Assembly: GCA_039802085.1 (NCBI GenBank)
Contig: JBDRVU010000002.1
Coordinates: 1 to 41,150 of the forward strand
DNA from: a candidate division WOR-3 bacterium
GTDB taxonomy: Bacteria > Hydrothermota > Tepidihabitantia > Tepidihabitantales > JBDRVQ01
Length of the DNA: 41,150 bases
Direction: 5' to 3'
Within the stretch, counting starts at the first letter, position 1. Each line of letters begins with the position of its first letter. Both the position numbers and the translations under genes were made by a program. Shown here piece by piece: positions 1 through 41,150 of this stretch. The notes below the pieces were generated by a model that was not told the origin of the DNA, ran no database searches, and saw only the letters and a program-made list of their open reading frames with translations.

Positions 1-607
1 CTCCGGCTTCAATCAGCTCCAGACAGGTTTTATAATCCCGAATACCGCCGGAGGCTTTTATTTTTGGGTAATCGCCCAGAACCTTCTTTAATAATCTTAT
101 ATCTTCAACCTTTGCCCCAGTGGTTAAAATCCCGGTGGAAGTCTTAACAAAATCGGCACCTGCCTCTTTGACAATAAGGCTTGCCTTTATCTTCTCTTCA
201 TCGGTTAGATAACCGGTCTCAATGATTATTTTTATTAAAATTGGTTTTACCGCTTTCACTATCTCTTTAATCTCCGTTTCCACATATTGATAATCACCGG
301 ATTTTAAGCGACCGATATTGATCACCATATCCAACTCTTCTGCCCCATCTGCAAGCGCCTTCTTTGCCTCAAAGATTTTCGTCTCGGTGGCACTTGCCCC
401 GAAGGGAAAGCCGATTGGACAACCAAGTTTCACCCCACTACCTTTTAATAATTCCTTTGCCAATTTCGTCCAGGAGGGGGCAACGAAGACGGTAGCAAAA
501 TTATATTCTATCGCCTCCTTGACAACCCTTCTTATATCTCCTTCGGTCGCCTCTGGTTTTAAGTAAGTATGGTCAATAAATTTGGAAAGATTCTCGACGA
601 TTCTCAC
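1..607 (-). CDS. deoC: deoxyribose-phosphate aldolase (N-terminal ~202 codons; C-terminus runs off the window start)
   Basis: Not in the ORF track because it is open at the window edge. My minus-strand translation from GTG at 607 reads VRIVENLSKFIDHTYLKPEATEGDIRRVVKEAIEYNFATVFVAPSW...ELDMVINIG...IIIETGYLTDEEKIKASLIVKEAGADFVKTSTG...IKASGGIRD. IDHT-LKPEAT, FVKTSTG (Schiff-base Lys) and KASGGIR are class I DeoC hallmarks. The GTG overlaps the cysS stop (GTGA). The track ORF 318..566(+) is antisense to it. Confidence 0.9.
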   Translation of the reverse strand, partial: MRIVENLSKFIDHTYLKPEATEGDIRRVVKEAIEYNFATVFVAPSWTKLAKELLKGSGVKLGCPIGFPFGASATETKIFEAKKALADGAEELDMVINIGRLKSGDYQYVETEIKEIVKAVKPILIKIIIETGYLTDEEKIKASLIVKEAGADFVKTSTGILTTGAKVEDIRLLKKVLGDYPKIKASGGIRDYKTCLELIEAG

Positions 608-2142
608 TTTTCTTTTATTTTCTCCAGTAAATCAATTATCTCCGAGAGGTAAGGCTTCTCTTCTCTTTTATCCAATTCTTTCTCGCGCCGGAGTTTTTCT
701 TTTAATTCTTTAATTAATTGCCAAAAGGTTTCAAAATCCACTTCGCCTCGGAAAATAGTATCCAGCCCCTCTTTTGTATCCCTTAATTCATAGCCCGCCT
801 TTTCCAAAGCGGAGCGCATCTGGTCGGCAATGTCATAGCGCTTATTTTTCCGAGCAACTTCTCTTGCTCGAATCAATAAAGCAATGTCCTCTTTTGAAAG
901 ACCCAATATGGTTTTGGACTCAACTCCTGCGCTCCCCACCCCTCTTACTTTCTTTTCCGTTCTAAAACCTAAGAGGTCAAGGGCGGAACGGACCGAAGAA
1001 TAAATACTTTCATTCTCTTCCTTAGAGATATCACCTTTCTTAAACCTCTCTTCCACCAACTTGAAAATTTCACCCAATGCCTGGGGCGTATTTATATCAT
1101 CAAGCATTGCCGAGATGAAACTCTCCGGGGGGCTAAAATTTAATCTCGGATTTCCCTTTTCGCAGAGGTGAAAGAATTCTTCTAATCTCAACCATTGCCT
1201 CTTTGCCTCTTCTAACCTATCTATTGTGAACTCATAAGGGCTTTTGTAGTGTGCCTTTAAGAGAAAAAGTCTTATCACATTGGGATGGTAGCGTTTTAAG
1301 CCTTCAGTTGCTAAAAAGTAATTCCTGGTTGATTTTGCCATCTTCTCCCCTCTTAAAAGTAAGAGGGCATTGTGGAGCCAATAGTTGACAAAAGGTTTGC
1401 CGGTTGCCCCTTCGGATTGGGCAATTTCATTTTCGTGATGGGGAAAGATTAAATCTTCACCACCGATATGAATATCAAATGTCTCACCCAGATAGTGCAT
1501 AGACATCGCAGAACATTCTAAGTGCCAACCGGGCCGCCCTTTACCAAAAGGGGTATACCAATAAGGCTCACCCTCTTTATAACCCTTCCACAGAACAAAA
1601 TCACCGGGATTTCTTTTTTTCTCCCCAACCTCCACCCTTGCCCCAGCGATTAGGTCTTCTAACTTTTTTTTGGCAAGTTTGCCGTAATTGGGAAATTTAC
1701 TAATATCAAAATAAACATCACCATTATCCCCAATATAACCCAAACCTTTGGCTAAAAGTTTTTCTACCAGTTCAATCATCTCCGGGATATGTTGGGTGGC
1801 TCGGGGATAGATATCACTTTCCTTTCGGATATTTAATAGTTCTGCCACCTTTAAAAACTCATCAATATACCTCTGGGCGATTATTCGGTAGTCTTTCTTT
1901 TCTTCTTTTGCCTTTTGGAGGATTTTATCATCAATATCAGTAAAATTCATCACAAAGATTACTTCTTTCCCCAGAAATTCTAAAAATCTCCTAAGGACAT
2001 CGGCAAAGACAAAAGTTCGGAGATGACCCAAATGGGGGGAATCTTGAACCGTCATGCCACAGGTATAAATTTTAACCCTTTTCTCTTCCATCGGCAGGAA
2101 CAGTTCCTTTTTATTGGTGAGGGTATTGGTCAATTTTAGCAT
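604..2142 (-). CDS. cysS: cysteine--tRNA ligase
   Basis: 512 aa. HIGH-type motif (SPHLGHLRTF), KMSKS-type motif (GEKMAKSTRN), Zn-ligand context YTCGMTV / WHLECS, and a DALR-2 region (MLDDINTPQAL). Carries a roughly 45-aa charged C-terminal extension. Confidence 0.95.
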   Translation of the reverse strand: MLKLTNTLTNKKELFLPMEEKRVKIYTCGMTVQDSPHLGHLRTFVFADVLRRFLEFLGKEVIFVMNFTDIDDKILQKAKEEKKDYRIIAQRYIDEFLKVAELLNIRKESDIYPRATQHIPEMIELVEKLLAKGLGYIGDNGDVYFDISKFPNYGKLAKKKLEDLIAGARVEVGEKKRNPGDFVLWKGYKEGEPYWYTPFGKGRPGWHLECSAMSMHYLGETFDIHIGGEDLIFPHHENEIAQSEGATGKPFVNYWLHNALLLLRGEKMAKSTRNYFLATEGLKRYHPNVIRLFLLKAHYKSPYEFTIDRLEEAKRQWLRLEEFFHLCEKGNPRLNFSPPESFISAMLDDINTPQALGEIFKLVEERFKKGDISKEENESIYSSVRSALDLLGFRTEKKVRGVGSAGVESKTILGLSKEDIALLIRAREVARKNKRYDIADQMRSALEKAGYELRDTKEGLDTIFRGEVDFETFWQLIKELKEKLRREKELDKREEKPYLSEIIDLLEKIKEK

Positions 2143-2149
2143 AAGTTTT

Positions 2150-2177
2150 ATTCTATTAAGAAAAAAAGAGATGTCAA
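2150..2177 (-). promoter_or_regulatory. sigma-70-type promoter of cysS: TTGACA-16-TAGAAT, ATG 7 nt after the -10
   Basis: The reverse complement reads TTGACA(2177-2172) tctctttttttcttaa TAGAAT(2155-2150) aaaactt ATG(2142). No Shine-Dalgarno is present, so a leaderless mRNA is implied. Confidence 0.6.
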
Positions 2178-2268
2178 ATAAATTTCACTATCGGGTGTCA
2201 TCGCTCGTCGCAGTGAAGTAATCTCCAATGAAAAAGGCTTGATTTTTATCTAAAGTTATCTATATTTA

Positions 2269-3057
2269 ATGATGGTTATCTCCTCGGAAGAGATTGATGT
2301 TCTTAAAAAATTAGAAAGGCAGGAAAGGGAGTTTTATCTCCAACCAGCGAGTTTATCGGTCTTGAAAAGATTAAAAGAAGGCGGAGTGCTAAAAAGAATT
2401 GTTCCGGTGCCGTTCTTACCAAAATTCTTAGGTGGCGATTGGCAAATCTGCGGGGCAGTGGGAAGGATTGAAGAAGGGAAAAAAGAAAGAATAATTACCC
2501 AAATTCCCTATATCTATGAGATGATTCACAACTGGACAATTCCCTCTACCCTTGGTCATAATTTCGCTTTCTTCTTCTATACGCAAAATTTGACAGAAAA
2601 GGTAATCAAAGGGATAGAAGGTTTTGAATTTTTTGAATTATACCAATTGGCCCAATACTCCTTTCCATTAAAACTTTCTCTTTCTCGGGAGGAAGAGATT
2701 ATTTTAAAAGAACTCCTCGAGACCCCAGATTTGATTACCACTCTCTCTTCTCTACTAAGGGAGAAACCGAAGGCGATAAAATTAGAAAACATCTTAAGGG
2801 GAGAAGATAATGAATTCGGCTTCCTCTCCTTTTTACCGGAGATTAACTGGGCAATTTTAGATAATTTCCTTCATTGCCATTTTTTACTTTTGACTTCCTC
2901 CGGCTTGGTGCAAATGGAGGTTGATTTAAATAATTTCCGGGAGATGGTAGAAAGTTATGAAAGATTAAATAAGAAAGGAGAGATAAAAGGGATAATCGTT
3001 TATAAGGAGAACGAAGTCATTAACAATTGGGCAAAAGGACTTCTCTCATTCCTTTAA
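2269..3057 (+). CDS. hypothetical protein (possible tandem winged-helix/AsnC-like modules)
   Basis: 262-aa ORF with no family I recognise. Two segments (VLKRLKEGGVLKRIVPV; EIILKELLETPDLITTL) weakly resemble Lrp/AsnC-type HTH helices. Its 3' end overlaps the convergent DJ-1 gene by 12 nt. Confidence 0.55.
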   Translation: MMVISSEEIDVLKKLERQEREFYLQPASLSVLKRLKEGGVLKRIVPVPFLPKFLGGDWQICGAVGRIEEGKKERIITQIPYIYEMIHNWTIPSTLGHNFAFFFYTQNLTEKVIKGIEGFEFFELYQLAQYSFPLKLSLSREEEIILKELLETPDLITTLSSLLREKPKAIKLENILRGEDNEFGFLSFLPEINWAILDNFLHCHFLLLTSSGLVQMEVDLNNFREMVESYERLNKKGEIKGIIVYKENEVINNWAKGLLSFL

Positions 3058-3615
3058 CATCTGCGCCAGTTCCGAAGCAAATCTTTTGGCAGCGCTCGGA
3101 CCAGAGGCGGTTAGGATATTCCCATCGCGCACCACGTCAACCGGTTGGTATTTTGCCCCTCTTTTTTTAAATTCGGCAATCAATTTCTCATCCTTCCAGA
3201 CCGTTGCCTTCTTCCCTTTCAGGACGCCAGCGCGCAGAAGAGTAAGTGGCGAAATACAAATCGCAGCAAGAATCTTCTTTTTAGAAAAGTGGCGAACTAT
3301 TTTATGAATTGTGGTGTCATCAAAGAAGACCCGAGCCCCCGAACCACCAACCACCACTAAGGCCTGAAAAGCATTGGTGTCAATATCTTTTATTCTTTTA
3401 TCTGGTTTTACCTTCATCCCTAACATCCCCGTCGCCATTAGGGTATCATAAGAGGCGATAATTATTTTATAATCCAATTTCTTTAAGGTCTCATAGGGGA
3501 TAGAGAATTCCTCATCCCGGAAATCCTTCGGGGCAATGAGAAAAAGGATTGACTTTTTGGGAATGGTTTGGGCAAAGAGATTAAAGAATACAAAAAAGGT
3601 AATCACTAACCTCAT
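3046..3615 (-). CDS. DJ-1/PfpI family protein with N-terminal signal peptide
   Basis: 189 aa. VVVGGSG and the nucleophile-elbow Cys in AAICISPL are typical of DJ-1/PfpI class I glutamine-amidotransferase-like proteins. The N-terminus MRLVITFFVFFNLFAQ looks like a cleavable signal peptide. Confidence 0.8.
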   Translation of the reverse strand: MRLVITFFVFFNLFAQTIPKKSILFLIAPKDFRDEEFSIPYETLKKLDYKIIIASYDTLMATGMLGMKVKPDKRIKDIDTNAFQALVVVGGSGARVFFDDTTIHKIVRHFSKKKILAAICISPLTLLRAGVLKGKKATVWKDEKLIAEFKKRGAKYQPVDVVRDGNILTASGPSAAKRFASELAQMLKE

Positions 3616-3676
3616 ACCTTTCTCCTTAATTCTTTAATATTATAAGATAATTATTTGCGGTCGTCAAATATTTTGC

Positions 3677-3704
3677 TTGACTTTTCTTAAATTTTTATTA
3701 TCAT
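3677..3704 (+). promoter_or_regulatory. sigma-70-type promoter of the efflux operon: TTGACT-16-TATCAT, ATG 7 nt after the -10
   Basis: TTGACT(3677-3682) tttcttaaatttttat TATCAT(3699-3704) atatttt ATG(3712). No SD, so leaderless geometry. Confidence 0.6.
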
Positions 3705-3711
3705 ATATTTT

Positions 3712-4296
3712 ATGAAACTGACCAGTCAGTCAAAAAGAGACTTAATCTTAAAGGCAGCGGAAGGAATCTTCTTAAAGAAAGGTTTCTTCCCCACCCGGGT
3801 TGAAGATATCGCCCGGGCCGCCAAAGTAGCGAAAGGAACGGTTTATCTCTACTTCCCGGATAAGGAAAGTATTTATCTATCTCTTTTTATTCAAAAGATT
3901 GACGAAGGCAACTCTTTTTTGAAAGAGATGATAAAAAAGGATATTTCTCCCAAGGAAAAGTTAAGCCAGATTTTTGACGATTGGTTGGCACTTTTTTCCC
4001 AAAGCGAAGGGCTACCTTCTTTCTTTTCGCTTGAGAACATTAATTTTACTGACAAAATTGTGAAAAGAACCAGAAAGGAGATAATCCCCCGGATAAGTAA
4101 GATGGTTAGTTTAGTGGCGGGGATTATCCAAGAAGGGATAAAAATTGGAGAGTTCCGCAAGATTAACCCAGAAATATCCGCCCTCACTTTTCTCCATTTA
4201 ATTCATGTCGGTTTGATCTATCAGGCATTTACCAAACGATTGAAGGGTAAAGAAAATTTTATTAAGGAGATATTCTTTAAGGGAGTAGAAAGATGA
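3712..4296 (+). CDS. TetR/AcrR family transcriptional regulator
   Basis: 194 aa. Canonical N-terminal TetR HTH: ILKAAEGIFLKKGFFPTRVEDIARAAKVAKGTVYLYFPDKESIY. Its stop overlaps the next start (ATGA at 4293). Confidence 0.9.
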   Translation: MKLTSQSKRDLILKAAEGIFLKKGFFPTRVEDIARAAKVAKGTVYLYFPDKESIYLSLFIQKIDEGNSFLKEMIKKDISPKEKLSQIFDDWLALFSQSEGLPSFFSLENINFTDKIVKRTRKEIIPRISKMVSLVAGIIQEGIKIGEFRKINPEISALTFLHLIHVGLIYQAFTKRLKGKENFIKEIFFKGVER

Positions 4297-5690
4297 GAAA
4301 TCAAGCCTTAAAACTTATTTTTGTATTTTGCCTTTTGTCCGCATTGGGCGGATTTGAATTATTATCGGCTGATACCCTTTTTCTCACTTTGGATAAGGCA
4401 ATTAGTCTCGCCTTACAGAATAACCGCCTCATTGCCCAAACCAAAGAAAAAATAGCCGAGGCAGCCGCCTTGAAAGGAATTGCTTTTAGTGCACTTCTCC
4501 CCCAAATAAATGCCTCAGGAACTTACTACCGAACCGACCGGTTGAATAAATTCACAATGGCAGTCCCAATTTATGACAATCTACCCTTACCGGTAATCAA
4601 CCCATTGACCGGAGAAACGATTGGCTTCACACCACCGATTCCGATAATTATCGGTGCGGACACTCTGACGATGGCACTCGGGGCACGGGATAATTATCTC
4701 CTCCGGGGCACAATTCAACAAACCCTTTTCACCTGGGGGAAACTCTGGCATGCCTACCAAATTGCTGGAATATCTCTTGATATAGAAAAGGAAGGTTTAA
4801 AAAGAACCGAAGCGGAGGTGAAGGTTTCGGTAGTAGAAGGCTTTTATCAGACATTTTTAGCCCAGAAAACTGTTGAATTACTTGAAGAATCGCAAAAACA
4901 ATTGAAAAGGCATTGGGAAAGGGTGCGCCTTCTTTATGAAAAGGGGTTAGCCAATCGGCTTGATTTTTTGCGCACCGAGGTGAAATTAGCCGAGATGGAA
5001 GTTTCTCTCTCCCGGATGAAAAATAATGCCCAACTCGCTTTGGCTTCTTTCCGCTCCACTCTTGGTTTAGAAGAAATTCCGATCGTCCTTTCCGTGACAT
5101 TGGAACCAGATGAGTGGTCAGTTGATTTGGATTCGGCAATTAAGACCGCCGGTGTGCAACGGCCCGAAATCCAACAATTGCGCTCCGCCATTGAAATTGC
5201 CCGACGTAGTAAACAAATCGCCCTGAGCTCTAATCTCCCAACTCTTTTCAGTCAATTGAACTATGATTATAAAAAACCAATTGGCTTGGAAAATAAATGG
5301 GGAACTGATTGGAATTTGACCATTGGTTTCACGATGCCAATTTTTGCCGGATTTTCCAACTTAGCGAAAATTAGACAATCCCAGGCAAGGGAAAGGCAAG
5401 CGCGCCTCTCTTTGGCATTAGTTGAGGAAGGAATTAAAATGGAAGTTCAGGCGCTGGTTAATACCTTAAATCAGGAAATGAAAAATATTGAAACCCAGAA
5501 GAAAAATCTTTTATTGGCAAAAGAAGCCCTTTCTCTGGCGGAAAAGAGTTATGAAAATGGTTTAATCACTAATTTGGAATATTTAGATTGCTCACTTACC
5601 CTTTACCAAAGTCAAATTTCTTATTGGCAATCTCTGGCTAACTATCAAATTGTTAAGGCAAAATTAAAAAAGGCAATTGGTGAATTTTAG
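4293..5690 (+). CDS. TolC-family outer membrane efflux protein
   Basis: 465 aa with a signal peptide. Two repeated halves carry TolC-type motifs (LTLDKAISLALQNN; RPEIQQLRSAIE; YENGLITNLEYLD). First structural gene of the TetR-OMP-MFP-RND operon. Confidence 0.85.
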   Translation: MRNQALKLIFVFCLLSALGGFELLSADTLFLTLDKAISLALQNNRLIAQTKEKIAEAAALKGIAFSALLPQINASGTYYRTDRLNKFTMAVPIYDNLPLPVINPLTGETIGFTPPIPIIIGADTLTMALGARDNYLLRGTIQQTLFTWGKLWHAYQIAGISLDIEKEGLKRTEAEVKVSVVEGFYQTFLAQKTVELLEESQKQLKRHWERVRLLYEKGLANRLDFLRTEVKLAEMEVSLSRMKNNAQLALASFRSTLGLEEIPIVLSVTLEPDEWSVDLDSAIKTAGVQRPEIQQLRSAIEIARRSKQIALSSNLPTLFSQLNYDYKKPIGLENKWGTDWNLTIGFTMPIFAGFSNLAKIRQSQARERQARLSLALVEEGIKMEVQALVNTLNQEMKNIETQKKNLLLAKEALSLAEKSYENGLITNLEYLDCSLTLYQSQISYWQSLANYQIVKAKLKKAIGEF

Positions 5691-5699
5691 GAGGATTTT

Positions 5700-6599
5700 A
5701 TGAAAAAAAGCAGGAAATTAATCTTTCTTCTTTTGGCAACCTTTATTCTCCAGTGCGCCAAAAAAGAAGAAAAGAAAAAAAGTGAGTTTCTCCCAACGGT
5801 TGAAGTCACAAGTGTGAAGAAGACAAAGGTAATACGAACCTTGAAACTTTTTGGTTCAATCACCGGCGAAGAACAGGTAATGGTCTTCTCCAAGATTACT
5901 GGACGAGTAACAGAGATTACTAAACCAGAAGGTTCGGTCGTCCAGGAAGGAGAGGCGATTGTGTATGTCTTAAATGATATACCAGGGATGGACTATAAGC
6001 CGGGCCCGGTCCCTTCGCCCATCTCCGGGATTGTCGGTAAGATTTATGTAGAAGTTGGGCAGATGGTCAGTCCTCAAACCCCAATCGCTAATGTTGCCAA
6101 TTATGCCCGAAGGGTAAAGGTGAAGGCACCAATTAGTGACCAAGATTTGCGGTGGGTTAAAAAAAATACCCGAGCGGAAATTTCTCTAACCGCTTATCCA
6201 GACCAGACTTTTACTGGCAAAGTGACCAATGTCTCGCCCATCTTAGACCCAATCTCCCGAACCGCCACGGTTGAAGTTACCATTCCTAATCAGGAAAAGA
6301 AACTCCTTCCCGGTATGGCTTGTGATATAAAATTAGTCTTGGAGGAAAAGGAAGATGTGCCCGCTTTGCCGATAAGTGCGGTTTTTACCGAAGGGAAACC
6401 ACGGGTTTTTGTTGTTGAAAATGAGACCGCCTATCTTCGGGAAGTGGAAATTGGTTTGATTGGGGAGGAATTAATGGAAATCGTTTCTGGCTTAAAAATT
6501 GGAGACCAGGTGATAACTATCGGAAAAGAAAGAGTGAAAGATGGTGGTCGGATAAGGGTGGTGTCCAGGACTTCGCCCCAAGGCGAGGAGGAAAGATGA
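5700..6599 (+). CDS. efflux RND periplasmic adaptor subunit (short; apparently lacks the alpha-hairpin)
   Basis: 299 aa with a lipoprotein-like N-terminus (ILQC). Lipoyl half-motifs (SKITGRVTEI...EGSVVQEGEAIVYVLND and PISGIVGKIYVEVGQMVSP) are joined by only about 10 residues. Beta-barrel/MP-domain motifs follow (LLPGMACDIKL; RVFVVENE). GGAGG SD upstream; stop overlaps the RND start. Confidence 0.85.
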   Translation: MKKSRKLIFLLLATFILQCAKKEEKKKSEFLPTVEVTSVKKTKVIRTLKLFGSITGEEQVMVFSKITGRVTEITKPEGSVVQEGEAIVYVLNDIPGMDYKPGPVPSPISGIVGKIYVEVGQMVSPQTPIANVANYARRVKVKAPISDQDLRWVKKNTRAEISLTAYPDQTFTGKVTNVSPILDPISRTATVEVTIPNQEKKLLPGMACDIKLVLEEKEDVPALPISAVFTEGKPRVFVVENETAYLREVEIGLIGEELMEIVSGLKIGDQVITIGKERVKDGGRIRVVSRTSPQGEEER

Positions 6600-9500
6600 A
6601 GATTTCGGATACCGCAATTCGCCGACCGGTCACCACCGCGATGATTGCCTTAGGCTTAATTCTCTTTGGTTTAGTTGGCATCAGCCGGATGAAGATTGAC
6701 CTAATGCCCAATGTCACCCTGCCGCAGATTGTTATTGCCACCTTATACCCCGGAGCCGGTCCTCTGGAGGTGGAATCCGAAGTAACTAATCTCTTAGAAG
6801 AAAGGCTGGGAACGGTTGCCAATTTACGCAATATCCGGTCCCGTTCTCAGGAAGGGATTTCGGTGATTTTCTTAGATTTTGAATGGGGGATAAATCTTGA
6901 TGCGGTCTCTTCTGATATTCGTGACTTACTTAATCTGGTAGAACCTTCCTTGCCGACGGAGGCCGGGAAGCCCTATGTATTAAAATTAAGTACATCCCTG
7001 ATGCCGGTAATATCGCTCTTTATCTCCGGGAATATTCCGGAGACCGAACTACGGGAGATTGCCGAGGACTGTGCCCAGGCATTACAGAGGGTGCCAGGGG
7101 TAGCGATGGTTGATGTCGCGGGAGGGGTAAAAAAGCAAGTTCAGATTGCGGTTGATTTAAGAGAATTAGCTGCTTTGGGGATAACTACTGACCAGTTTTC
7201 TCTGGCGCTCAAATCTCAGAACCTAAACTTTCCGGTTGGGTCAATCGCCAGCCGAGAGCAAAGGTATTTAATCCGATTGATTGGACAATATGATGATTTG
7301 GAAGGTATTCGTAATACGCCAATTGGTAATAAAAGCGGCGTCCCGATTTTAGTGCGGGATGTGGCAGAAGTCTCTTGGGCACCCGAAGAGAAAGAATCTG
7401 ATGTTCGGATTAATGGGAAGACCGGTCTCTTCTTAACGATTCAACGAAGGTCAGATGCGAATACGGTGAGTGTTGCCCAGGCAGTAAGGGAGGAAATGAC
7501 AAAGATAAAAACTACTCTTCCCGCGGGTGTGGAATTTGGGATATTCTGGGATACATCAGATTTTATTAAGCGGTCGGTAAATAATGTTATCCGCAATATC
7601 CTCATCGGTGGAATTTTGGCAATTATCGTCCTGTTTTTCTTTTTGGGTCACCTCCGCCCAACAATGTTTGTTGCCTTTGCCATCCCGGTCTCAATCTTCT
7701 TTGCCCTCTTCCTAATGTATCTCTTTGGTTTTACCATCAATATTCTCTCAATGGCGGGATTGGCAATTGCGGTTGGGATGGTAGTGGATAATGGCATTGT
7801 CGTCTTTGAGGCAATCTTCCGCCATCGAGAATGGGGTGAATCACCAATCGCCGCCGCCAGTATTGGGGCACAGGAAGTTTCAATGGCAATCACCGCCTCT
7901 ACCCTAACAACGATTGCGGTCTTTGCACCGATGCTTCTGCTCCGGGGAATAATCCAAGTATTTTTTAAGGAACTCTCCTGGGCAATCATCTTCTCTTTAC
8001 TCGCCTCCTTGGGTGTAGCACTCACTTTAATCCCCATGCTCACCAGCCGGTTTTTAAAACTCCAACCCTTGCCTTCCTCCCCAGGCGATGCTGGGAAAAG
8101 AAAACCACAATTGGATTTCTTTAGGCAAATAACTAATTTTTATCGGAAGACACTTGATTGGGCGATAAATCATCGGCGCCTGGTCATTATTCTTATCTTA
8201 ATTCTCTTTATTATCAGTTTGGCATTAATCCCCATCATTGGCACCGAGTTTGTGCCGGAACAGAAAAGAAGGTATACGGAAATCATTGCCGAGATGCCAG
8301 TTGGCTCTAATTTAGCGGTAACTAATCAAGCAGTCCAAGAATTGGAAAGATACATAACCGAGAAATGGCAGAATGAATTAGAAGGGGTAACGGTCCAGGT
8401 TGGTGGTGGGGCAAATATTTATGCTGCGGTTTTTGGTGGTGGCAAGGTCAATTCCGCCGAGATTGGTTTAATCTTAAAAGAAAATGCCCGAAGAAAGATT
8501 GGTGATATGGAAAAAGATATTCAGGAGAAGGCAAAAGAAATTCCCGGATTAGTTCTCTATTCTAGTGCTGCCCGGGGGTTCGGAACCTTCTTTGGTGGTG
8601 CCCCGATTCAGATTGATATTATTGGTGAAGACCTCCGCATTGCCGACTCCCTTACCCAATTAATAATTGGAACAATTGAAACAATCCCGGGGGTAGCAGA
8701 GATTAAATCAAGTAGAGAGCGCGGCGATTTAGAAATCCAACTAATTGTTGACCGCCAGAAGTCTGCTTTTTACGGTCTTTCTCCCTATCAGATTGGTAGT
8801 GCCTTACGCACCCAGATTGCCGGCCAGGCGATTACCAAATACCGATTGGCAGGAAAGGAATATGATATAATCATCCGACTGACAAAAGAACAGAGGGAAG
8901 GTGTCTCCGAAATTTTAGGAATGACAATCAATAGTCCTTTTGGCGCTATTCCCTTACGAAATTTAGTGCGAATCATTACCGGAACCGGTCCTTTGGCAAT
9001 TGAACATAAAAATAGTGAAAGAATAGTGAGCATTACCGCTAATGCCGTTGGTCAATCCGCGGGTCGGTTAGCGGAAAAGGTGGGCAAGGCAATTTCCCCA
9101 ATTATTCCACCACCGGGCTTTACCATTAAACTATCTGGTTCCTATGAAGAAATGGTTAAATCTTTCCGCGATTTAAGTTTTGCGATTATTCTCGCGATTG
9201 TCCTTGTCTTTATGGTTATGGCGGGACAATTTGAATCCTTCCGCGACCCATTCATCATCCTCTTCACAATTCCCCTAGCCGCGATTGGTGTTCTCTGGAT
9301 GCTATTTATCACGGGCACAACCCTCTCTTTAATCTCCGGGGTTGGAATGCTTGTTTTGGTTGGGGTGGTGGTCAATAATGGAATTGTTTATATTGACTAT
9401 GTCAATCAACTCCGGCGAAAGAAAAGTATGTCTCTGGAAGAGGCGGTAAAATATGGTGGGGAGATTCGGTTGCGGCCAATTCTTATGACCGCCTTAACCA

Positions 9501-9685
9501 CCATCTTTGGACTTTTACCCTTAGCCTTAAAGATTGGCGAAGGGGCAGAACTCTGGTCGCCTTTGGGTCGGGCGGTAATTGGCGGAATGGTTATCTCAAC
9601 CTTTTTAACTCTAATCTTTATCCCGATTCTTTACACCAGTTTTGAGAAAGGAGCAGAAAGGAGAAAATTAAAGAATATTGAGTGA
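6596..9685 (+). CDS. efflux RND transporter permease (AcrB/HAE family)
   Basis: 1029 aa with the 12-TM RND layout and two large periplasmic loops. Conserved TM4 motif AIAVGMVVDNGIVVFE and TM10 VGVVVNNGIVYIDY. Confidence 0.95.
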   Translation: MKISDTAIRRPVTTAMIALGLILFGLVGISRMKIDLMPNVTLPQIVIATLYPGAGPLEVESEVTNLLEERLGTVANLRNIRSRSQEGISVIFLDFEWGINLDAVSSDIRDLLNLVEPSLPTEAGKPYVLKLSTSLMPVISLFISGNIPETELREIAEDCAQALQRVPGVAMVDVAGGVKKQVQIAVDLRELAALGITTDQFSLALKSQNLNFPVGSIASREQRYLIRLIGQYDDLEGIRNTPIGNKSGVPILVRDVAEVSWAPEEKESDVRINGKTGLFLTIQRRSDANTVSVAQAVREEMTKIKTTLPAGVEFGIFWDTSDFIKRSVNNVIRNILIGGILAIIVLFFFLGHLRPTMFVAFAIPVSIFFALFLMYLFGFTINILSMAGLAIAVGMVVDNGIVVFEAIFRHREWGESPIAAASIGAQEVSMAITASTLTTIAVFAPMLLLRGIIQVFFKELSWAIIFSLLASLGVALTLIPMLTSRFLKLQPLPSSPGDAGKRKPQLDFFRQITNFYRKTLDWAINHRRLVIILILILFIISLALIPIIGTEFVPEQKRRYTEIIAEMPVGSNLAVTNQAVQELERYITEKWQNELEGVTVQVGGGANIYAAVFGGGKVNSAEIGLILKENARRKIGDMEKDIQEKAKEIPGLVLYSSAARGFGTFFGGAPIQIDIIGEDLRIADSLTQLIIGTIETIPGVAEIKSSRERGDLEIQLIVDRQKSAFYGLSPYQIGSALRTQIAGQAITKYRLAGKEYDIIIRLTKEQREGVSEILGMTINSPFGAIPLRNLVRIITGTGPLAIEHKNSERIVSITANAVGQSAGRLAEKVGKAISPIIPPPGFTIKLSGSYEEMVKSFRDLSFAIILAIVLVFMVMAGQFESFRDPFIILFTIPLAAIGVLWMLFITGTTLSLISGVGMLVLVGVVVNNGIVYIDYVNQLRRKKSMSLEEAVKYGGEIRLRPILMTALTTIFGLLPLALKIGEGAELWSPLGRAVIGGMVISTFLTLIFIPILYTSFEKGAERRKLKNIE

Positions 9686-9703
9686 GATTGAAAATCCGCC
9701 TAC

Positions 9704-10579
9704 CTAAAAAATCTTTAATTCGCCTTCTTTGCTATAACCCCAAGGCATCGCTCGGGTGGTATAACCACTACCGATATTCCCCTTTCGGTCAATGGCGATA
9801 ACGCCAACATCTCTCAACCCTTTAATGGCAATAGCCACTGCCTTTTGGGCAGAAAATCGCTTCATTAAATCGCCGACCTTCTTACAGAGAAAAGAGCGGA
9901 TTAACTCTTCACCAACACCGGTGCCGACCGCTGCGCCATATTGACAAGCCCAGGTGCCCGCACCATAAATTGGTGTATCCCCAATCCGACCCGGTAGTTT
10001 ACCAGTATAACCACCGGTGGAATTAGCCGCTGCAAACCGCCCATAACGATCAAGGGCAACCGCACCGACTGTGCCTAAGGAAAGGTATCTTTTTAATCCC
10101 GGGAGATACCACAACTTTGGTCTTTTCCGTAGACGGGCTAATGCCTCCTTTGCCTTCTGAGTTATTGGGTTATAAGGGAGAAAACCCCAGAAGCGCGCCA
10201 ATTTCTTTGCCCCATCGCCAACAATTAAAAGATGGCTCGTCTCGGTCATTACCTTATAGGCAATATCAATTGGATGCCGGACATTTTCAATTGCTCCCAC
10301 CGCGCCGAATTTCCCATCAGAAGTCATCACTGCCGCATCCATTTGAATCCTGCCATCAATTGTTAGCGAAGAACCCTTTCCGCAGTTAAAAATTGGGTCA
10401 TCTTCCATTACCCGAATTGCTTCTAATACTGCTTTTAAGGCGCTATTGGTATTTTCCAATATTGGATAACTAATCTTTAATGCCCTTTCAATTCCTTTTT
10501 GTGCCTCAACTAAACTCTTTTCTTGCCAACGACCCGCACCGCCGTGAATCACTAAAAGAGAAGGAAATCTCTTTTTCAC
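9704..10579 (-). CDS. iaaA: isoaspartyl peptidase / L-asparaginase (Ntn hydrolase, plant-type asparaginase family)
   Basis: 291 aa. LVIHGGAG N-terminus, autoproteolytic site SLGTVGAVALD (Thr nucleophile), and GTGVGEE. Confidence 0.9.
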   Translation of the reverse strand: MKKRFPSLLVIHGGAGRWQEKSLVEAQKGIERALKISYPILENTNSALKAVLEAIRVMEDDPIFNCGKGSSLTIDGRIQMDAAVMTSDGKFGAVGAIENVRHPIDIAYKVMTETSHLLIVGDGAKKLARFWGFLPYNPITQKAKEALARLRKRPKLWYLPGLKRYLSLGTVGAVALDRYGRFAAANSTGGYTGKLPGRIGDTPIYGAGTWACQYGAAVGTGVGEELIRSFLCKKVGDLMKRFSAQKAVAIAIKGLRDVGVIAIDRKGNIGSGYTTRAMPWGYSKEGELKIF

Positions 10580-10582
10580 CCC

Positions 10583-10831
10583 CTACTCGGTAAAAATATA
10601 GACTTCCCCTTCTACCCCGAAGGGTCTCAGTGCCCCAATAATATCACTGGCGGTAATACCAGAAGGGACATCAATCTGATGAAGAAAGTGATGGGAACCG
10701 CTTGTTAGGGTATATTCGCAGTTAATTCTTATTCCCATTTCCTGAAGGACTAAAGTGGCTTTTGTTGGCCATACCGGACTGGAGCCGGGTGGTGTATTTT
10801 TTATTATACTTAAAAGAATCTCTCTTTGCAT
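10583..10831 (-). CDS. hypothetical small protein (82 aa from the SD-preceded ATG)
   Basis: The track ORF is 10583..10861. I prefer the internal ATG at 10831 (MQREILLS...), which follows GGAGGTaat and lies 1 nt after the GYD stop. No recognisable family. Confidence 0.5.
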   Translation of the reverse strand: MQREILLSIIKNTPPGSSPVWPTKATLVLQEMGIRINCEYTLTSGSHHFLHQIDVPSGITASDIIGALRPFGVEGEVYIFTE

Positions 10832-10832
10832 A

Positions 10833-11117
10833 TTACCTCCAGGACTGTAAAAATTCATCAATCGGTATCGCTGGAAAGGTAGTAATTTCTAATGTTCCCC
10901 GGGAACCTAACTCCACGGAGATTTTGGCAATCACTTCATTACTGGGGGCGGAAACGATATTCAAGAAGTCATAGGAGCCTAATAGGGCATACTGGGAAAC
11001 AATTTTTGCGCCCATTGCCTCCACTTCCCGGTTTACCTCTTTTAACCTTTCTGGATTTTCTTTCAAGGTCTTTCTACCCTCATCGGTTAAACGCGTCAAT
11101 AAAAGATAATAAGGCAT
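10833..11117 (-). CDS. GYD domain-containing protein
   Basis: MPYYLLLTRLTDEGRKTLKENPERLKEVNREVEAMGAKIVSQYALLGSYDFLNIVSAP...: size, the N-terminal M-x-YxxL-x-LTdeG motif and the central G-x-YD match the GYD family. The start is set at the ATG at 11117, which follows GGAGGTGgat, rather than the track start at 11132. Confidence 0.75.
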   Translation of the reverse strand: MPYYLLLTRLTDEGRKTLKENPERLKEVNREVEAMGAKIVSQYALLGSYDFLNIVSAPSNEVIAKISVELGSRGTLEITTFPAIPIDEFLQSWR

Positions 11118-11267
11118 ATCCACCTCCAACACTAATTATAGAAAAATAAATCAGAAAGTCAACAATAATTTTTTCTAAAGATCGCCCCTAATCTAAAATC
11201 CTTAAAATTTTATAATTTCCTAAGAAAGCTTATGATTTATCTGTGATTTAGAGAGGCAAATGCCTAT

Positions 11268-11295
11268 TTGACTTCCCAAAGATTCTCAGTATCAT
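11268..11295 (+). promoter_or_regulatory. sigma-70-type promoter of hppA: TTGACT-16-TATCAT, with a conventional leader
   Basis: TTGACT(11268-73) tcccaaagattctcag TATCAT(11290-95). It is followed by a leader of about 35 nt containing AAGGAGAGG before ATG 11336. Confidence 0.55.
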
Positions 11296-11335
11296 TGGAG
11301 TTCTTAATAAATATAAAGTTTAAGGAGAGGAAAAA

Positions 11336-13435
11336 ATGAATATATTTTATCTTGTTCCTTTCTCTTCCCTTATCGCACTCCTCTTTGCCCTCATCTTTGC
11401 TTTGAGAATCTTAAAGAAGGATGAAGGAACAGAGGAGATGAAAAGGATTGCAGAGGCGGTAAAGGAAGGAGCTCAGGCTTATTTGAAAAGGCAGTATCAG
11501 GTTGTGAGTATCTACTTTCTTGTCCTCTTTATCATCTTAATCTTTTTGGCTCTTAATCATCTTCTTCCCATCTTTGTTCCCTTTGCCTTCTTGACCGGTG
11601 GTTTCTTTTCTGGCTTATGTGGCTATTTGGGGATGTCAATCGGTGTCCGTTCTTCGGCGCGTACGACCCAGGGCTGCCGAAAATCGCTCAACGCCGGTTT
11701 AAGGATTGCCTTCTCTTCGGGAATGGTGATGGGACTAATCGTTGTTGGTTTTGCCCTTTTAGACCTCTTTATCTGGTATGCTATCTTAAACCTTGTCTAT
11801 AAAGGTTTACCAGTCGCCGACCGACTTGAAAAGATTGTCTCAACGATGCTCGGCTTTGGTATTGGTGCCTCTTCCCAAGCCTTATTTGCCCGGGTTGGTG
11901 GTGGTATTTTCACCAAGGCAGCGGATGTTGGTGCGGACCTAGTGGGGAAGGTAGAAGCCGGTATTCCAGAAGATGACCCAAGAAATCCCGCAGTGATTGC
12001 CGATAATGTCGGAGATAATGTCGGAGACATCACCGGGATGGGTGCCGATTTGTATGAATCTTATGTTGGCTCAATCGTTGCCACAATGGCACTTTCCGTT
12101 GCCTGCGGCCTGGGAGAAAAAGGAGTCCTTCTGCCAATGGTTATCGCCAGTGTCGGCACCATCGCCTCAATTATTGGTAGTTTCTTCATCCGGACCAGAG
12201 AAACCGCCACCCAGAGTGCTTTACTCTCCGCTTTAAGAAAAGGAATCTATGGAACTGGCATTTTAATTCTTATCGCCTCTTTCTTTTTAGTTCAGGCAAT
12301 TTTGGGCAGAGAATATCTCTTTATCTATTGGGGCGTTTTAGTTGGTACCCTATCAGGTATTTTAATTGGCTTTACCACCGAATATTTTACCTCCGATGCC
12401 TATCCCCCAACCCGTGGCATCTCTTATGCGGCAAAGACCTCAACCGCCACAGTCATCATTGAAGGTCTATCGGTCGGGATGCGTTCCACCTTCCCTTCGG
12501 TCCTCATCGTTGGGATAGCGATTGTTTTAAGTTTCTATCTCGGCGGTGGCTTCTCCAATCTAAATCTTGGACTTTACACCATCGGCTTAGCCGCGGTGGG
12601 CATGCTTTCCACTTTAGGAATAACCTTAGCCAGTGATGCCTATGGTCCGGTCGCGGACAATGCTGGGGGGAATGCGGAAATGGCAAAACTTGAACCTTAT
12701 GTCCGAGAGCGAACCGATGCCCTCGATGCCTTAGGTAATACCACAGCGGCCACGGGCAAGGGTTTTGCCATCGGCTCCGCGGCTTTAACCGCCTTAGCCC
12801 TGATCGCCGCGTACCGGGATGAAGTTTGGCTTATCAGTGGCAAGACAAAAGTAGTCAACTTAAATCTCTTGGATGCCCGAATCATCGCTGGGATATTCAT
12901 CGGTGCGATGCTACCATTTCTTTTCAGTTCCTTCATTATGCGGGCAATCGGTCGCACCGCAGGATTAATTGTAGAAGAAGTGCGGAGACAATTCCGGGAA
13001 ATAAAAGGGCTCCTCGCTGGTGACCCAAACGCCAAAGCGGATTACGGAAGAGCGGTCTATATCTGCACCGCCGGTGCCCAAAAGGAGATGATTCTTCCTT
13101 CACTTCTGGCAATCATCTCGCCAATTTTGATTGGCCTCTTTTTAAGTGTGGAAGGGGTTGTCGGTCTCCTCTGTGGTGCCTTAACCTCTGGTTTTGCCTG
13201 CGCGGTGATGATGGCTAATTCCGGAGCGGCCTGGGACAATGCTAAAAAGTATATTGAGAAAGGAAATTTAGGAGGCAAGGGTTCCGAAGTGCATAAGGCA
13301 AGTGTGGTTGGTGATACCGTTGGCGACCCATTAAAGGATGCCGCTGGTCCTTCTCTAAATATCCTAATCAAATTAATGTCCATGGTCTCAATCGTCTTTT
13401 TGGGCTTCATCTTGAAATATGCCTTGTTAAAATAA
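11336..13435 (+). CDS. hppA: membrane-bound pyrophosphate-energised cation pump (M-PPase), K+-dependent-type signature
   Basis: 699 aa, polytopic. Diagnostic motifs: GGGIFTKAADVGADLVGKVE, DDPRNPAVIADNVGDNVGD, DAYGPVADNAGG, GDTVGDPLKD. The GNTTAA variant (Ala, not Lys) is present at 12734-12751. Confidence 0.95.
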   Translation: MNIFYLVPFSSLIALLFALIFALRILKKDEGTEEMKRIAEAVKEGAQAYLKRQYQVVSIYFLVLFIILIFLALNHLLPIFVPFAFLTGGFFSGLCGYLGMSIGVRSSARTTQGCRKSLNAGLRIAFSSGMVMGLIVVGFALLDLFIWYAILNLVYKGLPVADRLEKIVSTMLGFGIGASSQALFARVGGGIFTKAADVGADLVGKVEAGIPEDDPRNPAVIADNVGDNVGDITGMGADLYESYVGSIVATMALSVACGLGEKGVLLPMVIASVGTIASIIGSFFIRTRETATQSALLSALRKGIYGTGILILIASFFLVQAILGREYLFIYWGVLVGTLSGILIGFTTEYFTSDAYPPTRGISYAAKTSTATVIIEGLSVGMRSTFPSVLIVGIAIVLSFYLGGGFSNLNLGLYTIGLAAVGMLSTLGITLASDAYGPVADNAGGNAEMAKLEPYVRERTDALDALGNTTAATGKGFAIGSAALTALALIAAYRDEVWLISGKTKVVNLNLLDARIIAGIFIGAMLPFLFSSFIMRAIGRTAGLIVEEVRRQFREIKGLLAGDPNAKADYGRAVYICTAGAQKEMILPSLLAIISPILIGLFLSVEGVVGLLCGALTSGFACAVMMANSGAAWDNAKKYIEKGNLGGKGSEVHKASVVGDTVGDPLKDAAGPSLNILIKLMSMVSIVFLGFILKYALLK

Positions 13436-13493
13436 AATAGTTCATTATAATAAGCAATGAAGCAATTTCTTAGAAAGGTCATAAGGGAAAAGG

Positions 13494-13521
13494 TTGACAT
13501 TTTCTAAAAATACTTTATAAT
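13494..13521 (+). promoter_or_regulatory. perfect consensus sigma-70 promoter TTGACA-16-TATAAT with no downstream ORF
   Basis: TTGACA 13494-13499, a 16-nt spacer, TATAAT 13516-13521. The next 340 nt on this strand contain no ORF of 60 aa or more. The next gene (13862) is on the opposite strand. Confidence 0.65.
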
Positions 13522-13591
13522 ATAATAAACTAATTACTAAATAAAACCTTGGTCTCCAGAAAAAGGGAGGGGTTTATCTTTATAAAATCGG

Positions 13592-13798
13592 GTGAAGCAT
13601 ATAGGGGATGGTATCGGGGATCTAATTTAGGGTCTAAACCTCGGCTTAATAGATAGTCTAACCTTTGATTTAATCCCGAGTCTTATTAAGGATTTAACCT
13701 CCGGGGTAAAGGAAGGGGTAATAACAGAAATAAATGGAAGTTTAATCCCAAGTCTAACTGGGAGGATAATGAAAGGTCTAATCTGCGGTCTAATATAA
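13592..13798 (+). repeat. short-motif repeat island / decayed reading frame (possible ncRNA body)
   Basis: GGTCTAA at 13631, 13775 and 13787. AGTCTAA at 13655 and 13751. TTTAATCCC(G/A)AGTCT(T/A)A at 13669 and 13741, 72 nt apart. CTAATTT at 13622. One frame is open from GTG 13592 to TAA 13796 except for a single TAG at 13628-30: VKHIGDGIGDLI*GLNLGLIDSLTFDLIPSLIKDLTSGVKEGVITEINGSLIPSLTGRIMKGLICGLI. Confidence 0.4.
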
Positions 13799-13861
13799 GA
13801 GGTAATTAAGTAGCTAAAAGAAAGAATAATAGGGGTGATAAGTCAATCATTCTGGTTGTGC

Positions 13862-14158
13862 CTATTTTTTCTCTTTTAGGTTCTGATATTCTTTCTCTTT
13901 CTTCTTCAATGCCTCTTCCAGTTGCTTTATCTCTTCAACTATCTCCTTAACCTTTAGGTTTTCTTCAATCCTCTCTTGGTTGGTGAGAAGTTGATAAATA
14001 AGACCACCCAATTCGGTGAAATGTTCCTTAATGGAACGGTTTAGGGATAGAATTTGCATTTTTACCCGACCTCTTTTTGTTAAGTCTTCTGCTTCCTTTA
14101 ATGCCTGTTCGGTTGTATCCTCTAACCAAGATTTTACCTTATCCCAGAGTGATGCCAT
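13862..14158 (-). CDS. small coiled-coil protein (phasin-like / hypothetical)
   Basis: 98 aa, highly charged and helical (MASLWDKVKSWLEDTTEQALKEAEDLTKRGRVKMQILSLNRSIKEHFTELGG...). Last gene of the minus-strand operon. Confidence 0.6.
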   Translation of the reverse strand: MASLWDKVKSWLEDTTEQALKEAEDLTKRGRVKMQILSLNRSIKEHFTELGGLIYQLLTNQERIEENLKVKEIVEEIKQLEEALKKKEKEYQNLKEKK

Positions 14159-14166
14159 ATTCCCTC

Positions 14167-14454
14167 CTATTTTACTTTATTTACTTTATCTTCCATCGTC
14201 TGGCACTTGTCCCGCCGGTCATCAATTTTAATTGTCGTCAAAAGCCTTTGACAACCCATCTTGACGAGAACCTCGTGGATTTTTAAGATGAGGTCAAAGA
14301 TTTCTTTTAGGTCTCCTTCAATTGCAGTTCCCATCGGTGAGATAGAATACTTTAAGCCACTTTCCTTAATTATCTTTACCGCCGCCCGAACATATTCACT
14401 CACCCCTGGGGTCTTTGTCCCAATTGGCACAACACTCAAATCAACAATTGCCAT
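14167..14454 (-). CDS. MTH1187/YkoF-like (UPF0045, DUF77) thiamine-binding-type small protein
   Basis: 95 aa. MAIVDLSVVPIGT...SEYVRAAVKIIKESGLKYSISPMGTAIEGDLKEIFDLILKIHE matches the MTH1187 family pattern. GAGGAGGG SD upstream. Confidence 0.75.
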   Translation of the reverse strand: MAIVDLSVVPIGTKTPGVSEYVRAAVKIIKESGLKYSISPMGTAIEGDLKEIFDLILKIHEVLVKMGCQRLLTTIKIDDRRDKCQTMEDKVNKVK

Positions 14455-14480
14455 ACACCCTCCTCTAAGAAATTGGGTAT

Positions 14481-14597
14481 TTATCCCTGCCGTTGTTTAT
14501 GAGTCGGGTCTCTCTTACAGATGACCCGCACCACTCCTTTTCGTTTAATGAGACGGCAATGAACACACCTTTTTTTTACGGATGGTTTAACCCTCAT
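14481..14597 (-). CDS. rpmJ: 50S ribosomal protein L36 (38 aa; missing from the ORF track)
   Basis: My minus-strand translation is [38 protein letters not shown], with the C-x2-C...C-x5-H zinc-ribbon pattern and the KHKQRQG-type C-terminus of L36. AGGAGG lies 6 nt upstream, and the gene sits directly downstream of infA as in the spc/alpha cluster. Confidence 0.93.
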
Positions 14598-14615
14598 AAG
14601 TTCCTCCTATCATTT

Positions 14616-14834
14616 TTATTTATAGCGATAGACTATCCTCCCTCGGGTTAAATCATAAGGGGAGAATTCAATCGCTACCCGGTCTCCGGGGACAATCTTA
14701 ATAAAATGGAGGCGCATCTTGCCCGAGATATGAGCCAGAACAATATGGCCATTATCTAACCTTACCCGAAACATAGTATTCGGTAACGCCTCAACCACTG
14801 TCCCATCAAGCCGGATTAAATCCCTTTTAGCCAC
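14616..14834 (-). CDS. infA: translation initiation factor IF-1
   Basis: 72 aa. [52 protein letters not shown]...[15 protein letters not shown] is nearly canonical IF-1. GTG start overlaps the map stop by 8 nt. Confidence 0.97.
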
Positions 14835-15576
14835 TAGTTAAAATCTCCGGTTCCTCTTCGGTCACGAGTACCGTATGCTCAAAATGGCAAGAAGGTAATC
14901 GGTCTTTGGTAATAATTGTCCAACCATTATTTAAGGTCTCGGTCTCGGGTGAACCTAAATTGACCATTGGTTCAATTGCCAGGGTCATTCCCGATTTTAA
15001 GAGAACTCCTTTCCCTTCCTTTCCGAAGTTCGGAATTACTGGTTCTTCGTGAAGTTCAATCCCAACGCCGTGTCCGGTCAATTCCCGAACCACAGAAAAA
15101 CCCGCCTCTTCTACCTTCTTTTGAATGGCAAAACTAATATCGCCAACCCTTTTTCCTTCCCGTGATTTCTTAATACCCAAGGTAAGTGCCAAAGCGGTCA
15201 CCTCAATCAGTTTTTGCACTTGAGAATCTACCTTTCCTAAGGTGTAGGTCTTTGCCCCATCAGCAAGATAACCGTCTTTTATCACACCAACATCAACTTT
15301 AATAATATCTCCCTCTTTTAATCTCCGACCGTTGGGGATGCCGTGAACAATCTCTTCGTTTAGGGAGATACAGACCGCACCGGGAAAACCCTTATATCCC
15401 TTAAAGGCGGGAAGACCACCCCGCTTTCGGATTAAAGTTTCACAAAACTGCTCCAATTCCTTTAAGGAGACACCCGGTTTTATCCTTCCCTCAATTTTTG
15501 TTAAAACCTCCGCGACAATCTTTCCCGCCTCTTTAATCTTTTCTATTTCTTTTTTAGACTTTATGTAGATCGGCAT
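14827..15576 (-). CDS. map: type I methionine aminopeptidase
   Basis: 249 aa. [16 protein letters not shown], metal ligands in [27 protein letters not shown], and LAIEPM...EHTVLVT. Confidence 0.95.
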
Positions 15577-16208
15577 CCTTCAATAATTTCCCGCATCTGT
15601 TCTTGAATCTCTCCCTTCTCTCCGGAAACCCGATAGAGAACCCCCTTTTTCTCATAAAATGGGACTAAATCCTTTATCTCTTCTTGGTAGATTAGAATTC
15701 TTTTTCTTATCGTCTCCTCTTTGTCGTCTTCCCTTTGGTAGAGTTCACCCCCGCAGAGGTCGCATCTCCCTGAAACCTTTGGTGGTTTAGACTCTAAATT
15801 ATAAATCGCTTGGCATTGCCGGCAGACCCTTCGGGTTGTCAGGCGGCGGATAATTTCCGCTTCGGTAATTTCAAAAAGAAACAAAAAAGAGATTTCTCTA
15901 TTTAAATCCTTAAGGATTTTATCCAATCCTAAGGCTTGATTTAAAGTGCGGGGGAACCCATCAAAGACAAACCCCTTACCCTTATCACTCCGCAAACGGG
16001 TAGCAATCGCTTCCAAGACGATTTCGTCCGGCACCAATTTTCCGGTTTCCAAAAATCCCTTCACCTTCTTCCCTAAGGCACTTTCTTTTGCTACTTCGGA
16101 GCGAAAGATATCTCCGGTAGCAATATGGGAAAGGGAATAGCGCTTAATTAGAAATTCCGCCAAAGTTCCTTTCCCACAGCCGGGTGGGCCTAAAAGAATA
16201 ATTATCAT
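15561..16208 (-). CDS. adk: adenylate kinase (Zn-lid type)
   Basis: P-loop MIIILLGPPGCGKGT and LID CRQC...CDLCGG. The track start at 16217 (MRDM...) overlaps the -10 hexamer, so I place the start at the second ATG (16208). That gives the canonical Adk N-terminus. Confidence 0.93.
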   Translation of the reverse strand: MIIILLGPPGCGKGTLAEFLIKRYSLSHIATGDIFRSEVAKESALGKKVKGFLETGKLVPDEIVLEAIATRLRSDKGKGFVFDGFPRTLNQALGLDKILKDLNREISFLFLFEITEAEIIRRLTTRRVCRQCQAIYNLESKPPKVSGRCDLCGGELYQREDDKEETIRKRILIYQEEIKDLVPFYEKKGVLYRVSGEKGEIQEQMREIIEGCRST

Positions 16209-16215
16209 ATCCCTC

Positions 16216-16243
16216 ATTATAAAAGAAAATCTTTTTCTGTCAA
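16216..16243 (-). promoter_or_regulatory. sigma-70-type promoter of the adk operon: TTGACA-16-TATAAT, ATG 7 nt after the -10
   Basis: The reverse complement reads TTGACA(16243-38) gaaaaagattttcttt TATAAT(16221-16) gagggat ATG(16208). Leaderless geometry. It is back-to-back with the HEAT-gene promoter in an 89-bp intergenic region. Confidence 0.6.
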
Positions 16244-16271
16244 TTGGGAATTATGAAGTCCGGTAAATAAC

Positions 16272-16300
16272 TTGACCATTTCCCTTTTCTCCCTTAAAAT
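16272..16300 (+). promoter_or_regulatory. sigma-70-type promoter: TTGACC-17-TAAAAT, ATG 6 nt after the -10
   Basis: TTGACC(16272-77), a 17-nt spacer, TAAAAT(16295-16300), taaatt, ATG(16307). No SD. Confidence 0.55.
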
Positions 16301-16306
16301 TAAATT

Positions 16307-17980
16307 ATGCGGCGTATTGGAGAGTTGATGGAAATTCTCCGGAAGAAACCCTATCCGGAGAAATTAAGAGCGATTGATGAGTTAAAAGGTAGCCAATCAC
16401 CAGAATGTGCCTCAGTTTTAATCAATGGTCTTTATGACCCCGACACTCGCGTGCGGAAGGCAGTGAGTGAGGCCTTAATCTCCTTAGGTGCGATCGCCTT
16501 CAATTCCCTCATTTCCGGTTTGAAAACCCAAGACCGCACCGTCCGGAGAAATATCTTATTAATTTTGGAAAAGGTTAATGAAAATAATCCTTCCTTGGCG
16601 AATAAAACAGAAGAGATCTTACTCAACTGCCTCAAAGACCCAGACCCGGTAGTCAAGGCTCAAGCTGCGGAAAACCTTGGTAAGATGAAAAGCAAAAAAG
16701 CTATTCCCCTTCTCCTTTCCCTCTTAACCGATATCAACTTTTGGGTCCGTTCCTTAGCCGCTCTGGTCTTAGGAGAGTTAGGCTCAGTCGCTGATGCGTC
16801 AACATGGGAAAAGGTTGTGCAATCCCTAATTGAGCGGTTGAAGGATATTAACCCTTGGGTAAGACGAAGTGCCGGTGAGAGTCTAGGGAAGTTAAAGGCA
16901 AAGGAGGCGGTTGATAAAATTAGCGAACTTGCCCTCACCGACCCCTCGGATATTGTCCAGGATGCGATGATTGATGCCTTAAAAACAATCGGGACAATTT
17001 CCCTCCCACCATTCCAGAAAACCCTCGCCGGTCCAGATATCAAGGAAAGGATGAAGGTGATGACGATTCTGACAAAGATCGGAGAAATTGCTCTCCCGGC
17101 CATTCTCCCCCTTTTGGCAAGTGAAGATATAAATCTAAAAACAATTGCCTGTTCGATTTTAGGGCAGATTGGCAGTCCCCAGGCTGCGGACTATCTCATC
17201 CAATTAGTCTCCGCCGAAAAAGGGAATATCCAAATTTTGGCAATGAACGCCTTATCCCAAATCAAAGAAGAAAAGGTAGTAAAATATCTAATTGACCTCC
17301 TCTCTCATCCCGACCCAGCCATCTCGGATGAAGCAAAGAAAAGTTTGGAAAAGATGGGGGCATATGCGGTCTCCTTTCTTTTGCCGGAGTTGAATAATCA
17401 AAATGCCCAGGTGCGGATGAAAGTATGCGAAGTGTTAGGTAATATCGGAACAGAAAAAATTGCTTATGCCTTAGTGAAAAAGATATCCGACGAAAACCCT
17501 TGGGTTCGGGCCGCGGTTTGTGAAGCATTAGGTAAGATTGGCAGTAAAGGAATTACCCCTTATCTCATCATCGCCCTTAAAGACCACTCTCCCTTGGTCC
17601 GCGCCAAAGCCTGTGAGGCATTAGGGCTCCTCCGCGTCCCACACGGCATAGCAGAACTCACTGCCCGAGTAAAAGATGATGACCTCTTGGTAAAAATTTC
17701 CGCCTTGAAAGCCCTCACTGAGATTAAGGGTGAAGATGCGAAACCAATAATAATTGAAGCACTAAAAGATGAAGACTTTGAGATGCGGATCGCAGCGATT
17801 CAAGCCCTGGGCCAATTGGAGGCAATCGAAACTCTTCCCCTCTTAGAAAAAATTGCTCAACCCTGGCCCTTAAGCCGGGAAAACGACGCGGTAAAAGAAG
17901 CGGCCCAGCAAGTAATAAGAAAATTTAAGGGAGTTATTGCCTATCGCCGAGAGAAGATGAGACCCGCCGGCTCCGCCTGA
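16307..17980 (+). CDS. HEAT-repeat (PBS-lyase HEAT-like) protein
   Basis: 557 aa. About 15 tandem units of roughly 31 aa of the form D.D..VR..AA.ALG.IG...A...L (e.g. DPDTRVRKAVSEALISLG, DINFWVRSLAALVLGELG, DENPWVRAAVCEALGKIG, DHSPLVRAKACEALGLL). Confidence 0.85.
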   Translation: MRRIGELMEILRKKPYPEKLRAIDELKGSQSPECASVLINGLYDPDTRVRKAVSEALISLGAIAFNSLISGLKTQDRTVRRNILLILEKVNENNPSLANKTEEILLNCLKDPDPVVKAQAAENLGKMKSKKAIPLLLSLLTDINFWVRSLAALVLGELGSVADASTWEKVVQSLIERLKDINPWVRRSAGESLGKLKAKEAVDKISELALTDPSDIVQDAMIDALKTIGTISLPPFQKTLAGPDIKERMKVMTILTKIGEIALPAILPLLASEDINLKTIACSILGQIGSPQAADYLIQLVSAEKGNIQILAMNALSQIKEEKVVKYLIDLLSHPDPAISDEAKKSLEKMGAYAVSFLLPELNNQNAQVRMKVCEVLGNIGTEKIAYALVKKISDENPWVRAAVCEALGKIGSKGITPYLIIALKDHSPLVRAKACEALGLLRVPHGIAELTARVKDDDLLVKISALKALTEIKGEDAKPIIIEALKDEDFEMRIAAIQALGQLEAIETLPLLEKIAQPWPLSRENDAVKEAAQQVIRKFKGVIAYRREKMRPAGSA

Positions 17981-17993
17981 CGAGGCGATTAGG

Positions 17994-18848
17994 TTATTCT
18001 AAAAGGGCATCGGCAAACTCTTCTGGGGAAAATTCCACCAAATCTTCCATCCCCTCCCCAAAACCGATAAATCTTATCGGCAAAGATAACTCCTGGGCAC
18101 AGGCTAAAACAATCCCCCCTTTGGCGGTACCGTCCAGTTTCGTCACAATTATCCCGGTAATTCCCAACTCTTCTGAGAAAACCTTTGCCTGAACAATCCC
18201 ATTCTGCCCCACCGTGGCATCCAAAACTAAAAATATATCATCTGGTCCGTTCTCCTTCACCTTCCTAATAACCCGCTTTATCTTTTTTACCTCTTCCATC
18301 AAATCCTTTCTCGTATGAAGGCGCCCCGCGGTATCAATTAAAACCACATCAATCCCTTTACTCTTTGCCTTAATGATGGTATCAAAGGCAATCGCGGCCG
18401 CATCCTGCCCTTTTTCCGAAGGTACAATCTCCACCCCTACCTTATTAGCCCAGATCGTTAGTTGCTGGGCAGCTGCATCGCGGTAGGTATCACTGGCGGC
18501 AATCACCACCTTTTCCCCTTTCTTCTTGAAACGATAAGCCAACTTGCCTACCGTGGTTGTCTTCCCTGAACCATTCACCCCAACAACCATAATGATATAG
18601 GGAGGAAGAGCGTAAGGGGGCGAAGGTTTTTCCCCTACTTTTAGAATTTCTATAATCTCCCTTTTTAACATCTCCTTTCTATTTCCTGACCCCTTCCGCA
18701 ATTTTGTCAAAAGCATTTCTGTTACCTTCACTCCACAATCCGCGGATAAAAGAACCTCCTCCCACCGGGAAACATCTTCTTCTTGGAAGATATTTTTTAG
18801 TAATTCTTTTGTCTTTTTTAATCCCGCCTTCAATCTTGCCCAAATCAT
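17994..18848 (-). CDS. ftsY: signal recognition particle receptor FtsY (NG domain only)
   Basis: 284 aa. VGVNGSGKTTTVGKLA (G1), DTAGRLH (G3), TKLDGTAKGG (G4), GFGEGMEDL. Confidence 0.95.
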   Translation of the reverse strand: MIWARLKAGLKKTKELLKNIFQEEDVSRWEEVLLSADCGVKVTEMLLTKLRKGSGNRKEMLKREIIEILKVGEKPSPPYALPPYIIMVVGVNGSGKTTTVGKLAYRFKKKGEKVVIAASDTYRDAAAQQLTIWANKVGVEIVPSEKGQDAAAIAFDTIIKAKSKGIDVVLIDTAGRLHTRKDLMEEVKKIKRVIRKVKENGPDDIFLVLDATVGQNGIVQAKVFSEELGITGIIVTKLDGTAKGGIVLACAQELSLPIRFIGFGEGMEDLVEFSPEEFADALLE

Positions 18849-18905
18849 ACCCTTTCATATTAACCGAAGATTATAAAAAAGCAAGTTTTAGTTCAGTGAG
18901 GCTAT

Positions 18906-18934
18906 TTGACAGATGGTAATTTTTATCTTAAAAT
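18906..18934 (+). promoter_or_regulatory. sigma-70-type promoter: TTGACA-17-TAAAAT, with a conventional leader
   Basis: TTGACA(18906-11), a 17-nt spacer, TAAAAT(18929-34). A leader of about 48 nt containing GAGGAGG precedes ATG 18989. Confidence 0.55.
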
Positions 18935-18988
18935 ATATGTTTTATAAGTTATTAACTATGCGCGATAAAATAGAACGAGGAGGAAAGT

Positions 18989-20782
18989 ATGATTAACATA
19001 AATAAAAAGCTCTTTACTTTAATTATTTTTGGATTTATACCTATCTTCTTTTTCTTTCTCAATTGTGGGAAGAATAAGCCACCTAATACCCCATATCTCA
19101 CTGGACCAACTACTCTGGCGGTAAATGCCGAAGGTGAGTTTAAGGCACAGAGTAAAGACCCGAATAATGATGAGATCCGCTATATCTTTGACTGGGTTGA
19201 CAAACAAGAAACTACCGGCTATTTGCCATCAGGTGATACCGCCAAGAAAAATCATTCCTGGTCAACCGCTGGCCAATATCAAGTCAAGGTGAAAGCCCAG
19301 GATAAAAAAGGAAACCTCTCGGATTGGTCATCTGTTCTTACGGTTTCGGTTGTGGCTAATGCCAATCCGAATAAGCCAACGGTTACCGGACCAAATTCCG
19401 GCTTAAAGGACTCCTCTTATACTTTCTTTGTCACCCCAACCGACCCTGACAACGATTCGGTTCGGGTCTTCTTCCTCTGGGGCGACGGCAAGATGGATAC
19501 TTCCTCCTGGGTAAGTTCCGGAACCCAGGTGGCAAAAAGCCATGCCTATACCGATACCGGCTCTTTCTCCATTAAGGCACTAGTCCAGGACATAAAGTTT
19601 TCTCTTTCTGATACCTCGGACCCAAAAACATTCACAGTTCTTTTAGGATATGAACCCGGAGAAATCCTCTGGACATTTATCGCGTCAGATGAGTTTACCT
19701 CTTCCCCCGCGTTAGTTACCGAAGGTGGTATCCCGGTAATCTACATCGGTTGTAAAGATGGGAAGGTTTATAAACTCAATGGCCGAACCGGCGCCAAGAT
19801 GGCGGAATTTATTTCGCCGGTTTCCGGTGATGAGTTTAACTCTTCCCCAGCAATTGGGACCGATGGCACGGTCTACATCACAAGTGAAGAAGGTTACCTC
19901 TTTGCCCTAACCTCCAACCTAACCCTCAAATGGCAGTGGCCCGCATTATCAAGAGGGATGCCCTTCACCTCTCCGGCCTTAACCGCTGATGGTAAAATTG
20001 TTGTCGGTAACGAGAATACAATTCTTTATTGTGTGAAAGATAATGGGAGTAGCGCGGAGTCTTTATGGGCTTACCAGGCAAGGGGACCAATCTTTTCCTC
20101 TCCGGCAATTGATGGCCAAGGTAATATCTACTTCGCGGATTTAACATCTGATTCTGGTTATCTTTATAAGTTAAACTCATCAGGCCAACTCCTTTGGGAG
20201 AAACCAACCGGTGGTGAGGTCTATTCCTCGCCGGCGATTGATGCCCAAGGGAATGTTTTCATCGCTTCTACTTTTGGAAGGGTCTTTGCCTTTGATGCCG
20301 ATGGCAATAACCTCACCGGCTGGCCAGTGGTAGTTCCGGATACCGCAGAAATCCACTCCTCGGTAGTTTTTGAACCCTCCGCCAATCTTATTCTCCTTGG
20401 TCATGACCGCGGTGTTATTCTCTATCAGACAAACGGAACCCTAAGAGACCACATCTTGGTAGTCCCCGAAGAGGTCTATTCCACTCCAACCGTGGCCCAG
20501 GATGGTATTGTCTATTATCTCACCAATGAAGGTTGGTTTGTTGGTTATAACTACATTAACCGCACATCTCTCTTTACCCAATATCTCGGCTCCCGTTTTG
20601 GCAAAAGACCTCAGGAAGACATCTATCCTTCGCCAACGATCGCTTCGGATGGGATAATCTATATCGCTTATGAAGAATATCTCTATGCCCTTTACGGCAA
20701 TAAACCACTCGCCAACTCCGCCTGGCCAAAATTCCGCCAGGGCTTAAAGAATACCGGAAGGGCGGGCGGCGGTAAGAAATAG
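18989..20782 (+). CDS. lipoprotein with two PKD-like domains and a PQQ-like/BamB-like beta-propeller
   Basis: 597 aa with a lipobox (FFLNC). Two units of about 90 aa carry DPNNDEIRY / DPDNDSVRV plus H.W/Y...G.Y.V.V.A.D (PKD-like). About 8 blades follow with SSPAI..DG.IY...(G.L)YA motifs, and a C-terminal WPKFRQGLKNTGRAG. Confidence 0.75.
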   Translation: MININKKLFTLIIFGFIPIFFFFLNCGKNKPPNTPYLTGPTTLAVNAEGEFKAQSKDPNNDEIRYIFDWVDKQETTGYLPSGDTAKKNHSWSTAGQYQVKVKAQDKKGNLSDWSSVLTVSVVANANPNKPTVTGPNSGLKDSSYTFFVTPTDPDNDSVRVFFLWGDGKMDTSSWVSSGTQVAKSHAYTDTGSFSIKALVQDIKFSLSDTSDPKTFTVLLGYEPGEILWTFIASDEFTSSPALVTEGGIPVIYIGCKDGKVYKLNGRTGAKMAEFISPVSGDEFNSSPAIGTDGTVYITSEEGYLFALTSNLTLKWQWPALSRGMPFTSPALTADGKIVVGNENTILYCVKDNGSSAESLWAYQARGPIFSSPAIDGQGNIYFADLTSDSGYLYKLNSSGQLLWEKPTGGEVYSSPAIDAQGNVFIASTFGRVFAFDADGNNLTGWPVVVPDTAEIHSSVVFEPSANLILLGHDRGVILYQTNGTLRDHILVVPEEVYSTPTVAQDGIVYYLTNEGWFVGYNYINRTSLFTQYLGSRFGKRPQEDIYPSPTIASDGIIYIAYEEYLYALYGNKPLANSAWPKFRQGLKNTGRAGGGKK

Positions 20783-20797
20783 CCAAGGAATTAACTG

Positions 20798-20834
20798 GGG
20801 TCCCAAAAGTTCTAATCTTTTGGGACCCTTTTTT
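20798..20834 (+). terminator. Rho-independent terminator
   Basis: GGGTCCCAAAAG(20798-809) ttctaat CTTTTGGGACCC(20817-828) TTTTTT(20829-834). It is a 12-bp perfect stem, 16 nt after the stop of the preceding gene. Confidence 0.85.
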
Positions 20835-20842
20835 CTTAAAGG

Positions 20843-21535
20843 GTGAGTATTAGAGAAAATATTAAAACCCTTAAGGAACGGATTGAAGAGATTTGTGCCA
20901 AAAAAGGTAGAAAAGGTGAAATTACCATCGTGGCGGTTACGAAGGGAGTTCCCACAGAAAAAATAAGGGAAGCGATCGCTTGCGGTATTAAAATCATCGG
21001 GGAAAATCGGGTGCAAGAGGCATTTAGTAAATATCAAATAATCGGCGAAGAGGTAGCATGGCATATGGTTGGTCATCTCCAAACGAATAAAGTGAAAAAG
21101 GCACTCCAATTTTTTCAAATGATCCAGAGTGTTGACTCACTTCATCTCGCCTTAGAGATTGATCGGCAGGCAAGGGAGAAAAATAAAATAATCCCCGTTT
21201 TAATTGAGGTGAACACCTCGGGCGAAGAGACAAAATTTGGAATCCCCCCTAACCAACTCTTCTCCCTTTTCGAAAATCTCTTGCCCTTAAAGAATATAAA
21301 AATCTCTGGCCTTATGACTATAGGTCCAGGTCTGGCGGTCGTTAATCCCGAAAAGTCCAGACCATCCTTCCGGCAACTATGGGAATTACGGGAAAAGGTG
21401 CGAGAGCAATTTTCCCTGCCCCCTTCGGATTTTCACATTCTCTCTATGGGGATGTCTTCGGATTACGAAGTGGCGATTGAAGAAGGTGCCAATATGATAA
21501 GGATTGGCACCGCCATCTTCGGCGAGCGAAAATGA
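20843..21535 (+). CDS. yggS: YggS-family pyridoxal-phosphate homeostasis protein
   Basis: 230 aa, GTG start. IVAVTKGVPTEKI (PLP Lys), GENRVQEA, WHMVGHLQTNKVK, LSMGMSSDYEVAIEEGANMIRIGTAIFG. Confidence 0.92.
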   Translation: MSIRENIKTLKERIEEICAKKGRKGEITIVAVTKGVPTEKIREAIACGIKIIGENRVQEAFSKYQIIGEEVAWHMVGHLQTNKVKKALQFFQMIQSVDSLHLALEIDRQAREKNKIIPVLIEVNTSGEETKFGIPPNQLFSLFENLLPLKNIKISGLMTIGPGLAVVNPEKSRPSFRQLWELREKVREQFSLPPSDFHILSMGMSSDYEVAIEEGANMIRIGTAIFGERK

Positions 21536-21894
21536 GCCGCGAACAATTTGAAGAATTGGTCTTAGAGGCGCTAAAATCCCTTCCCCCTTTCTTCCAAAAA
21601 AAGATGGAGAATGTGGAAATTGTGATTGAAGAATTCGCCCCACCCTATATCCAGAAGCGCCTGGGAATTCACCCCTATGCCTTATTCGGCTTATACCAGG
21701 GTGTCCCCTTAAAAAAGAGGGGTTCCTTTTATGGCAATGTCTTACCGGACAAAATTACCATTTTCCAAAGACCGATTGAATTGGCCGCAGGGAATGAAGA
21801 GGCAATTAAAGAGTTGGTGAAGAAAGTGGTAATGCATGAGATTGCTCACCATTTTGGTTTTGATGAGAAGGAGTTAAGGGACTTGGGTCTGTAA
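21532..21894 (+). CDS. small zincin-like metallopeptidase-fold protein (Zincin_1/DUF1025-like)
   Basis: 120 aa. HEIAHHFGFDE near the C-terminus and an N-terminal LP..F...L.NV.I.IE pattern. ATGA overlap with yggS. Confidence 0.7.
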   Translation: MSREQFEELVLEALKSLPPFFQKKMENVEIVIEEFAPPYIQKRLGIHPYALFGLYQGVPLKKRGSFYGNVLPDKITIFQRPIELAAGNEEAIKELVKKVVMHEIAHHFGFDEKELRDLGL

Positions 21895-21900
21895 TTGCCA

Positions 21901-24900
21901 CTATTTCACAAAGATAAGCTTTCTCTCTTCCCCTAAATTTAATTCCGGATAGCCATCAACTTCCAAAGACAGAAAATAAATTCCCGCGGGCAATCCCTTT
22001 ATTGTAAAGAGGCCGCGGGCGGTCCTTTCCGAATAGACAATCGCGCCGAGGGTATTGTAGACCTTTAATCTCACCCAATCCTTTTCCGGCAAGGAGTAAT
22101 AAATCTTCACTACTCCTTTTGCTGGGTTTGGCTTCACAGCAAAACTAAACCTTGGGGTGGTAACTTCCTTTTCTGAAAGTCCTATTAGACCTAAGGTTTT
22201 AATAATTGTGAAACTGCTCCATTCTTGGTCAGTGACATAAGAGAAGGAATCGGCTGCGCATACATTCTCATAGCAACAGCCTTCTGATTTATAATAGGCA
22301 TAGAGTGTGGGGTTTTGGGGATTGGAAATATCAATAACCCTAAGACCAAGGTCTCCGTAGGCGATATGAGCATAATTACCTCGCACAGAGACACCGCTGG
22401 CGCTACCTGGTGCCCGGTAACGACTAATTTTGATCGGGTTAAGGGGATTTGAGACATCAATAATTAAAAGACCGCCCTCATAGGTAGCAACAAAGGCATA
22501 ATTCCCTTGAACAGCGATTCCTCCATTCCATCCAGTATCAAATGGAACGAAGGAGACATGGCGCGGGTTGGAAGTATCGGAAATGTCTACTACAAAAAGC
22601 CCGTAGGCAGTTCCACCCCATCCATCCAGATAGGCATACGAACTGCATACTGCAATATGATATAAAGGACCGAGAGGGCAGAACCCTCTTGGGACGGGGT
22701 TAGTTGGGTTGGAGATATTAAGAATCCGCAGACCCCAACCTCTCCAAGGGTGAAATTCGCAGAGGTAAGCAAAATTTTCCCTCACCTTTAAGTCCGAGAA
22801 ATTGCCCGGATATACCCCCATCCGATTTGGATTTCTTGGATTAGAGATATCAATTATAAGAAGAGAATCGGAAGCAAGGAGGTAGGCATAAGTATTTCCC
22901 ATATCTAAGGTATGAGCATTAGATACCCGGTAAGTTCCGATACTTCTTGGGTTCTCAGGGATGGAGATGTCAACCACCTGAAGTCCGGAATCGGAGGCAA
23001 GACAAGCATAAGAATCAGAGATTGCTATGTTATAAACTCGGTTTTTTTCTCTTTCTTCCCCTTCATAATCACTAGCGATGTAAATCCCACCGGTTGGGTC
23101 GGAGATGTCTATTACATTTAGTCCGTGGCCACCACAATAAGCATAATTACCGCTAACCCACACATCCAATGCCGTAGTCCCAACCCTTCCCACCAAAAAA
23201 AGGGTCAAGGGATTAGCAACATTTATGATGTAAAGACCCCTAGAATTAACAGCTACATAAGCTAAGGTATCTTTAACATACACACTATGGGTAAAAATTA
23301 ATCTATCGTAATGACTAACTTCAAAAGGATTTCTTGGGTCTGAGACATTTAAGACGCGAAAATCTACACAGCCACTCAAATAAGCGAAGGTGTCTATAAC
23401 AAAGACATCATAAGTATAAGAGGGATAAAACCCAACTTCAAAGGGACTTTCTGGCTCTGAGATGTCCACAATGCGGAGTCCACTTTCGCCGCTTGCTACA
23501 TAAGCGAAAGTATCTTTGATATAGAGATTAAAAAGTAATCCCGGGAGAGTGCAATGGGCGACTTCGTAAGGATTTGTGGGGTCAGAGACATTAATTATCT
23601 CAAGGGTGTGATTGAGAATATAAGCGAAGGTATCTTTAACATAAACGTCAGTAACATATCCGGTTGTTTCACAAAAACCCACTTCAAATGGATTTTCTGG
23701 GTCGGCAACATTTATGATGCGAAGCCCTCCGTAACCGTCCGCCACGAAGGCGAGAGAATCTTTGACATATACATTGTGGGGGAAATAAAGTGAATCATAG
23801 TGACCAATTTCAAAAGGGGTAGTTGAATTAGCGAGATTGATAATGCGAAGTCCTTCTAATGAGGTTACCACATAACCGATGGTATCTTTCACAAACACTC
23901 CTTCGCTTATCCAACTACCGCATCTCCCAACTACCGGTGGCCCAAAATCCGAGCAGTCAATAACATAGAAATTCTCCCCATCGACATTATAAACCGTCCT
24001 ACCTTGGACCGAAAGGGCATTGCCTTCTTCTGCATAGCAAGCCCAAAATTGGCATGCCAGAGATGGATTTAAGGGGTTAGAGATATTAATGATGAAAAGC
24101 CCATCGCCGACTGAATAGGCATAATCTCCCGAAAGTTTAATAGTTGTGCTCCATATTTCTCCATCAAGATATGCCACTGGGACCGGATTTTGGGGGTCTG
24201 AGATATCAATCACCCAAAACCCTTCCCCTACGGCATAGGCGTAATTCTCCCTCACCACCACATCTTCTATCTCTCTTTCCAAGACAATTTCGCCTCGCCA
24301 TCGGGGAGACCTCGGATTGGAAATGTCAATAATTCCCAATTTCTGCCAGCCGATGACCGCGTAGGCAAAATCGCCAAAAACTGAAACCTGCCGGCATTCC
24401 GGAGATAATGGTAAGTAGCCAATCGTCGTTAGATTTCTGGGGTTGGAGATATCTATAACTCTTAATCCACTCTGATTGCCGAGATAGGCATAAAGACCCT
24501 GAATTGCTATATCGTAAACCCAATCACCTTGGAAGGATAAAGACCCTACGACATTGGGATTCTGAGAATTTTCCACATCAATTACTTTCAGTTTATCATC
24601 ACCAACCGCAAAAAGATAATTTCCGGATTTGGCAAGACTCGGTATCATACGAAGATAGGTTCTAACCTCACCAATCTTTCTGAGATTAGAGGTATCCGAA
24701 ATATCAAGGATTATTAACCAGCCTTGCGGTTCCGAATAACCCCCAACATAGGCGTAATTACCCTCGGTAAGGCAGGTAACCATATCTAAATCCCACTGGG
24801 GATATTCTAACCTTCCTACTAGTCGGCAGTTTAAGGAATCGGCTTGGGTAAAATTCGTTGTTATCGTTTTTTGGTGTCCGTCTCTTTTATACCTTCTATC

Positions 24901-25038
24901 CTTTGTCTTTCTTTTTATCTCTATTAAATCGCCTCTCCCCTTTTTCTCTTTAATCCGAGGATATTTTGAATAATTGAAGGCAAAAGAGGTTTCTGTTAAT
25001 ATAAACATAACTAATATCAAAATTATATTTTTAAGCAT
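21901..25038 (-). CDS. secreted LVIVD-repeat protein (20 repeats) with T9SS/FlgD-Ig-like C-terminal sorting domain
   Basis: The track ORF runs to 25107. I start at ATG 25038 (MLKNIILILVMFILTETSFA signal peptide), which follows GGGAGGGA. There are 20 units of the form G-L-R-[VI]-[IV]-[DN]-[IV]-S-[ND]-P-x-N-P (GLRVIDISNPRNL, GLRIINVADPENPFEVG, GLLIIDVSNPLNP...). The C-terminal ~80 aa (VKIYYSLPEKDWVRLKVYNTLG...GIYFLSLEV...KLIFVK) resemble Por_Secre_tail. Confidence 0.85.
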   Translation of the reverse strand: MLKNIILILVMFILTETSFAFNYSKYPRIKEKKGRGDLIEIKRKTKDRRYKRDGHQKTITTNFTQADSLNCRLVGRLEYPQWDLDMVTCLTEGNYAYVGGYSEPQGWLIILDISDTSNLRKIGEVRTYLRMIPSLAKSGNYLFAVGDDKLKVIDVENSQNPNVVGSLSFQGDWVYDIAIQGLYAYLGNQSGLRVIDISNPRNLTTIGYLPLSPECRQVSVFGDFAYAVIGWQKLGIIDISNPRSPRWRGEIVLEREIEDVVVRENYAYAVGEGFWVIDISDPQNPVPVAYLDGEIWSTTIKLSGDYAYSVGDGLFIINISNPLNPSLACQFWACYAEEGNALSVQGRTVYNVDGENFYVIDCSDFGPPVVGRCGSWISEGVFVKDTIGYVVTSLEGLRIINLANSTTPFEIGHYDSLYFPHNVYVKDSLAFVADGYGGLRIINVADPENPFEVGFCETTGYVTDVYVKDTFAYILNHTLEIINVSDPTNPYEVAHCTLPGLLFNLYIKDTFAYVASGESGLRIVDISEPESPFEVGFYPSYTYDVFVIDTFAYLSGCVDFRVLNVSDPRNPFEVSHYDRLIFTHSVYVKDTLAYVAVNSRGLYIINVANPLTLFLVGRVGTTALDVWVSGNYAYCGGHGLNVIDISDPTGGIYIASDYEGEEREKNRVYNIAISDSYACLASDSGLQVVDISIPENPRSIGTYRVSNAHTLDMGNTYAYLLASDSLLIIDISNPRNPNRMGVYPGNFSDLKVRENFAYLCEFHPWRGWGLRILNISNPTNPVPRGFCPLGPLYHIAVCSSYAYLDGWGGTAYGLFVVDISDTSNPRHVSFVPFDTGWNGGIAVQGNYAFVATYEGGLLIIDVSNPLNPIKISRYRAPGSASGVSVRGNYAHIAYGDLGLRVIDISNPQNPTLYAYYKSEGCCYENVCAADSFSYVTDQEWSSFTIIKTLGLIGLSEKEVTTPRFSFAVKPNPAKGVVKIYYSLPEKDWVRLKVYNTLGAIVYSERTARGLFTIKGLPAGIYFLSLEVDGYPELNLGEERKLIFVK

Positions 25039-25122
25039 ATTCCCTCCCTTTTGTTTTTCACCCTTAAGATAAAATCCTTTGACCATCTTTAATCCCCTAT
25101 CTCCCATTTAGTTTTCCATAAT

Positions 25123-25150
25123 ATTATAAAATTTAATTCTAATTTGTCAA
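25123..25150 (-). promoter_or_regulatory. sigma-70 consensus promoter of the LVIVD gene: TTGACA-16-TATAAT
   Basis: The reverse complement reads TTGACA(25150-45) aattagaattaaattt TATAAT(25128-23). Confidence 0.6.
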
Positions 25151-25194
25151 TATCAACTAGCATCTCTGTGTTTTAGGCGATGAGGATTAAGGGG

Positions 25195-26073
25195 TTACTC
25201 CCGATAGACCTTCTCTTTGATAAAATTTATATCCTTGCGCCAGCCCTCTTGGACTTTCACCCAAAGTTCCAAATAGACCCCTTTATGCAAAAATGTCTCA
25301 ATATTCTTCCTTGCCAAACTTCCCAACTTCTTTATCGCCTTCCCCCCTTCCCCAATAATAATTTTCTTTTGGGATGGCTTCTCCACATAGATTATCGCCC
25401 GGATGTAATCTTTCCCTCTTTCTCTCTCTTTGAACTCATCAATCTCCACGGTTGTGGCATAAGGGATTTCTTCCCCATAGAGGGTGAATATCGCCTCTTT
25501 TATTGCCTCCGCAACAAAAAACCTTTCCGACCTATCCGAAATCTCTTCTGGCGGATAATAAGGTACCCCTTCAGGAAGTCTCGCCACAATTCCTTTCTTT
25601 AACTCTTCTAAGCCAATCAAATGCAAGGCGGAAATGGGATAGATATCCTCAAAACCCATCTCCTGATAATCAGCCATTATTGGTAAAAGGGAATCCTTGG
25701 GCACTAAGTCAATCTTGTTGATGACAATTATCGTCGGCTTCTTTTCTGTAATTAATCTTCTCAAAACCTTTTCCTCCTCTTCATCCGGTGGACCGTCTGC
25801 TGAAGCGATAAAGAGAAGTAGGTCGGAATCGTCAATTATCCCTTCAATCTCTTTTATCATCAATTCTTGTAAAGGATATTTTGGAGTCAAAATCCCTGGG
25901 GAATCTAAGAATAGAACCTGGTAGTCATCCTCCGTTAGGATGCCCAAAATCCGATGCCGGGTGGTCTGGGGCTTGGGGGAGATGGCGGACAATTTGTATT
26001 TGAGTAGGGCATTAAGAATCGTTGACTTCCCGACATTCGGTTTTCCAATCAATCCGCAATAGCCGACTTTCAT
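25195..26073 (-). CDS. era: GTPase Era
   Basis: 292 aa. GKPNVGKSTILNAL (G1), LDSPGI (G3), NKIDL (G4), and a C-terminal KH domain (IIGEGGKAIKKLG). Confidence 0.95.
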   Translation of the reverse strand: MKVGYCGLIGKPNVGKSTILNALLKYKLSAISPKPQTTRHRILGILTEDDYQVLFLDSPGILTPKYPLQELMIKEIEGIIDDSDLLLFIASADGPPDEEEEKVLRRLITEKKPTIIVINKIDLVPKDSLLPIMADYQEMGFEDIYPISALHLIGLEELKKGIVARLPEGVPYYPPEEISDRSERFFVAEAIKEAIFTLYGEEIPYATTVEIDEFKERERGKDYIRAIIYVEKPSQKKIIIGEGGKAIKKLGSLARKNIETFLHKGVYLELWVKVQEGWRKDINFIKEKVYRE

Positions 26074-27011
26074 TCCTGGAAGACCCCCATCCGGGCAAAC
26101 TTTTCTCGGCGTCGGGCAACTAGTTCCTCTTTAGGAATCCCGCGTAAAAGAAGAAAGTTTCTCTTAATCGCCTCTTTCACCAATTTCGCTGCCGCATCCC
26201 AATCCTGATGAGCACCACCCAGAGGTTCGGGAATTATCTCATCAACAAGCCCAAATTCCTTCAACTCATAGGCGGTCATCTTTAAGACCGCCGCCGCCTC
26301 CGGTGCTTTGCTACCATCCCGCCAGAGAATTGAGGCACAGCCTTCAGGAGAGATTACCGAATAGATAGCATTTTCTAAGGCTAAAATCCGGTCGCCAACC
26401 CCTAATGCTAAAGCACCACCCGACCCTCCCTCACCAATCACAACACAGATAATTGGCACCGTGAGTTGCCCCATCAAAAAGAGATTACGAGCAATCGCCT
26501 CGGCCTGTCCCCTCTCTTCTGCCCCAACACCCGGAAAGGCACCCGGGGTATCAATGAATGTGACAATTGGAAGGTTAAATTTCTCCGCCAGTTTCATCAC
26601 CCGAAGAGCCTTCCGATAACCTTCCGGGTGGGGCATGCCAAAATTTCTTTCCAACTTCTCCTTCGTTGTCCTTCCTTTCTGATGACCGCAGATGCAAACC
26701 CTCTCTCCTTCTATCCTTCCGAAACCACTAACAATTGCCTTATCATTGCCGTAGCGCCGGTCGCCGGCTAATTCTATAAAATCTTCCGTAATCCGGGAAA
26801 GATAATCCAAGGTATAAGGCCGGGAAGGATGCCGCGCTAAAAGAACCCTTTGCCAATGGGTGAGGTTACTATAAATCTTCTGCTTCATCTTAACGATATT
26901 ATCTTTTATCTCCGAAACCCTTTTGTCATCAATCCCGAGTTCTAATAGTTCCCGGAGTTTCCCTTCCAAATCCTGGAGGGGCTTTTCAAAATCCAAATAT
27001 TCCTTTTCCAT
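26070..27011 (-). CDS. accA: acetyl-CoA carboxylase carboxyltransferase subunit alpha
   Basis: 313 aa. FIDTPGAFPGVGAEERGQAEAIARNL, VIGEGGSGGALA, YSVISPEGCASILW. 4-nt overlap with era. Confidence 0.95.
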   Translation of the reverse strand: MEKEYLDFEKPLQDLEGKLRELLELGIDDKRVSEIKDNIVKMKQKIYSNLTHWQRVLLARHPSRPYTLDYLSRITEDFIELAGDRRYGNDKAIVSGFGRIEGERVCICGHQKGRTTKEKLERNFGMPHPEGYRKALRVMKLAEKFNLPIVTFIDTPGAFPGVGAEERGQAEAIARNLFLMGQLTVPIICVVIGEGGSGGALALGVGDRILALENAIYSVISPEGCASILWRDGSKAPEAAAVLKMTAYELKEFGLVDEIIPEPLGGAHQDWDAAAKLVKEAIKRNFLLLRGIPKEELVARRREKFARMGVFQE

Positions 27012-27059
27012 TAGTAATTTATTTTGTAAGCATAACCAAACCTTTCGTCAATGTCAATG

Positions 27060-27087
27060 TTGACATAGCTTAATTTTCCTTTATATT
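27060..27087 (+). promoter_or_regulatory. sigma-70-type promoter: TTGACA-16-TATATT upstream of the uORF and the lyase
   Basis: TTGACA(27060-65), a 16-nt spacer, TATATT(27082-87). The ATG of the uORF lies 13 nt downstream. Confidence 0.55.
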
Positions 27088-27100
27088 ATTACCTAAAAAG

Positions 27101-27151
27101 ATGCTAAACTTTTATTATCTTTATAATTTCCGAAATAAATGGAGGAGATAA
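27101..27151 (+). CDS. candidate 16-codon leader peptide MLNFYYLYNFRNKWRR (uORF), stop overlapping the lyase start (TAATG)
   Basis: ATG 27101 ... TGG AGG AGA TAA(27149-51). The last three sense codons (W-R-R) are themselves the GGAGGAG Shine-Dalgarno of the downstream ATG at 27151. 6 of 16 residues are aromatic. It is short and AT-rich, so a chance ORF is possible. Confidence 0.35.
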   Translation: MLNFYYLYNFRNKWRR

Positions 27152-28596
27152 TGCGGATTAAATTAACCAGCAATAAAGAAATCCCGATTGAAGGTCATCG
27201 GGTAAGAATTGTCCAGAAGTTAGAACTACCCTCGGTCGACCGGAGGCTTGCGGCAATGGAAGAAGCAGGCTATAATACCTTTCTTTTGCGCACAAAGGAT
27301 ATCTTCTTAGATATGCTCACCGATTCCGGGGTAAATGCCATGTCCGACAACCAATTAGCGGGAATGATTGTGGCGGATGATGCCTATGCTGGTGGCGCCA
27401 GTTATTATAAACTCTTGGATGCGGTCTCAGCGGTTCTTGGTTATAAGTATGCCTTTCCCGCGCACCAGGGGCGAGCCGCGGAACACTTAATTGACAAGGT
27501 CTTCTTAAAACCCGGACAGGTTGTTCCCACCAATTACCATTTCACTACCACCCGTGCCCATATTGAACTCTTAGGAGGAACAGTTTTAGAGATTTATAAC
27601 GATGAGGCATTGAATACCAAAAGCACTCATCTATTTAAGGGGAATATCGATATTAATAAATTGCGGGATGTGATTAAGAAATACGGTCGGGATAAAATTG
27701 CCTATGTCCGGATGGAGGCAACCGCCAATCTGATGGGTGGCCAGCCCTTCTCAATGGAGAACTTGCGGGAGGTTAAGAAAATCTGCCAGGAGAATGGCCT
27801 CCTTTTAGTTCTGGATGGCTCTTTGATTTGCGAAAATGCCTACTTAATAAAACAGCGAGAAAAAGGTTATGAGCACAAGTCAGTAGCCGAAATTGTGAAG
27901 GAGATGTGTACTTATCCGGATATCTATTATATGAGCGCCCGGAAGAATACTTGTGTCCGCGGTGGTCTAATTGCCACCAACAATGAGAAATTTTATCTGG
28001 CAATGCGCGACTGGTTGCCCGTCTATGAAGGATTTTTAACCTACGGTGGTATGTCGGTGAAAGAGGTTGAGGCAATGGCGATTGGTATGCGGGAGATGAC
28101 CGCAGAAGATGTTGCTGGTTGCGCAATTGAGCAGGTGAAATATTTTGCCAAAAGACTCTTGGAGTATAATATTCCTGTTGTCACACCACCCGGTGGCCTT
28201 GCCTGCCATCTTGATGCTAAACTATTCGTTCCCCACATTCCCCAAGAACAATACCCGGCCGGGGCATTAGCCGCCGCAATTTATCTCGCCTCCGGTATCC
28301 GAACGATGGAAAGAGGAACAATCTCTACGGACCGCGATAAAGAAACCGGAAAGGAGATAATGGCGGATTTAGAATTGACCAGAATCGCTTTACCGAGAAG
28401 GGTTTATACTGTCTCCCATATTGAATATGGAGTTGACCGCATCTGTTGGCTTTATCAACATCGGGATTTGGTGAAAGGGTTAAAGTTTACCGATGAACCT
28501 CCGGTATTAAGATTTTTCTTCGGGAAATTAACCGCCCTGGATAACTGGGGTAAAAAACTTTGCGATGCCTATAAGAAAGAAGTAGGAGATTATTAG
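27151..28596 (+). CDS. beta-eliminating lyase (tryptophanase / tyrosine phenol-lyase family)
   Basis: Collinear with E. coli TnaA as I recall it: FLDMLTDSGVNAMS, AYAGGASYY, FPAHQGRAAE, ENAYLIKQRE, PLP-Lys context MSARKN, GFLTYGGMS, HIPQEQYPAGALA, LTRIALPRRVYT. The start is placed at ATG 27151, 4 nt after GGAGGAG; the track start at 27139 is also possible. I cannot resolve Trp versus Tyr specificity by eye. Confidence 0.9.
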   Translation: MRIKLTSNKEIPIEGHRVRIVQKLELPSVDRRLAAMEEAGYNTFLLRTKDIFLDMLTDSGVNAMSDNQLAGMIVADDAYAGGASYYKLLDAVSAVLGYKYAFPAHQGRAAEHLIDKVFLKPGQVVPTNYHFTTTRAHIELLGGTVLEIYNDEALNTKSTHLFKGNIDINKLRDVIKKYGRDKIAYVRMEATANLMGGQPFSMENLREVKKICQENGLLLVLDGSLICENAYLIKQREKGYEHKSVAEIVKEMCTYPDIYYMSARKNTCVRGGLIATNNEKFYLAMRDWLPVYEGFLTYGGMSVKEVEAMAIGMREMTAEDVAGCAIEQVKYFAKRLLEYNIPVVTPPGGLACHLDAKLFVPHIPQEQYPAGALAAAIYLASGIRTMERGTISTDRDKETGKEIMADLELTRIALPRRVYTVSHIEYGVDRICWLYQHRDLVKGLKFTDEPPVLRFFFGKLTALDNWGKKLCDAYKKEVGDY

Positions 28597-28623
28597 TCTC
28601 TTTCTCCACCAGCGCTAATCGGT

Positions 28624-28651
28624 TTGACGAAAAGATAATTTCTTTTATAAT
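28624..28651 (+). promoter_or_regulatory. sigma-70-type promoter: TTGACG-16-TATAAT, ATG 5 nt after the -10
   Basis: TTGACG(28624-29) aaaagataatttcttt TATAAT(28646-51) tattc ATG(28657). No SD, leaderless geometry. Confidence 0.6.
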
Positions 28652-28656
28652 TATTC

Positions 28657-30732
28657 ATGAAAAAAAGATTCCTATTGCTTTTTGTCTTTTTACTCTCTTT
28701 TCTTTTTGCCCAAGAAAAGGATAATTGGTGTGGAACGCTTTTCGCCTTAAAACAGTTCCTAAGCAAAAGTCCTTTCCAAAGACCAGACCTGACACCGGAA
28801 TCAATCATTGAAACCGAACATTTCCGCATTCATTATACCCTTTATGGTCAAAACCGGTGCGATACTGCCTATGCCCGAGCGGTTGCCAACTATTGTGAAT
28901 TCTCTTGGCATAAACAGATTGATACCATGGGTTGGGCACCCCCACCACCAGATTACAGTCAGGGTGGCGATGACCGCTATGATATCTACATCTATGACCT
29001 ACCTTCTGGGGTTGGTGGTTGGTGTGTAACCGAAGCCTGGTATTCGGAACCTTATCCCAATGGCGCAAGTAGTTGGATTGGTGTGGATAACGGTCTTGGT
29101 TTAGGCAACTTCTTAAAAATTGTTTGCTCCCATGAATTTAGCCATGCCTCCCAATTTCGTTATAGTGCCCGGGAGATGAACTTTATCTATGAGAATACCG
29201 CGGTCTGGATGGAAGATTGTTGCTATGAAGAGATAAATGATTATATCAGTTATTTAAGCACCTCGCCTAACCCCTTAGGCAATCCTGACTATTCTATCAC
29301 TTCGGTCGAGAACCTTTATCTTTATGCCGGTGGTATCTGGTTTATGTTCTTAGAAGATAAATATGATATAATTTGTCCGCGCCGGGTTTGGGAGAATATG
29401 GGGGAAATTGGAGGTGAGAATACCCTTTTTGCCATTGATTCAGTCCTTCGGGCTTATTATTCTTCCAATTTAAGGACCGCTTTAAGAGATTATGCCCTCT
29501 GGCGCTATTTCGTTGGGATTCGAGCCGATACCTCCCGCTATTTTAAGGAAGGTAATCTCTGGCCAACATCTTACCTTTTAAGAACCATTTCCGAATATCC
29601 GGCTTGGGGAACTGAAGATCCCCGCCCACCCTTTGCTCCAGGTGGTTGTGATTTTATCCAATTGAGGAATGGCGGTGGCAAATTAACTATTAACTTTAAT
29701 GGAGAAGATGGATATAAGTGGCGACTCTGGGTCGTTGGCTATAAACCAGGTAGTAGCGATCTCTATGAAATGCGCCTTGATTCCCTCACCGGTGCTGGTC
29801 GGGATTCCTTTAATTGGGGAGACAGAGAGCACTTTGCCCTAATTCCTGTAGTTTGCAATTGGGAATTCTCCTCTGGTGCCCTAATCTTTGATTATGATGT
29901 TGACTGCCGGATTTTAAGAGATGTTGGCGTCGTTTCTATTGTTGGTGTGCCCGGTTCTTGTGATACCGGCTCCTCTTTCATCCCAAAAGCCTGGATAAAA
30001 AACTACGGAAGACAGAACGAGACATTTGATGCTATCTTCCGGATTGGTGATTCTTATACCAACCAAAGAAACTTAACCCTTTCGCCCAACGATTCCTTCC
30101 TCCAGGAGTTCTCCCCTTGTACCTTACTTTCCCGCGGTTATCAAAACTATATCTGCACCCTGGCTTTGGAGGGTGACGAAAGGGTTGCCAATAACTCCAA
30201 AACTGGTCGGATATTAGTTTTGGTCCGGGATGTTGGGGTCTTAGAGATATTAGAACCAGTTGGGACTATTCCTCCGGGCCGGGCGATTCAACCGAAAGCA
30301 AAAATTAAAAACTTCGGCAATTTACCCGTCCAGTTTGACTGCCATTTTTGGATTGGTGGATGGCAGACCACGAAGAGAATAAACCTCGCCGCAGGCCGGG
30401 AATTTGATTTGGTATTTGACTCAACCTGGCTGGCAAGCGATACCGGGCAGTTTCTGGCAAAATGTTCCACCGCCTATGCCGATGATAAAAATCCACTTAA
30501 TGATAAAACAGAAGGTATCTTTTTTGTCCGACCCTCTGGTTTAGCCGAAGCAATCAAATCAAAGATAGACTTTGATAACGAACGCCTAGAAATTTATAAC
30601 GCCTCCGGAATTAAGATTTGGGAAGGAGAAGGTATTAACCTTACCCGAATAAAACTTCCTTCGGGGGTTTATTTCTTAAATATCAAATCCCAAGAAAAGA
30701 AGAGGGAAAAGAAGATTTTCATTGTCCGATGA
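28657..30732 (+). CDS. secreted HExxH zinc metalloprotease with two CARDB-like domains and a T9SS/FlgD-Ig-like C-terminal domain
   Basis: 691 aa with a signal peptide (FLFA/QE). HEFSHASQF zincin motif. Two modules of about 100 aa begin (R)DVGV.(S/E)I and carry K.KN.G (CARDB-like). The C-terminus is RLEIYNASGIKIW...LPSGVYFLNIKS...KIFIVR. Confidence 0.75.
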   Translation: MKKRFLLLFVFLLSFLFAQEKDNWCGTLFALKQFLSKSPFQRPDLTPESIIETEHFRIHYTLYGQNRCDTAYARAVANYCEFSWHKQIDTMGWAPPPPDYSQGGDDRYDIYIYDLPSGVGGWCVTEAWYSEPYPNGASSWIGVDNGLGLGNFLKIVCSHEFSHASQFRYSAREMNFIYENTAVWMEDCCYEEINDYISYLSTSPNPLGNPDYSITSVENLYLYAGGIWFMFLEDKYDIICPRRVWENMGEIGGENTLFAIDSVLRAYYSSNLRTALRDYALWRYFVGIRADTSRYFKEGNLWPTSYLLRTISEYPAWGTEDPRPPFAPGGCDFIQLRNGGGKLTINFNGEDGYKWRLWVVGYKPGSSDLYEMRLDSLTGAGRDSFNWGDREHFALIPVVCNWEFSSGALIFDYDVDCRILRDVGVVSIVGVPGSCDTGSSFIPKAWIKNYGRQNETFDAIFRIGDSYTNQRNLTLSPNDSFLQEFSPCTLLSRGYQNYICTLALEGDERVANNSKTGRILVLVRDVGVLEILEPVGTIPPGRAIQPKAKIKNFGNLPVQFDCHFWIGGWQTTKRINLAAGREFDLVFDSTWLASDTGQFLAKCSTAYADDKNPLNDKTEGIFFVRPSGLAEAIKSKIDFDNERLEIYNASGIKIWEGEGINLTRIKLPSGVYFLNIKSQEKKREKKIFIVR

Positions 30733-31319
30733 AAAGAATCTTTATCTCCCTTCTTCTCCTTTTTCTCTTCTGTTCTAAGTGTTATAAGAAGCGAACTGGA
30801 GGCTTTAATTCGGATTTGGTTAATGGCGATTTCGATGAGGATTTAACCATTGGCTGGCAAAAGAAGGTAGAAAATTATGCTGGGGGTTATGAAATAAAAA
30901 GGGTGAAGGAGGGGGAGGAATACTACGCTCGGGTCAATAAAGACCTCTGCGGTTATGCCCAACTCTATCAAATTGTAAGGATTTCTAACCTTGCCTCTTC
31001 CCTCTCTTTTCAGGCAAAGTTTTCCGCTAACACCAACGAAGGGGATTATGCTGCTGCCGCTGCGGTGGTGATTGAATATCTAAATCATTCCCAAAGAAGA
31101 CTCGGTGCCACCTATTTTTATTATTCTACCTCTAATTTCGGGGAGTGGCAAAACGCTTCCACTACCCATCTCTATAAAACATCCGCTTCCGGTTGGCAGG
31201 AATTCTCATTAGATATTAAAAATGAATTAGGGCAAAATCTTCCTGGTATAAATAGCGACGAAGTAGCCTATCTTAAAATCTCCATTCTCGCCTATTGCAC
31301 TCAAGAAGAAGGTTGTTGA
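30729..31319 (+). CDS. hypothetical lipoprotein, translationally coupled to the metalloprotease
   Basis: 196 aa with a lipobox (LFLFC). ATGA stop/start overlap with the upstream protease. The beta-rich sequence (NGDFDEDLTIGW...) suggests a jelly-roll/CBM-like fold, but that is a guess. Confidence 0.55.
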   Translation: MKRIFISLLLLFLFCSKCYKKRTGGFNSDLVNGDFDEDLTIGWQKKVENYAGGYEIKRVKEGEEYYARVNKDLCGYAQLYQIVRISNLASSLSFQAKFSANTNEGDYAAAAAVVIEYLNHSQRRLGATYFYYSTSNFGEWQNASTTHLYKTSASGWQEFSLDIKNELGQNLPGINSDEVAYLKISILAYCTQEEGC

Positions 31320-31418
31320 GGACTATCGCAATCCGCCGAGGTCTCGGCTGATAAGATAAAAATATCTCCAAGCAATTAGAGCCGATAGGGAAAATCTATC
31401 GCAAAAAGAGAACCTCCG

Positions 31419-32672
31419 TCATAACCGTCCCCTAATCCCTCGCATCCGGCTCATTACTATCTTCCCCCTAACAATCGTCATCACCGCCCTCCCTTTCAAT
31501 CTCCAACCAGCAAAAGGACAATTCCTCCCCTTTGACTTAAATTCCCTTGGATCTACCGTCCACTCTCCCTCTGGGTCAATGATTGTGATATCTGCTGGAA
31601 AACCAATCGCTAACCTGCCACCTTTTATTCCCAAGATTTTCGCCGGGGTATAAGTCATCTTCCGAATCGCCTCTTTGAGGGAAAGAACTCCTGGCTCAAC
31701 CAAATGAGTTAAGACAATTCCGAGAGTTGTCTCAAGCCCAATAATACCATAAGGCGGCTTGGCAGAGTTTTTCTCCCTTTTGGTATGAGGGGCGTGGTCA
31801 CTGGCGATAACATCAATGATATTATTTTTTAACCCTTCTTTTATCGCCTGCACATCATCCGGAGAACGTAAAGGGGGATTGACCAAAAAGTTTGGGTCAA
31901 TCTTTCCTTCAACCCTTTTTATATCCCTTTCCGAGAGGGTAAAATGGTGCGGAGCTACTTCCGCGGAGCAAGATAGACCTTTCCTCTTTGCCTCGGCAAT
32001 CAAATCAACCGATTCCGCCAAAGTAATGTGGAAAAAATGGCAATGGAAAGGGATTTTGCTTAAAACAAATTGGAGATACGCCCGGATATATTTTGCCTCT
32101 AAAGGCTTATTCGGAAGGGGAGGGGTTTCTTCACAATGGAGACAAATCGGGATATTAAATTCCCTCACCGCTTTCGCCGCCTTTCTCATCACCTTCATAT
32201 CCCTAACCGGAAAACCATCATCGGTAAGACCTGATGCCCCTTCTTTCACTACCCCTTTCACATTGACCACTTCCTTTCCTTTCATACCTTTGGTGATACA
32301 AGCGTAGGTATAAAAATTGACAAAACTTCTCCTTTGGGCGAGACGGAGGAGATTTTTCACCCTTTTGGGTGAATCAATTGGAGGAAAAGTGTTGGGAGCA
32401 CAGACGATAGTAGTAAAACCCCCACTTGCTGCGGCTCGGGAGACACTGCTTATTGTCTCTTTGTACCTTTGGCCCGGCTCCCGGGCGTGGACATGAATAT
32501 CAATTAAACCGGGGACAACAATTTTATTGGCGGCATCAATTATCTTCCCTTTTTTTAGTTCAATTTCCGGAGCAATACTGGCGATTTTATTTTCAGTAAT
32601 AAGCAGGTCAAGGGTTTGGTCTAAATTAGAGAAAGGGTCTAATACCCGGCCATTTTTAATTAGTAATTCCAC
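31419..32672 (-). CDS. pyrC: dihydroorotase
   Basis: 417 aa. PGLIDIHVHAREPG, ASDHAPH, and adjacency to pyrB. Confidence 0.93.
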   Translation of the reverse strand: MELLIKNGRVLDPFSNLDQTLDLLITENKIASIAPEIELKKGKIIDAANKIVVPGLIDIHVHAREPGQRYKETISSVSRAAASGGFTTIVCAPNTFPPIDSPKRVKNLLRLAQRRSFVNFYTYACITKGMKGKEVVNVKGVVKEGASGLTDDGFPVRDMKVMRKAAKAVREFNIPICLHCEETPPLPNKPLEAKYIRAYLQFVLSKIPFHCHFFHITLAESVDLIAEAKRKGLSCSAEVAPHHFTLSERDIKRVEGKIDPNFLVNPPLRSPDDVQAIKEGLKNNIIDVIASDHAPHTKREKNSAKPPYGIIGLETTLGIVLTHLVEPGVLSLKEAIRKMTYTPAKILGIKGGRLAIGFPADITIIDPEGEWTVDPREFKSKGRNCPFAGWRLKGRAVMTIVRGKIVMSRMRGIRGRL

Positions 32673-32673
32673 C

Positions 32674-33597
32674 TCAACCGGCCAGAATCATTTTTAGGAG
32701 TGCCATCCGAATATAAAGGCCATTCTGGGCTTGGCGGAAATAAGCTGCTCTTTTATCCTGATCAACCTCTGGCCTTATTTCCGAGACCCGAGGTAGAGGA
32801 TGCATAATAATTGCCTTCTCTTTCATCACTTTCAAAATATTCGCGTCAATGATATAACGGTCTTTTGCCTTTTCGTAATCTTCTATTTTCTCCCCAAACC
32901 GCTCCTTTTGAATCCGAGTGGCATAGATCACATCAACCTTTGGAGCAACCCTTAATAAATCTTCTTCCTCCCAAAAGACTACCTTGTACCTTTTGAGGTA
33001 ATCTTTGATATCCTCCCGCATTCTAACTACTTCCGGGGCAACAAAGTAGATTGTCACATCTTTGTACTTTGTTAAAAGATAGGAAAGAGAGCGAACAGTG
33101 CGCCCGTGGGCTAAATCGCCCACCAGCGCAATCTTTAAACCATCCAGATAACCAATCTCTTTCTTAATTGTCCAAAGGTCTAAAAGGGCCTGGGTGGGAT
33201 GCTGGCCTGGTCCATCCCCAGCATTAATGATTGGTACCGGAGAAACCTCCGCTGCCCTTTTTGCTGAACCGCTCTCATAGTGACGGATAACGATAATATC
33301 CACATAGCCACCAACCACCCGAATTGTATCCTCTAAGGATTCCCCTTTCGCCGCGGAGGAAAACTGTTTAGCGTCCTCAGTAGAAACTACCTCACCACCC
33401 AATCGGCGCATCGCGGATTCAAAAGAAAGCCGAGTTCTGGTAGAAGGTTCATAAAATAAAGTTGCCATCACCTTGCCGGGGAGAATTCTTGCCCCCCCTT
33501 TTTTAGCTATCTCTTCCATCTCCTCGGCAACAGAAAAAATCTCCTCAAGGACTTTCCGGGAAAATTGTTGGGCTTCAATAATATGGTGCAATTTCAT
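32674..33597 (-). CDS. pyrB: aspartate carbamoyltransferase catalytic subunit
   Basis: 307 aa. EPSTRTRLSFE, HPTQALLD, VGDLAHGRTVRS, HPLPRV. Confidence 0.96.
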   Translation of the reverse strand: MKLHHIIEAQQFSRKVLEEIFSVAEEMEEIAKKGGARILPGKVMATLFYEPSTRTRLSFESAMRRLGGEVVSTEDAKQFSSAAKGESLEDTIRVVGGYVDIIVIRHYESGSAKRAAEVSPVPIINAGDGPGQHPTQALLDLWTIKKEIGYLDGLKIALVGDLAHGRTVRSLSYLLTKYKDVTIYFVAPEVVRMREDIKDYLKRYKVVFWEEEDLLRVAPKVDVIYATRIQKERFGEKIEDYEKAKDRYIIDANILKVMKEKAIIMHPLPRVSEIRPEVDQDKRAAYFRQAQNGLYIRMALLKMILAG

Positions 33598-33610
33598 TGT
33601 GGTTTATTAA

Positions 33611-33826
33611 CTATTTTAACAAAATTGCCAAAGGTACCAGAACACAATAACCAATAACTAAAAGAATCGGCGCCAAGGTGATAGAACCCCTTCCCAAGAA
33701 AACAAAACCCGCAATAATTACAATAATCGCCAAAAGCAACAAAAGATAATTCTTCTTTTTAAAGGAGATATTAGGTAATCGCCGCGATTCTCTCTTTTTC
33801 TCTTCTTTTTTTATTTTTTTGACCAT
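33611..33826 (-). CDS. small two-TM membrane protein (DUF3098-like)
   Basis: 71 aa. A Lys/Glu-rich N-terminus is followed by two hydrophobic helices (YLLLLLAIIVIIAGFVFL; LAPILLVIGYCVLVPLAILL). First gene of the pyrB-pyrC transcription unit. Confidence 0.55.
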   Translation of the reverse strand: MVKKIKKEEKKRESRRLPNISFKKKNYLLLLLAIIVIIAGFVFLGRGSITLAPILLVIGYCVLVPLAILLK

Positions 33827-33831
33827 ATCTA

Positions 33832-33860
33832 ATAATAATAATAAATTGCCTTCTTGTCAA
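33832..33860 (-). promoter_or_regulatory. sigma-70-type promoter: TTGACA-17-TATTAT, ATG 5 nt after the -10
   Basis: The reverse complement reads TTGACA(33860-55), a 17-nt spacer, TATTAT(33837-32), tagat, ATG(33826). No SD. Confidence 0.55.
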
Positions 33861-33926
33861 CTATGATTAGTCTTTTGTAAGAAGTGTTTATTAACTTATA
33901 GTTTAGTGAATGAGCCGTCATAAAAG

Positions 33927-33948
33927 TAGGCGACTTTTATGTCGCCTA
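33927..33948. other. perfect 8-bp hairpin / palindrome TAGGCGAC-ttttat-GTCGCCTA
   Basis: Seen directly. On the minus strand it is followed by CTTTTAT, making it a weak terminator candidate. It could instead be a protein-binding palindrome. Confidence 0.35.
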
Positions 33949-34020
33949 TTAATAAAAGGATATTTCTTTTCAAGTTTTTTATCTTCAATAACTTATCTAC
34001 TTTTGGGGTAGATTTAAGGT

Positions 34021-34090
34021 GAACCCTACCACCGCCTCCCACACCACCCCCTACCCCACCTCTTCTCTCAGTTCCCTCCCCTACTTTCCG
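34021..34090. other. strongly G-depleted (C/T/A) tract on the + strand; G-run-rich on the - strand
   Basis: The + strand reads gaaCCCtaccaccgcctCCCacaccaCCCCCtaCCCCacctcttctctcagttCCCtCCCCtac. The complement carries 6 runs of G3 or longer, consistent with a relaxed G-quadruplex pattern. This contrasts sharply with the AT-rich surroundings. Confidence 0.5.
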
Positions 34091-34205
34091 GACCGATTTT
34101 TCCCTTAATTAAAGGTCTAATCTTCTCCCTAATTTCTCTTCTCAAAAAAGGTCTCCTCTCCTCCCTAATTTACTCTCCAAGAAACGGTCTAATAAAAAAC
34201 CTCTT
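34090..34205 (+). repeat. degenerate tandem repeat, unit ~36-37 nt (AGGTCTnnnCTyCTCCCTAATTTnCTCTyC...)
   Basis: R1 34113-34148 aggtctaatcttctccctaatttctcttctcaaaaa. R2 34149-34185 aggtctcctctcctccctaatttactctccaagaaac. A partial unit lies on each side (ggaccgatttttcccttaattaa; ggtctaataaaaaacc). The frame is open from 34018 to 34272 but has no ATG/GTG start. Confidence 0.6.
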
Positions 34206-34221
34206 TTCCTGCCCCATCCCT

Positions 34222-34243
34222 TCTCTATTTTTGGGAATAGAGA
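34222..34243. other. perfect 8-bp hairpin TCTCTATT-tttggg-AATAGAGA
   Basis: Seen directly at the 3' edge of the tandem-repeat segment. Function unknown. Confidence 0.3.
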
Positions 34244-34314
34244 GACGGGTAGTGAGGTATTTGGTTTTTATTTAAGGCAAATCCGAATTATTTTGTCTAA
34301 TAATGCAAAAAAAA

Positions 34315-34342
34315 TTGGCATCTATGCCAAAAATTTTGGCAT
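34315..34342. promoter_or_regulatory. candidate enhancer (UAS): palindrome TTGGCAT-ct-ATGCCAA plus a third TTGGCAT half-site
   Basis: Palindrome at 34315-34330 with 7-bp arms, and a TTGGCAT half-site at 34336-34342. It is centred about 115 bp upstream of the predicted sigma-54 transcription start, the usual range for bEBP binding sites. Confidence 0.5.
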
Positions 34343-34411
34343 TTTGGATTAAAAGCAAATAGTCAATTTTATAAGTATTTGATTTTTAATGATTTATTTT
34401 AATTATGGATT

Positions 34412-34427
34412 TGGCACGATTTTTGCT
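34412..34427 (+). promoter_or_regulatory. sigma-54 (RpoN) promoter TGGCACGATTTTTGCT
   Basis: Matches the TGGCACG-N4-TTGC(A/T) consensus at every specified position. GG is at 34413-14 and GC at 34425-26, giving correct -24/-12 spacing. It lies in an AT-rich intergenic region. Confidence 0.75.
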
Positions 34428-34437
34428 ACCTAAATAG

Positions 34438-34519
34438 GTAGGGTCTCTCAAGTGCTAAGGGGGTGCCTAAACTAATTCTGGCACTTCTGATAAAAAAAGG
34501 GGCTTTGGCCCCTTTTTTT
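34438..34519 (+). ncRNA. candidate sigma-54-dependent small RNA (~80 nt)
   Basis: It runs from the predicted TSS (about 12 nt after the -12 GC) to the terminator: GGUAGGGUCUCUCAAGUGCUAAGGGGGUGCCUAAACUAAUUCUGGCACUUCUGAUAAAAAAAGGGGCUUUGGCCCCUUUUUUU. There is no ORF. Two stems compete for the same 3' arm: AAGUGC/GCACUU and GUGCC/GGCAC. All downstream genes are on the other strand. I do not recognise it as any Rfam family. Confidence 0.5.
34492..34519. terminator. bidirectional Rho-independent terminator
   Basis: AAAAAAA GGGGC tttg GCCCC TTTTTTT. On the minus strand it sits 4 nt after the stop of the 34524..34958 gene, the end of the kinase-to-NTF2-like operon. On the plus strand it ends the sRNA candidate. 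Confidence 0.85.
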
Positions 34520-34523
34520 ATTT

Positions 34524-34958
34524 TTATTCAGAAGCCGAAATTATATACCAGTGATTATCTTCCTTTATCAGATAGATAACGAGAGGCGAGGCATAAAGTA
34601 ATTCCTCGCCATAATTTCTTTCTTTTCCCAATACCCGAACATAAAGACTGCATCGGGCAAATGGTTTTTCTACATTTAATTTCCGAAATGGTAAAAATAC
34701 CCTTATCTCGTCGTATAATTGAAAATTCTGCCGGAAAAAAGATATTAGACCGTAATAGTCATGGCCCCAGGCGTCAAGATAATCAAAAGATAAGAGCTCC
34801 GTAATTGTCTTCAATTCTCTTTTTTCTATTGCCCCTCTCCCTTTTTCCACTAAACGAAAGATAATCTCTCGGTCCGAAGGGAAAAGAATCTTTATTGCCC
34901 TTAAAGAGACGATAATAATTATCACCATTAAAAGAGAAATAGAGAAAAATCGCTTCAT
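34524..34958 (-). CDS. membrane-anchored hypothetical protein (NTF2-like fold suspected)
   Basis: 144 aa with an N-terminal TM/signal anchor (SISLLMVIIIIVSL). The remainder has the size and pattern of SnoaL/DUF4440-like proteins (...NHWYIISA), which is weak evidence. Confidence 0.5.
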   Translation of the reverse strand: MKRFFSISLLMVIIIIVSLRAIKILFPSDREIIFRLVEKGRGAIEKRELKTITELLSFDYLDAWGHDYYGLISFFRQNFQLYDEIRVFLPFRKLNVEKPFARCSLYVRVLGKERNYGEELLYASPLVIYLIKEDNHWYIISASE

Positions 34959-34985
34959 CTTTTAAGATGGGTTCTTTCTAAGAAC

Positions 34986-36641
34986 CTATTTTAGTAATAA
35001 TCGCCCTAAATTTTCTCCGTCCGGTTTGAAGGTTTCCGAAAGGGGTGGTTGAAAAAATAGGGATAGGGAATCATCCGGAGAGTAGCGATAGAGATTAAAG
35101 CCTATCTCTTTTCTTTCTCCGGTGTTAAAATTGGAAAACGGTAAAGAGATTTCCGCCTGCCAATATTTTTCCCCGACCACGGTCTTTATCTCGTACTTTC
35201 CATCCCAGGCTCTCCGGCGATATTTTCCCTTTTCTCGGATGTAGCACCAATCCAGAATAAAACCGAGGGGGTTAAAGGAGATTTCGTAGATGGTATCGGG
35301 TTGAGGACTAAAAAGGACTGAGACGAAATCATCTTCCTTGATTAGTCCATCCCTTTCTCGTACCCGAGTTTTTATCTTCTGCTCATAATTTAAGAGGGCA
35401 ATATAGATATTTGAAGAATCATAACCTAAAAATAGGGTGGATTTTAATTTTGCCTTCTTACCTTTCTCATCGCTAAACTGAATAATACCGCCCTGCCATT
35501 CCTTCAGTTCGCCATCAATTTTTGGGTTAATTTTATTGAGAGAAATCTCCCTTTTTAAGGGCAAGAGCTTTTTGATTACCTCTTCCTTCCCTTCTCTTTC
35601 ATAAGAGAAGATTAATTCTGGTAGGGGAAAAATTTCTTCTTTTAAGGAAACCGAGAAAGGGAAAAAGCCCTTACCTCTGGGTGAGAGATAAAACTTCGCC
35701 TTGGGTGGAGCAATATCCCAAGCATAAGTTTCCCATTTTATCTCCCCCTTTATTTCATAAGAGTAGGGATTTTCTATACCCACGTTCACTTCTGGATTGC
35801 TTTTGGTAAAAGGAGAGATGCTGATGCGCTCTGAGGTTAAACTCTCTTCCTCCATCTCTTTCAGACTAACAACCTCCGGGGCAAAGATTGAACCCGGTTT
35901 GATTACCAAGATATCTACTCTCTTCTTAGTAACTTCCCCTAAGAGATAATTAGGAAATGCCCCTCTTTTTTCTTCGGTTATTCCCTTCAATTTTGCCCCG
36001 GTTGGTCCAACTTGAAAATATCTTACACTATCCATCTGGTAAAAGGTATAAAAGCCGTCGTGAGCGGAAAAGAAATAGTCAACGCCCAATTGGGAAAGGA
36101 TTTTATGCAGACCCCACTTTTCTTTCAGAAGCCGCCAGTAAGAGCGATGAGCGAAAATAAAGGTATATCTCGCCCGTCGAGAAAGGGACAAATCTTCTCT
36201 TAACCAGTCAATCATCTCTTTAGGCACATCTGTATATTTAGTAAAACGGGAAAAGTCTAAAATGACAAAATGACAATTATCGTAGTTAAAGGAATAGTAA
36301 GTCTTATTAAAATATCGAAGATAAATCTCTTCTGACTTTTCATCCCAAATATCTTCGCTCCCCGGGCAAAGATAATAAGGGATTCCTAATCGGGAAAAGG
36401 TCCTTTGGATATTCTCCCACTCCCTTTTTATTACCAAGGTATCAGCGCCCTTACCTTTAATCAGGTTTCCTAAATGGATAATAAAGTCCGGCTTCAGGAG
36501 TTTAATTTCTTTTAAGACCGTCTCAAATGTCTCCGGCGCGCCAAGAGGGGTTCTATCACCCAAGACGCAAAACTTAAAGGCATAAGTGAAACTACTAAGG
36601 GAGAAGTAGAGAATAAAGAGTAGTTTTGCTTTATTTCTCAC
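34986..36641 (-). CDS. secreted metallophosphoesterase with a C-terminal CBM9/DOMON-like domain
   Basis: 551 aa with a signal peptide. Calcineurin-like motifs: FCVLGDRTP, IIHLGNLI, PGSEDIW, FAHRSYW. The C-terminal half carries KIDGELKEW... and ...WQAEISLPF, typical of family-9-like carbohydrate-binding modules. Confidence 0.7.
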   Translation of the reverse strand: MRNKAKLLFILYFSLSSFTYAFKFCVLGDRTPLGAPETFETVLKEIKLLKPDFIIHLGNLIKGKGADTLVIKREWENIQRTFSRLGIPYYLCPGSEDIWDEKSEEIYLRYFNKTYYSFNYDNCHFVILDFSRFTKYTDVPKEMIDWLREDLSLSRRARYTFIFAHRSYWRLLKEKWGLHKILSQLGVDYFFSAHDGFYTFYQMDSVRYFQVGPTGAKLKGITEEKRGAFPNYLLGEVTKKRVDILVIKPGSIFAPEVVSLKEMEEESLTSERISISPFTKSNPEVNVGIENPYSYEIKGEIKWETYAWDIAPPKAKFYLSPRGKGFFPFSVSLKEEIFPLPELIFSYEREGKEEVIKKLLPLKREISLNKINPKIDGELKEWQGGIIQFSDEKGKKAKLKSTLFLGYDSSNIYIALLNYEQKIKTRVRERDGLIKEDDFVSVLFSPQPDTIYEISFNPLGFILDWCYIREKGKYRRRAWDGKYEIKTVVGEKYWQAEISLPFSNFNTGERKEIGFNLYRYSPDDSLSLFFQPPLSETFKPDGENLGRLLLK

Positions 36642-36647
36642 TAAGAT

Positions 36648-37388
36648 TTAGAACATCCCGCCGTCAATCCGGATCACCTGAGCGGTGATGTAAGAGGCAA
36701 AATCCGAAGCCAAAAAGAGGCAGAGGTTAGCTACCTCCTCCGGTGTGCCTGGTCGCCCGAGTGGGATATTTTTAATGTATCTTTCTTTAATCTCCGGAGG
36801 CAAAGAATTAGTCATCGGTGTTAAAATGAAACCGGGAGCGATACAATTGACCGTAATATTTCGGGAAGCAACCTCCTTCGCTACTGATTTGGTAAAACCG
36901 ATTATTCCTGCTTTCGCCGCGGCATAATTTGCCTGTCCGGGATTACCCATCTCTCCAATCACCGAAGAGATATTAATTATCCTTCCCCATTTCTCTCTTA
37001 GGAGATATTTTAAGACCGCCCGGGTAAAGTTAAAGGTCCCTTTTAAATTCACCGCTATCACTTTATCAAAATCATCTTCCTTCATTCGGAGCAATAGGTT
37101 ATCCCGAGTAATGCCGGCATTATTGACTAAAATCTCAATCCCGCCGAAACTCTTCGCAATCTGTTCAACCAATTTTTCTACTTCTAAAAAATTACTAACA
37201 TCAACCGGATAGGCTAAACCTTTACCTCCGATAATTTCAATCTCTTTTAGGGTAAGGTTTGCCGCTTCGGGATTGATGTCGCAGACCGCAATTAAACCAC
37301 CACCCTCGGCAAATTTCTTAGCAATCACCTTTCCAATTCCGGAACCGGCACCAGTGACAATTATCTTCTTTCCCTTAAAGTTAAACAT
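36648..37388 (-). CDS. fabG: SDR-family 3-oxoacyl-[ACP] reductase (FabG-like)
   Basis: 246 aa. TGAGSGIG, NNAGITRD, S...YAAAKAG catalytic tetrad context, and a C-terminal GQVIRIDGG-type motif. The start overlaps the upstream stop (TAATG). No other fab genes are nearby. Confidence 0.85.
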   Translation of the reverse strand: MFNFKGKKIIVTGAGSGIGKVIAKKFAEGGGLIAVCDINPEAANLTLKEIEIIGGKGLAYPVDVSNFLEVEKLVEQIAKSFGGIEILVNNAGITRDNLLLRMKEDDFDKVIAVNLKGTFNFTRAVLKYLLREKWGRIINISSVIGEMGNPGQANYAAAKAGIIGFTKSVAKEVASRNITVNCIAPGFILTPMTNSLPPEIKERYIKNIPLGRPGTPEEVANLCLFLASDFASYITAQVIRIDGGMF

Positions 37389-39025
37389 TATTTCGCCACA
37401 CTTAAAAATCCCCGACGCCTCTCTCCGGAGACTTCAATAATATAAAAATAGAGACCACCCGCCACCTCTCTCCCCCGAGAGTTCTTTAAATCCCAGTAGG
37501 CGGTCCTCTTCTCCGCTACCCCTTCAATCGTCTTTACATGCTCACCGGAAAGAGTATAAATGTGTACCTTAAAGGGTGGCTTTTCTCTTATCCTTTCCGT
37601 ATCCGAAGGGCAGTAATAGATTTTTAATTCTTGGTTATCTTTTTTCAAGAAAGGGTTAGGATAGGCATAAAACTTTCCCAAAAGGATTGGGGAAATTGCT
37701 AAATCCGCGCTCATCGCCTCACCCGCCGATGAGATATTTCTTACCCGAACACCAGAAGGGAGACCTGAATAAAAATCGGAGTTGGGGATTGTCCATTCCG
37801 TAAGACCAGCGGTATCATCCTTCCATAAATCGCTCTCATCTCCCCAGGAAGAAGAGGGGAGAGAAAAACCCCTCTTTTTCGGTCGGAGGATACCAACGAG
37901 GGGATTTCTTTCGTTATCATTACCAGCCCTCCCTTCATCAATATGTAAAATCAAAAGCCCGGAACCAGGAAGTCCAGAATCGAATCCTCGCCGATAGCGA
38001 TTTTCCACTAAAAAATATTCGCCGGTGCCGGGATTTTCAAAAGACCAATCCACCCCAAGAGGGTTTTCCAAAAGGCGATAGGCAAATGGAGAATCACAGA
38101 CTGCCGGTAAGGTAGCATTTGGTTTCTCTTCTAAATAACCCTTTTGCAAGGAATCTAAAGAAACCCAACCAAGAAGATATTTACACCAAGAGACTGGATG
38201 AACCGGTGAACTACCAGGAAGAGAACCTCCGTCCTTTCTTGCCCAACTACCCGCGGCCATCAGACAGAAAATTCCTAAACCATTACTGGAATAGTCGGTA
38301 TCGTAAAGGTCCGGAAGACCTAAGATGTGACCCAACTCGTGGGCGAAAACCCCGATCGTCATTAAATTGCCATCAGCAAATTTCTCCGGTTGTAAAGTGT
38401 AGGCATCAATAGAGATACCGTCCTGGGTTAGATAAGAACCAGGGCAACCCGTAGAATTATCGGAAAGTTGCCACTTATGAGACCAGAAGTCTCTCTTATT
38501 ACCGGTCTCTTCGGCTCCGGGTCCGGCATGAACAATAATCAGACAATCAACATAGCCATCACCATCATTATCAAAATCCCGAAAATTCACCTCCGGGTCA
38601 ATTTTGGGAATTAGGTCATAAACTAATCCCTGAGAATTATTAGGAAAATCACGAAAGACACCAAAGGAATCCCCAACATAAAAAGAATAGGTCTTATCCA
38701 TCCTCTGCCACTGGCTAACTACCCCTTCTAAGAAGAGGTTGCCATAAGAGACTTCTTCATAATAATCCCTTAAAGAATAATTTCCTACCCCAAAGAGCCG
38801 GTTATTAAAATCGGCTGGGGAATAAGTATGGCTATTATCCGAGAAATCACAGAGGATGACAAGATTTTTCCTCATCTCCTTTTTAATCCTTCTCACCTTC
38901 TCTGGTTTTTCCACCCCTTTTGGGAATATTATCTTGGGGATTTCAACCCTACTAAAAGGATTTGGAGGACAGGCAAAAAGGAAAGGGTAGAAAAGCAAGC
39001 CGATAATTTTTACCTTACTTCTCAT
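37388..39025 (-). CDS. M6-family (immune inhibitor A-like) metalloprotease lipoprotein with T9SS/FlgD-Ig-like C-terminal domain
   Basis: FAHELGHILGLPDLYD (HExxH plus downstream D) and the upstream SLRDYYEEVSYG and DGYVDCLIIVHAG blocks are typical of the M6 domain. The start is set at MRSKVKIIGLLFYPFLFAC (lipobox); the track start is 39043. The C-terminus LKIYY...HIYTLSGEHV...GGLYFYIIEV matches the sorting-domain pattern. Confidence 0.8.
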   Translation of the reverse strand: MRSKVKIIGLLFYPFLFACPPNPFSRVEIPKIIFPKGVEKPEKVRRIKKEMRKNLVILCDFSDNSHTYSPADFNNRLFGVGNYSLRDYYEEVSYGNLFLEGVVSQWQRMDKTYSFYVGDSFGVFRDFPNNSQGLVYDLIPKIDPEVNFRDFDNDGDGYVDCLIIVHAGPGAEETGNKRDFWSHKWQLSDNSTGCPGSYLTQDGISIDAYTLQPEKFADGNLMTIGVFAHELGHILGLPDLYDTDYSSNGLGIFCLMAAGSWARKDGGSLPGSSPVHPVSWCKYLLGWVSLDSLQKGYLEEKPNATLPAVCDSPFAYRLLENPLGVDWSFENPGTGEYFLVENRYRRGFDSGLPGSGLLILHIDEGRAGNDNERNPLVGILRPKKRGFSLPSSSWGDESDLWKDDTAGLTEWTIPNSDFYSGLPSGVRVRNISSAGEAMSADLAISPILLGKFYAYPNPFLKKDNQELKIYYCPSDTERIREKPPFKVHIYTLSGEHVKTIEGVAEKRTAYWDLKNSRGREVAGGLYFYIIEVSGERRRGFLSVAK

Positions 39026-39458
39026 CCGGAGGGGTTGGTTCATCCGCGGAAGGCGCTGCCTCGTTTTTTGTCTCCTTCCTGGTCACTTCGGAAATCTTTG
39101 CCAATAGAGTTGGCATATCCGCTGGCTTTGGAATATAAGCATCGGCACCCATCTCAAGACCTCTTTCTCGGTCCTGAGACCCAGTCCGGGCAGTAATCAT
39201 AATTATCGGTATCTCCTTAGTTATGTCATTCATCTTTAAGAGCCGGCAAACAGTATAGCCATCCAGTTTGGGGAGCATTAAATCAAGAAGAATCACATCC
39301 GGTTTTTGGGTCCGGGCTAAGCTAACCGCCATAAGGCCATCACCCGCGGTTAAGACTTCATAACCGGCCTCTTCCAGGCGAAACTTCATTAATTCCCTTA
39401 GATTTACCTCATCCTCAACCAGAAGAATTCTTTTCTTAGTCGCCGGTTCAGTATTCAT
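39015..39458 (-). CDS. stand-alone response-regulator receiver protein with an acidic/Pro-rich tail
   Basis: 147 aa. ILLVEDE, phospho-acceptor context VILLDLMLPKLDG, MITA, YIPKP. There is no output domain. The last ~25 aa are KETKNEAAPSADEPTPPDEK. Confidence 0.9.
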   Translation of the reverse strand: MNTEPATKKRILLVEDEVNLRELMKFRLEEAGYEVLTAGDGLMAVSLARTQKPDVILLDLMLPKLDGYTVCRLLKMNDITKEIPIIMITARTGSQDRERGLEMGADAYIPKPADMPTLLAKISEVTRKETKNEAAPSADEPTPPDEK

Positions 39459-40602
39459 TCTCTTTTCCCAGCTCGCCTTTGGCGAAGTCTCGCTTCGCGG
39501 AAGACGGATTCACTAACGGTATAACAAAATTGAAAGTAGCACCACTACCCTTTTTACTCTCAACCCATATCTCCCCTTTATGAAGATGGATAAACTCTTT
39601 AACAATCGTCAAGCCGATACCAATTCCTTTAGTTCCTTCCCGGGCGCGACCGCGCTCAAACATCTCAAAAATTTTATCCTTATCTTCTTCGACAATCCCT
39701 GGTCCGAAGTCAATCACCGAAACCATAAGGTATTTCTCAGTAGGTGGTAACCTGCGCCCTAAAATATTTTTATCTCCCTGATCAAGAAGCTGCACTCTAA
39801 TAATGACCTTTTCTCCTTCTGGGGAAAATTTTATCGCATTCTCTAAAAGATTGATTAAGACCGAGGTGAGCTGGTCAGGGTCGGCTAAAAAGGAAGGTAG
39901 AAAATTTGGAATTTCTTCTACAACATAAATCCTTTTCTTCTGCAGGAGAAAAGAGAGAGAGGATATTGCCTTCTTAACAATATCCTTGATTTTAACCTCG
40001 TCGGGTTTGGGAAAAACCTTCCCCCGGACAATCCTCGTCACATCAATCAAATTCCGGGTGATGCGCTCTAACCTTATCACCTCTTCCTCCGCCAGAGATA
40101 GAAAACGTAAAAGATAATCCTCCAACTTCCCACTCCCTTTTTCTCTTATAATACTAATCGTCTCCTTTATCGTGGCTAATGGCGAAAGGATCTCGTGAGA
40201 AACTTTACCTAAAATATCAATTTGACTCTTTTCAATTTCCTTCCAAAAGGTGATGTCTCGGAAATAAAAAATTGATTTCCCCTGGTTCTCCTTACAAGAA
40301 CAGACCCAGAGTTCACATTCCAGTTCTTTCCCTGCCTTAGTGAAGAGTTTTACTTCTAAATGGAAGGGGAAAGTGTGGTGTGCAGACTTATCAAATGCCG
40401 GACTTAAAAGAGATAGATGCTTCTCCGAAACCAAACGATTGATAGGCATACCCTCTAATTCCTTTGCCGAATACCCAGTCATTTCTTCCAGCCGGCGATT
40501 ATGGAATATGATTTTGCCTCCGGCGAGAATCGCTATACCATCAACCGCACCTTCTAGGATATCTCCTAAAAAATCCGGGCTAGGCTTTTTCATTTTCATC
40601 AT
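39448..40602 (-). CDS. cytoplasmic PAS-domain sensor histidine kinase
   Basis: 384 aa with no TM segment. PAS (IIFHNRRLEEMTGYSAKEL), H-box VSHEILSPLATI, N-box LINLLENAIKFSP, G1 DFGPGI, G2 GIGIGLTIVK. The 3' end overlaps the receiver start by 11 nt. The C-terminal tail is encoded by the 26-nt repeat. Confidence 0.9.
   Translation of the reverse strand: MMKMKKPSPDFLGDILEGAVDGIAILAGGKIIFHNRRLEEMTGYSAKELEGMPINRLVSEKHLSLLSPAFDKSAHHTFPFHLEVKLFTKAGKELECELWVCSCKENQGKSIFYFRDITFWKEIEKSQIDILGKVSHEILSPLATIKETISIIREKGSGKLEDYLLRFLSLAEEEVIRLERITRNLIDVTRIVRGKVFPKPDEVKIKDIVKKAISSLSFLLQKKRIYVVEEIPNFLPSFLADPDQLTSVLINLLENAIKFSPEGEKVIIRVQLLDQGDKNILGRRLPPTEKYLMVSVIDFGPGIVEEDKDKIFEMFERGRAREGTKGIGIGLTIVKEFIHLHKGEIWVESKKGSGATFNFVIPLVNPSSAKRDFAKGELGKENEY
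39473..39498 (-). repeat. 26-nt dual-hairpin repeat, copy 1 (14 nt upstream of the receiver ATG, inside the kinase 3' end)
   Basis: + strand tcgcctttggcgaagtctcgcttcgc, identical to 40602-40627. In mRNA sense it reads GCGAAGCGAGACUUCGCCAAAGGCGA. Hairpin A is GCGAAG/CUUCGC and hairpin B is UCGCC/GGCGA. They share 4 nt, so they are mutually exclusive. Confidence 0.8.
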
Positions 40603-40720
40603 CGCCTTTGGCGAAGTCTCGCTTCGCAGATATCCCTAATGCTTCCTCGCCTCGCCAGACTGAGTCTGCTGGTTTTTTCTCCATCAAAAAATCCAACCGG
40701 AACATATAAAACCTCTTCAT
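40580..40720 (-). CDS. candidate 46-aa upstream ORF overlapping the kinase start
   Basis: MKRFYMFRLDFLMEKKPADSVWRGEEALGISAKRDFAKGDDENEKA*. The ATG lies 10 nt after a -10 box. It ends 23 nt inside the kinase ORF in another frame. It shares the SAKRDFAKG tail with the kinase through the repeat. The track's longer 69-aa version would start upstream of the promoter. Confidence 0.4.
   Translation of the reverse strand: MKRFYMFRLDFLMEKKPADSVWRGEEALGISAKRDFAKGDDENEKA
40602..40627 (-). repeat. 26-nt dual-hairpin repeat, copy 2 (abuts the kinase ATG, inside the uORF 3' end)
   Basis: Identical 26-mer. Its last mRNA nucleotide is the A of the kinase start codon (GGCGAUGAUG). Confidence 0.8.
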
Positions 40721-40730
40721 ATTAACCCCT

Positions 40731-40758
40731 ATTTTATTAAAAAAATAATTTTTGTCAA
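40731..40758 (-). promoter_or_regulatory. sigma-70-type promoter of the kinase operon: TTGACA-16-TAAAAT
   Basis: The reverse complement reads TTGACA(40758-53) aaaattatttttttaa TAAAAT(40736-31) aggggttaat ATG(40720). Confidence 0.55.
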
Positions 40759-40818
40759 TAGTTCTTGGCAAGCGGTCGGAAGAAGTCATTGTTCTCTTCG
40801 GATTAAAGTCAGTGCCTG

Positions 40819-40846
40819 TTGACAGGAGATGTTTCTTATTTATAAT
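40819..40846 (+). promoter_or_regulatory. perfect consensus sigma-70 promoter TTGACA-16-TATAAT, ATG 8 nt after the -10
   Basis: TTGACA(40819-24) ggagatgtttcttatt TATAAT(40841-46) aggtcttt ATG(40855). No SD. Confidence 0.65.
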
Positions 40847-40854
40847 AGGTCTTT

Positions 40855-41150
40855 ATGTTTGGAAGGAAGTTAACTTTTCCTGGCGGCATAAAACCCAAGG
40901 GTTTTAAGAAGTTGACGAAGGATTGTCCGATTGAAGTATTGCCGGAGCCGAAATCGGTTACTATCTTTTTCCACCAGGTGATTCCCACTGGCAATCCCTC
41001 CATCCCGATTGTGAAACCCGGAGATAAAGTGAAAAGAGGGGAGAAGATTGGCGCCGGGGAAGGCAAAATTTCTTCGCCCGTCCATTCACCCATCTCCGGT
41101 ATCGTTCGGGAGATAAAAGAATTTCCCCATCCCGTCTTAGGAAGGAAGAG
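40855..41150 (+). CDS. rnfC: electron transport complex (Rnf) subunit C, N-terminal part; runs off the window end
   Basis: Not in the ORF track because it is open at the edge. My translation is MFGRKLTFPGGIKPKGFKKLTKDCPIEVLPEPKSVTIFFHQVIPTGNPSIPIVKPGDKVKRGEKIGAGEGKISSPVHSPISGIVREIKEF... This matches the RnfC N-terminal barrel-sandwich pattern (F.GGI.P......T....I..LP.P..V.I...Q.....P.V..GD.V..G..I......S..VH...SG.V..I). The track ORFs 40836..41093(-) and 40870..41085(-) are antisense to it. Confidence 0.8.
   Translation, partial: MFGRKLTFPGGIKPKGFKKLTKDCPIEVLPEPKSVTIFFHQVIPTGNPSIPIVKPGDKVKRGEKIGAGEGKISSPVHSPISGIVREIKEFPHPVLGRK

Follow-up and report, generated by a model that had tools for sequence, protein, structure and literature searches.

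Small RNAs (sRNAs) that depend on sigma-54 have been described in a few well-studied Proteobacteria and in Campylobacter, where they form the output of important sensing circuits, for example those for quorum sensing, nitrogen status, flagellar assembly and the supply of cell-envelope sugars. The Qrr1-5 RNAs of Vibrio depend on sigma-54 and on LuxO, which is an NtrC-type response regulator (PMC4878744, PMC11407668). The locus described here, which lies in a 41,150-nucleotide stretch of WOR-3 DNA that was analysed as a whole (the window), resembles these short RNAs (~100 nt) in its small size, in being an orphan gene whose body is highly conserved, and in having a sigma-54-type promoter, dyads lying ~100 bp upstream and an intrinsic terminator. 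It differs from them in phylum and shows no sequence or covariance-model similarity to them, and it has one hairpin plus the terminator where the Qrr RNAs have four stem-loops, and each locus carries a single copy, whereas the Qrr genes are a multigene family. Its dyad, TGCCAA-N5-TTGGCA, is also not of the LuxO type, which is TTGCA-N3-TGCAA.

GlmY and GlmZ of Enterobacteriaceae, which are controlled by GlrR/QseF and sigma-54, are similar in having a sigma-54 promoter separated from its activator sites by an IHF site, which is putative here, and possibly in an overlapping sigma-70 -10 box, and protein sequestration as by GlmY is a live alternative for the WOR-3 sRNA. But GlmY and GlmZ are ~150-200 nt long against ~80 nt here, and the WOR-3 locus has no Rfam match, no glmS context and an activator site that differs from the GlrR site (TGTC-N10-GACA). 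Pxr of Myxococcus xanthus is an orphan sRNA, found in one clade only, whose promoter is predicted to be of the sigma-54 type, but its sequence is unrelated, it has three stem-loops, it belongs to a different phylum and its role in development is genetically defined. The RpoN-dependent sRNA of Campylobacter jejuni is named CJnc230. This sRNA and NrsZ, NfiS and CrcZ of Pseudomonas are RpoN-dependent, are driven by NtrC-family or flagellar activators and act post-transcriptionally (PMC4253122, PMC6755748, PMC11187230). All of these belong to Pseudomonadota or Campylobacterota, have sequences unrelated to the present one from WOR-3, and have known activators and inputs.

The initial annotation had read the locus as a sigma-54-type promoter with an upstream enhancer that gives rise to a short terminated RNA, non-coding and of a family not yet described, with an architecture parallel to Qrr and GlmY. 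This central reading passed every test that was run, and the parallel held as one of regulator type with unrelated sequence. On comparative sequence grounds, the locus is a real and strongly conserved ~80-nt non-coding RNA gene, known so far only from one WOR-3 clade, and a new RNA family of an already known regulator type, the sigma-54-dependent sRNAs. A genuine sRNA gene at 34438..34519 with a sigma-54 promoter is quite probable, and the whole model, in which a sigma-54-type promoter and enhancer dyads drive an independent ~80-nt regulatory RNA gene that acts in trans, has in our estimate a probability of roughly 0.7. The features are as follows.

34303..34321, not stranded: distal dyad ATGCaAA-AAAAA-TTGGCAT, one mismatch to ATGCCAA-N5-TTGGCAT, centre ~-126
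34324..34342, not stranded: proximal dyad ATGCCAA-AAATT-TTGGCAT, perfect match to TGCCAA-N5-TTGGCA, centre ~-105
34365..34390, minus strand: AT-rich box AATTTTATAAGTATTTGATTTTTAAT, identity 0.75, centre ~-60
34411..34427, plus strand: sigma-54-type promoter TTGGCACGATTTTTGCT (-24 GG, -12 GC), assigned by consensus match and conservation
34428..34437, plus strand: variable -11..-1 region, identity 0.31, containing TAAATA in the window
34438..34519, plus strand: predicted sRNA, ~82 nt, start placed 12 nt past the -12 GC, end at the T7 run
34438..34458, plus strand: conserved 5' segment GUAGGGUCUCUCAAGUGCUAA (UAGGGUCUCUCA..GCUAAG), identity 0.87, predicted to be weakly structured
34459..34488, plus strand: stem-loop 1, 9 bp, with arms GGGGGUGCC (34459-34467) and GGCACUUCU (34480-34488) and loop UAAACUAAUUCU (34468-34479)
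34492..34519, not stranded: intrinsic terminator A7-GGGGC-uuug-GCCCC-U7, bidirectional, ending the sRNA (plus) and the 144-aa mRNA (minus)
34524..34958, minus strand: 144-aa gene in convergent orientation, its protein having a hydrophobic helix at the N-terminus and belonging to no Pfam family, stop codon 34524-34526

Conservation in seven WOR-3 lineages

The comparison covered seven species-level lineages (the window, L139, L078, L077, L097/L132, L128 and L126), and the six relatives that carry the element besides the window are all WOR-3 (Caldifarciminota) MAGs or contigs; NCBI assigns the neighbouring protein and the L126 record alike to a candidate division WOR-3 bacterium. Synteny based on pyrB led to relatives with at most 66% amino-acid identity, none of which had the element, and no relative of the 144-aa protein was found in the species-representative genomes. 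A body-pattern scan of representative genomes gave 18 matches, all chance, and distant metallophosphoesterase homologues (29-39% identity) had another gene context and lacked both the sRNA and any sigma-54 motif.

The coordinates first assigned to the promoter, palindrome, half-site and terminator were all correct on re-reading, and enhancer, promoter and RNA are kept as separate modules across the seven lineages. Mean pairwise identity was 0.87-0.90 in the RNA body (~55 nt), with its onset at the predicted +1, and was 0.33 in the outer flank, 0.41 in the spacer between the enhancer and the AT box, 0.53 in the spacer between the AT box and the promoter, and lowest in the -11..-1 region. Body identity ranged from 0.79 to 0.96 against 0.30-0.60 at 4-fold sites of the neighbouring gene, and in lineages with saturated 4-fold sites (30-47%) the RNA body was still 79-91% identical.

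Promoter and upstream elements

The only perfect match to the sigma-54 consensus TGGCACG-N4-TTGCW in the 41-kb window is TGGCACGATTTTTGCT (34412-34427, plus strand). The pattern occurred in 0 of 100 dinucleotide shuffles and its analytic expectation was 0.0065 (~0.007) per window, so a chance match is very unlikely, as had been claimed. The GG/GC spacing was correct and the spacing of TTGGCA[CT]-N5-TTGC was invariant in 7/7 lineages, with a mean pairwise identity of 0.83 for the -24/-12 element. In L126 and L128 this element did not change along with the half-sites of the enhancer; all four half-sites of L128 were symmetrically changed to TGCCGA/TCGGCA while the promoter TTGGCA was unaltered, so the -24 element is not merely another half-site. 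Between the -12 C and AGGG there were 11-17 nt, depending on the lineage, and the conserved body began at most 1-5 nt from the position 12 nt past the -12 C in every lineage despite the variable -11..-1 region. In the window this region is spanned by a palindrome, CTACCTA-aa-TAGGTAG (34426-34441). Across ~80 kb of the lineage examined, no other sigma-54-like promoter was found. Our scan agreed with the initial annotation that the window holds no rpoN or enhancer-binding-protein gene, and neither rpoN nor a GAFTGA-type activator gene was found in the readable related loci; the WOR-3 literature searched gave nothing on sigma-54, rpoN, AAA+ activators or sRNAs.

Upstream of the promoter, a palindrome TTGGCAT-ct-ATGCCAA (34315-34330) and a further TTGGCAT half-site (34336-34342) had been annotated. 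The positions were right, but the unit is two tandem 19-bp dyads, 21 bp apart: TRF gave a 21-bp tandem unit (x1.9) at 34303-34342 whose first copy is the distal dyad, and 34315-34321 together with the proximal dyad make up the palindrome and third half-site as reported. The ct is not the centre of a palindrome and is a 2-nt linker between the dyads, which reads tg instead in two strains of 99.8% identity and also varies between species. With at most one mismatch, TGCCAA-N5-TTGGCA occurred 3 times in the window against 0.09 expected. The proximal dyad was kept in 6/7 lineages, while the distal dyad was full in L077, L097 and L128 and degenerate in L078, L139 and the window, where the half-site at 34303-34309 reads ATGCaAA; in L126 the dyads have decayed to a 21-bp direct repeat, TTGCCGA-N5-TCAACAG / TTGTCGT-N5-TCAACAT. 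Mean pairwise identity of the enhancer dyads was 0.73, and the distance from the proximal dyad to TGGCAC was 68-72 nt in the six lineages counted. Two conserved dyads at about -105 and -126, within the range of 80-150 bp from the start, agree with the predicted layout of an upstream activating sequence for an enhancer-binding protein. A scan with the dyad plus sigma-54 pattern gave 28 matches, several of which were plausible sigma-54 promoters (Mailhella, Smithella, a Noviherbaspirillum pilin gene and others). The genes downstream of these matches were unrelated and no sRNA homologue was present, so the activator family cannot be told from the dyad.

The AT-rich box was more conserved than the spacers on either side (0.41 and 0.53). 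The minus strand at 34372-34384 reads AATCAAATACTTA, a putative IHF site by its match to the consensus WATCAANNNNTTR, and this match occurred at a constant offset (-38 to -40 from TGGCA) in 5/7 lineages, against an expectation of 0.02 per 140 nt.

The RNA, its terminator and its neighbours

Folding z-scores of the predicted sRNA were -3.2 to -4.9, and the covariance model built for it (R1) found exactly one copy per locus with 79-98 bits. Rfam gave no family match at the gathering score for the window and five related loci, and the best sub-threshold matches of a permissive search (sraA with 28.6 bits against 56 needed, and others) aligned to the terminator only. The comparison of relatives for covariation, suggested as a check, supported the pairs of both stem-loop 1 and the terminator. 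Stem-loop 1 was paired in 98.6% of alignment cells, and shifting the partner lowered pairing to 37-55%; L128 showed one compensatory change from G-C to A-U and one from G-U to G-C. The G-run GGGGGUGCC had been placed in a loop, but it forms the 5' arm of this conserved hairpin, and the alternative stem AAGUGC/GCACUU did not hold up, since three of its pairs are broken in L128 and it is weakened in L139. The loop changes in length by non-multiples of three and its 3' half, AAUUCU, is conserved. The 5' segment (34438..34458) is a candidate seed or protein-contact region; the consensus fold gave it no pairing that was both stable and conserved, and its unpaired probabilities were intermediate and species-dependent.

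A small protein gene was rejected: the single ORF, of 38 aa, has its GUG start at 34463 within the Shine-Dalgarno-like run and passes through the terminator, and loop indels of 1, 2 and 4 nt destroy any conserved coding frame across lineages. Shine-Dalgarno mimicry by UAAGGGGGUG was also rejected: L128 has AAGAGGG and L126 lacks one G, changes that keep the stem intact rather than the pairing with the anti-SD.

The element at 34492-34519 is an intrinsic terminator, as annotated, and its structure was kept in the relatives (5-6 G-C pairs, with the stem extended by A/U pairs and followed by a run of U6-7) at an identity of 0.56, with 5/9 pairs changed on both sides across lineages and 94% of cells paired. 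No plus-strand gene lies downstream of the promoter, and the next gene (34524-34958) is on the minus strand. From this it had been concluded that the promoter can only yield a short RNA. The comparative data support that conclusion, but the terminator alone did not prove it, because it works in both directions and serves the convergent minus-strand operon as well.

The 144-aa gene lies at the 3' end of that operon (histidine kinase / response regulator / M6 peptidase / SDR / metallophosphoesterase) and is the sole constant neighbour, tail-to-tail with the sRNA in 7/7 lineages. No recognisable RNA-binding domain was found in its protein, and the structure prediction (pLDDT 51) was unusable. The region had been linked to the downstream side of pyrB, which was incorrect: its conservation does not extend to pyrB, the DUF3098-pyrB-pyrC operon is transcribed away from it, with the region on its upstream side, and the gene on this far side differs between relatives. 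The far-side gene is divergent from the dyads in 4/6 lineages where it is readable (the window, L077, L126 and L128).

Proposed mode of action, alternative readings and significance

In the proposed mechanism, sigma-54 RNA polymerase would wait at the promoter as a closed complex, an AAA+ enhancer-binding activator encoded elsewhere in the genome would bind the dyads, and a DNA bend at the AT box would bring it to the promoter, where it would open the complex on some signal. The RNA would then act in trans, most likely by pairing with mRNAs through the weakly structured 5' segment (UAGGGUCUCUCA...GCUAAG), and stem-loop 1 and the terminator may give stability or a chaperone handle. Base pairing as the mode of action is held tentatively, at slightly under even odds. 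Duplex prediction found no convincing mRNA target in the window (the best duplex had -25.1 kcal/mol, and shuffled seeds averaged -24.0), and k-mer complementarity in the window and related loci gave nothing above the shuffled-seed background, with an 8-nt match in the metallophosphoesterase coding region at chance level. The same sigma-54-driven sRNA could instead bind or titrate a protein, for which GlmY with RapZ and CrcZ with Hfq/Crc are precedents. The ~55-nt body is conserved almost throughout, including the loop half AAUUCU and the linker GCUAAG, which exceeds the typical seed-only pattern and fits protein binding at least as well as base pairing, and the failure to find a local target points the same way. 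However, the RNA has only a single hairpin, protein-binding motifs of the GGA or ARN kind are not repeated in it, and the 144-aa neighbour, without a recognisable RNA-binding domain, leaves no candidate partner protein. Titration is considered rather unlikely.

The constant tail-to-tail arrangement and the shared bidirectional terminator in 7/7 lineages, with the gene on the other side changing, would also suit a cis action on the convergent operon, through the ~30-nt perfectly complementary overlap of the 3' ends or through transcription that reads on into the 144-aa gene as antisense, or through colliding polymerases there. Read-through should be low because the terminator is strong, and a purely antisense role leaves the selection on the 55-nt body upstream of the overlap unexplained. 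This reading is improbable. A promoter wholly or partly of the sigma-70 type, with TGGCAC-N5-TTGC as a second overlapping promoter or another binding site, is a little more improbable again. Reichenbach et al. reportedly described overlapping sigma-70 and sigma-54 promoters at E. coli glmY in 2009, and TATAAT-like hexamers at -11..-5 lie 5-8 nt before the conserved body in four lineages (TATAAT in L078, L097 and L139, TAAATA in the window), so a sigma-70 contribution is conceivable; TTGGCA-16 nt-TATAAT of L097 would even make a good sigma-70 promoter. But the box is absent in L126, L077 and L128, its spacing to TTGGCA is 13-16 nt and mostly too short, and it lies in the least conserved region of the locus, whereas the spacing of the -24/-12 element never varies and its sequence hardly does, including TTGC, which for sigma-70 would be mere spacer, and the dyads at -105/-126 and the bend box would have no role. 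Least probable by far is that there is no RNA gene, with the terminator belonging to the convergent operon, the dyads being a terminator or structural repeat and the sigma-54 match a chance or relic. The bidirectional terminator fits this, as do the dyads of L097, which follow a co-directional gene and look terminator-like. Yet the promoter, its spacing and the 55 nt up to the terminator are 79-96% identical in seven lineages with saturated synonymous sites, and in the four lineages with a divergent far-side gene no terminator is needed at the dyads. A recently spread mobile block is likewise opposed by the fixed syntenic position. As far as sequence can tell, the conservation pattern effectively refutes the absence of an RNA gene.

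For the sigma-54-driven, trans-acting sRNA, a wider joint reading is speculative and in our view quite unlikely as a whole: it would be the first riboregulator under sigma-54/enhancer control to come from outside Pseudomonadota, Myxococcota and Campylobacterota and would serve, in the deep-branching and almost uncultured WOR-3, as a node of signal integration like Qrr or GlmY, with an enhancer specificity that co-evolves with the activator (TGCCAA to TGCCGA), and the site downstream of the 144-aa gene may be a sigma-54 'promoter cassette' in which the RNA was replaced and inverted in L129.

The first isolate of the WOR-3 phylum was reported only in 2025 (PMC12285271). The locus offers a regulatory element that is short, concrete and open to testing in a phylum about whose regulation next to nothing is known; the regulon of the activator can be sought with the enhancer motif, and targets can be predicted from the conserved 5' segment in complete genomes. 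The occurrence of phased dyads, a bend site, a -24/-12 promoter and a terminated ~80-nt RNA together, and strongly conserved, in WOR-3 suggests that this kind of circuit is older or wider than the model organisms show.

Distribution and neighbourhood of the element

Homology searches with the 144-aa neighbour and the metallophosphoesterase gave related contigs, and one metagenome pattern scan gave another; pyrB-based searches were uninformative for finding relatives. A contig of assembly GCA_965648925.1 and a Logan contig each matched the window at 99.8% identity. In NCBI, the homologous proteins carry the name “candidate division WOR-3 bacterium”, as does one of the records, and the current NCBI taxonomy name of this phylum is Caldifarciminota. 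Seven species-level copies of the element were obtained (the window and loci L139, L078, L077, L097 with the near-identical L132, L128, and L126), and in 7/7 it lay tail-to-tail with the 144-aa gene.

Far-side gene of the element
Window, L139: DUF3098-pyrB
L077: DUF1648/SdpI
L097: LVIVD-repeat protein
L126: UDP-sugar dehydrogenase
L128: unknown 780-aa protein

A covariance model built from the small RNA (sRNA) found exactly one copy per locus (79–98 bits) and no match in the more distant loci, so from these searches the family seems to be limited to a single WOR-3 clade. A footprint alignment of about 240 bp, from enhancer to terminator, was made for the seven lineages. In the neighbouring metallophosphoesterase gene, 4-fold degenerate sites were 30–47% identical between the deeper pairs, which means essentially saturated, and the RNA body was 79–91% identical in the same pairs. 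At L129 (3520–3730), and also at L130 and L131, the 144-aa protein is 50% identical and the sRNA is absent; the opposite strand of that same intergenic region carries TTTGGCATAAATTTTGCTT, a promoter of the sigma-54 type, and again the TAAGTCATTGATTT box. Downstream of this promoter the sequence is unrelated and weakly structured (z = 0.2), and a 59-aa ORF there lacks a Shine-Dalgarno sequence.

The 144-aa gene is the last of an operon with a PAS histidine kinase, a receiver-only response regulator, an M6 peptidase (type IX secretion tail), an SDR, and a metallophosphoesterase. On the other side, DUF3098-pyrB-dihydroorotase is transcribed away from the element, from a good sigma-70-type promoter (TTGACA-17-TATTAT, 33860–33832, minus strand). 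Elsewhere the window carries ordinary chromosomal genes (cysS, RND efflux system, H+-pyrophosphatase, adk, ftsY, era, accA, and several T9SS-tailed proteins), and no tRNA or Rfam family was found in it. The 144-aa protein and its homologues (P0002–P0008) begin with a hydrophobic helix, followed by further helices and a beta-sheet at the C-terminus; in a set of 5.8 billion proteins just 8 cluster representatives belong to this protein, which has no Pfam family and an AlphaFold model with a pLDDT of 51. The DNA between the DUF3098-pyrB promoter and the sRNA enhancer includes a C/T-rich stretch (34020–34230) with a 36-bp tandem repeat of 2.3 copies (AAAGGTCTAATCTCCTCCCTAATTTCTCTTCTCAAA, 34111–34193), and an analogous array of short TTAGRC/TTAAAC repeats lies upstream of the sRNA copy in L128 (3800–4010). 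A 44-nt direct repeat (39458–39501 and 40587–40630, 82% identity) with the hairpin GCGAAG-cgagac-TTCGC lies on the minus strand immediately upstream of the response-regulator and histidine-kinase starts, and it is not present in L077.

Promoter and enhancer

The features of the element in the window are as follows.

34315–34330: TTGGCAT-ct-ATGCCAA, with a further TTGGCAT at 34336–34342
34412–34427, plus strand: sigma-54 promoter match TGGCACGATTTTTGCT, matching TGGCACG-N4-TTGCW
34492–34519, bidirectional: terminator A7-GGGGC-tttg-GCCCC-T7

The initial annotation had placed a sigma-54 consensus at 34412–34427, and its sequence and position were confirmed: it is the single perfect TGGCACG-N4-TTGCW in 41 kb, and such a match occurred in 0/100 dinucleotide shuffles (analytic expectation 0.0065). 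Mean pairwise identity of the −24/−12 element was 0.83 in the seven-lineage alignment, and the GG/GC spacing was invariant across lineages despite saturated neutral sites, which gives strong indirect evidence that sigma-54 holoenzyme reads this site. The −11 to −1 region varied in sequence (identity 0.31) and in length (11–17 nt); despite this, conservation set in within a few nt of the point that lies 12 nt 3' of the −12 C, exactly the pattern that a sigma-54 start site would predict. In several species this stretch is palindromic (CTACCTA-aa-TAGGTAG at 34426–34441 of the window, TTCTATT-at-AATAGAA at 1160–1176 of L097), and TATAAT lies within it in L078, L097, and L139 (about 4712–4722). The palindromic stretch may be an overlapping sigma-70 −10 box, which E. 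coli glmY has, or chance in AT-rich DNA.

The palindrome and third half-site described earlier held in sequence and coordinates, but comparison of the lineages showed four half-sites forming two 19-bp dyads, ATGCCAA-N5-TTGGCAT, with a variable 2-nt linker and centres at about −105 and −126; the earlier view arose because the outermost half-site is degenerate in the window (also in L078 and L139). The 21-bp tandem unit was also reported by TRF, and the last half-site lay 68–72 nt from TGGCAC in the six lineages counted directly from sequence. Mean pairwise identity was 0.73 for the enhancer and 0.33 for the outer flank, and the 99.8% identical strain variants differed here solely in the linker (ct to tg), with half-sites intact in both. 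All four half-sites of L128 carry TGCCGA/TCGGCA with the promoter TTGGCA unaltered, a symmetric change of the kind that co-evolution of a dimeric DNA-binding domain with its site would predict. The L126 sites have drifted (TTGCCGA-N5-TCAACAG / TTGTCGT-N5-TCAACAT), retaining the 21-bp period with most dyad symmetry gone.

Between enhancer and promoter, the AT-rich box TTTATAAGT(A/C)(T/A)TTGATTTT had an identity of 0.75, compared with 0.41 (enhancer side) and 0.53 (promoter side) for the neighbouring spacers. Read on the complementary strand, the box matches the IHF consensus WATCAANNNNTTR in 5/7 lineages, always at the same offset (0.02 expected by chance).

In Desulfovibrionaceae, Syntrophales, Burkholderiales, and others, unrelated genes also have dyads of the TGCCAA-N5-TTGGCA type upstream of their sigma-54 promoters, so the motif does not reveal the activator involved. 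Mailhella and related Desulfovibrionaceae (L106, L108, L112, L118, L121) have a conserved sigma-54 promoter with this dyad and a TGGCAA half-site further upstream, before the gene of a small protein of about 95 aa starting MAFTEQDL(R/K)NQ(Q/K)QEIARL; two tandem dyads precede a secreted-protein gene in Smithella (L113), and one precedes a pilin gene in L111. The window has a third perfect dyad (TGCCAATAGAGTTGGCA, 39099–39115) within the coding sequence of the response regulator, some 60 nt ahead of the M6 peptidase start; no sigma-54 motif was found close by, and the dyad is not retained in L077.

Structure of the RNA

All copies share one fold, namely a 5' segment, stem-loop 1, and the terminator, with folding z-scores of −3.2 to −4.9. 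The 5' segment, (G/A)UAGGGUCUCUCA(A)GUGCUAA, is about 21 nt long, conserved (identity 0.87 over seven lineages), and predicted to be weakly structured. The arms of stem-loop 1, GGGGGUGCC / GGCACUUCU, had an identity of 0.89–0.90 and its loop 0.83, with a variable 5' half and a conserved 3' half, AAUUCU. Pairing was found in 98.6% of the stem cells (37–55% in slid controls), and in L128 one G-C pair is replaced by A-U, a compensatory change, and one G-U pair by G-C. Two competing stems around a G-rich loop had been proposed, but AAGUGC/GCACUU loses three pairs in L128 and one in L139 and was not considered conserved; the G-run, the Shine-Dalgarno-like UAAGGGGGUG, forms the 5' arm of stem-loop 1. 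A Shine-Dalgarno role of this G-run was rejected, as its variants keep the stem and not the anti-SD pairing. The sole ORF (38 aa, from a GUG inside the G-run) extends across the terminator, and its frame is disrupted across species by loop indels of 1, 2, and 4 nt; the RNA is therefore non-coding.

The GGGGC-tttg-GCCCC hairpin flanked by A7/T7 was likewise found as described, directly 3' of a short A-rich stretch of the RNA, and also serves the minus-strand 144-aa gene (stop codon 34524–34526). Its identity was 0.56 over seven lineages with structure retained, and five pairs were altered on both sides.

Proposed activation and relation to known sRNAs

Phased dyads about 100–125 bp upstream, a predicted bend site at about −60, and the −24/−12 element together correspond, as read from sequence, to the textbook arrangement for a sigma-54 promoter that depends on an activator, attached to a terminated RNA of about 80 nt. 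From this layout we infer that an NtrC-family enhancer-binding protein encoded elsewhere probably switches the sRNA on in response to a signal. Neither a GAFTGA-type activator nor an RpoN box is encoded within the window, and sigma-54 is not mentioned in two WOR-3 genome papers. As a speculation, the PAS kinase and receiver-only regulator of the adjacent operon could feed the circuit.

We favour action by base pairing through the conserved 5' segment; local target searches, which covered a small part of the genome, were negative. Near-total conservation of the RNA body would fit protein titration almost as well, and, given that its tail-to-tail overlap with the 144-aa gene is conserved, the RNA may also act in cis.

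The element would work like Qrr, GlmY, NrsZ, NfiS, and the Campylobacter RpoN-dependent sRNA (PMC4878744, PMC4253122, PMC6755748, PMC11187230). Its fold, activator site, and phylum are all different from theirs, and in Rfam no covariance model of a described family matched, in agreement with the initial annotation, which did not recognise the sequence; on these grounds the predicted sRNA is a member of none of them. Our literature search found no report of sigma-54-dependent sRNAs in WOR-3, and to our knowledge none has been reported anywhere in the FCB group. Judged by these comparisons, the candidate sRNA is a new family of an already known type, the sigma-54-dependent sRNAs. Its type is not surprising; the regulatory element is clean and well supported, and its phylum has hardly been studied.
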